64,000 bases of DNA from the NCBI GenBank assembly GCA_937936785.1, contig CALDDQ010000011.1, positions 18,251 through 82,250 on the forward strand, written 5' to 3'. Positions 1-64,000 of this stretch are shown piece by piece. The translations under genes were made by a program, and so were the position numbers. Numbering within the stretch: the first letter of the stretch is position 1; each line of letters begins with the position of its first letter. Under the pieces are notes generated by a model. That model was not told the DNA's origin. It saw nothing but the letters and a program-made list of their open reading frames with translations, and searched no databases. The DNA is from an uncultured Endomicrobiia bacterium (GTDB taxonomy: Bacteria > Elusimicrobiota > Endomicrobiia > DTEH01).

Positions 1-1518
1 CCGTTTATGAACCACAGATAATACATTTGGATAGTATAAAAATATGTATGGTATATCAGAATGTATTATCTTATGAATCTTTTTATAAATTTTTTTTCTT
101 TTTTCAAAATTAAACTCTGTTCTTCCCTGCTCTAATAATTTGTCAACTTCAGAATTGTTGTAAGAAACAAAATTATACTGACCCGGATTTGTTTGTTTTG
201 AATGCCAGATTAAATACTGGTCAGGATCACGACCTAAATTCCAACCTAATATTACCATATCAAAGTTTCTTTTATTAATATAATTATTTATGAACACCGA
301 CCATTCTATAACTTGTATTTCTATATCAATACCAACTTTTTTAAGTTGTGTCTGCAAAATCTCTGCTGTTAACTGACGCATTTTGTTACCTTGGTTTGTT
401 ATAAGATTAAATTTTAATTTTACAACTTTTTCTTTATTCCCTTCAACAATCTTCTTTGTTAGTATAGAATCCTTGTCCAAAGTTTCCCACCCGGACTGCG
501 ATAACAATTTTTTTGATAGTTCAGGATTATATTCAAAATCTACCACATCTTCATTATAAGCCCAGGATTGTGCTGGGAAAGGTCCTGTCGCCGATAAACC
601 TTTATTAAGCAATACACCTTTTATAATTTCATCTTTGTTTATTGCATGCGCAATTGCAAGACGGACATTTTTGTCTTTCAAAAAAATATTGTTAAGATTA
701 AATCCTATGTACGTATAAGAAAATGATGGATATTCAAATCTGTTGTAATAATGAAAAGATTTATTTCTAGATAATGACTGGTCCGGTGTTAAACTCATTG
801 AATCTATGCTTTTATTTAATAATTCTAAAAATTGAACACTCTGGTCTGGCACTATTTTAAAAACATATCTAGATATAAAAGGTTTTCCTTCAAAATAATC
901 GTTATTAGATACAAGTTCTATTTTTTCATCCGAAACCCATTTCACAAATTTGTATGGTCCAGTACCAATAGGAGCACGATTTGCCGGGTTTTTGTGAAAA
1001 TCGTATTTGTCAGTATCAAAAATGTGTTTTGGAATTATCTCTATACCCCAAGATTCTAACGCGGGAACAAAAGGTTTTTTGTATACGAATTTTATTGTAT
1101 GATCATTTATTATTTCACATTTTTCTATTAACAAAAAATCTGATGAATAGGGAGTTTTTATATTTGGATCTATGAGTTTTTCATATGTAAACTTTACATC
1201 ATCTGCAGTAAAATTTGTTCCATCATGCCATTTAACATTTTTTTTTAAATAAAAAATTATTTCTTTCCCGTTATTTTTTATTTCCCACCTGTCTGCAAGA
1301 TCGCCTGTTAAAACTAAATCTTTGTCATATTTTACAAGACCGTTATATATTAAAGAATTTATACTTGCAGAAGCAGAATCGCTTGCTAATACCGGATTTA
1401 AATATGAAGCATCTCCAAGCAAAACATCAATGAAAATGTCTCCGTAATCTTTTGCAAAAAGTGTAAAATAACAAGTTAAAAAAATTATGATTAAAATAAA
1501 ATATTTTTTCTTGCTCAT
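1..1518 (-). CDS. ABC transporter substrate-binding protein, family 5 (Opp/Dpp-type peptide/nickel binding); C-terminal end cut by window edge
   Basis: Absent from the ORF track because there is no stop inside the window. My minus-strand translation from the ATG at 1516-1518 reads MSKKKYFILIIIFLTCYFTLFAKDYGDIFIDVLLGDASYLNPVLASDSASASINSLIYNGLVKYDKDLVLTGDLADRWEIKNNGKEIIFYLKKNVKWHDGTNFTADDVKFTYEKL... This is a signal peptide followed by the typical SBP_bac_5 N-terminal region. The frame is open at the sampled middle (LAIAHAINKDEIIKGVLLNK) and to base 1 (...DIPYIFLYYPNVLSVVHKR). Confidence 0.85.
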   Translation of the reverse strand, partial: MSKKKYFILIIIFLTCYFTLFAKDYGDIFIDVLLGDASYLNPVLASDSASASINSLIYNGLVKYDKDLVLTGDLADRWEIKNNGKEIIFYLKKNVKWHDGTNFTADDVKFTYEKLIDPNIKTPYSSDFLLIEKCEIINDHTIKFVYKKPFVPALESWGIEIIPKHIFDTDKYDFHKNPANRAPIGTGPYKFVKWVSDEKIELVSNNDYFEGKPFISRYVFKIVPDQSVQFLELLNKSIDSMSLTPDQSLSRNKSFHYYNRFEYPSFSYTYIGFNLNNIFLKDKNVRLAIAHAINKDEIIKGVLLNKGLSATGPFPAQSWAYNEDVVDFEYNPELSKKLLSQSGWETLDKDSILTKKIVEGNKEKVVKLKFNLITNQGNKMRQLTAEILQTQLKKVGIDIEIQVIEWSVFINNYINKRNFDMVILGWNLGRDPDQYLIWHSKQTNPGQYNFVSYNNSEVDKLLEQGRTEFNFEKRKKIYKKIHKIIHSDIPYIFLYYPNVLSVVHKR

Positions 1519-1524
1519 TAAATA

Positions 1525-2847
1525 TTACTTCGGCAATAATTCTACTAAAATTCGTTCTTTTGAAAATGTTTTGTTTATTACTTTTCTTACTTCATCTAAA
1601 CTTATTTTATAAATTTCTTCTATATACCTTGCATCAAACTCATATCCTAAACCTATTATTTCCCAAAAACCTAAATACCAACCCTGCCTTAGAGATGTCT
1701 GATGATCTAACAAAAATCTTCCCTTTATTTTTAGTTTAACTTCTGCTAAATCTTTTTCATTAAAAATTTTGCCTGTTTTTAAATCATAAATTATTTTTTC
1801 AATTTCTTCTTTCGCAAGATTTATCCTAGATGCATCAAGACCTATATAAATTATAAAATGGCTCGTTAACAATTTTGTTGGATAAATACTGTTTGTTTCA
1901 TAACATAACGAATTTTCTTCTCTCAAAATTTGAAACAATTTACCACTCATCCCACCACCTAAATAACTGTTTAATATTTTCATCGACATATATTCTTTCA
2001 AAAAATCATAATTTAACGGTGCAGACAAATAACCATACATCAAATATCCCTGTTGAAATTTTTTATTTTTTGTTATAACTTTGTTTTTTATAACAGGTTC
2101 TTTATACTCTATATTTTTTATATTTGTTTTCTTTATTTTTGGGAAATACTTTTCTATCATACCTTTTGCTTCTTCAAACTTAATATCACCACATACTACA
2201 AAAACTATATTTTTATTTTTTTCATCAATACCATAAAATTTTTCCCAATGGTTTACTATATCTTTCCTTGAAATCTTTTTTATTGAATTTATATCTCCTA
2301 TATCTAATCTACCATATGGATGTTTATCATACATTTGCGGAAATAAATAATCTGAAGCAACACTGTGAATACTATCTTTTCTTGACATTATTGAGGCTAT
2401 AATGTTCATCTTTTCTTTTTTGATTTCTTCTTCTGGAAAAATAGGATTATAAAATATATCTGACAATATCTCTAACGATTTTTCAAAATTTTGTTTTGAT
2501 AACGAACAAGATAATGTTGCATAATCAGAACTTATGTCAGCACTTATGGAACCACCTAGATATTCTATCTGTTGTGAAATTTGTTCCGAAGAACGGTTTT
2601 TTGTGCCTTTAACTATTATTGTCTGAGTAAGATTTGCAACACCACTAAGTTTACCATCAGTTATAGAACCCATTTTAAGAAATATTAATGTACTAACTAC
2701 TGGAATACCAGTATTGTACTTATGAATAAAAGTTGCACCGTTGGATAAAATTTCTTTCCTAACATTTTTGGTAAAATTTGTTTCAGATAAACATAAGTTT
2801 TTGTTCATAAAAATTATTCCTAAAATTATTATAAATTTAAAAACCAT
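1525..2847 (-). CDS. M16 family peptidase-like protein, probably the non-catalytic partner (no HxxEH)
   Basis: 440-aa ORF with a signal-like N-terminus (MVFKFIIILGIIFMNKNLCLS) and an insulinase/PqqL-like two-domain layout. The position of the zinc motif reads ANLTQTIIVKGT, so HxxEH is absent. There is a 5-nt gap to the upstream M16 gene and a 6-nt gap to the downstream binding-protein gene. Confidence 0.75.
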   Translation of the reverse strand: MVFKFIIILGIIFMNKNLCLSETNFTKNVRKEILSNGATFIHKYNTGIPVVSTLIFLKMGSITDGKLSGVANLTQTIIVKGTKNRSSEQISQQIEYLGGSISADISSDYATLSCSLSKQNFEKSLEILSDIFYNPIFPEEEIKKEKMNIIASIMSRKDSIHSVASDYLFPQMYDKHPYGRLDIGDINSIKKISRKDIVNHWEKFYGIDEKNKNIVFVVCGDIKFEEAKGMIEKYFPKIKKTNIKNIEYKEPVIKNKVITKNKKFQQGYLMYGYLSAPLNYDFLKEYMSMKILNSYLGGGMSGKLFQILREENSLCYETNSIYPTKLLTSHFIIYIGLDASRINLAKEEIEKIIYDLKTGKIFNEKDLAEVKLKIKGRFLLDHQTSLRQGWYLGFWEIIGLGYEFDARYIEEIYKISLDEVRKVINKTFSKERILVELLPK

Positions 2848-2852
2848 AATTT

Positions 2853-4160
2853 TTAAGGTTCTAAAGCACTTATTACAAGATAATCCCCATATCGTGAAAC
2901 AAAATTTTTTATATCATCTGAATTAACCTGGTTAATTTTTTCTACATAAAGTTTTAGTTCGTCCAAAGATTTAAACATATACCACCAAGCAAAGTTTGAC
3001 GCTTGTGAATGAACTGTTTCGTTATCAAAATACCATCTTGTATTTATTATTTGTTTAGCTTTTATAAGTTCTTCTTCTGAAACACCATTTTGTTGAATTT
3101 TTTGTAATTCTTGTTTTGTTTCTTTTATTACTAAATCTAAATTTTTTTGTTCACAAATTCCTGAAATATAAAATATTGATGGACCCATTTGTACATAAAA
3201 ACCACTGCCTATTTCATATACTAACTGTTTTTGTTCACGAATATTTTTGTATAACCGAGAAGATCTTCCTTCTCCTAAAATTACTGATAAAACATCACCT
3301 GAATATTGAAAATCATCATCTATATTAGGACCTAAAAAACCAAACAAAAAATATGTCTGCTGAACATTGTGTTTATTTATTTCTACAACATCACTTTTTT
3401 TGTCTTCATAAATTTGTGGTACTGGAAAAATATTTTTTTCATCAACAATTTTTCCAAAATTGTCATTAATCAAAATTTCAATTTCTTTATCATCAAAATC
3501 GCCACATATACTTAAAACCATATTTTTTGGATTATAAAATGTTTTATAATATTTTATTATATCTTCTTTAGTAAAATTTCTAATATTTTTTTCATTGCCG
3601 ATAATTGTATACTTATAATTAGATTTAGTAAACAAAAGTTTGTTAAAATTTTCAAATAATACATTACCGGGATTATCCTTTGAACGTTTAATTTCTTCTA
3701 TCACAACATTTCGTTCTTTCTCAAGTTCATCATCCGGAAATATGGCTTCACTGACCAATTCTTTAAGAATTTTTATTGCATCAGATAAACCTTCTTTAGG
3801 AATGTCAGTAAAATACATTGTATATTCTTTCGAAGTTCCAGCATTTAATATTGCACCATAACTTTCTATTATTTTACTAATTTTACCTACATCATAATTT
3901 TTCGTACCTTTAAAAACTAAATGTTCTAAAAAATGCGAAATACCGTTGTTCGTGTCATCTTCAAACACAGAACCTGCCTTTACCCATACCTGAACAGAGA
4001 CTAAAGGTAAATTTGTAATTTTTTTAAGTATTACTGTGAGGTTGTTTTCTAATTTATAAATTTTAAAATCGTAACCAAAAATGTTCATATCAATCTTTTC
4101 TCCATAAATATTTGTACAAAAAATATATATTACTACAAATAAAAACCCGAATAATCGCAT
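2853..4160 (-). CDS. M16 family zinc peptidase (insulinase/PqqL-like), catalytic subunit
   Basis: The track ORF 2853-4211 begins at TTG. I prefer the ATG at 4160 because MRLFGFLFVVIYIFCTNIYG is a clean signal peptide; the ATG at 4205 is an alternative. The inverted zinc motif HxxEH is present (GISHFLEHLVFKG), with a downstream Glu (GTSKEYTMY). Confidence 0.85.
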   Translation of the reverse strand: MRLFGFLFVVIYIFCTNIYGEKIDMNIFGYDFKIYKLENNLTVILKKITNLPLVSVQVWVKAGSVFEDDTNNGISHFLEHLVFKGTKNYDVGKISKIIESYGAILNAGTSKEYTMYFTDIPKEGLSDAIKILKELVSEAIFPDDELEKERNVVIEEIKRSKDNPGNVLFENFNKLLFTKSNYKYTIIGNEKNIRNFTKEDIIKYYKTFYNPKNMVLSICGDFDDKEIEILINDNFGKIVDEKNIFPVPQIYEDKKSDVVEINKHNVQQTYFLFGFLGPNIDDDFQYSGDVLSVILGEGRSSRLYKNIREQKQLVYEIGSGFYVQMGPSIFYISGICEQKNLDLVIKETKQELQKIQQNGVSEEELIKAKQIINTRWYFDNETVHSQASNFAWWYMFKSLDELKLYVEKINQVNSDDIKNFVSRYGDYLVISALEP

Positions 4161-4254
4161 ATTAGTTGTTATCTTAATATAAAAAATATTCTTTATATTC
4201 AACATAAACAATGAATTATTGATAATAATACAATAATTTTATATATAATAAAAC

Positions 4255-5355
4255 ATGAAAAAAAAATTTTTTGTTTTATCAATAATTTTAAATCTAATTT
4301 TTGTTTTACCAGTATTTACAAAAAATAAATCCGACTCTTTTCTAAAAAAGGCACTCTGGTGGCAATTAGTTGATGAAAAACAAAAAATTATTCAATGTGA
4401 ACTTTGTCCAAGAGAATGTATCTTACAACCAAACCAAAGTGGATATTGCACAGCTAGAATTAATAAAGATGGAACTTTATATACTTTAACTTATAACAAA
4501 CCTGTATCTTTAGCAGTAGATCCTATAGAAAAAAAACCTGTGTTTCACATGCTCCCAGGAACAAAAAGTTTTTCGTTAGCAACTGCAGGATGTAATTTAA
4601 GGTGCATCCATTGCCAAAATTGGGAAATATCACAACGTCCACCGCAAACTATTCAAAGTTATAACTTTACTGCAGAACAAATTGTTAAAATGGCAAAAGA
4701 AAGTGGCGCAAGAAGTATTTCTTATACGTATACAGAACCAGTAATATTTTATGAATATATGTTAGACATTGCAAAACTTGCAAAAAAAGAAGGATTAAAA
4801 AATGTTATGGTCACTTCGGGTTATATAAATACTCCTCCTTTAGAAGAATTAGTAAAGTATATAGATGTGTTTAGGGTTGATTTAAAAGGTTTCTCGGAAG
4901 AATTTTACAAAAAACTTGCTTTAGGAAAATTACAACCTGTTCTTGAAACATTAAAGTTTGTAAAACAAAGAAATAGTTTTGTGGAAATTATAAATTTAAT
5001 AATTCCCACATTAAACGATAATCCAGATGAAATTAAAAAACTTTGTTTATGGGTAAAAGAAAATCTCGGTGATGAAACACCTATCTTTTTTAGCAGGTTT
5101 TATCCTATGCATAAACTTACTAATCTTCCACCAACACCAGTTGCAACTTTAGAACAAGCACATAAAATTGCTAAAGATATAGGATTAAAATACGTTTATA
5201 TCGGCAACGTTCCCGGACATCCATATGAAAATACTTTTTGTCCTAAATGTAATAATATTGTAATTGGAAGAATAGGTTATTCAATAACACAAAATAATCT
5301 AAAAAATGGAAAATGCAAATTCTGTGGTTATAAAATAGTTGGTATTTGGGAGTAA
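4255..5355 (+). CDS. AmmeMemoRadiSam-type radical SAM enzyme (PflA-like, COG1180 family) with hydrophobic N-terminal segment
   Basis: The radical-SAM CxxxCxxC motif is in ATAGCNLRCIHCQNWEISQ. The upstream Cys block (IIQCELCPRECILQPNQSGYCTARINKDGTLY) and DPIEKKPVFHMLPG match my memory of the AmmeMemoRadiSam family. There is a C-terminal CxxC...CxxC (FCPKCNN...KCKFCGY). The N-terminus is MKKKFFVLSIILNLIFVLPVFT. Confidence 0.75.
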   Translation: MKKKFFVLSIILNLIFVLPVFTKNKSDSFLKKALWWQLVDEKQKIIQCELCPRECILQPNQSGYCTARINKDGTLYTLTYNKPVSLAVDPIEKKPVFHMLPGTKSFSLATAGCNLRCIHCQNWEISQRPPQTIQSYNFTAEQIVKMAKESGARSISYTYTEPVIFYEYMLDIAKLAKKEGLKNVMVTSGYINTPPLEELVKYIDVFRVDLKGFSEEFYKKLALGKLQPVLETLKFVKQRNSFVEIINLIIPTLNDNPDEIKKLCLWVKENLGDETPIFFSRFYPMHKLTNLPPTPVATLEQAHKIAKDIGLKYVYIGNVPGHPYENTFCPKCNNIVIGRIGYSITQNNLKNGKCKFCGYKIVGIWE

Positions 5356-5389
5356 AAAATACTTACAAAAAAATTTTTTTTCTAACCAT

Positions 5390-5929
5390 CTAAACTTGAA
5401 TTAATTTTGATGAAACAAAAAATTTGTTTGACCCGATGTGATGAACCGTTTTTGCTTTCTGCGGGATTAAATAGTTATCATATAAATTTTTCTCAACTTC
5501 ACAATAAACAACTTTGCCAACAAACAATGTCACTCCACTAAAATCTTTTCTAAACCATAATTTTGTTTCAACAAAACCAACACAATTTTTCAAATGCACA
5601 GTATCAACTTTTTGTCCAAAATCATATTCTATATTAAATTCACTAAATTTATCACTCTTTATTCCTGAAATCTTACCTGTATCATTAACTATCTTTAACA
5701 TATCTACTGAAGGAACATTGATTACAAACTCTTTATATTTATTGATTAACTTAGCCGTATAATGTGATGATGCAACACAAATTATTACCATTGGTGGCTC
5801 GTCATTAAGCGGTGTTATCCACGCAACCGGAGATACATTCTTTATTTTTTTGTTCCCAGAAGTTATTAACACACAAGGACCATGGTTAATTAGTTTATAA
5901 TAATTTTCTACCTCTAAAACTTTTTTCAT
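5390..5929 (-). CDS. Flavin reductase-like (FMN-binding split-barrel) domain protein
   Basis: The track ORF starts at TTG 5977. The ATG at 5929 gives MKKVLEVENYYKLINHGPCVLITSGNKKIKNVSPVAWITPLNDEPPMVIICVASSHYTAKLI..., the usual flavin-reductase-domain pattern. Confidence 0.7.
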   Translation of the reverse strand: MKKVLEVENYYKLINHGPCVLITSGNKKIKNVSPVAWITPLNDEPPMVIICVASSHYTAKLINKYKEFVINVPSVDMLKIVNDTGKISGIKSDKFSEFNIEYDFGQKVDTVHLKNCVGFVETKLWFRKDFSGVTLFVGKVVYCEVEKNLYDNYLIPQKAKTVHHIGSNKFFVSSKLIQV

Positions 5930-6047
5930 AAGTTGTCTTATACATAAAATTAAAAAGGTCAAGCATATACTACACAAAATTTTACATTATAACTTACTAA
6001 AACTTATCCAATTCAGGTAATAATTTTGCTTGACCTTTATTTTTATC

Positions 6048-6347
6048 TTATTTATTTTTTCTTGCTAACGTTTCTGGTAACGAAATTGGCATTTTACCTT
6101 CTAAATCTGTTGCAGGTTGTGGTATCACATGCACAGCAACCAATTCACCAACTTTTTGTGCTGCAGCAGCACCTGCTTCACAACTTGCTCTACAAGCAGC
6201 TACTTCTCCTCTAAAAAGTACTGTCACTAACCCACTACCAATTTTTTCCCATCCAACCAATTTCACATTTGCTGCTTTTACTGCTGCATCTGCCGCTTCT
6301 ATTAATGCTATCAAACCTCTTGTTTCTATCATCCCTAACGCTTCCAT
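6048..6347 (-). CDS. Bacterial microcompartment shell protein, BMC-H (Pfam00936; PduA/EutM/CcmK-like)
   Basis: 99 aa: [76 protein letters not shown]... This is a textbook single-BMC-domain hexamer sequence. A strong SD (GGGAGGAAGG on the minus strand) precedes the ATG at 6347. Confidence 0.92.
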
Positions 6348-6433
6348 TTTTCCTTCCTCCCTAAAAAATTTTATTTTTTTATATTAAATTTTTTTTAAAC
6401 TTTCAACTTTAAACTTTTTATTTTTAACCAAGC

Positions 6434-7090
6434 CTATTTTTTCCCAACAATAAAAATTTTTTCTCCGTTAGATACCAAAGCAGCATTTGCTTCATCTGTA
6501 TCTAAATGACATTCAGTAGCATAACTTGACGAAACTCTGCATATAACATCAGAAAAAATTGTTTCTCTACCTTGAGACGTGTCTCTTTTGCCTGTGCCAC
6601 ATAAGATTTTTACTATATCTTTATCATTTAATCCTAATTTTTTTGCATCTTGTGGGGTAAGATGTAAGTGTCTTTTTGCAACTATACATCCTTCTTTTAA
6701 ATCAACTCTACCTTTTGGACCGATAAAACTTATTCCTGCAGAACCTGCTAAATCACCTGATTCTCTAACAGGTGGTTTAATACCTAAAACAAAACTATCT
6801 GTTATAGAAATTTCTACCTGTGACTGTTTTCTTACAGGACCAATAATTCTTACATTATCAATTTGTCCTTTAGGACCTTGAATACTTATTGTTTCTTTAC
6901 AAGCAAACTGTCCCGGTTGCATTAAATCACGAATATTAGTTAACTTATACCCTGTTCCAAACAATAATTCTAAATCTTGTTGTGAAAGATGACAATGACG
7001 ATTTGAAACATTAACTATAATAGGAAATTCTTCAAACTTTATTCTTTCAATAACTTTTTTTGTTATTTCATCAACAATTTTTTCTTCCAT
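6434..7090 (-). CDS. pduL: Phosphate propanoyl/acyl-transferase PduL (BMC-associated phosphotransacylase)
   Basis: 218 aa with the duplicated PduL signature: VNVSNRHCHLSQQDLELLFG and IVAKRHLHLTPQDAKKLGL. A short amphipathic N-terminal extension (MEEKIVDEITKKVIERIKFEEF) precedes the first repeat. Confidence 0.88.
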   Translation of the reverse strand: MEEKIVDEITKKVIERIKFEEFPIIVNVSNRHCHLSQQDLELLFGTGYKLTNIRDLMQPGQFACKETISIQGPKGQIDNVRIIGPVRKQSQVEISITDSFVLGIKPPVRESGDLAGSAGISFIGPKGRVDLKEGCIVAKRHLHLTPQDAKKLGLNDKDIVKILCGTGKRDTSQGRETIFSDVICRVSSSYATECHLDTDEANAALVSNGEKIFIVGKK

Positions 7091-7159
7091 AATTATTCTC
7101 TTACTTAAAAACTATTACTACAAAAGACAAATTTAAACTTTTACATTTATGAATGTAAA

Positions 7160-7918
7160 CTAAATTTTATCATACATCACCAACTTATAAAAACTTTCTA
7201 CTTCTAACGAAGCACCACCTACAAGACCACCATCAACATCTTTTTGTGCCATTATTTCTTTAAAATTTTCTGGTTTTATTGATCCACCATACAAAATCCT
7301 AACTTTTTCAGAAGGTATAGAACCATAAATTTCAGCATATTTTTTACGAATAAACTCGTGCACTTCTTGTGCTTGTTGTGGAGTAGCATTTTTACCCGTA
7401 CCTATTGCCCAGACAGGTTCGTAAGCAATAACAATTTTTTCTGCATCTAAAGTACTAAGTTTTGACAACGAACCTTTTATTTGTTTGCCAATAACTTCTA
7501 AAGTTTTACCCTGTTCCCGTTCTTCTAAAGTTTCTCCTATACAAACAATTGGTATAATACCATATTTTAGTGCAACTAACATTTTTTGGTTTACAAAATC
7601 GTCTGTTTCTTTAAAATATTTTCTTCGTTCTGAATGTCCAAGAATAACATATGAACATCCAACATCTTTTAACATTAAAGGACTTATCTCGCCAGTAAAC
7701 GCACCTTTTTCTTCAACATACATATTTTCTGCACTAAGTTTTACATTTGTCCCTTTTAACATTTCACCTGCTACAAATAATAATGTATACGGCATTGCTA
7801 TAACTATTTCTTTATCGTAAACATCTTTTACTTTAGGTAAAAAATTGGTTATAAAATCTTTCCCTTCGGAAATTGTTTTATACATCTTCCAATTTGCTGC
7901 TATTATAGGTTTTCTCAT
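7160..7918 (-). CDS. tpiA: Triosephosphate isomerase
   Basis: 252 aa with AANWKM, GHSERR and AYEPVWAIGTGK motifs. Confidence 0.95.
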   Translation of the reverse strand: MRKPIIAANWKMYKTISEGKDFITNFLPKVKDVYDKEIVIAMPYTLLFVAGEMLKGTNVKLSAENMYVEEKGAFTGEISPLMLKDVGCSYVILGHSERRKYFKETDDFVNQKMLVALKYGIIPIVCIGETLEEREQGKTLEVIGKQIKGSLSKLSTLDAEKIVIAYEPVWAIGTGKNATPQQAQEVHEFIRKKYAEIYGSIPSEKVRILYGGSIKPENFKEIMAQKDVDGGLVGGASLEVESFYKLVMYDKI

Positions 7919-7989
7919 AAAATATTACTCCTTTATTGTTTTAAATATAATATATTATGTTTTTTTATAATATTCAATATTTACTCTAT

Positions 7990-9054
7990 TTACTCTCCAT
8001 AAACCCTGTTTCTACCCATATTTTTTGCTGTGTACAACATTTTATCTGCACGGTAAAGAAGTTGTTCCGTTGTTTCTTCAACTTTAAACTCAGCAACACC
8101 AAATGAACTTGTAACATTTATAACTTTGTCTAAAGATATAATTTTTCTTCCAGCAATGTTTTCTCTCAACCTTTCTGCAATAACTTTTGCCATTTTAAGA
8201 TTTGTATTTGGTAAAATAACACCAAACTCTTCTCCACCATACCGTCCTGCAATATCTGTTAATCGAATATTATCTTGTAAAATGTTTGCAACTTCTATTA
8301 AAACCAAATCTCCTACCTGATGACCGTAAGTGTCATTAACCTTTTTAAAATGGTCAATGTCAAACATTATCAATGAAAGTTTTGTAGAATATTTTCTTGC
8401 TAAAAAAATTTCTTCTTCTAAACGTTTGATAAAATAATTATGATTAAACAACTTCGTCATCGCATCATTTACTACTTTTTGATATGTTAAACAATTGTGT
8501 ATTGAGACAGAAACTTGTTCCATTACAAGTTTTAATATTACTTTTTCAGTATAACTTGATGGAAAACTATTTCTTACCGGATAATGAAGATTAATAACAC
8601 CATAATTAATGTCTTGATATTTTAATGGGATAACAACTAAACTTTCTTTTTTAACATTTTTATACCCTACTTCAAACATTTTATAGTATTGTGGTGACAT
8701 TGATACATCTCTAACAAAAGTCATTTTACCTTCTTTTAACGCTTGCCCAGCAATACCTTCACCAAGTTTTAATTTCAAACCACGAATTGCATATTTAGAA
8801 ATATTTTTTCCTACTTTAATACGTAAATTATTATTATCATCTAACATCATTATTGAACACCGTTTTGGATTTAACATTATCATTATTTTATCTACAACTA
8901 AAGGTAACACTTTGTCAATCTCTAAACTTGAGAATAAATCTGAAGTAAATTCTGTTACTATGGAAAGTTTTTTTAAGTTTAATGAACTTATATACGCATA
9001 AATTACTATTCCTAATATTACAACAAAAGTTGTTATCACGAGTAATATTATCAT
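7990..9054 (-). CDS. Membrane-anchored GAF-domain diguanylate cyclase (GGDEF)
   Basis: N-terminal TM helix (MIILLVITTFVVILGIVIYAYI), a GAF-like middle region, and a GGDEF domain with FDIDHFKKVNDTYGH. The active site is RYGGEEFGVILP, with an RxxD I-site (RLTD) five residues upstream. Confidence 0.88.
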   Translation of the reverse strand: MIILLVITTFVVILGIVIYAYISSLNLKKLSIVTEFTSDLFSSLEIDKVLPLVVDKIMIMLNPKRCSIMMLDDNNNLRIKVGKNISKYAIRGLKLKLGEGIAGQALKEGKMTFVRDVSMSPQYYKMFEVGYKNVKKESLVVIPLKYQDINYGVINLHYPVRNSFPSSYTEKVILKLVMEQVSVSIHNCLTYQKVVNDAMTKLFNHNYFIKRLEEEIFLARKYSTKLSLIMFDIDHFKKVNDTYGHQVGDLVLIEVANILQDNIRLTDIAGRYGGEEFGVILPNTNLKMAKVIAERLRENIAGRKIISLDKVINVTSSFGVAEFKVEETTEQLLYRADKMLYTAKNMGRNRVYGE

Positions 9055-9058
9055 TTAA

Positions 9059-9262
9059 TTATTTAATTAAGAAAAATAAAATTAACACTAACAAAATTAT
9101 AAATAAAAAATTTATTATTTTTCTTCTATTTTGAACTTTTGGATAAATACTTGTTTTTAAAACTACACTTTTTAACGAAATCAATCTTGAAAAACAAATT
9201 CTACAATATTTTGCTACTTCACGATTCTCTGTCCCACAAATTGGACATTTTTTAGATTTCAT
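9059..9262 (-). CDS. Zinc-ribbon domain membrane protein (small)
   Basis: 67 aa: a CPICGTENREVAKYCRIC zinc ribbon followed by a C-terminal TM helix (IINFLFIILLVLILFFLI). It lies 4 nt upstream of the cyclase gene. Confidence 0.55.
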   Translation of the reverse strand: MKSKKCPICGTENREVAKYCRICFSRLISLKSVVLKTSIYPKVQNRRKIINFLFIILLVLILFFLIK

Positions 9263-9277
9263 TTTTTTTTGTAAATT

Positions 9278-10537
9278 TTACCACGTCAATAAAAATCCTG
9301 CCACAGTAGCAGTCTGTAAACATGCGAGTGTTCCTGCTACTAACGCTTTTATACCTAACTTTGCTAAATCATGTTTTCTTTTTGGTGCTATCGAACCTAT
9401 ACCACCTATTTGTATACCTATAGATAAAAAGTTTGAAAATCCACACAACGCATATGACAATATTATTGCTGTCCTTTGTGAAAATATTTGTGGATTTTCT
9501 AAATATAATTTTGACATGTTCGCATACGCAACAAATTCGTTGAAAAAAGTTTTTTGACCGATAAACTGTCCTGCAATTGAAATATCTTTTAACTCTATCC
9601 CCATAATGAACGCTATAGGTGAAAATAGTAACCCAAATATTTTGTCAAAAGATAAACCTTTTGTAAATTCAAATGGTAACAAATTCCCTAAAAAACTTAA
9701 TAAAAAGTTTAACAAATATAATATCGCCATAAAACTTATCAACATAGCACCAACATTTAACGCTAACTGTAACCCTAAAGTTGTCCCATTAGCTATTGCA
9801 TCAATAACATTAACATCTTCAGATTCATACTTAACCTTTACATATCCTAAAGTTTTTGGTTCTTCAGTTTCTGGAATTAATAGTTTTGCAAATACTAACG
9901 CAGCAGGAGCTGACATTACAGACGCTGTCATTAAATGTCCTGCTATATCTAAAACATATTTGTTCAATAATCCAACATATGCAGCCATAACACCACCTGC
10001 AATTGTTGCCATACCACCAGTCATTACTGCTAAAAGTTCTGACCGCGTCATATCGTTTACATACGGTTTTATCATTAACGGTGCTTCCGTCTGGCCAACA
10101 AAAATGTTTGCAGAACAAGATAAACTTTCCGCCCCAGAAATGCCCATCAATTTTACCATCAGGTGAGCAAAAAGTTCTACCACTTTTTGCATTATACCAA
10201 AGTAATACAAAACTGACATAAAAGCAGAAAAAAATATTATTGTAGGTAAAACTTTAAATGCAAATATATAACCAAATTTGTCAGTATCACTTACCAGACC
10301 AGCAAAAATAAATTCTGCACCTTTATCAGAAAAGTTTACTATTGTAATAAATATTTTGTTAAAAATTTCAAAAAACCATCTTCCAGGAGGAGTTTTTAAC
10401 ACGAGAAAACCTAATAAAATCTGTAGTATTGTGCCCCAAAATATTGTCTTCCACAAAATTTTTTTTCTGTTTTCAGAAAAAAACCAACCTATCAAGATAA
10501 GTATTACTAAACCAGCAAAACTTATCAGATTATTCAT
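9278..10537 (-). CDS. NupC/CNT family concentrative nucleoside transporter
   Basis: 419-aa polytopic membrane protein with CNT-type blocks (GQTEAPLMIKPY, MTGGMATIAGGVMAAYVG, CGFSNF). Confidence 0.85.
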   Translation of the reverse strand: MNNLISFAGLVILILIGWFFSENRKKILWKTIFWGTILQILLGFLVLKTPPGRWFFEIFNKIFITIVNFSDKGAEFIFAGLVSDTDKFGYIFAFKVLPTIIFFSAFMSVLYYFGIMQKVVELFAHLMVKLMGISGAESLSCSANIFVGQTEAPLMIKPYVNDMTRSELLAVMTGGMATIAGGVMAAYVGLLNKYVLDIAGHLMTASVMSAPAALVFAKLLIPETEEPKTLGYVKVKYESEDVNVIDAIANGTTLGLQLALNVGAMLISFMAILYLLNFLLSFLGNLLPFEFTKGLSFDKIFGLLFSPIAFIMGIELKDISIAGQFIGQKTFFNEFVAYANMSKLYLENPQIFSQRTAIILSYALCGFSNFLSIGIQIGGIGSIAPKRKHDLAKLGIKALVAGTLACLQTATVAGFLLTW

Positions 10538-10575
10538 TTATTATTTTCTCTATAAAAACATAAAAAAATCTAAAA

Positions 10576-10661
10576 TGCCACGAGAGGGAATTGAACCCTC
10601 ACATCCGCCAGGGGACCCGGGATTTTAAGTCCCGTGCGTCTGCCAGTTCCGCCATCGTGGC
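10576..10661 (-). tRNA. tRNA-Leu (anticodon UAA), type II with long variable arm; no encoded CCA
   Basis: The reverse complement reads GCCACGATGGCGGAACTGGCAGACGCACGGGACTTAAAATCCCGGGTCCCCTGGCGGATGTGAGGGTTCAATTCCCTCTCGTGGCA. The acceptor stem is GCCACGA/TCGTGGC, the anticodon loop is CTTAAAA (TAA), the variable arm is long, and the T-arm is GAGGG-TTCAATT-CCCTC. It stands out as a GC-rich island in AT-rich DNA. Confidence 0.93.
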
Positions 10662-10679
10662 ATTTTTGTGTTCTTATTG

Positions 10680-10706
10680 ATTATAAAATATCATTTTGTG
10701 TGTCAA
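10680..10706 (-). promoter_or_regulatory. Putative sigma70-type promoter for tRNA-Leu (TTGACA-N15-TATAAT)
   Basis: On the minus strand, TTGACA is at 10706-10701 and TATAAT at 10685-10680, 18 nt before the mature tRNA 5' end. The hexamers are consensus but the 15-nt spacer is short. Confidence 0.45.
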
Positions 10707-10746
10707 TAGTTATTTTTTAATTAAAAAATTGTTTAAAAAACATCCT

Positions 10747-11532
10747 TTAGTTTGTTTGAAAATTGTTTTGTATAAAACAAACTTTTAAAATTTTTTTAAA
10801 TTCTTGGTAGGAAATTATATTCTTTTTAAAACAAAAAACTATTATTCCACATATAACTATGTTTTTTACTAAAAAAATTTTATTTTTCATTTTTTCTTTC
10901 TCAATCAGAGAACTAATTTTTTTTCTATCTCCACCACTGATTAATACAACATTCGGATTTAAATAATTTATAAAATTAAGAATTCCTTGTTTGTAAAAAT
11001 TGTTTATCCCAGATAAAATACAACTTTCTGTATCTTGACCACATATAATATTTAGCTTTTTATATTTTACTAATGGTAGTTTAGAAGCATTATTTTTTAG
11101 TGTTATTAAAGATAAATTTATCCCGGGAAAAATTTCACCACCAGAATATACTCCATTTTTGTTCAAATAATCTAATGTTAAACATGTTCCACAAGATATA
11201 ATCACAACATTTTTTTTAAAAAAATTTTTTGCTGCAAAAATTCCTAAAATCCTATCTGAACCAAGATTTTTAATATCATAATTTATTTTTATATATTTAG
11301 TTATATTTTTAAATGACAAAAATCTTATATTTTTATTTTTTGAATATCTTTTTTCAATTTTGTTCACTACACAAGAAATAAAAAATTGTGCATTAAAATA
11401 TTTTTTATATAAGTGTTTAAAATTTTTAGTATGAATTTTGTTATACTTTATATCACCATCATAAACTATATAATCAACAAAAGTATTACCTATGTCAGCA
11501 AATATTATTGTATTATTATTTTTAATTTTCAT
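10747..11532 (-). CDS. coaX: Type III pantothenate kinase
   Basis: 261 aa with IFADIGNT (DxGNT), GSDRILG and ISCGTCLTLD motifs of the CoaX/ASKHA fold. Confidence 0.85.
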   Translation of the reverse strand: MKIKNNNTIIFADIGNTFVDYIVYDGDIKYNKIHTKNFKHLYKKYFNAQFFISCVVNKIEKRYSKNKNIRFLSFKNITKYIKINYDIKNLGSDRILGIFAAKNFFKKNVVIISCGTCLTLDYLNKNGVYSGGEIFPGINLSLITLKNNASKLPLVKYKKLNIICGQDTESCILSGINNFYKQGILNFINYLNPNVVLISGGDRKKISSLIEKEKMKNKIFLVKNIVICGIIVFCFKKNIISYQEFKKILKVCFIQNNFQTN

Positions 11533-11556
11533 ACTGTTTACTGATTATAATTTATT

Positions 11557-13695
11557 TTATCCTACCTTACCTAATTGGATAAATTCTTTATTTCTAACTT
11601 CTAAATTGTTCATTAACAAATTTATTTCTTCAAAAGAAAATTTTTCTTCTAACACAATATTTTTAGCATATTCCTTTGCTTTAGATAATATATCACTGTA
11701 TTTTAATACATCAGAATAATCAATTTCACTTTTTCCATGTTGAGAATAACCAAATATTTCTCCCGGGCCACGTATCTCAATATCTTTTTGTGCAATTTTA
11801 AATCCGTCATTTGTCTCTAACATAACATCTACTCTTTTTTTTGCTTCTTCAGTAGTTATATTACCAACTAAAATACAATACGACTGTTTATCTGCTCTAC
11901 CAACACGACCACGTAACTGATGTAATGTTGACAAACCAAACCGTTCCACATGGTTTATAAACATAACTGTTGCATCCGGAATATCTATTCCAACTTCTAT
12001 AACAGTTGTAGAAAATAAAATTTTATATTCACCTGATTTAAATCTTAACATCTGTAACTGTTTTTCCTGAGTTGTCATTTTACCATGTAAAATACCACAA
12101 GGATAATTTTTAAATATTGTAGTAGACAATTTTTTATACTCTTCAATCAAAGATTTTAACTCTAACTTATTTTCTTCAATCGTAGGGTATACAAAATATA
12201 TCTTTTCTCCAAAAGACAACCGTTCAAGTATAAATTCATATGCCACAGTTTCGTCTTGATAGAATCTTGTCTCTACTGTTTTTCTACCTGGAGGTAGTTC
12301 GTCTAAAATTGAAATATCTAACTCACCATATAAAGTCATAGCTAAACTCCTCGGTATTGGTGTTGCTGTCATTATTAAAACATCTGCTAGAAGCGATTTG
12401 TCATACAACTTTTTTCTTTGTAAAACACCAAACTTATGCTGTTCATCTATAACAATAAGTGATAAATTTTTAAATTCAACTTTTTCTTCTAATAATGAAT
12501 GTGTTCCTATTAACAAATCTATTTCACCATTATTTAGTTGTCTTAATATCAAATCTTTTTCTTTTTTTGGTGTTTTGCCTAAATATAAAAAAATTTTTAT
12601 GTTTTTGCCAGTGATAGGATTAAGTAATCCATCAAAATATGTCATTAAATTAAAATAATGTTGTTGCGCTAAAATTTCTGTCGGTGACATAAACACGCTC
12701 TGGTACCCATTTTCTATTGCTAACAAAATACATGATACCGCAACTAAAGTCTTTCCACTACCTACATCTCCAATTAAAATTCTGTTCATTGCAGTTTTTG
12801 ACATCATATCATTAAACAAATCTTTAATAACTCTTTTCTGGGATGAGGTAAAATCAAAATTATTTATTGTAGAAGATAACTTGTGTTTAAAAGGTGTAAG
12901 CAAAAATTTTTTTAACTGATATTTTCCTACTTTTTCTTTGTTCATAAGTTGTTTTTTTAATTTTTGTACTTGTATCTGTAAAAATAAAAATTTGTCAAAC
13001 ATTAACCTTTTTTTTGATTCGTTATATAACTGCCACGAATCTGGGAAATGAACATTTTTTATAGCAGAGTTTAACTCTAAAAATTTTTCTTTCTCAATCA
13101 CGAATTTTGGCAGATGTTCATTAAAATTTATTTTCTTTATTGTATTATAAACCAACTCTCTAAACCACTGTTGTTTTAAATTTGTATTTAAAGAATATAT
13201 CGGCACTAACCTTTTTGTGTGAATAGTTTCTTCTTCTAAACTTTTTAATAATTCATAATCTTCAACCAATACCTCAGGAATACGTTTTATCTGACCAGAA
13301 ATTTTACCATATGCTATAATATATTTATTCAAATACTCTTGTCCGATATGTTTCTTAAGAGTTGTAAATACATCAAATTTTTTGTTTATTTTTTTGAACC
13401 AAATAAGATTTAATAATGGAAACTTCTTTATATCTGTCTCTATTGTAACTTTAAAAATACCAAACTTGTTTTTTGTATATACAATCTCATAAGTAACTAT
13501 TTTTCCAACAACGGTAATTTTTTGAGATAATGTTATGTTGTTTTCAAATAAAGATAATTTTCTTCTATCTTGTATATATCTAGGAAAGTAATATATCAAA
13601 TCTTTTACACAATAAATACCTATCTTGTTTAAAAATTTTTCTCTACGAAGACCTACAGTTTTTAAATATTTTATTGAATCTGAAAGTTTTATCAT
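11557..13695 (-). CDS. recG: ATP-dependent DNA helicase RecG
   Basis: 712 aa with Walker A GDVGSGKT, DEQHKFGV, MTATPIPRSLA and LRGRVGR, plus a wedge-type N-terminal domain. Confidence 0.93.
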   Translation of the reverse strand: MIKLSDSIKYLKTVGLRREKFLNKIGIYCVKDLIYYFPRYIQDRRKLSLFENNITLSQKITVVGKIVTYEIVYTKNKFGIFKVTIETDIKKFPLLNLIWFKKINKKFDVFTTLKKHIGQEYLNKYIIAYGKISGQIKRIPEVLVEDYELLKSLEEETIHTKRLVPIYSLNTNLKQQWFRELVYNTIKKINFNEHLPKFVIEKEKFLELNSAIKNVHFPDSWQLYNESKKRLMFDKFLFLQIQVQKLKKQLMNKEKVGKYQLKKFLLTPFKHKLSSTINNFDFTSSQKRVIKDLFNDMMSKTAMNRILIGDVGSGKTLVAVSCILLAIENGYQSVFMSPTEILAQQHYFNLMTYFDGLLNPITGKNIKIFLYLGKTPKKEKDLILRQLNNGEIDLLIGTHSLLEEKVEFKNLSLIVIDEQHKFGVLQRKKLYDKSLLADVLIMTATPIPRSLAMTLYGELDISILDELPPGRKTVETRFYQDETVAYEFILERLSFGEKIYFVYPTIEENKLELKSLIEEYKKLSTTIFKNYPCGILHGKMTTQEKQLQMLRFKSGEYKILFSTTVIEVGIDIPDATVMFINHVERFGLSTLHQLRGRVGRADKQSYCILVGNITTEEAKKRVDVMLETNDGFKIAQKDIEIRGPGEIFGYSQHGKSEIDYSDVLKYSDILSKAKEYAKNIVLEEKFSFEEINLLMNNLEVRNKEFIQLGKVG

Positions 13696-13805
13696 ATTTT
13701 ATTTTTATATAAAATTTTGTCTAATATTTACAGCATATCTTGAATTTTATATTTAAAGAATATATATTTTACATTAGAGAAATTAATTTAATTGAGGTAT
13801 TTGTT

Positions 13806-14006
13806 ATGAAAAAAAGTTGTAATTTAAAAAAAATTGTGTCCAAAATTAAAAATTTGTCAAAACCAGAAAAAAAAGTCTTAGTTGAACGAAGAAAAGCTGA
13901 CAGAAGAAAATCTGACAGAAGATGGATTGGCAAACTTTATAACGATCCTAACCAAAACATTCATCGTTCACAAGATCGTAGAATAGGTGAAAGAAGAAAA
14001 TCGTAG
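13806..14006 (+). CDS. Small highly basic protein with (D/E)RR repeats, function unknown
   Basis: The track ORF starts at TTG 13740. The ATG at 13806 is preceded by GAGG (ttGAGGtatttgttATG). The product is MKKSCNLKKIVSKIKNLSKPEKKVLVERRKADRRKSDRRWIGKLYNDPNQNIHRSQDRRIGERRKS (66 aa). Confidence 0.5.
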   Translation: MKKSCNLKKIVSKIKNLSKPEKKVLVERRKADRRKSDRRWIGKLYNDPNQNIHRSQDRRIGERRKS

Positions 14007-14016
14007 TTGAAATATA

Positions 14017-14805
14017 CTATTTTTTACTTTGAATTTTTTTTAACCTTTCTTTTAAATTCTTAGCATATTCACTAATAGCATCTACATATGACCATTGTCT
14101 GTTATATGCAAAAATAGCTTTCCGTTTACTTTCTTCTGTCTTTCCAAAACCACATTTATGCAAATAATTACCAACAAACCCTATTGCATCAGCTACACTC
14201 ATTGGATCTATAACTCCATCATTGTCAAAATCTACTCCAAAATTTTTATATGAAGACGGTAACGATTGTGCAATACCAAATGCACCTGCATAACTGCCTG
14301 AAATAGCAAATATATCATCATATAACTTTCCTTCTAAATCTATAAAATGTTTAATTTCGTTTAAAACCCATTTCCTGTTGTTAACATACATAGAAACTAG
14401 CGCATTTATAACTTTCCATTTTCCTACTTTCCTACCAAAATTACTCTCTATCTGTAGTATTGCAACAATATATTCTTTATCTACCTTAAACTGTTTTTCT
14501 GCTTTTATTAAAAAGTTTTTGTTTTCCTCAATAAAATTTAACGATTGTTCAAAAGATTTTTCAGTAAAAATTCCCATAAACGGTGAAAAATAGTTCGCTT
14601 TATTCATAGTTTTAATTTGAATTGGTGTCTCTTTATAAACTTTAAACCTTTTATCTGAAAAGAATTTTATTGAATAACCTGCTTCATGCAATTTTTCTTG
14701 CAGTTCTTTAATTTTTTCTTCTATGTACAAATCTGTCTCTCCAGCAGTAAGAATTGAATTACCATTTACAAAAAAGAATAATATTAAAAAAACTATAAAT
14801 TTCAT
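14017..14805 (-). CDS. Lytic murein transglycosylase (MltB/SLT_2-like)
   Basis: Signal peptide, then the catalytic region IVAILQIESNFGR and GAFGIAQSLPSSYKNFGVDFDNDG, typical of MltB-like enzymes. Confidence 0.8.
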   Translation of the reverse strand: MKFIVFLILFFFVNGNSILTAGETDLYIEEKIKELQEKLHEAGYSIKFFSDKRFKVYKETPIQIKTMNKANYFSPFMGIFTEKSFEQSLNFIEENKNFLIKAEKQFKVDKEYIVAILQIESNFGRKVGKWKVINALVSMYVNNRKWVLNEIKHFIDLEGKLYDDIFAISGSYAGAFGIAQSLPSSYKNFGVDFDNDGVIDPMSVADAIGFVGNYLHKCGFGKTEESKRKAIFAYNRQWSYVDAISEYAKNLKERLKKIQSKK

Positions 14806-14827
14806 TTTTAAAAGTGAAATTTGTTAT

Positions 14828-15049
14828 TTATTTTTGTTTTATTTTTGGTTTTAATTTATTAACACTTTTTGTTTTATTATTTCTTATATTAGTCTTTTTG
14901 TTTCTTTGTAAATAAATATTTTTTCTTTGGAAAGTATAGAATTTACTATTTTTAACATTTTTACTTTTGTTTACTTTAGCAAAAATAAAATTATTTGTCC
15001 CAAAAAATATAAACATAATTGATAAAATAACAACATATATTTTCTTCAT
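14828..15049 (-). CDS. Small secreted Lys/Asn-rich protein, function unknown
   Basis: 73 aa: the signal peptide MKKIYVVILSIMFIFFGTNNFIFA, then a low-complexity basic tail. It could be a composition artefact, but it fills an otherwise empty gap in a compact operon. Confidence 0.4.
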   Translation of the reverse strand: MKKIYVVILSIMFIFFGTNNFIFAKVNKSKNVKNSKFYTFQRKNIYLQRNKKTNIRNNKTKSVNKLKPKIKQK

Positions 15050-15076
15050 AATTTTACCTCCAATTATTATTTTTAA

Positions 15077-16687
15077 TCATTTTAAAGATATTTTAAATTT
15101 TTTTGCAACTTTTACCAAATTATAAAATATTGGATGAGGAACTTCAAATCTTGATCTAAATTCTGGATGAAACTGTACTGCTATAAAAAAAGGATGGTCA
15201 TATCTTGATGACAACTCAACAATTTCTGCCAGATTACCAAAAGGATGTCTGCCACTTACTAGTAAACCATTCTTTTCTATTATAGGTATAAATTTATGAT
15301 TAACTTCATATCTATGCCTATGTCGTTCATAAATTTTATTTGTACGATATATTTTATTAGCTAAAGTTCCTTTTTTAATTTTGCACAAATACATTCCTAA
15401 TCGCATTGTTCCACCTTTATATTTTACCATTTTTTGGTCTTCCATTAAATCTATTACAGGATACTGTGTTCTTGAGTCAAATTCAGTAGAGTTGGCTCCT
15501 TTTAGTCTACAAACATTTCTTGCAAACTCTATTACTGCACACTGCATACCTAAACATATCCCTAAAAAAGGAACTTTATTTTCTCGGGCATATTTTATAA
15601 TATCAATTTTACCTTCAACACCACGTTCTCCAAAACCACCAGGAACAATTATTCCACTAACATCTTTTAATTTTTCATAAAAATCTTTTTCTTCAACATT
15701 GACATACCTTATATTTACACCAACTTCATTATGGATACCAGCATGTATCAATGCTTCTAAAATACTTTTGTAAGCATCTTTTAACTGAGTGTATTTGCCA
15801 GCAATTGCAATAGTTATCTTATTTTCCATAGTTTCAAACTTTTCTACCAACTTTGCCCAGTTAGAAATATCACATTTGCGCTGTTTTAACTTAAGTTTTC
15901 GTAGTAAAATTTTATCTAGATTTTGTTCTTTTAGTATTAGGGGAACTTTATATACACAATCTCCAACATCAGGTTCCAAAATTACAGAATCCACCTCTAC
16001 ATTACAAAATAACGAAATTTTTTCTTTTACTTCACGACCAACATTTTTTTCTGTCCTGCAAACTATTATGTCTGGTTCTATCCCTATTTCTCTAAGTTTC
16101 ATTACACTGTGTTGTGTAGGTTTTGTTTTTATTTCTTCTGCAGCTTTTATATAAGGTAAAAGTGTAATATGGATATAAGCAACGTTTTCTTTTCCAACAT
16201 CTAACCTTATTTGTCTAATAGCTTCCAAAAATGGTAAACTTTCAATATCTCCTATAGTTCCACCAATCTCTGTAATTACAATATCTTTTTTACGAGATAT
16301 TTTAAACACAGATTTTTTAATTTCATTTGTTACATGAGGAACAACTTGCACCGTTTTACCTAAATATTCACCATACCGTTCTTTGTATAAAACAGATTCA
16401 TAAATTTTCCCTTGAGTAATATTATTTTTTTTTGACATATTTTGGTTTAAATACCGTTCATAATGACCTAAATCTAAATCTGTCTCAGAACCATCATCAG
16501 TAACAAAAACTTCTCCATGCTGATATGGGTTCATTGTCCCAGGATCAACATTTAAATACGGGTCAAATTTTAATACATCAACTTTGTACTTGTGTGCTTT
16601 TAACAACACACCTAAAGAAGCCGTAGTAATTCCCTTTCCTAAAGATGATACTACTCCTCCTGTAATAAAAACAAATTTTGTTTTCAT
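15077..16687 (-). CDS. pyrG: CTP synthase
   Basis: 536 aa starting MKTKFVFITGGVVSSLGKG, with the glutaminase motif GICLGMQ and HPEF near the C-terminus. Confidence 0.96.
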   Translation of the reverse strand: MKTKFVFITGGVVSSLGKGITTASLGVLLKAHKYKVDVLKFDPYLNVDPGTMNPYQHGEVFVTDDGSETDLDLGHYERYLNQNMSKKNNITQGKIYESVLYKERYGEYLGKTVQVVPHVTNEIKKSVFKISRKKDIVITEIGGTIGDIESLPFLEAIRQIRLDVGKENVAYIHITLLPYIKAAEEIKTKPTQHSVMKLREIGIEPDIIVCRTEKNVGREVKEKISLFCNVEVDSVILEPDVGDCVYKVPLILKEQNLDKILLRKLKLKQRKCDISNWAKLVEKFETMENKITIAIAGKYTQLKDAYKSILEALIHAGIHNEVGVNIRYVNVEEKDFYEKLKDVSGIIVPGGFGERGVEGKIDIIKYARENKVPFLGICLGMQCAVIEFARNVCRLKGANSTEFDSRTQYPVIDLMEDQKMVKYKGGTMRLGMYLCKIKKGTLANKIYRTNKIYERHRHRYEVNHKFIPIIEKNGLLVSGRHPFGNLAEIVELSSRYDHPFFIAVQFHPEFRSRFEVPHPIFYNLVKVAKKFKISLK

Positions 16688-17409
16688 ACCTTTTTCTCCA
16701 ATATTTTTGGATTTATCTCATACCCATTATTTAATAATTTACTTTTAAAAAATATTTTTTGTCCTTTTATAAATAATTTTTTTGTCTCTAACAATTCTAA
16801 AGTTTTTTTAATTAATGGAATTTCATATTTCAATCCTTTTTCCCTTATTTTGTTAAAATCAAATTTTTTTATATTAAACTTTGTATAACACAAAACTGGA
16901 CCACGATCTATTTCTTTTGTAACTAAATGTATCATTACACCATGTTCTGAATATTTTTTAAAAATTATTTCTTTTATTACTTCATCCCACTTACCTTTCG
17001 GACCCCAGGGTAATGCTGGATGTAAATTTATAAATTTCATTTTTTTACACATATCTTCACTCAAAATTAACATATATCCAGCAAGCAAAATTATGTCTAC
17101 ATCAAAATCTTTAATTAATTTATAAACTTCCTCATAATATTTTTTCCGCCAAGTATTTATATTTTCTTGTCTTAATTTTGGCAAGTATCTTTTAGAAGAA
17201 AATGTTACTAAAGAAATTTTTTTGTTTAATACATAACGTATAAATTTATCTGAATTATCTGATTCACCTAATGCTCGGTTTATAAAAACAAACTTAAGTT
17301 CTATATTTAACTCTTTATTTTTTATTGCAGTATATATGTTTTTAAATATTTTGATAGATGTTTTACCTTTGGAAGTTGAAAACCAACCAAGTTTTAGTTT
17401 AGAAATCAT
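16684..17409 (-). CDS. purN: Formyltransferase-fold protein, probable phosphoribosylglycinamide formyltransferase
   Basis: INLHPALP and HLVTKEIDRGPVL formyltransferase motifs. It lies between purM and pyrG with a 4-nt overlap. At 241 aa it is longer than classic PurN, so the assignment leans on context. Confidence 0.65.
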   Translation of the reverse strand: MISKLKLGWFSTSKGKTSIKIFKNIYTAIKNKELNIELKFVFINRALGESDNSDKFIRYVLNKKISLVTFSSKRYLPKLRQENINTWRKKYYEEVYKLIKDFDVDIILLAGYMLILSEDMCKKMKFINLHPALPWGPKGKWDEVIKEIIFKKYSEHGVMIHLVTKEIDRGPVLCYTKFNIKKFDFNKIREKGLKYEIPLIKKTLELLETKKLFIKGQKIFFKSKLLNNGYEINPKILEKKV

Positions 17410-17412
17410 AAT

Positions 17413-18378
17413 TTATATAATAACAACTTCAGATATTGGTTTATTATTTTTTTCTATCTCTCCAATAACAAATCCTTCATTACCAAGATATCTTAATACA
17501 CTTTTTGCACAATTTTTATTAACTACAACTATCATACCTACTCCCATATTAAATGTTCTAAACATTTCTTTTTCACAAATTTTTCCTTTTTTCTGTATTA
17601 GTTGAAATATTTTTGGAACAACCCATAAACTTTTATTAACCACAGCTTTCATACCATTAGGCAATATTCGCACAATGTTATCATAAAACCCTCCTCCTGT
17701 AATATGTGCCATTGCTTTAATATCTCTGTTTGGTCTAAAACTCTTTAATAAGTTTAATATAATCTTAACATATATCTTTGTTGGAACCAATAAAAATTTT
17801 GCATACTTTTTTTGTTCATCTATTTTAAAAACTTTTCTAACTAACGAATATCCGTTTGAATGTAACCCTGAAGATTTTAATCCTATCAATACATCTCCCA
17901 CACTAACATTTTCTCCTTTAATAATATTATGTTTTTCTACTAAACCACAAGCAAACCCTGCTAAATCATATTCACCATTTTTATACATTCCAGGCATCTC
18001 TGCAGTCTCACCTCCCATTAAATTACATCCTGAAACTTTGCATCCATACATTATTCCTCTCATAATATCTTTCATAACTTTTAAGTCTAACTTTCCTACT
18101 GCTATATAATCTAAGAAAAAAATTGGTCTTGCACCACATACAATAATATCATTAACATTCATCGCAACTAAATCTATTCCAATAGTATCGTGTCTACCAA
18201 CTAATTGGGCTATTTTTAATTTTGTCCCAACACCATCAGTTGTTCCTACAATAACCTGATTTTTATTTATCTCATAAAACCCACTAAAAAAACCTATTGA
18301 AGGAACATTTTTTTTAATCCAGTTAACAAAAATGTTTGCTCTATCAACATCAACTCCACTTTTTTTATATGTTAGCAT
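17413..18378 (-). CDS. purM: Phosphoribosylformylglycinamidine cyclo-ligase (AIR synthetase)
   Basis: GTTDGVGTKLKIA, DLVAMNVNDIIVCGA and MAHITGGGF motifs; 321 aa. Confidence 0.93.
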   Translation of the reverse strand: MLTYKKSGVDVDRANIFVNWIKKNVPSIGFFSGFYEINKNQVIVGTTDGVGTKLKIAQLVGRHDTIGIDLVAMNVNDIIVCGARPIFFLDYIAVGKLDLKVMKDIMRGIMYGCKVSGCNLMGGETAEMPGMYKNGEYDLAGFACGLVEKHNIIKGENVSVGDVLIGLKSSGLHSNGYSLVRKVFKIDEQKKYAKFLLVPTKIYVKIILNLLKSFRPNRDIKAMAHITGGGFYDNIVRILPNGMKAVVNKSLWVVPKIFQLIQKKGKICEKEMFRTFNMGVGMIVVVNKNCAKSVLRYLGNEGFVIGEIEKNNKPISEVVII

Positions 18379-18399
18379 AAATTTTAATCTTGTTATTTT

Positions 18400-19704
18400 T
18401 TAATTTGTTATTAAACCTTTTTTTCCTATGTCTTTCCTGAAATGTTTACCTTCAAAATCAATTTTTTCAACTGCAAGATAACTCTTTTTTATTGCTTCAC
18501 CTAAACTATTGGCTAATGATGTTACTGCCAAAACTCTTCCTCCAGAGGTGTAAAAATTATTATCTATAAATTTTGTCCCAGAATGGAAAATTATTACATC
18601 ATTCATACTTTTTGCTTCTTCTAAACCATATATTATTTTCCCAGTTTCATATTCTTTTGGATATCCTTTTGAAGCAAGAACAACACATACTGCAAACTTA
18701 TCTTTAAATTTTAAATTAACCTTGTACAAACTTTTTTCTAAAGTAGCACTTACAATTTCATATAAATCATTTTCAACCAAAGGCAAAATAACTTGTGTCT
18801 CAGGATCCCCAAACCTACAATTAAACTCTAACACATATGGTTGTTCATTATTTTGTCCAAGATTTTCTATCATTAAACCAAAATATATAATTCCATTATA
18901 ACCTAAACTATCGTTTTGTATTCCTGATAAAAATCTCTTCATTATTTGTTCATAAATTTTTTTTTCTAACATTTCACTTACGAACGGCACTGGCGCAAAT
19001 GCACCCATACCTCCAGTATTTAAACCCATATCGTTATCATATACACGTTTGTGATCCTGAGAATGTTTTAACGGAATTATAGTTTCACCATCACAAAATG
19101 CAATAACAGAAATTTCTGTTCCATCAATTTTTTTTTCTATTAAAACTTTTTCACCCGCAGAACCAAATGTTTTGTTTTTTATCATATCTATTATTGCTTC
19201 AATAGCATCTTTTTCATTATCACAAACTATAACCCCTTTACCAGAAGCTAACCCATCTGCTTTTATTACTATGCCTTTGGGACTGTTTTTAAACATTTCT
19301 TCTACATAAAACTTCGCTTTACTAATGTCATCTGCAATTCTATACTCAGATGTTGGTATTCCGTGGCGAACCATAAATTCTTTTGCAAATATTTTACTTC
19401 CTTCTAACTGAGATTGTTTTTTTGTTACACCAAAAACTTTTATTTTCCTGTTAATTAAATAATCACTAAACCCTTCAACTAAAGGCTGTTCCGGACCAAT
19501 AATTACTAAATTTATGTTCTTAGACAATATAAACTGATATATTCTATTAACATCTGTTAATTTTATTTGTTCGGTCTTAGCAAGTTCCAAAATACCTGCA
19601 TTGCCAGGAATACAATATATGTTATTTATAACCTTAGATTCCCTTAATTTCCAAACTATAGCATGTTCTCGTCCTCCACTGCCTAACACTAATACATTTA
19701 CCAT
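18400..19704 (-). CDS. purD: Phosphoribosylamine--glycine ligase
   Basis: VLVLGSGGREHAI, IGPEQPL and EFNCRFGDPETQ; ATP-grasp layout; 434 aa. Confidence 0.94.
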   Translation of the reverse strand: MVNVLVLGSGGREHAIVWKLRESKVINNIYCIPGNAGILELAKTEQIKLTDVNRIYQFILSKNINLVIIGPEQPLVEGFSDYLINRKIKVFGVTKKQSQLEGSKIFAKEFMVRHGIPTSEYRIADDISKAKFYVEEMFKNSPKGIVIKADGLASGKGVIVCDNEKDAIEAIIDMIKNKTFGSAGEKVLIEKKIDGTEISVIAFCDGETIIPLKHSQDHKRVYDNDMGLNTGGMGAFAPVPFVSEMLEKKIYEQIMKRFLSGIQNDSLGYNGIIYFGLMIENLGQNNEQPYVLEFNCRFGDPETQVILPLVENDLYEIVSATLEKSLYKVNLKFKDKFAVCVVLASKGYPKEYETGKIIYGLEEAKSMNDVIIFHSGTKFIDNNFYTSGGRVLAVTSLANSLGEAIKKSYLAVEKIDFEGKHFRKDIGKKGLITN

Positions 19705-19820
19705 AAAAACCTCTAAAAAAAAGTTGTTTTTTAATTATAAGATTTTTTAAGATAAGTTTCTTGTTAAAATGTTATTTTACATATTTTTTAATTTAAAATC
19801 AATCTTACATATGTGAATTT

Positions 19821-20483
19821 TTATTTAATTAACTCCAACATTAATTTTTCTAATTTATAACAACTCTCTTTTATACTATCTGTTTTTTGAACAAAGAAAG
19901 GGGTTCCATAATAAATCTGTGCTTTAGTAAACGGAATTGGGATTAAATATTTATCCCAATTGTTTAACTTAATTTTATGTTTAATTTTTACTCTAGCAGG
20001 TATTATTGCAATACCTGTTTTTTGTGCTAAAAATATTGCTCCAGGTTTTACCTTGTAAACAGGACCTCTTGGTCCATCGACTGCAAATGCAGTATTTTGT
20101 CCTTTAGAAAGTTTATCTAAAATTGATATTGTTGCGGAAACAAAACCTTTTTTTGTAGAACCTCTTACAATGTCAAACCCAAATTTTGACAAAATCTTAC
20201 TTTGCAACTCTCCATCTCGTGATAAACTACTCATTAAAACTAAGTTTTGGTTTCTATGTGCAAAAACTAACAAAAACTGTTCTCCATGGAAAAATGTATA
20301 TATTACATTTTTATTTTTAGAAATTATTTTTTCTACTTGTTCAAATCCTGTTTTTTTTATTCTTACTGTTCTTGAAATTGTTTGAATTATTAGCCATCCA
20401 ATATAACTTAACAATTTGTGTTCAAACCAATAACCGAACTTTGTTTCCCTAAACTTTTTTATTCTGTTAAACAAATGTCTCAT
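19821..20483 (-). CDS. DUF374 domain protein (lysophospholipid acyltransferase-like)
   Basis: AFAVDGPRGPVYKVKPGAIFLAQKTG matches the DGPRGP core of DUF374 proteins. Confidence 0.7.
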   Translation of the reverse strand: MRHLFNRIKKFRETKFGYWFEHKLLSYIGWLIIQTISRTVRIKKTGFEQVEKIISKNKNVIYTFFHGEQFLLVFAHRNQNLVLMSSLSRDGELQSKILSKFGFDIVRGSTKKGFVSATISILDKLSKGQNTAFAVDGPRGPVYKVKPGAIFLAQKTGIAIIPARVKIKHKIKLNNWDKYLIPIPFTKAQIYYGTPFFVQKTDSIKESCYKLEKLMLELIK

Positions 20484-20502
20484 TTACGAATTGTTAACAA
20501 CA

Positions 20503-21051
20503 TTATTTCTTGTTAGAAAACCAAAAAAGATAATTTACAGAAGTGTATTTTGGTCTAAAAATATTATTATCATAACTAACCGAAATTTTTTCCGGATTGA
20601 TAAGTTTAAACACTTCAGAAATCAATTCTTTTGGAGAGTTAAAAATTGTACTAAGTTCATAATTCTCTTCCGTTTGTTCCTGCAATATCTTAAATACAAA
20701 ACGTAGTGACGAATCTAAGTATTCTAACAACAAAACTTCTAAAACAACATTTTTTAATTCTTCGTTTTCTTTTTTTTCTAATTCTTCCACTTCAACACCT
20801 AAAGTAGAAACTATAAATGTTATCAAAGATGCATTTTTAGGTATTTCAATAAATTTTTTTATTTCACTAATTACAGAACTTTTTGTCTCATATGTTTCAA
20901 ATAAAACTGACGAAGATAGTAAATCTGAAATTTGTTTATCATACATCTGAACTAAAGTTTCTATCTCAGGAGTAATTTTAATATTTCTTTGTTTTAATTC
21001 ATTGTAAACTTCTCTAAACCGTGGAGTAAGTTTAAACTTTTTTATTTTCAT
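20503..21051 (-). CDS. Hypothetical protein (182 aa), no recognisable motif
   Basis: Intact ORF wedged between secF and the DUF374 gene (14-nt and 19-nt gaps). It is acidic and helical-looking, with no TM segment and no motif I can name with confidence. Confidence 0.5.
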   Translation of the reverse strand: MKIKKFKLTPRFREVYNELKQRNIKITPEIETLVQMYDKQISDLLSSSVLFETYETKSSVISEIKKFIEIPKNASLITFIVSTLGVEVEELEKKENEELKNVVLEVLLLEYLDSSLRFVFKILQEQTEENYELSTIFNSPKELISEVFKLINPEKISVSYDNNIFRPKYTSVNYLFWFSNKK

Positions 21052-21065
21052 ACATATATATTAAA

Positions 21066-21956
21066 CTATTTTTTATCTATTCTATTTTTATATTCTAAAA
21101 CGAATCCTGATGCTATAAATATTGAAGAATAAGTACCTATAGCTATTCCAAAAACCATAGTTAAACCAAAATCTTTTATAACTTCATTCCCAAATATAAA
21201 TAATGACAAAACTGTTGCAAAAGATGTTGTAGAAGTTAATATTGTTCTTGAAAGTGTCTGGTTAATACTTTTGTTCATAATTCTATCAATAGATTCTTTG
21301 CGTATTAAATATAAATTTTCTCTAATTCTATCAAAAGTTACTATTGTGTCATTTATGGAATATCCTATCAATGTTAATAAAGCTGCAACAACAGTTAAAG
21401 TTATCTCTCTACCTAAAACTATCAAAAAACCTAAAGTTAAAATTACATCATGAAACAATGCCAAAACCCCTGCTATTCCCCATATTGAAGATTTAAACCT
21501 AAAACCTACATATATAATAATACCAATTAGCGAGAAAATTATTGCATACATCGTTTGTTTTGTCAAATGTCTACCTATAGTAGGACCTACATATTCTATT
21601 CTCATAATTTCATATGAAAGTTGATTTGTATCAAAAATATTTCTTATATTTTTTCCCATTTCATCACGTTTTTGTTCACCAGTTTTTATTCTTATTATAT
21701 ATTCTTTCTTATCTTTTTCTTCTGACAAAATTATATTCTGTATATCAAATCCTTTAACTCCACCATCAGATAACATTTTTCTTACTTCTTCTATTGGAAC
21801 ATTTTTATTAATAACAACCTGAATTAAAGTCCCACCAGTAAAATCTAATCCTAAATTTAGACCTTTAACTATCATTAGAAAAATAGTTATAATTATACCT
21901 ACTGCAGAAATACTAAAAAAAATATTCCTCTTGTTAATAAACTCAAATTCTTTCAT
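21066..21956 (-). CDS. secF: Protein translocase subunit SecF
   Basis: 296 aa; GLDFTGGT, an RND-like six-TM C-terminal half, and DTIVTFDRIRE. Confidence 0.93.
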   Translation of the reverse strand: MKEFEFINKRNIFFSISAVGIIITIFLMIVKGLNLGLDFTGGTLIQVVINKNVPIEEVRKMLSDGGVKGFDIQNIILSEEKDKKEYIIRIKTGEQKRDEMGKNIRNIFDTNQLSYEIMRIEYVGPTIGRHLTKQTMYAIIFSLIGIIIYVGFRFKSSIWGIAGVLALFHDVILTLGFLIVLGREITLTVVAALLTLIGYSINDTIVTFDRIRENLYLIRKESIDRIMNKSINQTLSRTILTSTTSFATVLSLFIFGNEVIKDFGLTMVFGIAIGTYSSIFIASGFVLEYKNRIDKK

Positions 21957-21983
21957 AGTAAAATCTCCTAATAAAATTTTTAT

Positions 21984-23405
21984 TTAGAATAATTGTTTCG
22001 GATTAATTAAATTTTTTTCCATTACAAATTCGTAAATGACTTTCGTAACAGTAACTGCAGTGTATATGTTTGCAATTAATCCTATCAACATAGTAATTCC
22101 AAAACCTTTTATTGGACCAGTTCCAAAACCAAACAAAAATACTGTAGTAATTACTGTTGTTAAATTTGAATCTATTATAGTAATCAATGCTCTCTGATAA
22201 CCTAAATCTACCGCAACACGTAAAGTTTTTCCACTGCGTATCTCTTCCTTAATTCTTTCCAAAATTAATATATTTGCATCAACACCCATCCCTATCATCA
22301 AAACTATACCTGCTAACCCGGGAAAACTAAATGTCGCACGAAATGCTGACATTATTGCTATCACTAAAAATATGTTTAACAATAAAGCAAAGTTTGCAAT
22401 TATACCTGATACTTTGTAATATATCACCATAAAAGTTAATACAAGAATTGTTGCTATCAATAACGCCCTTAACCCTGTAACTACAGAATCTCTACCTAAA
22501 GAAGGACCTACACTACGCTCTTCTATAATTTTTACCGGAGCAGGTAATGCACCTGCTCGCAAAATTGTTGCTAAAAATTTTGCTTCTTCAATACTAAAAC
22601 TACCTTCAATAATAGCTCTTCCATCAGGTATTCTTGATTTAATCGTCGGTGCGGATTGTACCACACCATCAAGAACTATTGCCAATTGACGATCAATATT
22701 TTGTTCTGTAACTTTTGAAAATATTTTTGTCCCATCTCGGTCAAATTCTAAAGAAACATGTGGTAAACCATAATCTCCTCTACCAAGTTCTAACTTTGCT
22801 GTAGTTAAATATGCTCCTGTAAGTTCTGCTGTTGATTTTACTAAATAATAACTTTGTTCTCGGCCAGGCATTAAAACATATCCCGTAGGAACCATCTTTA
22901 ACACTTCTTGTTCCAAAACAGCTTCGTTCGGTTTTAATCCTAATTCACGAATTTTATCTGCTATTTTTGATAACTGCACACCAGTTTCTACTAATCTAAA
23001 TTCTAAAAGTGCCGTCCTTCCAATGAGTTCTTTTGCAACTTCTGGATCTTTCACTCCAGGAATTTGTGCTGAAATCCATCTATCACCCTGTTTCGTTATC
23101 AACGCTTCTGAAACACCATATTGGTCAACTCGGTTTCTTATAACTTCTATCGCTCGATCAAGTGCATCTGAAACATCTACACCTTTAGGAATTTTTTCTT
23201 TATCTACTTCCAAAACAAGATGTGTCCCTCCTCGTAAATCAAGTCCTAAATTTAAAATTTTCTTTAATATAGGATCTTTCTGTCTAACCAATTCTTGTCG
23301 TTGTTGTTCTGGCATTAAGTACCATTCTACAGTTGGAAAAATGAAATAAATGCTTAGTCCTATTATTACTAAAAAAATTATAGCTCTTACTTGTAAGTTC
23401 TTCAT
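21984..23405 (-). CDS. secD: Protein translocase subunit SecD
   Basis: 473 aa; LGLDLRGGTHL, a periplasmic P1-like domain, and GMGVDANILILERIKEE. Confidence 0.93.
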   Translation of the reverse strand: MKNLQVRAIIFLVIIGLSIYFIFPTVEWYLMPEQQRQELVRQKDPILKKILNLGLDLRGGTHLVLEVDKEKIPKGVDVSDALDRAIEVIRNRVDQYGVSEALITKQGDRWISAQIPGVKDPEVAKELIGRTALLEFRLVETGVQLSKIADKIRELGLKPNEAVLEQEVLKMVPTGYVLMPGREQSYYLVKSTAELTGAYLTTAKLELGRGDYGLPHVSLEFDRDGTKIFSKVTEQNIDRQLAIVLDGVVQSAPTIKSRIPDGRAIIEGSFSIEEAKFLATILRAGALPAPVKIIEERSVGPSLGRDSVVTGLRALLIATILVLTFMVIYYKVSGIIANFALLLNIFLVIAIMSAFRATFSFPGLAGIVLMIGMGVDANILILERIKEEIRSGKTLRVAVDLGYQRALITIIDSNLTTVITTVFLFGFGTGPIKGFGITMLIGLIANIYTAVTVTKVIYEFVMEKNLINPKQLF

Positions 23406-23442
23406 AAAAAATCTCCTATGAAATCAATATTATATTTATTAC

Positions 23443-24105
23443 CTATAAAACTTTTTGTCCATTGATTAAAAGTTCGTAACTATGTCCAAAATAATTTGCT
23501 GCACGACGACATATAACAATCCGAGGCATAAATATTTCAAAATATTCTATTATTTGCGAAATCTTTGTATCTATACTAAGTTGAACAGAAATTATTTTTT
23601 TATCTTTAAACACTTTCACAACACTATTTTCAACTGCATAATTTACCCTGTCATGTATGTCAAATGATATCATCTTAGGATTTCTTACCCTATCCTTGTG
23701 AACATCTGATTTATCTGCTAAAATTAATGCCGCCGAAACTTCATTAACAGGTTCTCCAACTTCTTCTTCATGATTTCCTATTGCAGAAATTATTTTTGCA
23801 ATTTCATTAGATGGCATTGAAAGATTGTCCAAAATATCCATCGCTATCACAGCAGAAGATTGACCATGCTCTTTTCTATTTATTACATTACCAATATCAT
23901 GAATATATCCAGCTATTGCAACAAGTTCACAGGTCCTATTATCATAATCTAAACTTTCCAAAATATATCTCGCAGTATCACTTACAAATGTTACATGCCG
24001 AAATCCATGTTCTGTATAACCTAAAACTTCTAAATTTTCATCAGCAGCTTGAATAAAATCTTTTATTAGTTTATTTTCTTTTATTTGTTGTAAAGTTACC
24101 GTCAT
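23443..24105 (-). CDS. HD domain phosphohydrolase
   Basis: H...HD metal motif (HGFRHVTFV ... GYIHDIGN) and a later GNHEE; 220 aa. Confidence 0.75.
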   Translation of the reverse strand: MTVTLQQIKENKLIKDFIQAADENLEVLGYTEHGFRHVTFVSDTARYILESLDYDNRTCELVAIAGYIHDIGNVINRKEHGQSSAVIAMDILDNLSMPSNEIAKIISAIGNHEEEVGEPVNEVSAALILADKSDVHKDRVRNPKMISFDIHDRVNYAVENSVVKVFKDKKIISVQLSIDTKISQIIEYFEIFMPRIVICRRAANYFGHSYELLINGQKVL

Positions 24106-24117
24106 AAATGAAATAAT

Positions 24118-24453
24118 TTAATTATTTTTTGTTTGTTCATCTTTTATTACCTGACTAACTGTGGTCTTTAAAACATTAATTTTTACATTTTCAGCAATTT
24201 TTATCTCTAAAATATTGTCTTTGATGTTCGTTATAGTCCCATAAATACCGCTAGATAATAATACATTATCTCCTTTTTTTAGTTCTGAAATCATTTTTTC
24301 ATGTTCCTTCATTTTCTTTTGTTGTGGCATTATCATTATAAAATAAAATATGAAAAATATTATTATTATTGGCACAAAACTACCTAATCCAGCCCCACCA
24401 GTTTGTCCACTTGAAGCAACACATTCCTGCGCGTTTAAAATTGATATAAACAT
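24118..24453 (-). CDS. yajC: Preprotein translocase subunit YajC
   Basis: 111 aa; a single TM (FVPIIIIFFIFYFIMIMPQQKKMKEH) followed by KKGDNVLLSSGIYGTI. GGAGGG SD upstream. Confidence 0.9.
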   Translation of the reverse strand: MFISILNAQECVASSGQTGGAGLGSFVPIIIIFFIFYFIMIMPQQKKMKEHEKMISELKKGDNVLLSSGIYGTITNIKDNILEIKIAENVKINVLKTTVSQVIKDEQTKNN

Positions 24454-24524
24454 ATTTTCCCTCCAATTAAAATTTTAAGTTTTAATTTATACAATAAAAT
24501 ACTTGTTTAATCAAGATTTTTTAT

Positions 24525-24986
24525 TTAATTCTTATCCATACCAGAACAATCATAAAACTTACTTGCATCAAATTTTTTTGCTAACCTGTAAAAAAAAGAA
24601 TATCCTACTATCCGCACTGATCCTTTAGAAAAATTTATTTTTGTATTATACAAAATATCTAAAATCATATGCGACCAAACACCTATTATTAAACCTAATA
24701 AAATATCATTCTGAATATAAAAGTATAACAAAACTATAAAAAATGTAATTTCGTATGAATGAAAAAATAAAAATATTTTCCTAAAATTTCCATTGTGACA
24801 CTTGTAGAAAAATTCTTTTATGTTAATAGATACACTATTTTTTTCTATAAAATAATCTATTAAGTGATCTACGTCAATTAAAATCCCTGAGAATAATGAA
24901 GTTATTGATATAACAAAAGATTTAGTTAAAATGTACGTGGAGGTTGAAATTATAGTAGCACTTAACAGATGCGCAGACAGTTTCAT
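24525..24986 (-). CDS. DUF457/YdjM-like membrane-bound metal-dependent hydrolase
   Basis: 153 aa polytopic: MKLSAHLLSA, IDVDHLIDY, FLFFHSY and GVWSHMILD fit the His/Asp pattern of the DUF457 family. The ATG overlaps the upstream stop (ATGA). Confidence 0.65.
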   Translation of the reverse strand: MKLSAHLLSATIISTSTYILTKSFVISITSLFSGILIDVDHLIDYFIEKNSVSINIKEFFYKCHNGNFRKIFLFFHSYEITFFIVLLYFYIQNDILLGLIIGVWSHMILDILYNTKINFSKGSVRIVGYSFFYRLAKKFDASKFYDCSGMDKN

Positions 24987-26371
24987 ATTTTGTAATTTTC
25001 TAACTTAAACCCACAATTAGGTTTATAACAATACCCTTTCTCATAATGAGATAAACAATTTAAATCTTCTTCTTTATCAATTTCTGACAATATTAAATCT
25101 GAATAAATTCTTATATAAAAATTTGCTCTTGAAGCAGCATCATATTTAAACCATTCTTTTCCCCAACCAAAATCTCTTTCATATTTACTCCTTACAAGTC
25201 CTGCTATATGTTTTGGATGCCAGCCAAGTTTTAACAATACTCTTGTCAATGTTTGTAAATTTGTAGGTTTTAGTAAATGTTCGTTTGGACATATTAAACA
25301 GTGTCTAACACATAAAGGTAAAATGTTTGTGTCAAATATATCATAAGTTTTTGACCACATATTTGGTTTATCATGTTCTACTTTGTCAAACTCTGAATGT
25401 ATCTTAAACAAGGAAGAATTTTTATAATCATTTATTATCTTTGTTAAACTAATATCATTTTCTGGAATTATACAATCAACTTCTTGTGCATAAGATAAAA
25501 TTTTTTTAAAATCAGTTCTCATTGATAACAATTCTTTATATCCAAAGTATTCCTTACCTAAATACTCTCTTGGCAGGACTATAAATGGTTGTATGTTTTG
25601 TGTTGAAAACTTAAATTTGGAATAAATTTTATGTTTCTGATAACTTGAAAATGGAACACGAATGTCTCTTAAATAAATCGGATCTGCATACATAGATAGG
25701 TCAATAGAAATCGCTTCTTTATTTTTTCCCACACTAACATCACCATAAACTACGGGTAATCCCTTGTAATCTTTTAAATTTTTATACAAAACATTAGATA
25801 AGTATTCCAATATACGTCCAGCATTATGAAATCCTTGTCCACAAATTGTTGAAACTTTTTTTTGTCTTCGTTGTGAAACTGTTGAATATTTACCTTTTAA
25901 AGTTGATTCTATATCGCCAATTGATAACAACTCTTGGTGAGATTTAGATTCAAAAGGTACTTTAAAAACAAAATGATACCCTTGCCCTGTTTGTATTGTA
26001 ATAAAATTTATTTTGTAATAATCATAAATTTTCTTAAATCGTTGATAAATTTCTTCCAGTTTAAAATAAACTTTTTGTGGGTTAAAATATGCTTCTGCAT
26101 TATATTTTATGTTATAATACTCAAAATCTAAAACAAACAAAGTGAAATTTTTATCCCAAACAGATCTAAAAATGTCCGCCCCTATGTCTAATAACCAAAA
26201 AAATTTTTTATTGTTCACAGAAAGAAAAAAATCTGACTTTGTTATATTTTCTTTTACACCGACTAAATACTCACAAGAAAATTTTTCTGGATCTAACTCC
26301 GAAGAACCACAATATTGCGAAATTTTTTGTTGAACAGATATATTTTTGTAATATTCTTTAATATTAAACAT
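24983..26371 (-). CDS. Archaeo-eukaryotic primase (AEP) superfamily protein: PriS-like catalytic domain fused to PriL-like Cys-rich C-terminal domain
   Basis: 462 aa. Motif I is FTLFVLDFEYY (D82/E84). Motif II is QTGQGYHFVFKV (H133). Motif III is ISIDLSMYADPIYLRDIRVPFSSYQKHK (D224). The C-terminus carries ILPLCVRHCLICPNEHLLKPTNLQTLTRVLLKLGW ... FYIRIYS ... NCLSHYEKGYCYKPNCGF, which resembles the Fe-S domain of the primase large subunit. Recognised by eye only. Confidence 0.6.
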   Translation of the reverse strand: MFNIKEYYKNISVQQKISQYCGSSELDPEKFSCEYLVGVKENITKSDFFLSVNNKKFFWLLDIGADIFRSVWDKNFTLFVLDFEYYNIKYNAEAYFNPQKVYFKLEEIYQRFKKIYDYYKINFITIQTGQGYHFVFKVPFESKSHQELLSIGDIESTLKGKYSTVSQRRQKKVSTICGQGFHNAGRILEYLSNVLYKNLKDYKGLPVVYGDVSVGKNKEAISIDLSMYADPIYLRDIRVPFSSYQKHKIYSKFKFSTQNIQPFIVLPREYLGKEYFGYKELLSMRTDFKKILSYAQEVDCIIPENDISLTKIINDYKNSSLFKIHSEFDKVEHDKPNMWSKTYDIFDTNILPLCVRHCLICPNEHLLKPTNLQTLTRVLLKLGWHPKHIAGLVRSKYERDFGWGKEWFKYDAASRANFYIRIYSDLILSEIDKEEDLNCLSHYEKGYCYKPNCGFKLENYKI

Positions 26372-26376
26372 TTTTA

Positions 26377-27045
26377 CTATCTCTCTGACAAGAGTTTTAT
26401 TCTTTCTTTATTTATAATCTTTATTTTATTATTATAACTACGAACTAAGTAATTAAGTTTTTCTAACAAACTTATTATCCTTGAAACAGTTTCTCTATTA
26501 GCCCCAACTTTTTCTGCAAGTTCTGTTATAGAAATATTAACATTTCCATCTTTACCTAGAAATTCTAACAATGTCTGACTAACCCGTGCTAAAACAGGTT
26601 TAAAAACTAAATTTTTTATCTCGTGATCTGCAGAAAGTAATCTTTTAGATAATATCTTAATAATATTCATAGCAATTGAAGTGTTTCTCGCAATTAAATT
26701 GTAAAAATCTTTAAACCTAATGACTCCTACAACAGTTGGCTCTATGCATTCACACGTAGCGGACCGCATTCCAGTAAAAAAACCTATTTCACCTAAAACA
26801 TTACCTGACTGCAAATAATCAATTATTTTTTTCTTATTTTTTTCTCCTAAATAAACCACTACCTTGCCTGAAATTATAAAATATATGTCTTTTCCAAAAG
26901 TTGATTCAATAATAATTTTTTCTCCACGATTATAAAATTTTTGTTTTATCAAAGAAGCAATTTCTAACAATTCTTTCTTTTCTAATCCAGAAAATAATAC
27001 CGACTTTGAAATGTATCTGTATAATAACTTATTTTTTGATTTCAT
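26377..27045 (-). CDS. Crp/Fnr family transcriptional regulator (cNMP-binding domain + HTH)
   Basis: 222 aa. The cNMP-binding fold has GEIGFF...MRSATC (the Gly-Glu and Arg-Ser-Ala contacts as in CRP). The C-terminal HTH is ITELAEKVGANRETVSRIISLLEK. The ATG overlaps the DUF502 stop (ATGA). Confidence 0.88.
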   Translation of the reverse strand: MKSKNKLLYRYISKSVLFSGLEKKELLEIASLIKQKFYNRGEKIIIESTFGKDIYFIISGKVVVYLGEKNKKKIIDYLQSGNVLGEIGFFTGMRSATCECIEPTVVGVIRFKDFYNLIARNTSIAMNIIKILSKRLLSADHEIKNLVFKPVLARVSQTLLEFLGKDGNVNISITELAEKVGANRETVSRIISLLEKLNYLVRSYNNKIKIINKERIKLLSER

Positions 27046-27650
27046 TGTAAATATTTCTCTAATTCTTCAGAACTTATAACACCTCCAGACACCACTACTT
27101 TTAAAGCATCCTCTATGCTTAAACTTGTATTTATTATATCATTTTTATTTACAAAAATAAAAAAACCTGTAGTTGGATTTGGAGTAGAAGGGACAAAAAG
27201 TCCTACACGGTTCATCTTTTCAAAATCTGTAGTAACTATACCTATACTATAGATACCTTTTCTTGGATATTCTATTAAAACTACTTTGTTCCATTTATAT
27301 CTGTTATATTCAAATATAAAATTTATCAATCTTTTGGATGATATATAAATATCTTTTATTAAAGGAATATTTTCTAACATATTCTCTATCAACGACAATA
27401 TTTTTTTTCCAAAAATGTTGTTTGCTAAAAGTCCTATTGAATAAATTAAAAACATTGAAACAAAAAAACTTATAAAACGTATAAATATCTCATTTTCTAT
27501 CCCTAATACGTATATGGAAATCCCCGCAACAAACGGTCTTGCAATATTTGATACCCAACGTGTAAAAATTAGTATAATAAAAAAAGTTATCCATAACGGA
27601 AGTAAAATTAGTATTCCTGTTAAAATATTTTTCTTAACCTGTTTTTGCAT
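27042..27650 (-). CDS. DUF502 family membrane protein
   Basis: 202 aa; N-terminus MQKQVKKNILTGILILLPLWITFFII and a second TM, then a soluble domain ending PTTGFFIFV, as in DUF502 proteins. Confidence 0.7.
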   Translation of the reverse strand: MQKQVKKNILTGILILLPLWITFFIILIFTRWVSNIARPFVAGISIYVLGIENEIFIRFISFFVSMFLIYSIGLLANNIFGKKILSLIENMLENIPLIKDIYISSKRLINFIFEYNRYKWNKVVLIEYPRKGIYSIGIVTTDFEKMNRVGLFVPSTPNPTTGFFIFVNKNDIINTSLSIEDALKVVVSGGVISSEELEKYLQ

Positions 27651-27652
27651 TT

Positions 27653-28138
27653 TTATTTAAATAAATATCTTACTCCTAACGATGGAGCTAATGATATTGA
27701 TGTCTTAGGGCTAAAATCTATTACTGGAGCAAGTATGGTAAAAATTGTAAATGGGATTTCTTCAAACCTGTATTCCGCACCTAAAATAAATCTTATCCCG
27801 AAAATGTTTTCTATCATTGATATATAATTTTTAGATTCTAACTTAAGACCTATGCCCCAATAAAATGGTAGTTCTCCTGTTAAATCTTTTTTTTGAATAA
27901 ATTTGTGGTCTTTTATTAAATAATCTATGTGAAAATAAAAATATTCTTCCTTTGTGTTAAAATTTATAGCCATAGATATAGAATCTGATTTTTTGTCTTT
28001 TAAACTAAATCTGTCTATTTCAAAACTTAATCCCTCTGGATTACCAAGTATAATTCCAACACCATATTTTGTATCTTTAGAATATAACATACTAAATAAA
28101 AATAATGTATAAAAAATTAATATAAGAATATTCCTCAT
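27653..28138 (-). CDS. Small secreted protein, probable outer-membrane beta-barrel
   Basis: 161 aa; signal peptide (MRNILILIFYTLFLFSMLYS), alternating hydrophobic strands, and the aromatic-rich C-terminus LGVRYLFK. AAGGAAG SD upstream. Confidence 0.5.
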   Translation of the reverse strand: MRNILILIFYTLFLFSMLYSKDTKYGVGIILGNPEGLSFEIDRFSLKDKKSDSISMAINFNTKEEYFYFHIDYLIKDHKFIQKKDLTGELPFYWGIGLKLESKNYISMIENIFGIRFILGAEYRFEEIPFTIFTILAPVIDFSPKTSISLAPSLGVRYLFK

Positions 28139-28169
28139 AATTATACTTCCTTAAGGTTATGTGTTTTTA

Positions 28170-28481
28170 TCACTCAATAACTTTTTCTACTTTAAAAAAT
28201 GTATTTAAAATTTCTGGAGCGTTTGCTAAAATTTCTTTTTGTAATTTAGTTTCTATGACAATATCTTCACGATAATTGTTGTTAACTTTGATTTCATCTT
28301 TTAAAAGTAAAACTGCATGTGAGATAGGTTTAACATTATCTGTGTTAACTTCTTTAAGTTTCGACATGTATCCTAAAATATTTTCTAATTGTTGTTCAAG
28401 TTTTGTAAGTTCACCTTCTGTCAATTTCAATCTTGACAGAAATGCTATATGTTTTACGTCTTCTTTTGTTATTATTTTCAT
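28170..28481 (-). CDS. gatC: Asp/Glu-tRNA amidotransferase subunit C
   Basis: The track ORF starts at TTG 28532. The ATG at 28481 gives MKIITKEDVKHIAFLSRLKLTEGELTKLEQQLENILGYMSKLKEVNTDNVKP..., the canonical GatC N-terminus, at about 103 aa. Confidence 0.85.
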   Translation of the reverse strand: MKIITKEDVKHIAFLSRLKLTEGELTKLEQQLENILGYMSKLKEVNTDNVKPISHAVLLLKDEIKVNNNYREDIVIETKLQKEILANAPEILNTFFKVEKVIE

Positions 28482-28528
28482 ATTTTTAAAATTTATAAAG
28501 TTGTTTTTATAATGATTATAATTTAATT

Positions 28529-30736
28529 TCAATATCCAACTTTTTTTAAATTTGTATAACCTAAGTGTAACTTTCTTTTTTCTCCATCAGTAAAAATGAC
28601 AACAACTTTGTCTCCGGAAGGATCCCTAAAAATATCCAACACACGACCAATACCAAATTTATCATGTTGAACATATTCTCCTGAACGTAAGTTTTCAATT
28701 TTTACTTGAGACTCTAAATTAGTATTTTTATCTAAACAATTTTTTTCTTGTTTTGTTTCTTGTTCTGAACTAATTTTATCAAAAAAATTTAATATTTCAT
28801 TAACAAACCTTGATGGGTGTAAATGTGTCTCGACACCCCACAGCCGTCTTGTTGAAGAATATGTTAAAAACAATTTTTTTCTAGCACGAGTAATTCCTAC
28901 ATAACACAACCTACGTTCTTCTTCAATATCAAGTATGTGGCCATTAACTGCCCACCAAACAGGAAATATCCGTTCTTCAAGACCAGTTATAAAAACTACG
29001 TCAAATTCTAACCCTTTCGCTGCATGAATAGTCATTAAAGAAACATGCTCGTTTTTTTTAAATAAATTGTTTATATCAGAAGTTTCTGTTAAATCTACTT
29101 TCGTTAACAAAGATACCCGCGTTAAAAATTCCTCCAAAGTCTGAATGTTATCATCAATTTCATAATTTTTTGCAGCTGAAATTAATTCTTCAATATTTGC
29201 AATCTTATCTAATATTTTTGGATCGTTGTGAGTTTCACCCAACCTTTCCTGCAACATTTTTGAATATCCAGATTTTTCTAATACTAATCTTATCAACTCT
29301 GATGGCAACATAGTTTCAGAACTTGTTTTCAATATGTTATATAAACCCAAAAATTTCCAGATAGAATTTTTTACTTTCAACGATAATTCTGTTTCATCAA
29401 CTTTTATTACTTGTTCCCATAATGAACTGTTTTTTTCCTTTGACAATGCATCTAAATACGCAACCGTTGTGTCACTTATACCACGAGATGGATTGTTTAT
29501 ACAACGTTTTAAAGAAATGTTGTCATTAGGATTTACTAAAATTTTTAAATATGCTAAAATATCTTTAATCTCTTGTCTTTCATAAAAACCTACCGAACCA
29601 ATAATTTTATAAGGAATACCTTCAGATTGAAATATCTCTTCAAAAACTCTTGATTGTGCGTTTGTCCTATAAAAAACTGCTATATTGTTTAGTTCATATT
29701 TGTCCTTAAAATTTTCAATTTGTCTTGCTACAAACCTTGCTTCGTCGTATTCAGTGTTAAATTTTAAAACTTTAACATCGTTTATTGAACAATCATCATT
29801 ATCAGTCCATAATTTTTTTTTTGCACGGTGTGAATTGTTTGATATTAAAGCATTAGCAATTTCTAAAATAATTTTTGTAGAACGATGATTTTTTTCTAAC
29901 TTAAATTCTTTGGCATTTGAAAATTCTTTTTTAAAGTTTAATAAATAACTAACATCAGCACCACGCCATGAATATATTGCTTGATCATCATCTCCAACAA
30001 CACAAATATTGTTATGTTTTGAAGATAATATCTTTGACAGTGTCGCTTGAGATAAGTTCACATCTTGATACTCATCAATAAGTATGTATCTAAATTTTTC
30101 CGTATAATATTCTCTTATTTTACTATTATTTCTCAGGACTTCAACGGTTTTCATTATTAAGTCACCAAAATCTAATGCATTAGATTTCTTAAGTTTCTCT
30201 TGATATCTAATATATATTTCAGAAACAATATCTCTAAACGGATCTTTATATATAAGAGTATTAATTTTATATGATTCACTGTCTAACAAACTATCTTTTG
30301 CACGGTTTATCATATCTTTTATTACATCTAAACTTAATTCTTTTTCAGAAACAAGCATCTCTTTCATACACTCTTTTATTACTTGTTTTTGTTCTATCTC
30401 ATCATAAATAACAAAGTTTTTGTCTAATTCTATATTTAACGCTTCTTTTCGTAAAAAAGTTGCACAAAAAGAGTGAAATGTTGATACCCAAACTTGTTCT
30501 CCTTTTCCTAAAACAAGTTTTGCAATACGTCGTTTCATCTCATCTGCAGCTTTGTTTGTAAATGTCATCGCAAGAATGTTTTTAGGATTTACTCCTAAAC
30601 TTAACAAATATGCTATTCTATACGTTATAACTCTCGTTTTACCACTACCTGCTCCAGCAAATATTACTACTGGACCTTCAGTGTGTTTCACAATTTTTAT
30701 TTGTTCTTCGTTTAAATGTTGAAATAAATTGTTCAT
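28529..30736 (-). CDS. pcrA: UvrD/PcrA/Rep family ATP-dependent DNA helicase
   Basis: 735 aa; Walker A AGAGSGKT, TFTNKAA, LIDEYQD, VGDDDQAIYSWRGA, TIHAAKGLEF and YVGITRA. The Tudor-like C-terminal tail is VQHDKFGIGRVL. Confidence 0.92.
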   Translation of the reverse strand: MNNLFQHLNEEQIKIVKHTEGPVVIFAGAGSGKTRVITYRIAYLLSLGVNPKNILAMTFTNKAADEMKRRIAKLVLGKGEQVWVSTFHSFCATFLRKEALNIELDKNFVIYDEIEQKQVIKECMKEMLVSEKELSLDVIKDMINRAKDSLLDSESYKINTLIYKDPFRDIVSEIYIRYQEKLKKSNALDFGDLIMKTVEVLRNNSKIREYYTEKFRYILIDEYQDVNLSQATLSKILSSKHNNICVVGDDDQAIYSWRGADVSYLLNFKKEFSNAKEFKLEKNHRSTKIILEIANALISNNSHRAKKKLWTDNDDCSINDVKVLKFNTEYDEARFVARQIENFKDKYELNNIAVFYRTNAQSRVFEEIFQSEGIPYKIIGSVGFYERQEIKDILAYLKILVNPNDNISLKRCINNPSRGISDTTVAYLDALSKEKNSSLWEQVIKVDETELSLKVKNSIWKFLGLYNILKTSSETMLPSELIRLVLEKSGYSKMLQERLGETHNDPKILDKIANIEELISAAKNYEIDDNIQTLEEFLTRVSLLTKVDLTETSDINNLFKKNEHVSLMTIHAAKGLEFDVVFITGLEERIFPVWWAVNGHILDIEEERRLCYVGITRARKKLFLTYSSTRRLWGVETHLHPSRFVNEILNFFDKISSEQETKQEKNCLDKNTNLESQVKIENLRSGEYVQHDKFGIGRVLDIFRDPSGDKVVVIFTDGEKRKLHLGYTNLKKVGY

Positions 30737-30738
30737 TT

Positions 30739-31908
30739 TTATTTGTGTTCCAAAACCGTTACAGTTTCTAAATGTTTTGTAAATGGGAACATATCAACTG
30801 GAATAACTTTTTTTATTTTATAAAATCTTACAAACGTTTTCAAATCTTCTTTCAAAGTTTCTAAATTACAAGATACATATACAATTTTTCCTACACCACT
30901 CTCAGATATCTCTGTTAAAACTCTCTTGCTAAGTCCAGCCCTCGGCGGATCTACTATTATAGTAGAAAGTTCTGTTGCAAATTTTGATTTTGCAAGTTTT
31001 AAAATAAACGTTTCAGCATTTGTATTCTCAAATTCTACATTACTAATATTATTAAAATTAGCATTTTCATTAGCAATTAAAATATTTGTTTTTGACGAAT
31101 CTATACCAATAATTTTTTGTACTTTTTTAGCAACTTGTAAAGTTATACCTCCACTACCACAATATATATCTAACACATTACCACCTTCTGTCTGTTTTAC
31201 TACTATTTCATATAACTTTTCACAACAAGAAGTGTTTGTTTGAAAAAATGTAAGAGGAAATATTTTATATTTTATTTCATTTATTTTTTCTTCTATAAAA
31301 TCTTTTCCATATATTTTAAATATTTCATCTGTATATGCATTGTCAGAAACTTTATTGTTTATACAAACATATATAGAACCTATTTTTTCTTTTTCTATTA
31401 GTTTAGCAGATAAATTTTCAAATATTTTTTTTTCAAAATAATCAAATTGATATTTAGAACCTGTGATAACAATATTTACCATTAAATCATCAAAAGTCTT
31501 ACTATGACGTATCGAAACATATCGTATTTTCCCTTTGTGTAATATTATGTCATATGGCAAAATATTGTTTTCTTTCATCCATAATTTAACAATATCAAAC
31601 ACTTCTATAATTTTAGGATGAAAGTTATAACATTCTTTCAAATCAACTATTTTACTAAACTTACCCTTTTGTCTTAAACCTATAAAAATATTATCAACAG
31701 TTCCTCCAACTGCAAATTCCATCTTGTTTCTATAAAATTTTGTTGTTGGAGAAGGAATTATTTCTTCTACTTTTTCTATTACAAAATCACATAAAATTGT
31801 TTGTACATAATCTTGTTTTAATTTTAAATATTCTTCATATGACAACTCTAAATTATCACACCCACCACAAGTTTTATAATGCATACATATACTATTTTTA
31901 GTATTCAT
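30739..31908 (-). CDS. TrmA/RlmD family RNA (uracil-C5)-methyltransferase with Fe-S type Cys cluster, no TRAM domain
   Basis: N-terminal CMHYKTCGGC plus a later Cys, the SAM motif DIYCGSGG, then DPPRAG and the nucleophile region YVSCN. Confidence 0.82.
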   Translation of the reverse strand: MNTKNSICMHYKTCGGCDNLELSYEEYLKLKQDYVQTILCDFVIEKVEEIIPSPTTKFYRNKMEFAVGGTVDNIFIGLRQKGKFSKIVDLKECYNFHPKIIEVFDIVKLWMKENNILPYDIILHKGKIRYVSIRHSKTFDDLMVNIVITGSKYQFDYFEKKIFENLSAKLIEKEKIGSIYVCINNKVSDNAYTDEIFKIYGKDFIEEKINEIKYKIFPLTFFQTNTSCCEKLYEIVVKQTEGGNVLDIYCGSGGITLQVAKKVQKIIGIDSSKTNILIANENANFNNISNVEFENTNAETFILKLAKSKFATELSTIIVDPPRAGLSKRVLTEISESGVGKIVYVSCNLETLKEDLKTFVRFYKIKKVIPVDMFPFTKHLETVTVLEHK

Positions 31909-31926
31909 AATATTTTGCTTACTAAA

Positions 31927-33903
31927 TTATTCTCTCATCCTTTTTAACATAATTATCGCTTTTTCATTTTTAGGGTCTAATTCTAAAACTTTACCAAACT
32001 GTTGTGAAGCAAGATCTAATTGCCCCTCATAGTAATAAACTATGCCTAAATTTAATCTTGCATCAACTTGTTGTGGATTAATCTCTATTGATCTAGAATA
32101 TGCTTTTATTGCATTTTGTCTTTGTCCGGTTAAAAACATAATATTTCCTAAATTGTTATATGCAGCAAAAGATTGCGGATTTAGTTTTATTGCTAAAAAA
32201 TAGTTTTCTATTGCTAAATCAAATTGTTTCTCTTTTGCATAAATCCAGGCTATTTTTTCATAAATTATTCCTTTGTCCGGAAACTTTTTTTTCAGTTCTA
32301 ACAATTCTTGTAAAGTTTTTTCTTTGTCCAAGATTTTTTCGTCAAAAAAATCTTGTTGTTTGTCCAATTTATATTTTGCAACATAAGGTCTTAAAATATG
32401 TTGTAACACACCATTGCCAATATCTTCAATAGAAAAATTTATACCTTTTTTAGAAACACTTGCATAACTTAAAAAAATTATTCTCTTTTGAGAAACATCT
32501 ACAGAAACAATCCCTAATATAAAAATAGTAAAAAAAATCAGTAATACTTTTATAAATCTTTTCTTAAAAAAGTTTAATTCTAATTCTTTTAGTTCACATA
32601 TTTCTCCTATTACCAATCCCATACTTGCAAAAATATATACTCCGGATATTATAAATCTCATATCCACACTAAAAAAATTTTGTACCAAAACTCCTATAAT
32701 AGCACTAACTAAACCATAAACTAAATACTTTTTTTTAAAAAATTCTGTGCTTAAAAAATTTTTTATACCTAAATTTTTATCTCTAAACTTTACTTCATTT
32801 TCAGAGATTGTAATATCATTAATTCTATTCTTACATTTAAAAACTTCATAAAAAAATATAATAAATATACTACAAAATAATAAAAATCCAACTACACCTG
32901 TCTCTGCTAAAAGTTGCACATATTCATTATGAGCATCGTTTATAATAAACTGTTTTTGTGGCCAGATAGAACGCAAATTATCCGAGGCAAAGTTGATAAA
33001 TTCTAAATGAAATTTTCCAATTCCTATTCCATAAATAGGTTTACTTAACCACATTTTTATTGTATCTAACCATATTAAAAAATGTGCCTGTTGTCTTGAC
33101 CAAATATCTTTTGTATAAAAAATAAATATTACAAAAACTATTAAAATACTTATTAGATAAACAAATTTTTTTCTCGATCTTATAGTTAAGTAAATCAAAA
33201 CACAAATTGATATTGTAAAACCAATAAATGAAGCACGAGTTTTTGTATAGTATAACGTAAGCAAAGAAATTATAAATATAAAAAGTAATCCAAATATTTT
33301 CATTATATTTGATAATTTATTTTTTCTATAAATATTTTTATCAAAGTAAAACAATATTAAACTAATTAATATTGGTAGATAATTTACAATATGAACTGCA
33401 AAAAATATCGGATTGCCAAACATACTCATAACTCTATCCATCTTCGGCACTTCAAAAATCCAAACTCTACCATAATGTTGAGAATAACCATATAAAACTG
33501 CTAACCCAGAACCAAAAATCCAACTTAATAACAAGATTTTGTAATACTTAGAATTTATTAAAGAAATTATAAAAAACACTAAAAAACATAATATCCACCT
33601 TTTTAATTCTGTAAAAGAAATTGCATGATCATAGGCAAAATAATAATGTAAAATAATATATCCTAACATAAAACTTATTGGAACATAAACTTTTGTTTTT
33701 CTAAAACAAATAGTTGCATTTATGATAAATATAAATATTATCGTTGCTACTGATAAAAAAATCAGTAACTCTATTGCTAATAATTTAGGTCGTGTTATCT
33801 GTATATCAGGAATTATTGGTACAATAATAAAAAATATTGAAAACAATACAGTTAAAAAAACTGACAACAAATCAAATTTATTACTGTTTTTGCAAATATG
33901 CAT
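31927..33903 (-). CDS. O-antigen ligase (Wzy_C)-like polytopic membrane protein with C-terminal TPR repeats
   Basis: 658 aa with roughly a dozen TM helices. The C-terminal TPRs are AIENYFLAIKLNPQSFAAYNNLGNI..., AIKAYSRSIEINPQQVDARLNLGIVYY... and FGKVLELDPKNEKA. Confidence 0.75.
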   Translation of the reverse strand: MHICKNSNKFDLLSVFLTVLFSIFFIIVPIIPDIQITRPKLLAIELLIFLSVATIIFIFIINATICFRKTKVYVPISFMLGYIILHYYFAYDHAISFTELKRWILCFLVFFIISLINSKYYKILLLSWIFGSGLAVLYGYSQHYGRVWIFEVPKMDRVMSMFGNPIFFAVHIVNYLPILISLILFYFDKNIYRKNKLSNIMKIFGLLFIFIISLLTLYYTKTRASFIGFTISICVLIYLTIRSRKKFVYLISILIVFVIFIFYTKDIWSRQQAHFLIWLDTIKMWLSKPIYGIGIGKFHLEFINFASDNLRSIWPQKQFIINDAHNEYVQLLAETGVVGFLLFCSIFIIFFYEVFKCKNRINDITISENEVKFRDKNLGIKNFLSTEFFKKKYLVYGLVSAIIGVLVQNFFSVDMRFIISGVYIFASMGLVIGEICELKELELNFFKKRFIKVLLIFFTIFILGIVSVDVSQKRIIFLSYASVSKKGINFSIEDIGNGVLQHILRPYVAKYKLDKQQDFFDEKILDKEKTLQELLELKKKFPDKGIIYEKIAWIYAKEKQFDLAIENYFLAIKLNPQSFAAYNNLGNIMFLTGQRQNAIKAYSRSIEINPQQVDARLNLGIVYYYEGQLDLASQQFGKVLELDPKNEKAIIMLKRMRE

Positions 33904-33910
33904 ATTTTAA

Positions 33911-35374
33911 TTAGTTAGTTTCTAAATCGTTAATTATTCTTCTGACTAAAGATTCTGCTTCAGATTTAGTTGAAATTTTCTTCAAAAACTGCGCTTCTCT
34001 AACTTGTTCTAATATTTTACCAATCATAGGTCCTTCAGATAAACCAAACTTTTTTATTAAAACTGTGCCATCAATCAATTTTGGTATTGATTTATTCTTT
34101 TTATAATCACAATATTTTTTTATAATTTTTTTTACAAACTTTTTAAAAACAGGCATCTCATTTAATTCTAAATCTTTTTTTCGTTCTGGAATTGAATCAT
34201 AAGAATATCTATCCGCTAAAGATATTATTATTAAAGGAAAAATCTTGTCATCTAACTGATTAAATAATCTAAATATTCCTTTTTCTGTTAACTCTTTTGC
34301 ATGACATAAATTGCCAATACGCATATGATTTTCTACTAAACTACAGATTAACTCTGTCTCGTTATTGCTTATTTTCATCCTTTTTAAAATTTTATAAGTT
34401 ATTTCTTTTGACTTCTCTTCATGATAAAAAAATCTTATTCTACCATCAATATTTTTTAATACATGAGGTTTTGCTATATCATGAAATAAGCTCGCCATTT
34501 TTATATCAAAAACTGCGTTTGGATATTTTTTTAAATATTCTGTTACACTTTTACTATGAACACCAAGTATTAATTTTAAATTTTCTAAAACAAATTCTAC
34601 CTTTTTATATGTTAATTTTATATGTTGCCAAAGACCTTCTTTATGAAAATAAAATTTTTTAAATTTGGTATTTTTACCTTTTTGTTTTACAAATTTAATC
34701 TCAGAAAAAATAGAGTCTAAAATTTTATTTTTATCCATCCACTCTAAAACATTATAAGATTTAACACTGAATATTTTTTTTAATTCATCAACAATTCTCT
34801 CTTTAGATATCTTGTTTAACTTTTTAACATTTTTTCTAACTTCCTGTTCTACATTGGCATCCGGATGAAAACCAATACTCATAAACCTTGCCGCACGTAA
34901 TATTCTTAATGCATCGTCACTTAAAGAATTTTTGTTTACTAACTTTATTTTCTTTTGTTTTATATCCTTTATACCATTAAAATAATCTACTACTTTACTA
35001 ACATCAAATTTATTTTTAGAATATTGTGTTATAAATTCAGATAAAGGCATAAATAAAGTGTTTATTGTAAAATCTCTTCTAATAATATCTTTATATAAAT
35101 CTTTATAGTTAGAGAAATCTATTCTCACTTCATCATCTTTTGATATTACTCTATAAATTTTATTTTTTTCATCCAACACAATAAATGGTAAACTATATTT
35201 CGTACAAATTTTTTTTAGATTGTTTACCTTAAGATTTTTTACTATTATATCTATGTCACAACTTTTTTTAATGGAATACTTTTTTTGCATTAAAATATCT
35301 CTAAAAATTCCACCTACTACATAAATTTCTTTAAACTGTAAATTGACAATTCTTAAAATTTCAATTGTTTTCAC
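33911..35374 (-). CDS. cca: CCA-adding tRNA nucleotidyltransferase / poly(A) polymerase family with HD domain
   Basis: VVGGIFRDILM, DIDI, RDFTINTLF and LRAARF head-domain motifs, plus the HD region SLFHDIAKP. GTG start at 35374. The tRNA-Leu in this window lacks an encoded CCA, consistent with a need for this enzyme. Confidence 0.85.
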   Translation of the reverse strand: MKTIEILRIVNLQFKEIYVVGGIFRDILMQKKYSIKKSCDIDIIVKNLKVNNLKKICTKYSLPFIVLDEKNKIYRVISKDDEVRIDFSNYKDLYKDIIRRDFTINTLFMPLSEFITQYSKNKFDVSKVVDYFNGIKDIKQKKIKLVNKNSLSDDALRILRAARFMSIGFHPDANVEQEVRKNVKKLNKISKERIVDELKKIFSVKSYNVLEWMDKNKILDSIFSEIKFVKQKGKNTKFKKFYFHKEGLWQHIKLTYKKVEFVLENLKLILGVHSKSVTEYLKKYPNAVFDIKMASLFHDIAKPHVLKNIDGRIRFFYHEEKSKEITYKILKRMKISNNETELICSLVENHMRIGNLCHAKELTEKGIFRLFNQLDDKIFPLIIISLADRYSYDSIPERKKDLELNEMPVFKKFVKKIIKKYCDYKKNKSIPKLIDGTVLIKKFGLSEGPMIGKILEQVREAQFLKKISTKSEAESLVRRIINDLETN

Positions 35375-36086
35375 ATATAACTCCTTTATTTATTTTAATA
35401 ATATTGTCACAAAAATATTCTGCTAAATCCTGGTCATGTGTAATAAAAATATAAGTTAAATTATATTTTTGTTTTATATCAATTAAATAATTTAATATCT
35501 GTGCTTGTAATGAAATGTCAAGAGAGGACAACGGTTCATCTAAAATTAAAAGTTTTGGTTTTAATATTATTGCACATAATATTGCTATACGTTGTTTCTG
35601 CCCTCCAGATAATTGATGTGGGTAGCAAGATAATATTTCTGCTGGAAGTTTCATATAATTTAAAAGTTCTAATATATGTTCTTTTATCTCGTAATTGTCA
35701 ATTTTATTATTATATAATTTAGCATATTGGTTTATTCTTTCTTCTAAAACAAATCTTATTTTATGTTTTGGGTTAAGAGAAGAATATGGGTTTTGAAATA
35801 CCATAGAAACATTTTTTGCAAGTTCTTTATGAGTCATATTTTTTATGTTTATGTTATTTAAAATAATTCTACCTGAATATTCCTCTTCAATTTTTGTAAT
35901 AAGTTTTGCAATTGTTGTTTTCCCTGACCCAGATGCTCCAAGAACACCTAAAACTTTGCCTTCTTCAAGTTCAAAAGTTATTTTTTCTAACACAAGTTTT
36001 CGTGACATAACACGACGTAATATTGAAGAATATACAGGATAACTTTTTGATACAGAATCAAATTTTAACAATAAACTATTTTTCAT
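35361..36086 (-). CDS. Peptide ABC transporter ATP-binding protein (OppF/DppF-like)
   Basis: Walker A GASGSGKT, signature LSGGQKQR and Walker B LILDEP. The track start (36104) is TTG; the ATG at 36086 (MKNSLLLKF) is preferred. Confidence 0.88.
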   Translation of the reverse strand: MKNSLLLKFDSVSKSYPVYSSILRRVMSRKLVLEKITFELEEGKVLGVLGASGSGKTTIAKLITKIEEEYSGRIILNNINIKNMTHKELAKNVSMVFQNPYSSLNPKHKIRFVLEERINQYAKLYNNKIDNYEIKEHILELLNYMKLPAEILSCYPHQLSGGQKQRIAILCAIILKPKLLILDEPLSSLDISLQAQILNYLIDIKQKYNLTYIFITHDQDLAEYFCDNIIKINKGVICENN

Positions 36087-37077
36087 ATAAAAAACATTTA
36101 ACAAAACTATCCCCTGCTTTATAAAAATCCGGCACTAAACTGTTACATTTTTCAATTTTTTTTGGACATCTGTTAAAAAATATACATCTGGTAAAAAATT
36201 TTTTTTCAGTTAAATTAGGCATCTGTCCTTCAATAACAGGTAATAATTTACCTTTCTTTGTTTTATCTGGATAAGCAGAAATTAAAAGTTGAGTATAGGG
36301 ATGTAACGGATTTTTTGATAAAACATTTCCATGTCCATGTTCTAAAATCTCACCTGCATATAAAATGTAAACATAATCTACATAATCTTTCACAATATTT
36401 AAATCGTGTGTTATTAACAACAGAGACATATAATTTTTTTTTACAAAACTGTTAATTAAATCTAATACCTCAACTCTCAACTGTGCATCTAAAGATGTTG
36501 TTGGTTCATCTGCAATCAATAGTTCTGGAATGTTTGCAATTGATGTCGCAATACAAATCCGTTGAAGTTGTCCGCCAGAAAGTTGGTGTGGAAACTTTTT
36601 GTATACAATGTCTATGTCTTGTAGTTTTACAGACTTTAACAAACTTTTTGTTTTTAGATGAAGTTCGTCGTTCGAAATTTTTTTATTATGATTTAATATC
36701 ATTTCTTCTACTTGTTTGCCAACTATAAATACAGGATTTAGTGCAGAAAACGGATCTTGGAAAATTATTGAGATGTGGTTTCCACGTATATGATTTAGTT
36801 CATCTTCATCTGAAAAATTTAACAAAAATTTTTTTTTACAACATATCTTGTCAGAATAAAAATTTATTTCTCCACAAAAATCTATTTCATCTCTTGGAAT
36901 GAGATTTAATAAACTATATGCGAATGTAGATTTTCCCGAACCAGATTCTCCAATTAAAGCAACTTTTTGTTTTTTAAAAATTTCAATATTTATATTTCTA
37001 AGAATATAATATTTTTTTTTATTGTCAATTTTGTATGACAAACTATAATTTTTACTTTCTAAAATTTTTTTATCCAT
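36076..37077 (-). CDS. Peptide ABC transporter ATP-binding protein (OppD/DppD-like)
   Basis: [16 protein letters not shown] and [11 protein letters not shown], plus the Cys-containing oligopeptide-type C-terminal extension (HPYTQLL ... CIFFNRCP). Confidence 0.88.
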
Positions 37078-37078
37078 T

Positions 37079-37885
37079 TTATAATTTTTTTTCTTTTATA
37101 TTAAACTTTTGTCTTAACCCTTCTCCAACTAAATTAAAGCCCATAACTGTTATAAAAATTGCCATGCCAGGAAATAAAGATAACCACCACGCAATGTGAA
37201 TATAATCTTTTCCTGAAGCAAGAATATTTCCCCAAGAAGGTTGCGGGGGTTGAATTCCCAACCCCAAAAATGACAATGCTGATTCTATTAAAATAGCACT
37301 ACCTATGCCTAAAGTAAAATTTATTATCACGGGAACAATTACATTTGGTAGTATATGATAAAATATAATTTTACTAGAACCTAACCCAGCAAGTTTTGCT
37401 GATAAAACATATTCTCGCTCACGAATACTTAAAACTTCTGCACGAACATATCTTGCTAATCCAGGCCACGAAGTAAGACCTATTACTATCATAATATTGT
37501 AAATGTTAGGTTTTAAAAATGCTATTACCATCAAAATTAAAAAAAATGTTGGGAAACATAATACTATATCTACTATCCTCATTAAAATAATATCTATTTT
37601 CTTACCATAATATCCAGCAACTAAACCTACAATAGTCCCTAAAAATACTGATATGCTAACAGAGATAATCCCAACACTTAATGAAACCATCGTAGAATTT
37701 ATAACACGAGAAAAAACGTCTCTGCCAAGTTCATCTGTTCCAAAAAAATGTTTTGATGAAGGTGGTTGTAATCGTTCCAAAAGATTTTGTTGTACTGGAT
37801 TTTTTGGTGAAATATGTTTTGCAAAAATTCCAACTAACAAAAATAATCCTATTATAATTATACCTATTTTTAATGTTTTATTCAT
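37079..37885 (-). CDS. Peptide ABC transporter permease (OppC/DppC-like)
   Basis: 268 aa; N-terminus with FGTDELGRDVFSR, six TM segments, and an EAA-like loop (EYVLSAKLAGLGSSKIIFYHILPN). Confidence 0.88.
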   Translation of the reverse strand: MNKTLKIGIIIIGLFLLVGIFAKHISPKNPVQQNLLERLQPPSSKHFFGTDELGRDVFSRVINSTMVSLSVGIISVSISVFLGTIVGLVAGYYGKKIDIILMRIVDIVLCFPTFFLILMVIAFLKPNIYNIMIVIGLTSWPGLARYVRAEVLSIREREYVLSAKLAGLGSSKIIFYHILPNVIVPVIINFTLGIGSAILIESALSFLGLGIQPPQPSWGNILASGKDYIHIAWWLSLFPGMAIFITVMGFNLVGEGLRQKFNIKEKKL

Positions 37886-37936
37886 TTATTATTTAGCAAT
37901 TTAATTTTTTTTACATTTTTACTCTTTTATCTTATT

Positions 37937-38905
37937 TTATTTATAACGTATTCTTGGGTCAACATATACATACACAATATCTGCAATAAAATTTCCTAAC
38001 AAAGTTAACACGGCTGTTATAGTTCCTATTCCCATTATTAACGGATAATCTCTTGACATAATCGCTTCATACCCTAATCTTCCCATACCAGGATAAGAAA
38101 ATATTGTTTCAAAAATAAACCCTCCTCCAATAAGTTCAGGTAATGAAAGACCTATAATTGTAACTACAGGAATTAAAACATTTCTAAACATATGAAAAAA
38201 AATTATTCTAAAACTTTTTGTACCTTTACTCTTAGCAAATTTTACATATTCAGAATTTAATTGTTCCAACATATTACCCCTAACATATTGTGTCAATCCT
38301 GCAAGCCCACCAATAGATGCTATAATAACAGGTAAAATTAAATGTTTTATTATATCAAATATTTTTTCATACCATAGCAAATAATCATAATTCACACTTC
38401 TTAATCCAGAGATCGGTAACCAACCAAGTTTTATCCCAAATAATACCATACACAAAATTGCAATCCAATATTTTGGCAATGAATAACCTAAAAAAATAAT
38501 TATAGTAATAATTTTATCAAAAATTTTTCCATGATATATAGAAGCTAATATTCCAAACAAACAACCTAAGACAAATATTATTCCTAAAGATAAAATGTTT
38601 AATAATAAAGTTGCAGGAAGACGTTCCAAAATTTTTTTTATCACCGGTTTATCATCTTTAAAAGAATTACCAAAATCTAAAAAAAACAACCTTTTTAACC
38701 AGTCAAAATATCTTATATGAATAGGTTTATCAAGACCATAAAGTTTAATTAATCTTTCTTTCGCTTCATAAGAAATTTTTGCACTCATATCATAAACATC
38801 TTGTGGTTTTCCCGGTGATATATTCACTATAAAAAATGTTATTAGAGTTATACCTATGAATGTGATAAATAAAACTATTATTCTACTAATTAGTAATCTT
38901 ATCAT
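37937..38905 (-). CDS. Peptide ABC transporter permease (OppB/DppB-like)
   Basis: 322 aa starting MIRLLISRIIVLFITFIGITLITF, with the EAA loop EYVKFAKSKGTKSFRIIFFHMFRN. Confidence 0.88.
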   Translation of the reverse strand: MIRLLISRIIVLFITFIGITLITFFIVNISPGKPQDVYDMSAKISYEAKERLIKLYGLDKPIHIRYFDWLKRLFFLDFGNSFKDDKPVIKKILERLPATLLLNILSLGIIFVLGCLFGILASIYHGKIFDKIITIIIFLGYSLPKYWIAILCMVLFGIKLGWLPISGLRSVNYDYLLWYEKIFDIIKHLILPVIIASIGGLAGLTQYVRGNMLEQLNSEYVKFAKSKGTKSFRIIFFHMFRNVLIPVVTIIGLSLPELIGGGFIFETIFSYPGMGRLGYEAIMSRDYPLIMGIGTITAVLTLLGNFIADIVYVYVDPRIRYK

Positions 38906-39049
38906 AAACTATTCCTTACACAAACCAAAAATTATTTTAATATAAAATTAAAGTATTATAACAAATCTATATTTTTAGTTATTACAAAACTAAAACTTTT
39001 TTTTCCATTGTTGAATACTACATTTTTTTTTAATACTTATTTAAAAATT

Positions 39050-40261
39050 ATGAAAATAAAATTATTGTTTATATTATTGTTTTCTACATTAAACTTAAGT
39101 TGTTCGTCTGAAACAAAAAATTATATAGAAAAAAAAGATAGTAATTCTCAAAATTCTAGTATACAAAAAAATGTAGAGTTCCCATTTAAAGTTGGAAAAC
39201 CTGATTATGTTCGTGGAATACATTTAACTTCATGGGTTGCTGGAACTATAAATTTAAGAAACAGGTTTGAACCAATTTTATCTCGTGATAAACTTAATAC
39301 AATTGTAATTGCAATAAAAGAATATCAAGGTGAAATTTATATCCCAAATGTTGACCTTGCAAAAAAATATGGCCTACCTATACGACCTATCCCTAACATA
39401 GAAAAATATTTATTTCATTTAAAATCTAAAGGTGTATACACAATAGCAAGAATTGTTGTTTTTAAAGATTCTGCGTTGGCAAAAAATCATCCCGAACTTG
39501 CAGTAAAAAATCCTGATGGTACTGTTTGGCAAGATTATCGTGGAAATTCGTGGACAGATCCTTACAACAAAAAAGTCTGGGAATATAACTTAGAAATTGC
39601 AAAAAAAGCAGCAGAACTTGGATTTGAAGAAATACAGTTTGATTACATAAGATTCCCTTCTGATGGTAACACAAAATTGTGTAGATACTCACAAGTGCAT
39701 AATTCTACTAATGCAACTACTGTTTTAATAAACTTCCTATCTTATGCAAAAGATGAACTAAAAAAATACAATGTTCCTATATCTATTGACGTTTTTGGTT
39801 TAACACCATCCGTAGAACACGATATGGGCATTGGACAACGGTTTTTAAAACTTGCACAAGTGTGTGATTTTATTTCGCCGATGATGTATCCATCTCACTA
39901 TGCAAAAGGAGAATATGGATTATCTGATCCTAATAAATTTCCTTATAAAACAATCTATCGTGGAATTTCAGATGCAAAAAAATTGTTAAAAGAAGATAGT
40001 TATAAATTAAGACCTTATTTACAAGATTTTTCGTTAGGATATAAATATGGGTATGAAGAAGTTAAAGCACAAATTCTTGCTTGTTACGATAATGGTATCT
40101 TTGATTGGCTTTTGTGGGATCCTAAGTGTAAGTATAATATTGAAGTTATTACTGAAATGGTTAACTTCACCCCGAAAAATTATATACCATCAGATTTTAA
40201 ATCAAAGATAGAAATTGAAAAACCGAAAAGTTCATCAAATACATTTGTTACAAACGAATAG
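39050..40261 (+). CDS. Putative glycoside hydrolase-like TIM-barrel lipoprotein (DUF4015/COG1306-like)
   Basis: The track ORF starts at TTG 39008. The ATG at 39050 gives MKIKLLFILLFSTLNLSCSSE (lipobox). VRGIHLTSW, WTDPYNKKVWEYNLEIAKKAAELGFEEIQFDYIRFPSDG and MMYPSHY match this family as I remember it. Confidence 0.7.
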   Translation: MKIKLLFILLFSTLNLSCSSETKNYIEKKDSNSQNSSIQKNVEFPFKVGKPDYVRGIHLTSWVAGTINLRNRFEPILSRDKLNTIVIAIKEYQGEIYIPNVDLAKKYGLPIRPIPNIEKYLFHLKSKGVYTIARIVVFKDSALAKNHPELAVKNPDGTVWQDYRGNSWTDPYNKKVWEYNLEIAKKAAELGFEEIQFDYIRFPSDGNTKLCRYSQVHNSTNATTVLINFLSYAKDELKKYNVPISIDVFGLTPSVEHDMGIGQRFLKLAQVCDFISPMMYPSHYAKGEYGLSDPNKFPYKTIYRGISDAKKLLKEDSYKLRPYLQDFSLGYKYGYEEVKAQILACYDNGIFDWLLWDPKCKYNIEVITEMVNFTPKNYIPSDFKSKIEIEKPKSSSNTFVTNE

Positions 40262-40269
40262 GTTTGTAA

Positions 40270-41487
40270 CTAAAAACTTTTTAGGTCAGATAATCCTTTT
40301 TTCATTTCTTCAAACTGTGCTAAAAAATAATCTCTTTGTTTATAAAATTCAGGCATAGAATTTTTATCAACAGACTTTGAGGCAGGAAATTTTAAAGTTA
40401 AAAAATTTATATATTGTCCATTTTTTTGTATTCTAAAATCCAAATGTGGTCCAGTTGCAAGACCTGTAGATCCAACATATCCAATTACATCTCCCTGCCG
40501 AACAGTTTTTCCGATAGCAATTCCTTTATGAAATTTTGACAAATGCCCATAAGTTGTTGTATAAACATTATTATGCCTAATAACAATAGTTTTACCAAAC
40601 CCACCTTTCCATCCTACAAAAATTATTTTGCCATTGCCTATACTAACTACAGGAGTGCCGGTAGGCGCAGCATAGTCTATCCCTAAATGCGGCCTAAAAT
40701 ATCGTAATATTGGATGAAACCTTTTTGTAGCAAAATGTGAACTAATTCTGCGATAATTTAGTGGTGCTCTTAAAAATTCTTTCCGTAAAGAATTTCCTTC
40801 TAAATCAAAATAATCTTTATATCCAGTTTTATCTTCAAAAAATATTCCATAATGTTTACCTGAATAACTTCCTTTATAATAAGCAGCAAGAATTTCTCCA
40901 TCTAAATACAGTTTATCTTTTAAATAATATTGTTTCCAAATTAATCCAAAAACGTCCCCATTACGCGGTTCTGTTAAAAAATCTATTTGCCAGGAAAAAA
41001 TATCAGCAAACTTTAATACAACTTCTGATGAAATATTATTTTTTACCATTGAATAATATAATGAAGATTCTAAATTAGTAGAAAAAGTTACTATTTTTTC
41101 AGTTAGTTGTTCTTGAAAATGTTGAGAAATATAGTTATTATTATCAATTTTTTTCACTATATAACTATTTAAAATGTCTGGTTTGTATTCAAAAGATAAA
41201 AAAATGTTGTCAGAAGAAAATATTATTTTATATTCATCACCAGCTTTACAATTTTTTGTATTAAAAATTTTGTTTAATTCTGTAGAAATTTTATATATTT
41301 CCTGATGAGAAATATTATTATTACGAAAAATATTGTATAAAGTTTCTTTTTGTTGTAGTTTACCAGTAATTATTATTGAAGTGTCAACTACATTATTTTT
41401 TTTTATGTCAAATACTATCTTTAATACGGAATAAACAAAAAAAATAGTTACTATAATTATAAAAAAAATTATAATACTACGTTTCAT
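40270..41487 (-). CDS. M23 family peptidoglycan metalloendopeptidase
   Basis: N-terminal TM, then HLGIDYAAPTGTPV ... HNNVYTTTYGHL ... GSTGLATGPHLDF (the HxxxD / HxH zinc motifs of LytM/M23). Confidence 0.88.
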   Translation of the reverse strand: MKRSIIIFFIIIVTIFFVYSVLKIVFDIKKNNVVDTSIIITGKLQQKETLYNIFRNNNISHQEIYKISTELNKIFNTKNCKAGDEYKIIFSSDNIFLSFEYKPDILNSYIVKKIDNNNYISQHFQEQLTEKIVTFSTNLESSLYYSMVKNNISSEVVLKFADIFSWQIDFLTEPRNGDVFGLIWKQYYLKDKLYLDGEILAAYYKGSYSGKHYGIFFEDKTGYKDYFDLEGNSLRKEFLRAPLNYRRISSHFATKRFHPILRYFRPHLGIDYAAPTGTPVVSIGNGKIIFVGWKGGFGKTIVIRHNNVYTTTYGHLSKFHKGIAIGKTVRQGDVIGYVGSTGLATGPHLDFRIQKNGQYINFLTLKFPASKSVDKNSMPEFYKQRDYFLAQFEEMKKGLSDLKSF

Positions 41488-42837
41488 CTATTTAACAGGA
41501 TAATTTTTATTAAAACATGCTAAACATAAACATGACTTCTTAATTTGAGTTGCAGCAACCATCCCATCTATTGATAAATAATGCAACGAATCAACATTTA
41601 AAAAATTTTTTATTTCATTTACTTTATAATTATACGCTATTAATTCCTTTTTTGTTGGAGTGTCAATTCCATATATACAAGAAGAAATTATTGGAGATGA
41701 AGTTATTCTTAGATGAATTTCTTTTGCTCCAGAACAACGTAACATTTTTATTAACTTTTTAGAAGTTGTTCCTCTAACAATAGAATCATCAACTACAATT
41801 ATCCGTTTGTTTTTTATAACATCTTTTACTGTGTTATATTTTATTTTTGCAGAGAAATCACGGATTCTTTGTTTTGGTTGAATAAATGTTCTACCAACAT
41901 AATGATTTCTGATAAAACCAGTATCAAATGGTATCCCACTTATTGAAGAATATCCTAAAGCAGCTGAAATTGCTGAATCTGGGACTGGAATAACTAAATC
42001 TGCAGAAGTCGGTAATTCTTTATATAAATATTTCCCAAGTTCTTGTCTAATCCTGTGAACAGAATTATTTTTTAAAATACTATCTGGTCTTGAAAAATAA
42101 ATATATTCAAAAATACACAATCTTTCATCTACCTTAAAATCAAAATTTTTATTTATAAGATTATAAGATTTAATATTTCCATTTTTTATCTCCAAAATTT
42201 CACCAGGATTTATTTCACGACAAAATTCTGCTTCTATAATATCTAAAGCACAAGTTTCTGATGTTATAATATAACTTCTACTTAATTTGCCTAATACTAA
42301 AGGTCTAAATCCATAAGGATCACGAATAGCATATATTGTTGTTGGTGTCATTAAAAGTAAAGAATAAGAACCTTTAACTTTGTAAAAAACTTTTCTTATT
42401 GATTCTAAAAGATTTTTTTCTTTGGAATGTGCTATCAAATGTAATATAACTTCAGAATCCGTATTAGTTTGAAATATTGCACCTTGTGACTCAAGTTTGT
42501 TTCTTAAATATCTCGCATTAACTATATTCCCGTTATGTGCTAAAGCTAAAATACCTTTTGAACATTTAACAATAATTGGTTGTGCATTTTTAAGTTCTGA
42601 TGTTCCATAAGTGGAATATCTAACATGTCCAATTGCATTTATACCAACAAGTTTAGATAAAGATTCTCGGTCAAAAACTTCCTGTACTTCTCCCTGACCT
42701 ATTTTAGAATAAAATTTACTCTCATCACAAGATACTATCCCTGCAGATTCTTGACCACGATGTTGCAATGCATAAAGTCCAAGATAAGTTAATTCAGAAG
42801 CGTTCTTGTTATTCGAAATACCAAATACACCACACAT
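41488..42837 (-). CDS. purF: Amidophosphoribosyltransferase
   Basis: Ntn N-terminus MCGVFGI, HRGQESAGI and the PRPP loop VVDDSIVRGTT. C-terminal cysteines are consistent with the Fe-S type. Confidence 0.94.
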   Translation of the reverse strand: MCGVFGISNNKNASELTYLGLYALQHRGQESAGIVSCDESKFYSKIGQGEVQEVFDRESLSKLVGINAIGHVRYSTYGTSELKNAQPIIVKCSKGILALAHNGNIVNARYLRNKLESQGAIFQTNTDSEVILHLIAHSKEKNLLESIRKVFYKVKGSYSLLLMTPTTIYAIRDPYGFRPLVLGKLSRSYIITSETCALDIIEAEFCREINPGEILEIKNGNIKSYNLINKNFDFKVDERLCIFEYIYFSRPDSILKNNSVHRIRQELGKYLYKELPTSADLVIPVPDSAISAALGYSSISGIPFDTGFIRNHYVGRTFIQPKQRIRDFSAKIKYNTVKDVIKNKRIIVVDDSIVRGTTSKKLIKMLRCSGAKEIHLRITSSPIISSCIYGIDTPTKKELIAYNYKVNEIKNFLNVDSLHYLSIDGMVAATQIKKSCLCLACFNKNYPVK

Positions 42838-42904
42838 AAAACCCCTTTATTTATAAATTATTTTAATTTCTAGAAAATCTGTTATTACAACTTTAATTAA
42901 AGTT

Positions 42905-43696
42905 CTATAATATTTTTCTAATAGTTTCAAAAAATAATTTCCCAAATGGAATTATGTTAATTTCATAACTACGAAAACAAGGAAATTGTTCTTTATACAT
43001 AAATCGTTCCGGATGTGGCATTAGAGCTATTATTTTTCCAGTTTTATCGGTAATTCCAGCAATGTTTTTTAACGAACCATTTGGGTTTAGTGGATAACCA
43101 CAACTTGTGTTACCATCTTCATCACAATATTGAAATAATATTTGTTCATTGTTAATAATATCTTTTTCAACATCTTTTGACATAAAAAACTTTCCTTCTC
43201 CATGTGCAACAGGAATTTGTATAATATCTGGCAAGTATTTAAGTATAGAAGGATTTTTTTTATTAACTTTTAAATAGACCCACCTACACTCAAACCTTCC
43301 AGAATCATTTTCTGTAAGAGTCACTTTTTGAACAAATGTTTCATCAGGTAAAAGACCTATTTTTACCAAAACTTGAAATCCATTACATATCCCTAAAATT
43401 ATACGATTTTTATCTAAAAAAAATTTTGTTAATTCTTCTTTAAGTTTAAACAAAATTTCTACTGCAAAAATTTTCCCTGCTGAAATATAATCTCCAAAAG
43501 AAAATCCACCCGGAATAACTAACAAATTAAATCCAGACAAACTTACTTTTTTTGAAATAAGATCATTTATGTGTGCAGACAAAACTTCAAATCCGGTTAT
43601 TTTTAGTGCTTGAAGTGTTTCAAAATCACAATTTGTGCCCGGGGCTCTTAAAACTAAAGCTACAGGTTTTGTTTTTTTTAATAAAACATTTAGCAT
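42905..43696 (-). CDS. purQ: Phosphoribosylformylglycinamidine synthase I (glutaminase subunit)
   Basis: 263 aa; GGFSFGDY, GICNGFQ (nucleophile Cys), VAHGEG and MPHPER. Confidence 0.9.
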   Translation of the reverse strand: MLNVLLKKTKPVALVLRAPGTNCDFETLQALKITGFEVLSAHINDLISKKVSLSGFNLLVIPGGFSFGDYISAGKIFAVEILFKLKEELTKFFLDKNRIILGICNGFQVLVKIGLLPDETFVQKVTLTENDSGRFECRWVYLKVNKKNPSILKYLPDIIQIPVAHGEGKFFMSKDVEKDIINNEQILFQYCDEDGNTSCGYPLNPNGSLKNIAGITDKTGKIIALMPHPERFMYKEQFPCFRSYEINIIPFGKLFFETIRKIL

Positions 43697-43700
43697 ATGT

Positions 43701-46088
43701 TTACAGATTTAAACCTTTTGACCATAGATTATAAAAATTTTTTATTTCTTCGTTACAAACAATTTCATTTTTATATTTTATTATTACATAAGGTTTCATA
43801 GTAGTTTTACCTAAATACATAAATTTTACTTTTTCCCTATTAAGCAAATTCTCAAAAATTTCTTTGTTATCTGGGCTTATTTCAACTATAAACCTAGAAT
43901 TTGATTCACTAAAACAAAATTCAAGTAAGATATCTACTTTACTAAGATTAATTTCAACTCCTATATTTCTGCCAAAAGTCATTTCAATTAAAGATGTTAT
44001 CATTCCTCCATCTGAACAATCGTGAGCAGATAATATATATGGCTTAATTTTATCAAATGTTTTATATATTTTTTTTGCATTTTTATAATCTAAAGAAGGA
44101 ACTTTGGAATCATTCTTTTTTAAAATATCGTATAAAACACTTCCTTTGAGTTCATCTTTTGTTTCTCCAATAATGTATACGTTATTACTAAAACTTTTAA
44201 ATTCTGAAGAAATTGTTTTTCTAATGTCATCAACAATACCGATTGCAGAAATTAACAATGTTGGAACAATACTAACTTTTTTTTCTTTTAATAAGAAATA
44301 ATTGTTTAAACTATCTTTCCCTGAAATAAATGGTGTACCAAAATATATTGCAACATTTTTTGCTGTTTCACAGCTTAAAACTAAATTAGATAATTGACCA
44401 TCATTCTGTATTTCACCCCAACAAAAATTGTCCAACAAAAATATTTTTTCTAAATTTCCTCCAACACTAATTATGTTTCTTATAGATTCGTCAATTACAG
44501 ATTCTGTCATTGAACAAATATCATATTCACCATAAAAAGAATTTATCCCACAACTAATCACTATACCTTTATAAGAATCTTTTTTAGGCCAAAGTATAGC
44601 AGAATCCTGTGGCGAATATTGTTGTGTATAACTTATTAGCGGTTTTAATACAGTATTACCTTGTACTTCATAATCATACTGTTGAATCACATACTCTTTA
44701 GAACATACATTTGGATGAGATAAAACTTTTTTTATAATCTCAACTAAAGATTTTCCAAAAGATATTTCTAAATTTTTATCATATTTTTTTATTTTTTGAA
44801 ATTTTATCTCTATATCAAACTCAAACTTAGGATTTCCTTTGTGTAAAAATTGCATATCAATATCACAAACTTTTTCTTCTCTAAAAAATACTTCTAACTT
44901 TTTTGTATTTGTAATTTCTCCAATAACAGTAGCCTCAACATCTTCTTTTTTACAAATATCTATAAATTCATCCTTTAACTCTTTACTAACTATAACAACC
45001 ATTCTTTCTTGAGATTCTGAAAGCCAAATTTCCCAAGGTTTAAGCCCTAAATACTTTAATGGTACTTTCTCCAAAAATATTTTACAACCATAATTCATTG
45101 CCAACTCGCCACACGCAGAAGAAAGCCCTCCCGCACCACAATCTGTTATAGCATTATAAAGATTTAAATCTCTAGCTTTTAATAATACATCTAAAAACAT
45201 TTTTTCAGTAATAGCATCTCCTATTTGAACTACTGAAGTTGGAAGATCATTATGCAATGCTGCAGAAGAAAATGTTGCTCCGTGTATTCCATCTCTACCA
45301 GTCCTACCACCAACAAGTATTATCAATTGTTCTGGTGATATTTTTTTATATACTTTATCCTGAGGTAAAATACCTATACAACCACAATATACAAGCGGAT
45401 TATAATTATACCTTTTATTAAATACTATGCTTCCATTTACTGTTGGAATTCCCATCCTATTTCCATAATCACGCACTCCATTAACCACACCTTTTAAAAT
45501 ACGTTTTGGATGAAAAACACCTTCTGGCAACTGTTCCACAGTACTAATATCTCCAAAACAAAATACATCTGTATTTGCAATAGGTTTTGCACCCAAACCA
45601 CAACCTATTATATCTCTAATAACCCCACCAACACCTGTAGAAGAACCACCATAAGGTTCCAGGGCTGTCGGATGATTATGTGTCTCAACTTTAAATGCTA
45701 CAGCATCAGTTTCATCAAATTTTATAATACCAGCATTGTCTTCAAAAACAGATAAACAAAGTTTATGATTAATTTTTTTTGTGGCATAAAATATCGTGTC
45801 TTTTAATAAATTATCATAAACTTTAGTTACAAATTTTCTCCCTTTTTTATACTTTAATTTTATTTTCGCAGTAAGAGTTTTATGTTTACAGTGTTCAGAC
45901 CATGTTTGTGCTATTGTTTCTAATTCACAATCAGTAGGATTACGTTTTAAAGTAACAAAATATTTTTTTATTGTTTGCATTTCTTTTAAAGTAAGCGATA
46001 ACAAACCTTTATCACTAATCTCTACCAACTTATCATCAGTAGCACTAATAAGATTTATAACTTTACAGTATTTTTTTGAAGATTTCAT
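43701..46088 (-). CDS. purL: Phosphoribosylformylglycinamidine synthase II
   Basis: 795 aa; WSEHCKHK, ETHNHPTALEPYGG, two PurM-like repeats and DCGAGGLS. Confidence 0.93.
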   Translation of the reverse strand: MKSSKKYCKVINLISATDDKLVEISDKGLLSLTLKEMQTIKKYFVTLKRNPTDCELETIAQTWSEHCKHKTLTAKIKLKYKKGRKFVTKVYDNLLKDTIFYATKKINHKLCLSVFEDNAGIIKFDETDAVAFKVETHNHPTALEPYGGSSTGVGGVIRDIIGCGLGAKPIANTDVFCFGDISTVEQLPEGVFHPKRILKGVVNGVRDYGNRMGIPTVNGSIVFNKRYNYNPLVYCGCIGILPQDKVYKKISPEQLIILVGGRTGRDGIHGATFSSAALHNDLPTSVVQIGDAITEKMFLDVLLKARDLNLYNAITDCGAGGLSSACGELAMNYGCKIFLEKVPLKYLGLKPWEIWLSESQERMVVIVSKELKDEFIDICKKEDVEATVIGEITNTKKLEVFFREEKVCDIDMQFLHKGNPKFEFDIEIKFQKIKKYDKNLEISFGKSLVEIIKKVLSHPNVCSKEYVIQQYDYEVQGNTVLKPLISYTQQYSPQDSAILWPKKDSYKGIVISCGINSFYGEYDICSMTESVIDESIRNIISVGGNLEKIFLLDNFCWGEIQNDGQLSNLVLSCETAKNVAIYFGTPFISGKDSLNNYFLLKEKKVSIVPTLLISAIGIVDDIRKTISSEFKSFSNNVYIIGETKDELKGSVLYDILKKNDSKVPSLDYKNAKKIYKTFDKIKPYILSAHDCSDGGMITSLIEMTFGRNIGVEINLSKVDILLEFCFSESNSRFIVEISPDNKEIFENLLNREKVKFMYLGKTTMKPYVIIKYKNEIVCNEEIKNFYNLWSKGLNL

Positions 46089-46534
46089 TTTAAAATCTCA
46101 TATGTTTGGATAAGTTCATTCATAAAAAATTTTTTAATAATCTGTTCAGCTATTTTTTTGTTTATTTTAGGAACAATAGTTACTTGTGTGCCAGAATAAA
46201 CCTCCAAATTATAATTCTTCATATTTAAATATCCTATAGCTTTGTAAACATTTTGTGCAACTATATCTAATACTAAAGGTTTAAACCATATATTTATACG
46301 TGTGATATTTTTTAAATATTCCTTCTTATTTATGTAATACCTTTCAATTATAGGATCTACTAAAAGTTTCTCACAAATATATTCAATTTCTTTTTTACTA
46401 ATTTTACCTAAAATTTTGTAAATTTTTAGTTTACTTACACTTTGTACTTTAGTAAATCCTTGCAAATGTATCTCATTTAATGAAAACATATCTACTAAAT
46501 TATTATTGTTAACAATTTTTATAAAATATTTCAT
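46085..46534 (-). CDS. purS: PurS, apparent tandem (double) PurS domain
   Basis: 149 aa, about twice normal PurS length. The first half ends ...ISKKEIEYICEKLLVDPIIERYYI. The second half is INIWFKPLVLDIVAQNVYKAIGYL...IAEQIIKKFFMNELIQTYEI. Both fit the PurS pattern (beta-strand, VLDP-like turn, ...LLxNPxIExY). 4-nt overlap with purL. Confidence 0.7.
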   Translation of the reverse strand: MKYFIKIVNNNNLVDMFSLNEIHLQGFTKVQSVSKLKIYKILGKISKKEIEYICEKLLVDPIIERYYINKKEYLKNITRINIWFKPLVLDIVAQNVYKAIGYLNMKNYNLEVYSGTQVTIVPKINKKIAEQIIKKFFMNELIQTYEILK

Positions 46535-46549
46535 ATTTTTTTATTTTAA

Positions 46550-48115
46550 TCATTCCCATTCAATTGTTGCAGGAGGTTTTGAAGTAATGTCATAAACTAT
46601 ACGATTAACCCCTCTTACTTCATTAATAATTCTATTAGAAATTTTACATAATAATTCATATGGCAACTTGTACCAATCAGCAGTCATTGCATCTTGAGAT
46701 TCTACAGCACGAATCGCAACTACATTTTCATAAGTTCGCATATCACCCATTATACCAACAGTTTTAACTGGTAATAAAACTGCAAACGATTGCCAAACCT
46801 TTTTATATAATCCACTAGATAAAATTTCTTCTTCAATAATTTTATCAGCTTGTCTAAGCAAGCATAATCTTTCTTTTGTAACATTACCAATAATTCTTAT
46901 AGCCAATCCTGGACCAGGAAATGGATGTCGGCACAAAATATCTTCAGATAAACCTAACCTTTTCCCTAACAACCTAACTTCATCTTTGAACAAAAATTTT
47001 AGTGGTTCAATTAGTTTAAATTTTAACTTTTTTGGTATACCACCAACATTATGATGTGTCTTAATAGTCTTTGATGGACCTTTAATTGACATACTTTCTA
47101 TTACATCGGGATATAATGTTCCCTGCGCTAAATAAGAAATTGTAGGTTTAATTTTTTTTACTGTATGTTCAAAAACTTCAATAAAAGTTTTACCTATAAT
47201 TTTACGTTTTGTTTCAGGATCAGTTATATTATTGAGTCTACGAAGAAATATATTTTTTGCATCAATAATATGTAAGTTATTCTTAATAAATGATCTTGAG
47301 AATATTGGAAGCAAAATTTTTTTTATCCGTTCTTTCTCTCCAAAACGTAATAATCCATTATCAACAAAAATACAATGTAATCTTTCTCCAATAGCTTTAT
47401 ATAAAAGTGTTGCAACAACTGTAGAATCTACTCCACCAGATAAAGCACATATTGCATAAGAATTACCAACTAAAAAACGAATTTCTTCTATTGAACTTTT
47501 AATAAAATTTTCAATTTTCCAACTCTGTTTTTCATTACAAACTAAAAAAACAAAATTTTTTATTATCTGTAAACCATTTTGCGTATGTTTTACTTCTGGA
47601 TGAAATTGTAGTCCGTAAATTTTTTTTTGTTCGTTTTCAAATGCTGAAATTAAACCATTTTGTGTCACAGCAACTTTTTTAAACCCATTAGGTAAAATTT
47701 TTACATTATCCGTATGACTCATCCACACAATAAAATTATTGGTTGAAATATTTCTAAATAACAAACTTTTATTACTAAAATTAACTTTTATTAACCCATA
47801 TTCGCGAATTTTTCCTCTGACAACTTTTCCACCTAACATATTTCCCAATAACTGCATACCATAACAAATACCTAAAATTGGAATATTATTTTTAACAAAA
47901 TAATCTAATACTTTTTTAGATATCTTTGGTGCATTTTTTTTATATACACTATCCGGACCACCAGAAAAAACTATACCTTTTATTTCACATATTTTATTTC
48001 TAATATCTGATATACTAATATTGTATGGATAAATCTCACAGTAAACTTTTATCTCACGTATTCTTCTTGCAATAAGTTGGGTATATTGACTACCAAAATC
48101 TAATATTAATATCAT
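46550..48115 (-). CDS. guaA: GMP synthase (glutamine-hydrolysing)
   Basis: 521 aa; [14 protein letters not shown] (PP-loop) and the C-terminal ...PPATIEWE. Confidence 0.95.
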
Positions 48116-48124
48116 ATTATTAAA

Positions 48125-49285
48125 TTACTTTCCCATACCAACTCTTTGTGCCAGTTGATAAGTTTTTCCCTCAGATTTAATCTCTGGTGCAATAATTAGT
48201 TGTGCTAATTGTAACTCTCTAATATTTTTTGCTCCGACATTCCCCATACAAGTTTTTAATGCACCTACCAAATTTTGTGTTCCATCATCAGTTTTTGCCG
48301 GACCTAAAAGAATTTCTTTAAGAGAACCAGTCGTTCCAACATTAATTCTTGTACCTCTAGGTAAATAAAAATGTGGCATAGCCATTCCCCAATGGTACCC
48401 TTTCCCTGGAGACTCTTTTGCTTTTGCAAATCCGGTACCAAACATTACAGCATCAGCTCCACTAACAAATGATTTACAAATATCACCACCAGTAATCATG
48501 CCACCATCTGTAATTATTGGCACATAACGACCAGTTTTTTTAAAATAATAATCTCTCGCCTTTGAACAATCTACTGTTGCAGTAACTTGTGGAACACCTA
48601 TACCTAAAACTTGTCTTGTGGTACACGCAGCACCAGGTCCTACTCCAACAAGAACAGCAGATGCTCCTATTTCCATCAATTGTAGTGCTACATTATAAGT
48701 TACACAGTTGCCAACAATTACTGGTAGACCACTATATTTACATAATTTCTCTAAATTTATATTTTCATAACGAGAAGATTGATGATTTACTGTTACAACT
48801 GTTGCCTGTACTACAAAAATATCAGCTCCAGCATCTTTTGCAATTTTAATATTTCTTGTTGCATTCTGTGGAATAGAAGATACAGCACAAACTACTTTAT
48901 TTTTTTTTATTTCTCTTATTCTTTCATAGATTAACCTTTCTTTAACAGGTTCTTTGTATATTTTTTGTAATACTTCTGTAACATTTTTTACTTTTGGGTC
49001 AATAATTTTTTTAATTTGTTCATAAGGATTTTCATATCGTGTATAAATACCATCTAAATTTAACACTCCCAGCCCATTAAGTTCTCCTAATGCAACTGCC
49101 ATTTTTGGGTCCACAACACCATCCATCGCAGAAGCTATAAATGGTATATCAAACTTAAACCCACATAATTCTAAACTAATATCAACATCTTCAGGATCAA
49201 TAGTAACAGAACCCGGAACTATTGCAACTTCATCATAACCAAAAGCTCGTCTTACTTCTTTATCTCTTCCAATGAAAACTCCCAT
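48125..49285 (-). CDS. GuaB3-type IMP dehydrogenase-related protein (no CBS pair)
   Basis: 386 aa. The N-terminus GRDKEVRRAFGYDEVAIVPG... and the overall layout resemble the short GuaB3 subfamily. The catalytic-loop-like sequence is GVGPGAACTTRQVLGIGVPQ, followed by GGMITGGD. Confidence 0.75.
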   Translation of the reverse strand: MGVFIGRDKEVRRAFGYDEVAIVPGSVTIDPEDVDISLELCGFKFDIPFIASAMDGVVDPKMAVALGELNGLGVLNLDGIYTRYENPYEQIKKIIDPKVKNVTEVLQKIYKEPVKERLIYERIREIKKNKVVCAVSSIPQNATRNIKIAKDAGADIFVVQATVVTVNHQSSRYENINLEKLCKYSGLPVIVGNCVTYNVALQLMEIGASAVLVGVGPGAACTTRQVLGIGVPQVTATVDCSKARDYYFKKTGRYVPIITDGGMITGGDICKSFVSGADAVMFGTGFAKAKESPGKGYHWGMAMPHFYLPRGTRINVGTTGSLKEILLGPAKTDDGTQNLVGALKTCMGNVGAKNIRELQLAQLIIAPEIKSEGKTYQLAQRVGMGK

Positions 49286-49455
49286 ATTTTTTCCTCCTTG
49301 CTCTAAAAAAATCTATTTCTAACTTTACACAAAAATTATACTTATATATATTCGTTTAAAAAAAGTTTTTTTTATAATATATTGAATTTTGAAAAAATTA
49401 TATTTTTAGTTATAGAAAATCAACAAAACAAATAGTTTTTAAATTAAAAAAAAAT

Positions 49456-50019
49456 TTACTTTGGTGGTGTAATAGTTTTTTGTGACTGATATTTACCTTT
49501 TTTATTCTTGTACGAAATTTTACACATTTTTTCTGACTTAAAAAAAATAAGTTGTGCTATACCTTCGTTACAATAAATTTTTATTCTATAACTTAACGGA
49601 TTTACTATTGAAATTGTAACATACCCTTCCCATTCCGGTTCTAATGGTGTAACATTTACTATTAATCCACATCTAGCATAAGTTGACTTGCCAAATACTA
49701 CTACCAAAATATCTCTTGGAATCTTAAAATATTCCAAACTTTTTGTCAAAACATAACTTTTTGGTGGTATAATTATAAAATTATTCTTATCATCAACCTT
49801 TTTGAATTTTTCCAAACTAAAATTTTTAGGATCAATTAAAATATTTTTATTTTCTTTCATTATATAAAATTCATTACTAATTCGCATATCATATCCATAA
49901 GAAGAAACACCAAAAGAAATTTCTCCACTAACATTGTTTAACCGTGTATCTTCAAAGGGATAAATCATATCTTTTTCTAAAGATAATTTTTTTATTTCTA
50001 AGTCTGATAGGATTGTCAT
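49456..50019 (-). CDS. dcd: dCTP deaminase (dUTPase-fold)
   Basis: 187 aa starting MTILSDLEI, with VSSYGYDMR, GKSTYARCGL and PLEPEWEG. Confidence 0.88.
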   Translation of the reverse strand: MTILSDLEIKKLSLEKDMIYPFEDTRLNNVSGEISFGVSSYGYDMRISNEFYIMKENKNILIDPKNFSLEKFKKVDDKNNFIIIPPKSYVLTKSLEYFKIPRDILVVVFGKSTYARCGLIVNVTPLEPEWEGYVTISIVNPLSYRIKIYCNEGIAQLIFFKSEKMCKISYKNKKGKYQSQKTITPPK

Positions 50020-50051
50020 AAATATATTTATATATTCTTTCTACAAAAATT

Positions 50052-52376
50052 CTACAAACATTTAGAAAAACCACAAGAAGCACATGTAGTACAACCTTCT
50101 CCCATTTTTAGAATTTCACCACACTCTGGACATTGAGGATTAATACCAAAATTATTTTTTTGTTGATTTGTTTCATCAAACAATGAAGGCACATTCTTTT
50201 CTTTCATATAAAGTTCCAACGCTTTAGCTAATGCATCTGCACATGATAAAGTTGATTCACCTTGATAAATTATTGGCGATGGACAACGAATACCTTTTAG
50301 TTGTTTCACTATTGATTCTGGCTTAATACCACTACGTAATATCAAAGATATTAATCTACTTATAGCTTCTGCCTGACTAGCAGTACATCCTCCACTTTTA
50401 CCCAAAGTAGAAAATGTTTCACAAGTGCCTATATTGTCTTCGTTGATAGTAACATACATATTTCCACATCCAGTAACCATTTTTATTGTCATACCAGAGG
50501 TAAATTTTGGTCTTGGTCGTGGATCTTGTTTTAGTTGTTGAAAGTGTTTTTTAGATGTATCGTTAGAAGATAAATTTAAAACCTGCTGGTTTCTTGAGCC
50601 ATCTCTATAAATTGTTATTCCTTTACAACCAAGTTTGTATGCTAAAAAATAAATTTTTTCAACATCTTCTTTTGTAGCAGAGTTAGGTAAATTTATAGTT
50701 TTTGAAACTGCATTATCAACAAATTTTTGAAACGCAGATTGCATTCTGACATGCATCTGTGGAGTAATATCCATCGCAGTAACAAAAACTTCTTTTATTC
50801 TTTCAGGAATTTTTTTAATATTTTTTAAACTACCTTTTGAAATTACTTCCTCCAAAAGTTCTTTACTGTATAATCCTTCTTCTTCTAATGCTTGTTTAAA
50901 ATAAGGATTTAGTTCAAACATTTCTTCCCCATCTAAAATATTTTTTCTCAAAAAGGCCAATGCAAAAATTGGTTCTATACCACCGGATGCGTTTGCTATG
51001 ATACCAATAGTTCCTGTAGGCGCAATTGTTGTTAAAGTAGCATTACGACGTGGTTTACCGTTTCTAAAATTACTCTTGTTAAAATTTGGGAAACTACCAC
51101 GTTTTTGTGCAATCTTTTCTGAAGTTTCAATTGCAATTGTTCGAATATATTGAGCAATTTTTTCTGCTAACTGTAGTGCTTCTTTCGAATCATAAGGAAT
51201 ACGTAGTTGAAATAACATATCTGCAAATCCCATTACACCTAAACCAACCTTGCGATTAGAAAGTGTAACTTCTTTAATTTTTTCTATTGGATACTGATTA
51301 GCATCTATTACATTGTCTAAAAAATGAACTGCAACTTCAATAACAAATTTTAATCGTTGCCAATCTATCTCTACTTCACTAGATTTTTTTATAATCATTT
51401 TTCCAAGATTTATAGACCCTAAATTACAAGATTCATACGGCAAAAGAGGTTGTTCGCCACAAGGGTTTGTAGATTCTATTTCCCCAATTTCCGCAGTAGG
51501 ATTTGTTTTATTTATTGTATCAATAAATATTATGCCCGGTTCACCATTTAACCATGCTTGTTCTACTATAGCATTAAAAATTTCTCTAGCATTAATTCTT
51601 TTTACAACACTTTTTGTTTTTGGATTAATCAATTCATACTCATCATTTCTCTCAACTTTTTGCATAAACTCATCTGTGACAGCAACAGATATGTTAAAGT
51701 TACTCAATTCTCCTTCTTTTGTCTTACATTTTATGAATTCTAGTATATCTGGATGATCAACTCGCAAAATGCCCATGTTAGCACCACGCCTACGACCACC
51801 TTGTTTAATAGCTTCTGTAGCTGCGTTGTAAACTTTCATAAACGAAATTGGTCCTGAAGAAATACCACAAGTAGTTTTTACAACATCGTTTGACGGTCTT
51901 AGATTAGAAAATGAAAAACCTGTGCCACCACCTGTTTTATGTATAAGAGCTGTATTTTTTAAAGTTTCAAAAATTGATGCCATAGAATCTTCAATTGGCA
52001 GCACAAAACAAGCAGATAATTGTTGAGATAATGTGCCAGCATTCATTAATGTAGGCGAGTTTGGTAAAAACTCCAATTTTGTCATAACTTCATAAAATTG
52101 AACAAAACTTTTTTGTGGGTCTTCTGAATAATTCTTATCTATATCAGAAATAGTTTTTGCTACACGTTTAAACATATCTTCTGGTGATTCTATAATTTTT
52201 CCATTTCCATCTTTTAACAAATATCTTTTTTCTAATACTGTTAAAGCATTTTTAGTAAGTCGCGGTTTTAACATATTTTCTATCAAACAATTACTCTCGC
52301 TCAAATCAATATCGTTATCATGTTTAATTATTTTCTTATTAATATCAATTTCTTTTGTTTCTACTTCTTGGGTCAT
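50052..52376 (-). CDS. nrdJ: Adenosylcobalamin-dependent ribonucleotide reductase (class II)
   Basis: 774 aa; LPNSPTLMNAG, NPCGEQPLLPYESCNLGS and TIAPTGTIG. The C-terminal CxxC...CxxC tail (CPECGEILKMGEGCTTCASCGF) is a feature known in many class II RNRs. AGAGGAAA SD upstream. Confidence 0.92.
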   Translation of the reverse strand: MTQEVETKEIDINKKIIKHDNDIDLSESNCLIENMLKPRLTKNALTVLEKRYLLKDGNGKIIESPEDMFKRVAKTISDIDKNYSEDPQKSFVQFYEVMTKLEFLPNSPTLMNAGTLSQQLSACFVLPIEDSMASIFETLKNTALIHKTGGGTGFSFSNLRPSNDVVKTTCGISSGPISFMKVYNAATEAIKQGGRRRGANMGILRVDHPDILEFIKCKTKEGELSNFNISVAVTDEFMQKVERNDEYELINPKTKSVVKRINAREIFNAIVEQAWLNGEPGIIFIDTINKTNPTAEIGEIESTNPCGEQPLLPYESCNLGSINLGKMIIKKSSEVEIDWQRLKFVIEVAVHFLDNVIDANQYPIEKIKEVTLSNRKVGLGVMGFADMLFQLRIPYDSKEALQLAEKIAQYIRTIAIETSEKIAQKRGSFPNFNKSNFRNGKPRRNATLTTIAPTGTIGIIANASGGIEPIFALAFLRKNILDGEEMFELNPYFKQALEEEGLYSKELLEEVISKGSLKNIKKIPERIKEVFVTAMDITPQMHVRMQSAFQKFVDNAVSKTINLPNSATKEDVEKIYFLAYKLGCKGITIYRDGSRNQQVLNLSSNDTSKKHFQQLKQDPRPRPKFTSGMTIKMVTGCGNMYVTINEDNIGTCETFSTLGKSGGCTASQAEAISRLISLILRSGIKPESIVKQLKGIRCPSPIIYQGESTLSCADALAKALELYMKEKNVPSLFDETNQQKNNFGINPQCPECGEILKMGEGCTTCASCGFSKCL

Positions 52377-52591
52377 AGTTTTATTTCCTCTAAAAAAAAT
52401 TTTTTTACATCAAACATAAAAACTTTAAAAAAATTTATTGTTTAACAATGTGAACATATTATTGAATATAATTTTATGAAACAAAATTAATATTCTATTT
52501 AACTATCAAGCAAAAGAGTGTGCTCTAATTATTCTGTATTATAAACATATTTTTATCTTACAGAAATATTTTTACGCATTATTAACAAAAC

Positions 52592-52638
52592 ACCCAATAT
52601 ATTGTATGTCTTTATCTTTGTTAGACTATATATAGTAT
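52592..52638 (-). promoter_or_regulatory. Two tandem NrdR-box-like palindromes upstream of nrdJ
   Basis: Box 1 at 52592-52607 is ACCCAATATATTGTAT. Box 2 at 52623-52638 is AGACTATATATAGTAT. Each has about 2 mismatches to the acaCwAtATaTwGtgt consensus as I recall it. The centre-to-centre spacing is 31 bp, the typical NrdR tandem spacing. Confidence 0.55.
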
Positions 52639-52654
52639 TTAATTGGTTTGTCAA
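52627..52654 (-). promoter_or_regulatory. Putative nrdJ promoter (TTGACA-N16-TATATA) overlapped by NrdR box 2
   Basis: On the minus strand, TTGACA is at 52654-52649 and TATATA at 52632-52627. This implies an AT-rich leader of about 240 nt before the ATG at 52376. Confidence 0.45.
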
Positions 52655-52987
52655 TAGGTTGTTAAAAAAAAATTAAACTACCAAAATCATAGCTAAAATT
52701 TTATCTGTATTTTCTTTAGTTAAATAAAATTTTTTTAATATCTTAAAATTTTTTAAATTTAAATTATTCAAATCTGGATTTATCAAATAAATTAAAAATA
52801 AAAGTTCATTTTTTTTAGATCTTTTTCTATATTTTTATTAAAAAACATAAAAATTATGTGGGTTTTTAAAACTATAAAAAAAAAGAATAAGTAAAGTTAG
52901 AAATATTTATTAAGATTAAAAATAAGTATATACTTGCTATTAAAATAATAATTATTTTTTTCATTTTTTATATTGTCTATAAATGAA

Positions 52988-53440
52988 CTAATGATGTTCT
53001 TCATTAGTTTGACATTTAATACAATATCTTGCCCAAGGCAATGCCTTAATTCTTTTTATAGATATATTTTTTTTACAACATTCACACACTCCGTAATCTC
53101 CTCTATCAATTTTTTCTAGTGCAATAGTTATTAAATTTAACAAATTTCTTTGAGTATCAGTTAACTCATGTAAAATTTCTTTGTCTAAAGCATTTTTAGC
53201 TAAATCAATATCATCCCCAATATCTGGCATAATATCTTCATTTTTATAACTTACTTTTGCAAGTTCGGAGTATTTTGCAATCAAACTTTTTTTACAATTC
53301 AAAATTAAATTTTTGGACAATTTAACTTTTTTTTCACTATCATCTTTTTTGAAACTTTGTTTTGAATAGTTTTGTTTTTTAGATTTTTTACTTTTTGTTG
53401 CATTACTTTTTTTAATTCTTAATTTTTTTTTATTCTCCAT
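52988..53440 (-). CDS. DksA/TraR family C4 zinc-finger protein with Lys-rich N-terminal tail
   Basis: The ATG at 53440 is preceded by a perfect AAGGAG (6-nt spacer); the track start at 53485 is less likely. It has a DxxDxA-like tip (DDIDLA) and the zinc finger CECCKKNISIKRIKALPWARYCIKC. Confidence 0.82.
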   Translation of the reverse strand: MENKKKLRIKKSNATKSKKSKKQNYSKQSFKKDDSEKKVKLSKNLILNCKKSLIAKYSELAKVSYKNEDIMPDIGDDIDLAKNALDKEILHELTDTQRNLLNLITIALEKIDRGDYGVCECCKKNISIKRIKALPWARYCIKCQTNEEHH

Positions 53441-53513
53441 GTAAATCTCCTTAATTTTGAAAATATTTATTTTAAATAATTTCACTAACTAAATATACTA
53501 ATTACAAAAAAAA

Positions 53514-54968
53514 CTATTTTATCACTTTCACTGTTTTTAATTTATCACTTTCCTGGCCACTAATTCTTACTGTAAAAGATATCAAATCTAACAAATATTC
53601 AACAGTATCTTTTGTAATCCTTTCCCCTGGAGTCAATATGGGCAAACCTGGAGGATACGGAGTCAAAGTTTGTGCAGAAATATAACCTACTGATTTTGAT
53701 AAAGGTATACGTTTTGTGTTATGCGAAAAGAATGCGTCCCGTGGTAACATTGCCATCTCAGTAGATAACTGTGGTAAAACTAATTTCCAGGTTTGATGTT
53801 GACCAACATATTTTTTTGAAATATCTTTCAATGCCTCAACCAACTTGTTTATATCTTTTTTTGTAGTTCCAATACCTGTTATAGCAATTAAGTTAAACAT
53901 ATCAGCACAATCAACTTGTATATTATAATCTTTTGCTAGAATATCTTCTACCTCATAACCTGTTAAACCTGTTTTTGTTACATTAACAGTAATCTTTGTT
54001 AAATCTAAATCATTATACTTATTTTGTATTCCTTGCCTTGTTAAAGAAAACATATTTTCTAATTTGTTAATTTCTTCTCTTGCCTTGTTACAATATGAAA
54101 TTAAGTTCCCTAAAATTTTATACCCATACTTTACCACCTGCATTCGTGCAGCATCAATAGAGGCTAAAATAAAATAGTTTGGACTTGTAGTTTGTAACAT
54201 TGAAACAATTTTTTTTACTCGGTTTATATCAATCTGATTAGAATTTATATTTAAAACAGACCCTTGACTTAATGCTGATAAAACCTTGTGTGCAGAATGA
54301 ACATAAATATCTGCCCCAACTTCTGATGCAGAAACCGGTAAATCAGGATGAAATTTTAAATGCGGTCCATGAGCTTCGTCCACCATCAAAATTTTATTGT
54401 ATCTTTTACACACTTCAGCAATTTTTATTAAATCTGTTGTTATCCCGTTATAATTTGGAGAAGTAATAAAAACAGCTTTTGCTTCAGGATAACTTTCAAT
54501 TGCTTTTTCAATTTCTTCCGAAGACACATCATAAATTAAATCAAGCTTCTGGTCTACTTTTGGTTGCAACCATATAGGCCAAACACTGGACAAAATAATA
54601 CCCGCAAGAACCGATTTATGACATACTCTTGATAAAATGACGGAATCTCCAGGATCACAAACTGACATCAACATGGAAATATTACCTACAGAAGAACCAT
54701 TAACTAAAAATATTGAATGCTTGCTATTGTATGCTTTTGCCATTAGTTCTTGAGAAAGTTTTATACAATGAGTAGGATCGTGCAAAGAATCAACCTCTGG
54801 AAATACTGTTACATCCAAATAGTAAACATTTTGTTTTGTAAAATTTTTTAATTTTGGTATTATACTAGCACCATTTTTATGTCCTGGAGTATGAAATGAA
54901 GTAATTTTGTTTTGAGCATGTTTTAATAAAGTATCTAACAACGGTGTCGATGATTGATTAAGTTTCAT
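53514..54968 (-). CDS. Orn/Lys/Arg decarboxylase family PLP enzyme (fold type I)
   Basis: 484 aa; TPGHKNG near the N-terminus, VDEAHGPH, and the PLP lysine region HSAHKVLSALSQGS. Confidence 0.85.
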   Translation of the reverse strand: MKLNQSSTPLLDTLLKHAQNKITSFHTPGHKNGASIIPKLKNFTKQNVYYLDVTVFPEVDSLHDPTHCIKLSQELMAKAYNSKHSIFLVNGSSVGNISMLMSVCDPGDSVILSRVCHKSVLAGIILSSVWPIWLQPKVDQKLDLIYDVSSEEIEKAIESYPEAKAVFITSPNYNGITTDLIKIAEVCKRYNKILMVDEAHGPHLKFHPDLPVSASEVGADIYVHSAHKVLSALSQGSVLNINSNQIDINRVKKIVSMLQTTSPNYFILASIDAARMQVVKYGYKILGNLISYCNKAREEINKLENMFSLTRQGIQNKYNDLDLTKITVNVTKTGLTGYEVEDILAKDYNIQVDCADMFNLIAITGIGTTKKDINKLVEALKDISKKYVGQHQTWKLVLPQLSTEMAMLPRDAFFSHNTKRIPLSKSVGYISAQTLTPYPPGLPILTPGERITKDTVEYLLDLISFTVRISGQESDKLKTVKVIK

Positions 54969-55161
54969 TTGTTCTTAAATTGAATAAAAATTTTAATTTT
55001 ATTGTAAGTATATTTTTATACTTTTTTTGTCAATATTTAGTAATTAAAAATTACATACTAATTTTAAAACTATGTTAAGTTAACAAATTATGTCTTTTAA
55101 AAATAGATGACAAATTATTAAAACACACATAACTAATAAAAAAATTTCTATCTTAAAATTT

Positions 55162-55686
55162 CTATTTTAAGTATTCCGATTTTAACAATTTAAGTATTTC
55201 TTCAGCAAACTTTTGAGCTGCTTGTGGACCAGATGCCGTAATAATATTTTCATCTTTCACTACATCTAAACTAACATACTTTGCTTTTTTTTGTATCAGT
55301 TTATCTTTTTCTGACGGAAAAACTGTTGCTTTTTTATTAACAAGAACACCTGAATTTGCAAGTGTTACAGGAGCAATACAAATTGCACCAATTATTTTTT
55401 TAAGATTAAAACTTTCTTTTATTAAATTATGTGCTATCTCATCATTCCAATAAATACTTGCTCCCGTACCACCAACAAATATTATACCATCAAAATCTTT
55501 TAATTTTATTTCATTATAAAGTAAGTCAGGTTTGGCTAATCCTCCTAACATACCTTTTACTTCAGTTATTACAGTTGAAGCAGTTCTTACTTCTACTCCA
55601 TTTTTTGATAAATAATCTAATGGGACAAAATATTCTTCATCACGGAAATTATTTGGAGCAATTATGAATACAACTTTAAAATTCAT
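55162..55686 (-). CDS. DJ-1/PfpI family protein
   Basis: Nucleophile elbow IGAICIAPV and GIIFVGGTG. The internal ATG at 55686 (MNFKVVFIIAP...) is preceded by AGGAGG 10 nt upstream and gives the usual length of about 175 aa. The longer track ORF (to 55803) would add a signal-peptide-like 39 aa but has no SD. Confidence 0.8.
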   Translation of the reverse strand: MNFKVVFIIAPNNFRDEEYFVPLDYLSKNGVEVRTASTVITEVKGMLGGLAKPDLLYNEIKLKDFDGIIFVGGTGASIYWNDEIAHNLIKESFNLKKIIGAICIAPVTLANSGVLVNKKATVFPSEKDKLIQKKAKYVSLDVVKDENIITASGPQAAQKFAEEILKLLKSEYLK

Positions 55687-55997
55687 ATTTTTAAAACCTC
55701 CTATTGTATTTTTTAGTTGGTATTTTTTATTACTTGAAAATAGGTTATATGATAAAACACAAAATATCAAAATTAAAATACTTAAGTTAATTTTATTTTT
55801 CATTTTTTAACTAGTAAAAATATAAATTTTTTCATTATGTCAAATCTTACTCTAATGTTTATAGACGTTAAAAATATATCATTTGCCAAATTTAATAATG
55901 AAATTTGTTTTAAAACTTGTCATTAGAAAATATTTGTTTTATAACTAAAACAAAATAATACTTTCAAAAAAATAAATATAAATTAAGTATCATTAAA

Positions 55998-56477
55998 TTA
56001 TAATTTATAAATTTTTTGTGAAGAATCTATCAACAAATTTTTCAACTGTAAAACTGTTTTTTTTAGCACTGGATGAACCCAGCCTGGTTCAATTTCTACA
56101 AAAGGGTATAAAACAAATTTACGTTTATGCAATTCTTTATGAGGAATTGTTAAATTAGGAGTTTGTATTATTGAACTATCATAAAATACAATGTCTAAAT
56201 CTATTATCCGATTTCCCCAATGAACAGTTTTTTTTCTACCAAGGAGTTTTTCTATATATTTACACTTTTCTAACAAACTTGCAGGGCCTAAATCTGTGTC
56301 AATTTTTATTACATAATTTAAAAATTCTGGCTGATTTTTGTTTTCCAAAGCAGTAGTGTTATAAAAAGAAGATCGCTTTACAATTTTTGCATAATGTCTC
56401 ATATATTTTAAAGCTTTTAAAATATTATCCTTTTTATTCCCAAGATTACTACCAATAGATATAAATGCTATTGCCAT
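55998..56477 (-). CDS. folK: 2-amino-4-hydroxy-6-hydroxymethyldihydropteridine diphosphokinase (HPPK)
   Basis: 159 aa; IGSNLGN, WGNRIIDLDIVFY, IPHKELHKRKFVL. Confidence 0.88.
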   Translation of the reverse strand: MAIAFISIGSNLGNKKDNILKALKYMRHYAKIVKRSSFYNTTALENKNQPEFLNYVIKIDTDLGPASLLEKCKYIEKLLGRKKTVHWGNRIIDLDIVFYDSSIIQTPNLTIPHKELHKRKFVLYPFVEIEPGWVHPVLKKTVLQLKNLLIDSSQKIYKL

Positions 56478-56483
56478 AAATAT

Positions 56484-57662
56484 TTATAAACATTTTTTTA
56501 TTCTTTCTAGTGCTTCTTTTATCCTTTCCTTAGAGACAGTCAAAGCAAATCTTACATATCCCTCACCACTATCACCAAAACCATGTCCAGGAGTGCAAAC
56601 TACACCTACAGACAAAAGTTTTTCTGCAAAAGAAATTGAATTAAAAGATGAAGGCACTCTACTCCATACATAAAAAGTTGCTTTTGGTTCTATTACGTCA
56701 AGACCTAATTGTTTTAATCCATTAACCAAAACATCTCTGCGTTCTCTATAAATTTCTCGCATCTGTGCCACACAATCTTGTGGTCCTGTTAGTGCTGTAA
56801 TAGCTGCATATTGTATCGCATTAAAAACTCCAGAATCATAGTTGTCCTTCACTTTAGCAAGACCATCAATAATTTTTTTGTTTCCACAAATCCATCCTAT
56901 ACGCCAACCTGTCATATTATAAGTTTTAGAGAGAGAATGAAACTCTATTGCCACATCAATAGAACCCGGAATTTCCAAGAAACTTATCGGCTTATTATTT
57001 TCATCAAAATATATCTCTGAATATGCACAATCATGTGCAACAATTATGTTATGTTCTTTAGCAAAAGATACAACTTTAACAAAAAATTCTTTTGTAGCAG
57101 TTTGAGATGTTGGGTTGTTAGGATAATTTATAAACATTAACTTTGTTTTTTTTAAAATATATTTAGGAATAGCATCTAAATCAGGTAAAAAATTATTTTT
57201 TTCCAGTAGCGGCATAAAATATATTTGTCCACCGGCTAAAATTGTTGATGAACTATAGACAGGATATCCTGGTTGTGGAACTAAAACATATTCGTTCGGA
57301 TTAACAAATGCTAATGGTAAATGTCCTATACCTTCTTTTGATCCAATAAGTGAATATATTTGAGTTTCTGGGTCTAATATTACATTAAACCTTGCCTTGT
57401 ACCAACTTGCAACTGCTTCACAAAAAAAATTTATCCCACGACCAAATGGATATTTATGATTTTTTGAATCCTCAACAGATTTCTGCATTGATTCTATTAT
57501 GTGTTTAGGAGTAGGCAAATCAGGATCCCCTACTCCTAATGAAATTATATCCATACCTTTTTCTTGCAAAGATTTCTTTCTTTTATCTAGTTCTATAAAC
57601 AAGTATGGAGGTAACTTTTTTATTCTCCTACTATATTTTATTTTTATTAAATCTTTCTTCAT
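56484..57662 (-). CDS. Class I/II aminotransferase, LL-diaminopimelate aminotransferase-like
   Basis: 392 aa; N-terminus LPPYLFIELDKRK, NYPNNPT, and the PLP lysine SLSKTYNMTGWRIG. The DapL-subtype assignment is from memory of the YLF..ID N-terminal motif and is not verified. Confidence 0.6.
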   Translation of the reverse strand: MKKDLIKIKYSRRIKKLPPYLFIELDKRKKSLQEKGMDIISLGVGDPDLPTPKHIIESMQKSVEDSKNHKYPFGRGINFFCEAVASWYKARFNVILDPETQIYSLIGSKEGIGHLPLAFVNPNEYVLVPQPGYPVYSSSTILAGGQIYFMPLLEKNNFLPDLDAIPKYILKKTKLMFINYPNNPTSQTATKEFFVKVVSFAKEHNIIVAHDCAYSEIYFDENNKPISFLEIPGSIDVAIEFHSLSKTYNMTGWRIGWICGNKKIIDGLAKVKDNYDSGVFNAIQYAAITALTGPQDCVAQMREIYRERRDVLVNGLKQLGLDVIEPKATFYVWSRVPSSFNSISFAEKLLSVGVVCTPGHGFGDSGEGYVRFALTVSKERIKEALERIKKCL

Positions 57663-57668
57663 ATAATT

Positions 57669-58136
57669 TTAATTCCTTTCTTTTAAATTTAGTTTCATAA
57701 CAATTGCATCTTCTCCATCTGAATAAAAATTTTTTCTAATCCAAAAATTTTTAAATCCAAATTTTTCATAAAAATTTCTCGCACCAAAGTTTGATTCTCT
57801 AACTTCAAGATATACATATTTAATATTCTTTTCTTCAATACTTTTTAACAAATAATTTAACACCTTTTTTCCAAAACCAGACCTCTGAAACTCTTTTTTT
57901 ATTGAAATGTTTATTATATTAATTTCATCTTCAACAATTCTACCACACAAATAACCCGATATAATATTATCAATTTTTAATATATAAAAGAATCCTTTAC
58001 CACTTCTGGAAATTTTTAATTCAGAAAAAAAATTTTCTTTACTCCAGGGATATTTAAAATTAACCTTTTCTATATTATATATTTCATCAATATCTTTTTC
58101 ACATGCAGAACATATTGTAATATTATCATCTCTCAT
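57669..58136 (-). CDS. rimI: GNAT N-acetyltransferase, RimI-like
   Basis: 155 aa; acetyl-CoA motif FQRSGFGKKVL; 4-nt overlap with pdxA. Confidence 0.7.
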   Translation of the reverse strand: MRDDNITICSACEKDIDEIYNIEKVNFKYPWSKENFFSELKISRSGKGFFYILKIDNIISGYLCGRIVEDEINIINISIKKEFQRSGFGKKVLNYLLKSIEEKNIKYVYLEVRESNFGARNFYEKFGFKNFWIRKNFYSDGEDAIVMKLNLKERN

Positions 58137-59173
58137 AAATTACACAAATTGTTTAATAACTCTATACAAAACATTGTTGGATTTATATCTGCAACATTTT
58201 TTCTAGCAATATCAAACGCAGTCCCATGTCCAGGAGAAATTCTTACAAAAGGCAACCCAATAGTAAGATTTGCAATATTGTGCCCACATAAAAGTTTTAA
58301 TGGGACCATGCCCTGATCATGATAAGAACATACTATTAAAACATTGTTCTTATTTTTAGCATATTCAAACGCTTTCTCTGTTAAAATTGGTGATATAATT
58401 TTATTTTTTCTAAGTTTTGTTTTTAGTTTCTCAACTACCTTCTTAAAAATAATCTTTTCTTCTGTTCCTATTTTTCCTTGTTCTCCATTGTGCGGATTTA
58501 ACCCACAAATTAAAATCTCAATATTCTTTTTATAAAAATAATTTTCTAAATATTTTACTGTATTAAAAATTTGGTTTACAATATCTTTAAAACTAAGATT
58601 TTTTGAAATATATTTTATAGGAATGTGACGAGTTAATAATAAAACATTATATTTGCTTTTGTTATTTTTATCTTTGCCAATCATCAACATCGAATAATTT
58701 TTTATACCAAAGTGTTTTGTGATATATTCAGTATGCCCTAAAAACTTATTGCCTATTACTTGGGTAATATAATCTTTTGACACTGGCATAGTAAGAAGAA
58801 AAAAATTTGTTTTATTATTTGCTTGTAGTTTTTTAATTATATAAATTGCTTTGTTTATGTAAGAAATTGCAGAAAAGCCAGTTTTTTTACTTAAAAAACT
58901 GTTTCTATAATTAAAATTTTTCTTATTTTCAGTTTCTATACACAAAAAACTGTTATCTGGAATGATAATTGATAAAGAATCAAAAATAAAATCTTCAGAT
59001 ATAAATATAGGATTTAAATTTATTTTTAGATGTTTTAAATAATAATTAACAAAATATTTTTCTGCAATTAGAACCGGTATGAAGTTGTGTATTTGATTTA
59101 TTATTTTAAATATTACTTCGTAGCCAATACCTGCAGGATCTCCAGCAGTGATAAGTAAATATTTTTCACACAT
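58133..59173 (-). CDS. pdxA: 4-hydroxythreonine-4-phosphate dehydrogenase
   Basis: ITAGDPAGIGYE, FLGHTEY, GLNPHNGE and RISPGHGTAFDIA. It lies directly downstream of the surA-like gene, the classic surA-pdxA linkage. Confidence 0.88.
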   Translation of the reverse strand: MCEKYLLITAGDPAGIGYEVIFKIINQIHNFIPVLIAEKYFVNYYLKHLKINLNPIFISEDFIFDSLSIIIPDNSFLCIETENKKNFNYRNSFLSKKTGFSAISYINKAIYIIKKLQANNKTNFFLLTMPVSKDYITQVIGNKFLGHTEYITKHFGIKNYSMLMIGKDKNNKSKYNVLLLTRHIPIKYISKNLSFKDIVNQIFNTVKYLENYFYKKNIEILICGLNPHNGEQGKIGTEEKIIFKKVVEKLKTKLRKNKIISPILTEKAFEYAKNKNNVLIVCSYHDQGMVPLKLLCGHNIANLTIGLPFVRISPGHGTAFDIARKNVADINPTMFCIELLNNLCNL

Positions 59174-59201
59174 TTTAAAACTACTATTGAAAAAATCACA
59201 T

Positions 59202-60257
59202 TTAATCTATGGGAGAAATATTTTTAATCACAGATTGTTTCTTTAGATTCTCTATATATTGTTCGTAATATTTTTCTGAATTTTTTGTGTATACATATTG
59301 TAAAAGATCCTGTTTTATATCATCAAAATTAGGACTTCTTTTTTGTTTTCTTTCAATCAATCTTATTATATGATAACCATATTCTGTAGTTATTACAGGA
59401 CTTACTTCTCCTTCTTTCAATGCAAAAGCTGCTTTCTCAAATTCAGGCACCGTATCTCCGCGTGTAATAAAACCTAAATCACCACCACGTTCCTTACTAC
59501 CTGGATCCTCAGAATATTTCTTTGCCAATTCAGAAAAATCTTCTCCCGCAACAACTTTTTTTCTTATATCTTCAATGGTCTTTTTAGCTTTTGCTTTTTC
59601 TTCTTTAGTATCATTTTTATTACTTCGTATTAAAATATGTCGCACTCTAACTTGTTCATCAAAATATCTTGATACTAACTGTGACAACAGTTTTATATCA
59701 TCATTTAAATTTTTTGCAGAAATCTGATTTGAAGAATTTATCACTGCAATTATTTTATCATAAACTTCTTTAGCTTCTGTTTCTGTTGGTTGAGGAACTT
59801 TTTTCTTAACTTGTTCTTCAATAAGTTTTAATTGCATAAGCTGATTTGTGATCCGTTCCTCAAACTGTTTTTCAGTGAGGTTCTCTTTCCTTAGTTCCAT
59901 CTTAAATGCTTCATCACTCGGGAATCTTGATTTTACCATATTAATACCTTCTTCAATTTCTCTGCGATTAACCTTGATTTTTTGTTTTTTCGCTTCCTGA
60001 ATTAAAAGTTTGTCTATAATAAGTTGTTCCAAAATCCTTTCTTTAAGTTCTTTTTCTTTTTCAGGTGTTTGTTCTTCCAGCGGTGTTATCTGTTTAAACT
60101 GTGCCATAGTAGCATTAAATATTTTATCATATTCAGATTTTAAAATATTTTCATTATTAACTTTCACAATAACTTTGTCAACAACATTCGAAAACAACAT
60201 CGTTCCAGTTGACATCGTTAACACAAATACTAATATTATTGCAATTTTTCTATTCAT
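59202..60257 (-). CDS. SurA-like periplasmic chaperone / parvulin-type peptidyl-prolyl isomerase
   Basis: Signal peptide, a SurA-N-like helical region, and the parvulin domain VRVRHILI ... GGDLGFITRGDTVPEFEKAAFALKEGEVSPVITTEYGYHIIRL. Confidence 0.85.
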   Translation of the reverse strand: MNRKIAIILVFVLTMSTGTMLFSNVVDKVIVKVNNENILKSEYDKIFNATMAQFKQITPLEEQTPEKEKELKERILEQLIIDKLLIQEAKKQKIKVNRREIEEGINMVKSRFPSDEAFKMELRKENLTEKQFEERITNQLMQLKLIEEQVKKKVPQPTETEAKEVYDKIIAVINSSNQISAKNLNDDIKLLSQLVSRYFDEQVRVRHILIRSNKNDTKEEKAKAKKTIEDIRKKVVAGEDFSELAKKYSEDPGSKERGGDLGFITRGDTVPEFEKAAFALKEGEVSPVITTEYGYHIIRLIERKQKRSPNFDDIKQDLLQYVYTKNSEKYYEQYIENLKKQSVIKNISPID

Positions 60258-60326
60258 ATTTTTATCCCTCTTATAAATTAAAAATTTAAGTTATTTCTTA
60301 TTAAATACATAAAAGAAAAAAATATT

Positions 60327-61055
60327 TCAATAGTTTGTTATTATTTCTAAAAACATATCTTCCAGAGAATCATTTTCCCATTCAGACTTATTTATTATTC
60401 TTAACAATTGTCCTTTGTGAATAATACCAACTCTATCACAAACTTTTTCTAATTCAGAAATTAAATGGGAAGAAAAAAATATCGTTTTGCCATCACTTTT
60501 TAATTTTAAAACTAAGTCACGAATTTCTTTTATTCCTAAAGGGTCCAAACCACTTGATGGTTCATCTAAAACTAAAAATCTCGGTTCATGAACAAGTGCT
60601 TGAGCTAATCCTAATCGTTGAACCATTCCTTTTGAATATTCTAAAACTTTACGTCTTATGCTATCATTTAATTTTACAAAACTAATTATTTCTTCAATCT
60701 TATTTTTACTTACACCACCAGCAACATCTGCATAAAAAGTTAACAAATCGTATCCTGAAAATTTTTTATTAAAACTAACTACTTCAGGCAAGTAACCTAT
60801 GTCTTTATTTAATCTCCAATCTGGAATTGTTTGACCTAAAATTTTTATAATACCACTATCTGCAAACAATAGCCCAAGAAGTAATTTTATAGTAGTAGTT
60901 TTACCTGAGCCATTAAGTCCTAATAATCCAAAAATCTCGTTTTCATATATCTGAAATACCAAGTCTTTTACACCAACAATTTCCTTATTTCCCAAAAATA
61001 ATTTTTTATGATAAACTTTAGATACATTACTAAATTCTACTACTATAGAATTCAC
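60327..61055 (-). CDS. ABC transporter ATP-binding protein (ABC-2/DrrA-like), no adjacent permease
   Basis: Walker A GLNGSGKTT, the variant signature YSKGMVQRL and Walker B LVLDEPSSGLD. Confidence 0.85.
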   Translation of the reverse strand: MNSIVVEFSNVSKVYHKKLFLGNKEIVGVKDLVFQIYENEIFGLLGLNGSGKTTTIKLLLGLLFADSGIIKILGQTIPDWRLNKDIGYLPEVVSFNKKFSGYDLLTFYADVAGGVSKNKIEEIISFVKLNDSIRRKVLEYSKGMVQRLGLAQALVHEPRFLVLDEPSSGLDPLGIKEIRDLVLKLKSDGKTIFFSSHLISELEKVCDRVGIIHKGQLLRIINKSEWENDSLEDMFLEIITNY

Positions 61056-61082
61056 AAAATTTATCTCCCAGAACTAAAAAAA

Positions 61083-62669
61083 TTATAGTTTTATAAATTT
61101 AACTCTTGTAACTCCATCCATATTACTTATTTTATCTAACACATCTTTTTTTATTTCACTATCAACATTTATAAAAGTCATTGCACGACCACCTTTTTTA
61201 TCTCGTGCAACAAACATTTTTGCAATATTTATCCCGTTTTCTCCAAGTAATGTCCCAACTTTCCCTACAATACCAGGTTTATCTGTGTTTGAAAAAGATA
61301 AAATATAACCCACAGGTTCTATGTCAGAATAAATATTGTCAATTTCCACAATACGCAAATTCTTTTCAGAAAAAATTGTTCCTAATATAGAAGTAGTTTC
61401 TTTATCTGTAATAACTTTTATTGAAACAGTTTCTTTAAATTCTTTATTTTCAGAAACTTTAGTCTCAACAACTTTTATACCACGTTCTTTTGCAATTACT
61501 GGTGCATTTACTAAATTTAAATCAATGTCTACAAAACAATCTAAAAATTTTTTTATATAAGATGCTGTTAGAATGTATGAGTTCAATTTATGAAAATCGC
61601 CAATATACTCAATATCAATTTCTTTTACCCCACCTTCAACAAATTGTCCCTGGAATGAACCTAATTTTTCCATTAAACCAACGTATGGTTGCATCTTTTT
61701 ATAAGTATCCAAATCACAACTTGGAATATTTACTGCATTGCGTGTTATACCACTAAAAAAATAATCTATGAGCATATCTGCAACTTCATTTGCAATTTTT
61801 GTTTGAGCTTCTTCTGTTGCTGCACCAAGATGAGGTGTCACAACTACATTAGGTAATTCAAACAATTGTGAAGATGTTGTTGGCTCTTTATCAAAAACAT
61901 CCAAAGCTGCAGATGCTATTTTACCAGATTTTAATTCTTCATACAAATCTTGTTCATTAACAATCCCACCTCTGGCACAATTAACTATTCTAACTCCATA
62001 CTTCATTTTGGAAAAAGTTTCTTTGTTTAACAAATTCTTTGTTGATTCAGTTTTTGGCAAGTGCAAACTTAAAATATCTGCTTCACACAAAACTTCATCT
62101 AAAGATTTTATCTCAACACCAATCTGTCTTCCATATTCTTCAGAAACATAAGGATCATAAGCAATAATTCTCATTCCAAAAGACAACATTCTTCTTGCAA
62201 CTTCACTACCAATTCTTCCCAGTCCTAACAATCCTAATATTTTTCCTTGTAGTTCGCTACCAATAAATTTTTCCCGATCCCAGATTCCTGATTTTAATAA
62301 AGCATGTGCTTGTGGTATATTTCTCATCATAGAAAGTATAAGTCCTATTGTATGTTCACAGGCAGATATTGTATTCCCGCCAGGAACATTCATTACAATT
62401 ATACCCTTCTTAGTGGCTGATTTTATGTCAACATTATCTACACCAGTTCCTGCTCTACAAATTACTTTTAATTTGTCAGCGTTGTTTATTACTTGTTCTA
62501 TAACCCTTACTTCAGAACGAATTAATAATGCATCATACCCTTTTATTAAATTCATAAAATCTTCTGAATCTGGTTTTGGTTTTATATCAATTTGTACTTG
62601 TGGGTGATTCAACAACTTTTCCAAACCTTCAGTATTTTTATATGTCATTAAAATTTTTATTTTGTTCAT
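61083..62669 (-). CDS. serA: D-3-phosphoglycerate dehydrogenase (long form with ASB/ACT domains)
   Basis: 528 aa; the NAD motif GLGRIGSEVA, the catalytic region NCARGG...TPHLGA, and a C-terminal ACT-like domain. Confidence 0.92.
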   Translation of the reverse strand: MNKIKILMTYKNTEGLEKLLNHPQVQIDIKPKPDSEDFMNLIKGYDALLIRSEVRVIEQVINNADKLKVICRAGTGVDNVDIKSATKKGIIVMNVPGGNTISACEHTIGLILSMMRNIPQAHALLKSGIWDREKFIGSELQGKILGLLGLGRIGSEVARRMLSFGMRIIAYDPYVSEEYGRQIGVEIKSLDEVLCEADILSLHLPKTESTKNLLNKETFSKMKYGVRIVNCARGGIVNEQDLYEELKSGKIASAALDVFDKEPTTSSQLFELPNVVVTPHLGAATEEAQTKIANEVADMLIDYFFSGITRNAVNIPSCDLDTYKKMQPYVGLMEKLGSFQGQFVEGGVKEIDIEYIGDFHKLNSYILTASYIKKFLDCFVDIDLNLVNAPVIAKERGIKVVETKVSENKEFKETVSIKVITDKETTSILGTIFSEKNLRIVEIDNIYSDIEPVGYILSFSNTDKPGIVGKVGTLLGENGINIAKMFVARDKKGGRAMTFINVDSEIKKDVLDKISNMDGVTRVKFIKL

Positions 62670-62718
62670 CTTTAGTTACTCCATAATTTTTTATCTTGTG
62701 ATTAAAATTTAGAAAAAT

Positions 62719-63855
62719 TTAACCAAGCATTTCTTCTAAAACTTTTGTCCCACTACCAAGTTCTATTTTATACCCTAACTTGTTTATTACAATTTCTAAT
62801 CCTGATATTGCCACTATTAAATCAAATCTATCAATGTAACCCATGTGTGCTATTCTAACAATTTTACCTTTTAATTTATCTTGTCCTCCAGCAATTGATA
62901 TTCCAAATTCTTCTCTCATAACTTTTACAACTTTTTGTCCATCAATACCTTCTGGCATCAAAACTGGTGTCAAAACTGTACAAGTAACATTTTCATCAGA
63001 AAACAATTTTAACCCCATAGATTTTACTGCTGCACGACATGCTAAAGATAATTTTTCATTTTCAGCCCAAATTTTTTCTATGGTTTTTTCTTTTATCAAC
63101 TCTAATGCTTTGTGCATCCCAACCACTAAAGATACCGCAGGTGTAAAAGGTGTTTCTTTGTTAGCAACAGATTTTTTCATCTTTTTCCAATCAAAATAAA
63201 ATTTTGGTAATTGAGACTTTTCCACTAATTGCCAAGCTTTTTCACTAACTGTAACAAAAGATAATCCTGGTGGACACATCAAACCTTTCTGCGAACCAGT
63301 TACTGCAACATCAACTTTCCATTCATCAGTTAAAAACTTTTGCCCTGATAGACCACTAATAGTATCCACTACTAAAACTGCCTGTGTAGCAGAAACAATT
63401 TTTCCTATAGTTTCAATATCATTAACAACTCCAGTAGAAGTTTCTGTGTGCGTGGTAAAAACTGCTTTAATATTTTTGTTTGCATCAAGAATATTTTTTA
63501 TATCTTTTGGATTTACTGATTTACCCCATTCAACATCAATTTTGTTAACTTTAACTTTATATGATTGACAAATTTTTTCCCACCGATCACCAAAATTTCC
63601 TGTTGAAGCAACAATAACTTCATCTCCATCAGAAAGTAAATTTACCACAGAAGATTCCATAGCACCTGTTCCTGAAGATGTTACCATTAAAACATCATTT
63701 TTTGTTTGAAAAACATATTTCATATTTTCTATCACTTCAACAAAATATTTTCCAAATTCAGTAGTCCTGTGATGTAGTATTGGTTGTGCTTCTGATAAAG
63801 ATACCGAAGGTGGCACTGGAGTTGGGCCTGGTGTTAACAAAAAATATTTTTTCAT
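62719..63855 (-). CDS. Class V aminotransferase (serine-pyruvate/phosphoserine aminotransferase family)
   Basis: 378 aa; LLTPGPTPVP and the PLP lysine TGSQKGLMCPPGLS. Adjacency to serA suggests the phosphoserine aminotransferase role. AAGGAG SD upstream. Confidence 0.85.
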   Translation of the reverse strand: MKKYFLLTPGPTPVPPSVSLSEAQPILHHRTTEFGKYFVEVIENMKYVFQTKNDVLMVTSSGTGAMESSVVNLLSDGDEVIVASTGNFGDRWEKICQSYKVKVNKIDVEWGKSVNPKDIKNILDANKNIKAVFTTHTETSTGVVNDIETIGKIVSATQAVLVVDTISGLSGQKFLTDEWKVDVAVTGSQKGLMCPPGLSFVTVSEKAWQLVEKSQLPKFYFDWKKMKKSVANKETPFTPAVSLVVGMHKALELIKEKTIEKIWAENEKLSLACRAAVKSMGLKLFSDENVTCTVLTPVLMPEGIDGQKVVKVMREEFGISIAGGQDKLKGKIVRIAHMGYIDRFDLIVAISGLEIVINKLGYKIELGSGTKVLEEMLG

Positions 63856-63906
63856 TTCTTAATCTCCTTAAGATTTAATTTAATTGTTAGGGAACAAAGT
63901 AAACTA

Positions 63907-63936
63907 AAAAGATTGTGAAAAAATTCACAATCTTTT
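63907..63936 (-). promoter_or_regulatory. Perfect 13-bp-arm palindrome containing TGTGA-N6-TCACA (CRP-type site and/or intrinsic terminator hairpin)
   Basis: The sequence is AAAAGATTGTGAA-AAAA-TTCACAATCTTTT, with core 63914-63929 = TGTGAAAAAATTCACA. It is centred about 66 nt upstream of the ATG at 63855. On the minus strand the stem is followed by TTTTTAGTTT, so it could also terminate a gene beyond the window end. Confidence 0.4.
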
Positions 63937-64000
63937 CAACATTATACAATAGAAAATTCTTTTTGTCAAGTTTAGATATAAAAAATATTCTTCAACATCA

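What the first reader, a model, noticed from the sequence alone, without database searches (positions are those of the whole stretch)
24983..26371. Single-chain PriS-like primase fused to a PriL-type cysteine-rich domain, embedded in a bacterial housekeeping array
This 462-aa ORF matches no standard bacterial housekeeping family that I recognise. Read by eye, it carries the three catalytic motifs of archaeo-eukaryotic primases in the correct order:
- Motif I (hhhDxE): FTLFVLDFEYY, with D82/E84.
- Motif II (sGxGYH): QTGQGYHFVFKV, with H133.
- Motif III: ISIDLSMYADPIYLRDIRVPFSSYQKHK, with D224. As I remember it, this parallels the hD..V....HLLKsPFsvHpKtG block of eukaryotic/archaeal PriS.

The I-to-II spacing is about 50 aa and the II-to-III spacing about 90 aa. 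That is PriS/PrimPol-like rather than plasmid-PrimPol-like.

The last 115 aa or so then resemble the Fe-S C-terminal domain of the large primase subunit:
- ILPLCVRHCL (compare FPLCMR).
- HLLKPTNLQTLTRVLLKLGW (compare HL.H..R.....FLKgiG).
- FYIRIYS (compare YNIRHsYG).
- Terminal cysteines in NCLSHY and GYCYKPNCGF (compare fSC and hGCPF).

Bacteria normally prime with DnaG. Their AEPs are mostly LigD polymerase domains or mobile-element PrimPols. Here I see no integrase, repeat, tRNA junction or compositional break, and the gene is as AT-rich as its neighbours. It therefore looks like a resident chromosomal PriS-PriL(CTD) fusion. If that is correct, a complete two-subunit-type primase module in one bacterial polypeptide is unusual and may be undescribed in this context.
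Basis: partly seen in the sequence, partly recalled or inferred. Interest (0 to 1): 0.8.

Follow-up and report, generated by a model that had tools for sequence, protein, structure and literature searches.

The report
Chromosomal bacterial primase-like enzyme, nuclease partner
This gene encodes a member of a conserved, so far unannotated bacterial family with the catalytic fold of archaeal/eukaryotic-type primases joined to a four-cysteine helical domain; it sits in the chromosome, not in a mobile element, and in many relatives is adjacent or fused to an endonuclease IV-like enzyme, which points to DNA repair rather than routine replication.

Summary
No Pfam, NCBIfam, PHROG, PADLOC or PDB-sequence match exists. 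The ORF belongs to a full-length-conserved family found in 383 species-representative genomes, all annotated 'hypothetical'. An AlphaFold model (pLDDT 95) matches only AEP-superfamily enzymes among the top 36 PDB hits, best to Prim-PolC and LigD PolDom. D82, E/D84, H133 and D224 are 94-99% conserved. The C-terminal 167 residues form an all-helical domain with four Cys conserved at 93-99.6%. Its PriL relationship is suggestive only: PF04104 is sub-threshold (E 0.004), HH comparison gives P 0.03 but beats all shuffled controls with three Cys in register, and there is no PriL fold hit. The '1+3' Cys layout resembles the N. equitans single-chain primase. No relatives occur in viral, phage or plasmid collections, and neighbours are housekeeping genes. 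New findings: in 28 of 70 evaluable loci the next gene is an MJ1311-like TIM barrel that keeps the endonuclease IV metal ligands; two proteins are natural fusions of both; 20 loci carry a tandem paralogue instead. Best reading: a chromosomal primase-polymerase coupled to lesion incision. It is a new variant of a known kind.

The parts
24983..26371 (-). Complete 462-aa ORF. It belongs to an unannotated family of about 465 aa conserved along its full length.
   Evidence: ORF list. 163 homologues, all 'hypothetical' and without Pfam domains. 623 cluster representatives at 50% identity. 383 species genomes.
25487..26371 (-). N-terminal AEP-type catalytic domain (residues 1-295).
   Evidence: AlphaFold model pLDDT 95.3. 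The top 36 Foldseek PDB hits are all AEP enzymes, best Prim-PolC 6sa0 at E 2.9e-3, prob 1.0. The viral library also returns primases.
26114..26146 (-). Motif I (hhhDhE): FTLFVLDFEYY, with D82 and E84.
   Evidence: Lies on strand 76-87 of the model. D82 is 97% conserved and position 84 is acidic in 98% of 231 sequences.
25958..25993 (-). Motif II (sxH): QTGQGYHFVFKV, with G131 and H133.
   Evidence: Lies on strand 131-139. G131 is 100% and H133 94% conserved.
25628..25711 (-). Motif III (hD) plus a nucleotide-binding-type R-x-P-F-S-x-x-x-K-H block, with D224, R238, S242, K246 and H247.
   Evidence: D224 lies at the end of strand 219-224. Conservation: D224 99%, R235 97%, R238 97%, K246 92%.
24986..25486 (-). 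C-terminal all-helical four-cysteine domain (residues 296-462). It occupies the position of PriL-CTD, PriCT or the helix-bundle domain of primases. The Cys codons are at 25310-25312 (C354), 25055-25057 (C439), 25028-25030 (C448) and 25013-25015 (C453).
   Evidence: Domain-only model pLDDT 92.3, all alpha. Cys conservation 93%, 99%, 99.6% and 94%. PF04104 is the sole Pfam hit, E 0.004, below threshold. HH comparison with PriL-CTD gives P 0.03, above all shuffles, with three Cys in register. No significant PDB fold hit.
26377..27045 (-). Upstream Crp-family regulator (cNMP-binding plus HTH), 5 bp from the ORF start. This neighbour is conserved in Endomicrobia relatives.
   Evidence: Pfam. The Crp cluster sits at position -1 or -2 in 10 loci.
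24525..24986 (-). Downstream 153-aa membrane ORF that overlaps the stop codon by 4 bp. It is weakly YdjM-like (metal-dependent hydrolase).
   Evidence: Pfam E 0.006 and NCBIfam E 0.0025, both below cutoffs. It is conserved downstream only in the closest relative, L004.

Best explanation
The ORF encodes a resident, chromosomal member of a previously unannotated bacterial family of AEP-superfamily nucleotidyltransferases (primase-polymerases) built as a single chain. The N-terminal domain (about residues 1-295) carries the metal-binding acidic triad (D82, E84, D224), the motif II histidine (H133) and a basic R/K/H block for the incoming nucleotide triphosphate. The C-terminal helical domain (296-462) uses four conserved cysteines to hold a metal centre, most likely a [4Fe-4S] cluster as in PriL-CTD, and less likely zinc. 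This domain is inferred to do what PriL-CTD, PriCT and helix-bundle domains do in other AEPs, namely hold the template and the initiating nucleotide or 5' end. In a large fraction of relatives the enzyme is encoded next to, or fused with, an MJ1311-like TIM-barrel phosphodiesterase that keeps the metal ligands of endonuclease IV. The most likely job is therefore DNA damage processing. The nuclease would incise or clean an abasic or blocked site, and the AEP would resynthesise across the gap or re-prime beyond it. This parallels Prim-PolC working with Endo IV in mycobacterial base excision repair. Shown: the fold, residue conservation, chromosomal context, and partner adjacency and fusion. Inferred: the metal cluster, the DNA substrate, and the repair role. 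The overall confidence of 0.55 is for the whole statement. By sub-claim: intact AEP-type enzyme about 0.9; Cys4 domain is a PriL/PriCT-type metal-binding accessory domain about 0.65; repair role coupled to the Endo IV-like partner about 0.5.
For: 1. A confident model (pLDDT 95.3, pTM 0.94) matches only AEPs in PDB ranks 1-36: Prim-PolC, LigD PolDom, CAPP, pRN1, human PriS and PrimPol. The viral structure library returns primases.
2. Motifs I, II and III lie on beta-strands, as the AEP definition in PMC10250227 requires. They are 94-100% conserved over 265 sequences.
3. The four Cys are 93-99.6% conserved. Their 1+3 layout, with the last Cys 9 residues from the C-terminus, parallels the verified [4Fe-4S] ligands C289/C364/C376/C384 of the 393-aa NEQ395.
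4. PF04104 is the only Pfam family hit by the C-terminal consensus (E 0.004) and by 8 of 57 members. The HH score against PriL-CTD exceeds the reversed control and 30 of 30 shuffled controls, with three Cys in register.
5. Of 70 evaluable loci, 28 have the TIM-barrel gene immediately downstream on the same strand. Two proteins are natural fusions (one confirmed as a single gene). The genes carry adjacent locus tags in cultured Methylacidimicrobium.
6. The partner aligns to E. coli Nfo at 96.8% probability. Eight invariant residues fall on Nfo ligands H109, E145, D179, H182, H216, D229, H231 and E261.
7. Published precedent exists for an AEP working with Endo IV in repair (PMC5663958).
8. No relatives occur in viral contigs, phages or plasmids, and neighbours are housekeeping genes.
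Against: 1. No sequence profile of any AEP family matches, even with a consensus query. Foldseek E-values are modest (>= 2.9e-3) and TM-scores are 0.35-0.58.
2. The C-terminal domain alone has no significant fold match and no PriL-CTD hit. PF04104 is below its gathering score, and the HH probability is only 1.7%.
3. The window itself has no TIM-barrel partner within its 64 kb. 42 of 70 evaluable loci lack it next door.
4. The partner's nearest relatives are an uncharacterised protein (MJ1311) and sugar epimerases, ahead of Endo IV. A second Endo IV-like protein of P. furiosus (PF1383) showed no AP-endonuclease or DNA-binding activity (PMC2770678). I did not establish whether PF1383 belongs to the MJ1311-like group.
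5. No ligase or Ku recurs nearby.
6. No biochemical data exist for any member.
Confidence: 0.55

Rival explanations
1. Dedicated primase: a complete single-chain PriS-PriL(CTD) primase that synthesises primers de novo, acting as a second cellular primase or replication-restart primase beside DnaG, with no special link to excision repair.
For: The AEP catalytic domain is joined to a helical four-Cys domain. That domain type is required for dinucleotide initiation in PriSL, NEQ395 and pRN1 and is absent from the pure repair Prim-Pols LigD and Prim-PolC. The architecture and Cys layout parallel NEQ395. Both tandem paralogues keep all catalytic residues. The window copy has no nuclease partner nearby.
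Against: The closest structures are repair Prim-Pols, not PriS. Gene fusion and adjacency with an Endo IV-type enzyme are hard to explain for a replication primase. No helicase, replisome or origin genes recur nearby. Bacteria uniformly use DnaG (abstract of PMC5862659). The family occurs in only 383 of about 185,579 species genomes. This view is not exclusive of the best explanation, since re-priming at lesions would combine both.
Confidence: 0.2
2. Not a DNA enzyme: a palm-fold nucleotidyltransferase with a metal-cluster domain that works with a TIM-barrel isomerase or phosphodiesterase on RNA, a nucleotide-sugar or a cofactor. The cobamide phosphodiesterase CbiR is a precedent within the same TIM-barrel superfamily.
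For: The partner is annotated everywhere as 'sugar phosphate isomerase/epimerase'. Its NCBIfam and PDB matches to epimerases, IolI and CbiR are as good as or better than those to Nfo. The pair often sits upstream of hisS and aspS in a housekeeping cluster. One member carries N-terminal CBS domains, which are typical of metabolite sensing. No AEP sequence profile matches.
Against: All significant structural neighbours are nucleic-acid primase-polymerases, and adenylyl cyclases appear only at E > 1. The partner keeps the full Endo IV-type ligand set (eight aligned, a ninth invariant His), whereas from general knowledge sugar epimerases of this fold use a four-residue single-metal site. To my knowledge, no AEP is known to act on small molecules.
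Confidence: 0.15
3. Ordinary mobile-element or defence-system PrimPol that merely appears chromosomal in this window.
For: Most bacterial AEPs outside LigD are encoded by mobile elements (PMC5862659). One locus (L001) has IS605 and AbiE genes a few kb upstream. The family is patchily distributed across phyla.
Against: No relative was found in 2.9 million viral contigs, 50,697 phage records or 72,556 plasmids. There is no PHROG or PADLOC hit. Recurrent neighbours are hisS, aspS, DUF374, Crp, LpoB and similar genes, with no integrase, helicase or phage genes. Composition is uniform and no tRNA junction is present. Local synteny is conserved among Endomicrobia.
Confidence: 0.03
4. The AEP resemblance is convergent or spurious: a different alpha/beta fold whose short motifs mimic the AEP motifs.
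For: No sequence-profile support exists. Foldseek E-values never fall below 1e-3, and rmsd is 6-7 A.
Against: 36 consecutive top PDB hits come from one superfamily, with Foldseek probability up to 1.00. An independent library gives the same answer. The three motifs occur in the correct order, on the correct secondary-structure elements, and are the most conserved positions of the family.
Confidence: 0.04

Closest known systems
NEQ395, the monomeric PriS-PriL primase of Nanoarchaeum equitans (PMC10250227)
   Same: It is a single chain with an N-terminal AEP catalytic domain and a C-terminal helical Cys4 domain, and it is a cellular (chromosomal) gene. Its four ligand cysteines follow a 1+3 layout (C289/C364/C376/C384 against C354/C439/C448/C453 here). 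In both proteins the last Cys lies 9 residues from the C-terminus.
   Different: NEQ395 is archaeal and is the sole replicative primase of its organism. Its domains are recognisably PriS and PriL by HHpred, and its [4Fe-4S] cluster is verified. The present family is bacterial, matches no PriS profile and matches PriL only below threshold. It is about 70 aa longer, is modelled as a rigid two-domain body (pTM 0.94), and is linked to an Endo IV-type partner.
Prim-PolC and LigD PolDom, the bacterial repair AEPs (PDB 6sa0, 5op0, 2r9l; PMC5663958)
   Same: They are the best structural matches of the catalytic domain. They are chromosomal bacterial AEPs. Prim-PolC fills gaps that Endo IV has processed, which is a functional parallel to the nuclease partnership seen here.
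   Different: They have no C-terminal Cys4 helical domain. They are associated with LigC, LigD or Ku, none of which recurs near this family. They are recognised by existing sequence profiles, whereas this family is not.
Mobile-element prim-pols with PriCT or helix-bundle domains (pRN1 ORF904, PolpTN2, RepB', the PrimPol-PV1 supergroup; PMC5862659)
   Same: An AEP domain is fused to an alpha-helical accessory domain related to PriL Fe-S_N. The only primase-related fold hits of the C-terminal model are to the pRN1 helix-bundle domain, and these are weak.
   Different: Those enzymes are encoded on plasmids, phages and integrated elements and are often fused to helicases. This family is absent from viral, phage and plasmid collections, has no helicase, and has no PriCT Pfam hit.
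Eukaryotic and archaeal PriL C-terminal [4Fe-4S] domain (PF04104; PDB 3q36, 3lgb)
   Same: PF04104 is the only Pfam family detected, below threshold. LPPCV aligns with FPPCM, LLKxGW with FLKGIG, and three Cys align with C287, C367 and C384 in a relaxed HH alignment.
   Different: The score is below the gathering threshold, the HH probability is 1.7%, and there is no Foldseek match. The domain is shorter, and its fourth Cys lies 5 residues after the third instead of 40.
Partner protein: endonuclease IV (Nfo) and the uncharacterised MJ1311 (PDB 3wqo)
   Same: It is a TIM barrel of PF01261. MJ1311 is the closest solved relative (E 2e-40). Eight invariant residues align with Nfo metal ligands, and a ninth invariant His is present.
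   Different: It scores far below the NCBIfam nfo cutoffs. Sugar epimerases score as well as or better than Nfo. No activity is known for MJ1311.

Membership tests
AEP (archaeo-eukaryotic primase) superfamily | Catalytic core fold: (alpha-beta)2 plus RRM-like. | tested here: met
   Foldseek with a pLDDT-95 model gives AEP enzymes at PDB ranks 1-36, with probability up to 1.00 and best E 2.9e-3. Primases also lead the viral library. E-values are modest.
AEP (archaeo-eukaryotic primase) superfamily | Motif I hhhDhD/E, motif II sxH and motif III hD/E, in order and on beta-strands. | tested here: met
   FVLDFE lies on strand 76-87, GYH on strand 131-139 and ID at the end of strand 219-224. Conservation is 94-100% over 265 sequences. 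The motif definition comes from PMC10250227.
AEP (archaeo-eukaryotic primase) superfamily | Match to a curated AEP sequence profile (DNA_primase_S, Prim-Pol, LigD polymerase and others). | tested here: not met
   No AEP family appears at E <= 10 for the protein, for 57 members or for consensus queries. A family profile against PDB sequences finds nothing.
AEP (archaeo-eukaryotic primase) superfamily | Template-dependent primer synthesis or extension. | not testable with these tools
   Requires biochemistry.
PriL C-terminal Fe-S domain (PF04104) | Profile match above the Pfam gathering score. | tested here: not met
   The consensus scores 17.0 bits, E 0.004, against a 22.4-bit cutoff. 8 of 57 members hit at E < 1, best 0.012. 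PF04104 is nevertheless the only family hit repeatedly.
PriL C-terminal Fe-S domain (PF04104) | Profile-profile similarity to authentic PriL-CTDs. | tested here: inconclusive
   hhalign score 19.3, P 0.03, probability 1.7%. The reversed control scores 10.0 and 30 shuffles reach at most 16.6. Three Cys are in register. Only eukaryotic PriL sequences were available for the template profile.
PriL C-terminal Fe-S domain (PF04104) | Four conserved cysteine ligands bridging two helical subdomains. | tested here: met
   C354, C439, C448 and C453 are 93-99.6% conserved. The layout resembles that of NEQ395.
PriL C-terminal Fe-S domain (PF04104) | Fold similarity to solved PriL-CTD structures. | tested here: not met
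   A domain-only model (pLDDT 92.3) gives no hit at E <= 0.001 and no PriL-CTD among 17 hits. The only primase-related hits are to the pRN1 helix-bundle domain (E 4-7.5, prob <= 0.15).
PriL C-terminal Fe-S domain (PF04104) | Bound [4Fe-4S] cluster. | not testable with these tools
   Needs anaerobic purification with UV-vis at 410 nm and EPR.
Mobile-element PrimPols (PrimPol-PV1, PriCT-bearing) | Encoded within plasmids, phages or integrated elements. | tested here: not met
   No relatives in IMG/VR, INPHARED or PLSDB. Recurrent neighbours are housekeeping genes. No PHROG hit.
LigD / Prim-PolC repair Prim-Pols | Genomic association with an ATP-dependent ligase or Ku. | tested here: not met
   Neither appears among the 25 largest neighbour clusters in 80 loci.
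Endonuclease IV (Nfo) - partner protein only | Nine metal-ligand residues: H69, H109, E145, D179, H182, H216, D229, H231 and E261. | tested here: met
   hhalign gives probability 96.8%, E 3e-10, with eight ligands aligned to invariant partner residues. An invariant H69 lies upstream of the aligned block. The Nfo sequence was recalled from memory, and I checked that the residue type at each of the nine published ligand positions is correct.
Endonuclease IV (Nfo) - partner protein only | Score above the NCBIfam nfo / deoxyribonuclease IV cutoffs. | tested here: not met
   Scores are 15-30 bits against cutoffs of 130-333. The closest solved relative is the uncharacterised MJ1311.

The most novel reading that the evidence does not exclude
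This is a bona fide single-chain Fe-S primase lineage native to bacterial chromosomes, homologous to the archaeal PriS-PriL(CTD) arrangement. It forms a dedicated two-enzyme lesion-bypass or repair module with a new Endo IV-like nuclease (MJ1311 family), in which incision at an abasic or blocked site is coupled to de novo priming or gap synthesis. That would amount to an undescribed bacterial DNA repair pathway, and it would also assign a function to the orphan MJ1311 family.
Probability: 0.3. Interest if true: 0.8.

Novelty: new variant of a known kind. Interest (0 to 1): 0.62.

Why it matters
Bacterial AEPs are currently viewed as either LigD-type repair polymerases or mobile-element replication primases. 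This family fits neither group. It is chromosomal and missing from Pfam, NCBIfam and the literature I could search. It combines a primase-type accessory Cys4 domain with a repair-type partner, an Endo IV-like nuclease to which it is sometimes fused. If the proposed coupling is real, it defines a new excision/re-priming module in poorly studied phyla: Elusimicrobiota, Hydrogenedentota, Auribacterota and Methylacidiphilaceae. It would also suggest a role for the structurally solved but functionally orphan MJ1311 family. Finally, it would provide a compact, single-chain and probably Fe-S-bearing primase model from cultivable bacteria (Methylacidimicrobium), useful for the unresolved question of what the PriL cluster does.

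Tried and rejected
1. Direct profile searches of the protein, 57 members and consensus sequences against Pfam, NCBIfam, PHROGs and PADLOC gave no AEP hit. The only repeated signal was sub-threshold PF04104.
2. phmmer and hmmsearch against PDB sequences, with the protein, the full alignment and the C-terminal alignment, found nothing relevant.
3. A weak Y1_Tnp (IS200 transposase) hit at residues 304-347 (E 0.0013, below cutoff) occurs in 1 of 57 members, so I rejected it as chance.
4. hhalign of the C-terminal profile against the single human p58C sequence was uninformative.
5. Foldseek with the C-terminal domain alone gave no PriL match.
6. I tried to obtain the NEQ395 sequence from that paper's supplement, but none is held.
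7. The partner-profile search of the large protein database was limited by the word index. It gave 21 hits and no archaeal contexts. A distant TIM-barrel hit (P0403) sits among transporters and is not part of this subfamily.
8. A CHC2 zinc-finger reading (C439/H442/C448/C453) was considered and rejected because position 442 varies (H, Q or T) in the alignment.
9. The downstream YdjM-like ORF was considered as a conserved partner and rejected, because it is conserved only in L004.
10. I did not find dnaG among the window ORFs I annotated.
Full report
**Observation**

The window contains an ATG-initiated ORF of 462 codons at 24983-26371 on the minus strand. I verified the coordinates by translation:

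| Feature | Peptide | Window coordinates |
|---|---|---|
| Motif I (D82, E84) | FTLFVLDFEYY | 26114-26146 |
| Motif II (H133) | QTGQGYHFVFKV | 25958-25993 |
| Motif III (D224) | ISIDLSMYADPIYLRDIRVPFSSYQKHK | 25628-25711 |
| C354, C439, C448, C453 | single codons | 25310-12, 25055-57, 25028-30, 25013-15 |

Base composition is flat at about 26% GC across the window. The only tRNA lies 14 kb away. The flanking genes, all on the same strand, are DUF502, a Crp-type regulator 5 bp upstream, a small membrane ORF overlapping the stop codon, YajC, an HD protein, SecD, SecF and a PcrA/UvrD helicase. Further out lie RecG, CTP synthase, the CCA-adding enzyme, PurL, GuaA, ribonucleotide reductase and SerA.

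**A real but unannotated family**

The protein has no hit in Pfam, NCBIfam, PHROGs or PADLOC. It also has no hit among PDB sequences. It nevertheless has 163 close homologues, nearly all 455-495 aa and aligned end to end. None has a Pfam domain, and every name given by a source is 'hypothetical protein'. An exhaustive profile search finds 623 cluster representatives at 50% identity. A scan of one genome per species finds relatives in 383 genomes. The hosts include Elusimicrobiota/Endomicrobia (closest, about 70% identity), Hydrogenedentota, Auribacterota, Lindowbacteria, Schekmanbacteria and other PVC-group bacteria. The cultured hosts are Methylacidiphilaceae, namely Methylacidimicrobium cyclopophantes and Verrucomicrobia LP2A. 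A few MAGs are labelled archaeal.

**Catalytic domain**

An AlphaFold model built from a 57-sequence alignment is very confident (mean pLDDT 95.3, pTM 0.94). Foldseek against the PDB returns AEP-superfamily enzymes at ranks 1 to 36. These are Prim-PolC (best, E 2.9e-3, probability 1.00), LigD PolDom, the CRISPR-associated Prim-Pol, pRN1 primase, human PriS, human PrimPol and the ASFV PrimPol. Unrelated palm enzymes such as adenylyl cyclases appear only at E > 1.

The viral structure library gives the same picture, with phage primases, DUF927 primase-helicases and an archaeal-virus 'AEP primase large subunit' entry. E-values are modest and TM-scores are 0.35-0.58, so this is a remote relationship. 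Even so, one superfamily fills the top of both lists.

The three defining motifs, as defined in PMC10250227, are hhhDhD/E, sxH and hD/E. They are all present in order and sit on the predicted beta-strands 76-87, 131-139 and 219-224. They are among the best-conserved positions of the family over 265 sequences:

| Position | Conservation |
|---|---|
| D82 | 97% |
| Acidic residue at 84 | 98% |
| G131 | 100% |
| H133 | 94% |
| D224 | 99% |
| R235, R238 | 97% each |
| K246 | 92% |

No curated AEP sequence profile matches, even with consensus queries. I therefore conclude that this is a divergent, catalytically intact AEP family. Structurally it sits nearer the bacterial repair Prim-Pols than PriS.

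**C-terminal domain**

Residues 296-462 model as an all-helical domain (domain-only model, pLDDT 92.3). Four cysteines are conserved at 93%, 99%, 99.6% and 94%. The window's additional C358 and C361 are not conserved. Tests of the 'PriL-type' claim gave mixed results.

In favour:
- PF04104 (DNA_primase_lrg) is the only Pfam family hit by the C-terminal consensus. The match is E 0.004 at 17.0 bits and covers profile positions 71-169.
- PF04104 is also the only family hit by more than two of the 57 members: 8 members, best E 0.012.
- I built profiles of 246 family C-terminal domains and about 100 authentic PF04104-bearing PriL-CTDs. The PriL set was recovered with the human p58C sequence, which I checked against PDB entry 3q36.
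- With these profiles the HH score is 19.3 (P 0.03). The reversed template scores 10.0, and 30 column-shuffled templates reach at most 16.6.
- The relaxed alignment puts C354, C439 and C448 on the human ligands C287, C367 and C384.
- The '1+3' cysteine layout, with the last Cys 9 residues from the C-terminus, mirrors the verified [4Fe-4S] ligands C289, C364, C376 and C384 of the 393-aa single-chain primase NEQ395 (PMC10250227).

Against:
- The Pfam score is below the 22.4-bit gathering cutoff.
- The HH probability is only 1.7%.
- Foldseek with the isolated domain finds no PriL-CTD and nothing at E <= 0.001.
- The only primase-related fold hits are weak ones to the pRN1 helix-bundle domain (E 4-7.5). 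Kazlauskas et al. identify that domain as PriCT-1 and relate it to PriL Fe-S_N (PMC5862659).

My reading is as follows. A metal-binding Cys4 helical domain occupies the position of the PriL-CTD/PriCT accessory module. It is probably (about 65%) a remote homologue, but membership is not demonstrated. Fe-S and zinc cannot be distinguished computationally.

**Not a mobile element**

The family has no relative in 2.9 million viral contigs, 50,697 phage records or 72,556 plasmids. I clustered the neighbours in about 80 loci. The recurrent ones are hisS, aspS, a DUF374 protein, Crp, DUF502, LpoB and phoH, with no integrase, helicase or phage gene. Endomicrobia relatives share the window's DUF502-Crp upstream synteny.

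**New context evidence**

In three unrelated genomes the gene is followed on the same strand by a PF01261 TIM-barrel gene. Of the 70 loci with enough downstream sequence, the contexts are:

| Downstream context | Loci |
|---|---|
| TIM-barrel gene (23 within 300 bp, 27 within about 450 bp) | 28 |
| Tandem paralogue of the family | 20 |
| Neither (includes the window) | 22 |

The first two arrangements never co-occur. Both paralogues retain every catalytic and Cys residue.

Two database proteins (P0151, 747 aa; P0166, 724 aa) are natural fusions in the order family protein then TIM barrel. One of them is confirmed as a single called gene on its contig. In cultured M. cyclopophantes the two genes carry adjacent locus tags, MAMC_00698 and MAMC_00699. 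A further independent locus shows a 465-aa no-Pfam gene overlapping the TIM-barrel gene start.

The window itself has no TIM-barrel homologue within its 64 kb. An Endomicrobiia relative at 50% identity (L007) does have it adjacent.

**The partner protein**

The partner is not a member of any named equivalog in NCBIfam. Its closest solved relative by far is the uncharacterised M. jannaschii MJ1311 (3wqo, E 2e-40). After that come IolI, ketose 3-epimerases (about 1e-17) and endonuclease IV entries (6e-13 to 1e-9). MJ1311 is listed only as the predicted Nfo homologue of M. jannaschii in PMC2770678.

A profile-sequence HH alignment to E. coli Nfo is significant (probability 96.8%, E 3e-10). It places the partner's invariant H111, E153, D184, H187, H211, D220, H222 and E251 on Nfo ligands H109, E145, D179, H182, H216, D229, H231 and E261. 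A ninth invariant His (H69) lies upstream of the aligned block. The Nfo sequence was recalled from memory, and I checked that the residue type at each of the nine published ligand positions is correct.

The partner therefore looks like an Endo IV-type multi-metal phosphodiesterase. It does not look like a single-metal sugar epimerase. Its substrate is unknown.

**Mechanism proposed**

Shown:
- An intact AEP active site.
- A conserved Cys4 helical domain rigidly packed on the catalytic domain.
- Chromosomal residence.
- Gene-order and gene-fusion linkage to an Endo IV-type enzyme.

Inferred:
- The enzyme polymerises nucleotides on a DNA template.
- The Cys4 domain carries a [4Fe-4S] cluster, or zinc, and helps bind the template and the initiating nucleotide or 5' end, as PriL-CTD, PriCT and helix-bundle domains do.
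- Together with the nuclease, the enzyme processes lesions: incision or 3'-end cleaning, followed by gap synthesis or re-priming.

A precedent exists in mycobacterial Prim-PolC, which is also the best structural match. It fills gaps prepared by Endo IV during base excision repair (PMC5663958). An accessory initiation-type domain is absent from Prim-PolC and LigD. Its presence here leaves genuine priming (re-priming at damage) as a real possibility.

The rival explanations are given separately with their evidence: a replication primase, a non-DNA nucleotidyltransferase paired with a sugar or cofactor TIM barrel, a mobile-element PrimPol, and a spurious fold resemblance.

**Novelty**

Single-chain AEP plus PriL-like enzymes are already known: NEQ395, PolpTN2, pRN1 and RepB'. 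Repair AEPs in bacterial chromosomes are also known: LigD and Prim-PolC. Four things appear undescribed in the literature I could search:
- This particular family, which is absent from Pfam and NCBIfam.
- Its combination of a primase-type Cys4 accessory domain with chromosomal, non-mobile residence in bacteria.
- Its linkage and fusion to an MJ1311/Endo IV-like enzyme.
- The alternative tandem-paralogue arrangement.

I rate it a new variant of a known kind. Interest is moderate to high for specialists in primases and DNA repair. The main limits are the absence of any biochemical data and the unresolved PriL homology.

Noticed in passing
L064:7680-9611 and L064:9632-11125 (also L009, L019, L024, L037, L042, L047, L059, L063, L069, L070, L074 and others): In 20 loci the family occurs as two tandem, same-strand paralogues. 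Both keep all catalytic and Cys residues, and copy 2 changes motif II G129 to A, S or T. This arrangement never co-occurs with the adjacent TIM-barrel gene, which may mean a heterodimer substitutes for, or is regulated differently from, the nuclease-linked form.
   Followed up: partly
L001:9409-10272, L002:9439-10320, L003:9734-10576; fusion proteins P0151 and P0166 (L085:562-2805): An MJ1311-like PF01261 TIM-barrel family keeps the endonuclease IV metal ligands but is annotated everywhere as 'sugar phosphate isomerase/epimerase'. It is adjacent to, or fused with, the AEP-like family. The function of MJ1311 itself (PDB 3wqo) is unknown.
   Followed up: partly
window:24525-24986 (-): A 153-aa predicted membrane ORF overlaps the stop codon of the AEP-like gene by 4 bp (ATGA). 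It is weakly similar to YdjM-type membrane-bound metal-dependent hydrolases (E 0.0025-0.006, below cutoffs). It is conserved downstream only in the closest relative, L004.
   Followed up: partly
window:23443-24105 (-): A 220-aa HD-domain protein lies between yajC and secD. It has weak similarity to the HD region of a DVU_1551-family NTP transferase and of Cas10/Csm1 (E 4e-5 to 2e-3, far below cutoffs). Its function is unclear.
   Followed up: no
P0201 (612 aa; not in the window): One family member carries an N-terminal CBS-domain pair (PF00571, E 3.5e-23). This suggests regulation by an adenosine-containing ligand in that lineage. P0143 (591 aa) has an unassigned 128-aa N-terminal extension.
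   Followed up: no
P0101, P0112, P0115; L061, L079: A few family members come from MAGs labelled Nanoarchaeota, Thermoplasmata, Korarchaeota or Micrarchaeota, at about 38-45% identity to the bacterial proteins. I did not examine whether this reflects real archaeal carriage, horizontal transfer or mis-binning.
   Followed up: no
window:27653-28138 (-): A 161-aa ORF with an N-terminal hydrophobic segment has no Pfam match. It sits between gatC-like and DUF502 genes and is uncharacterised.
   Followed up: no
L001:1-3523: In Verrucomicrobia LP2A, IS605/IS200 transposase genes (OrfB, Y1_Tnp) and an AbiEi/AbiEii toxin-antitoxin pair lie 4-8 kb upstream of the family gene. A two-component system separates them from it. 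They are not part of the conserved context in other genomes.
   Followed up: no
window:50052-52376 (-): A ribonucleotide reductase large-subunit homologue carries a C-terminal TSCPD domain. I noted it while annotating the window. It appears to be an ordinary housekeeping gene.
   Followed up: no
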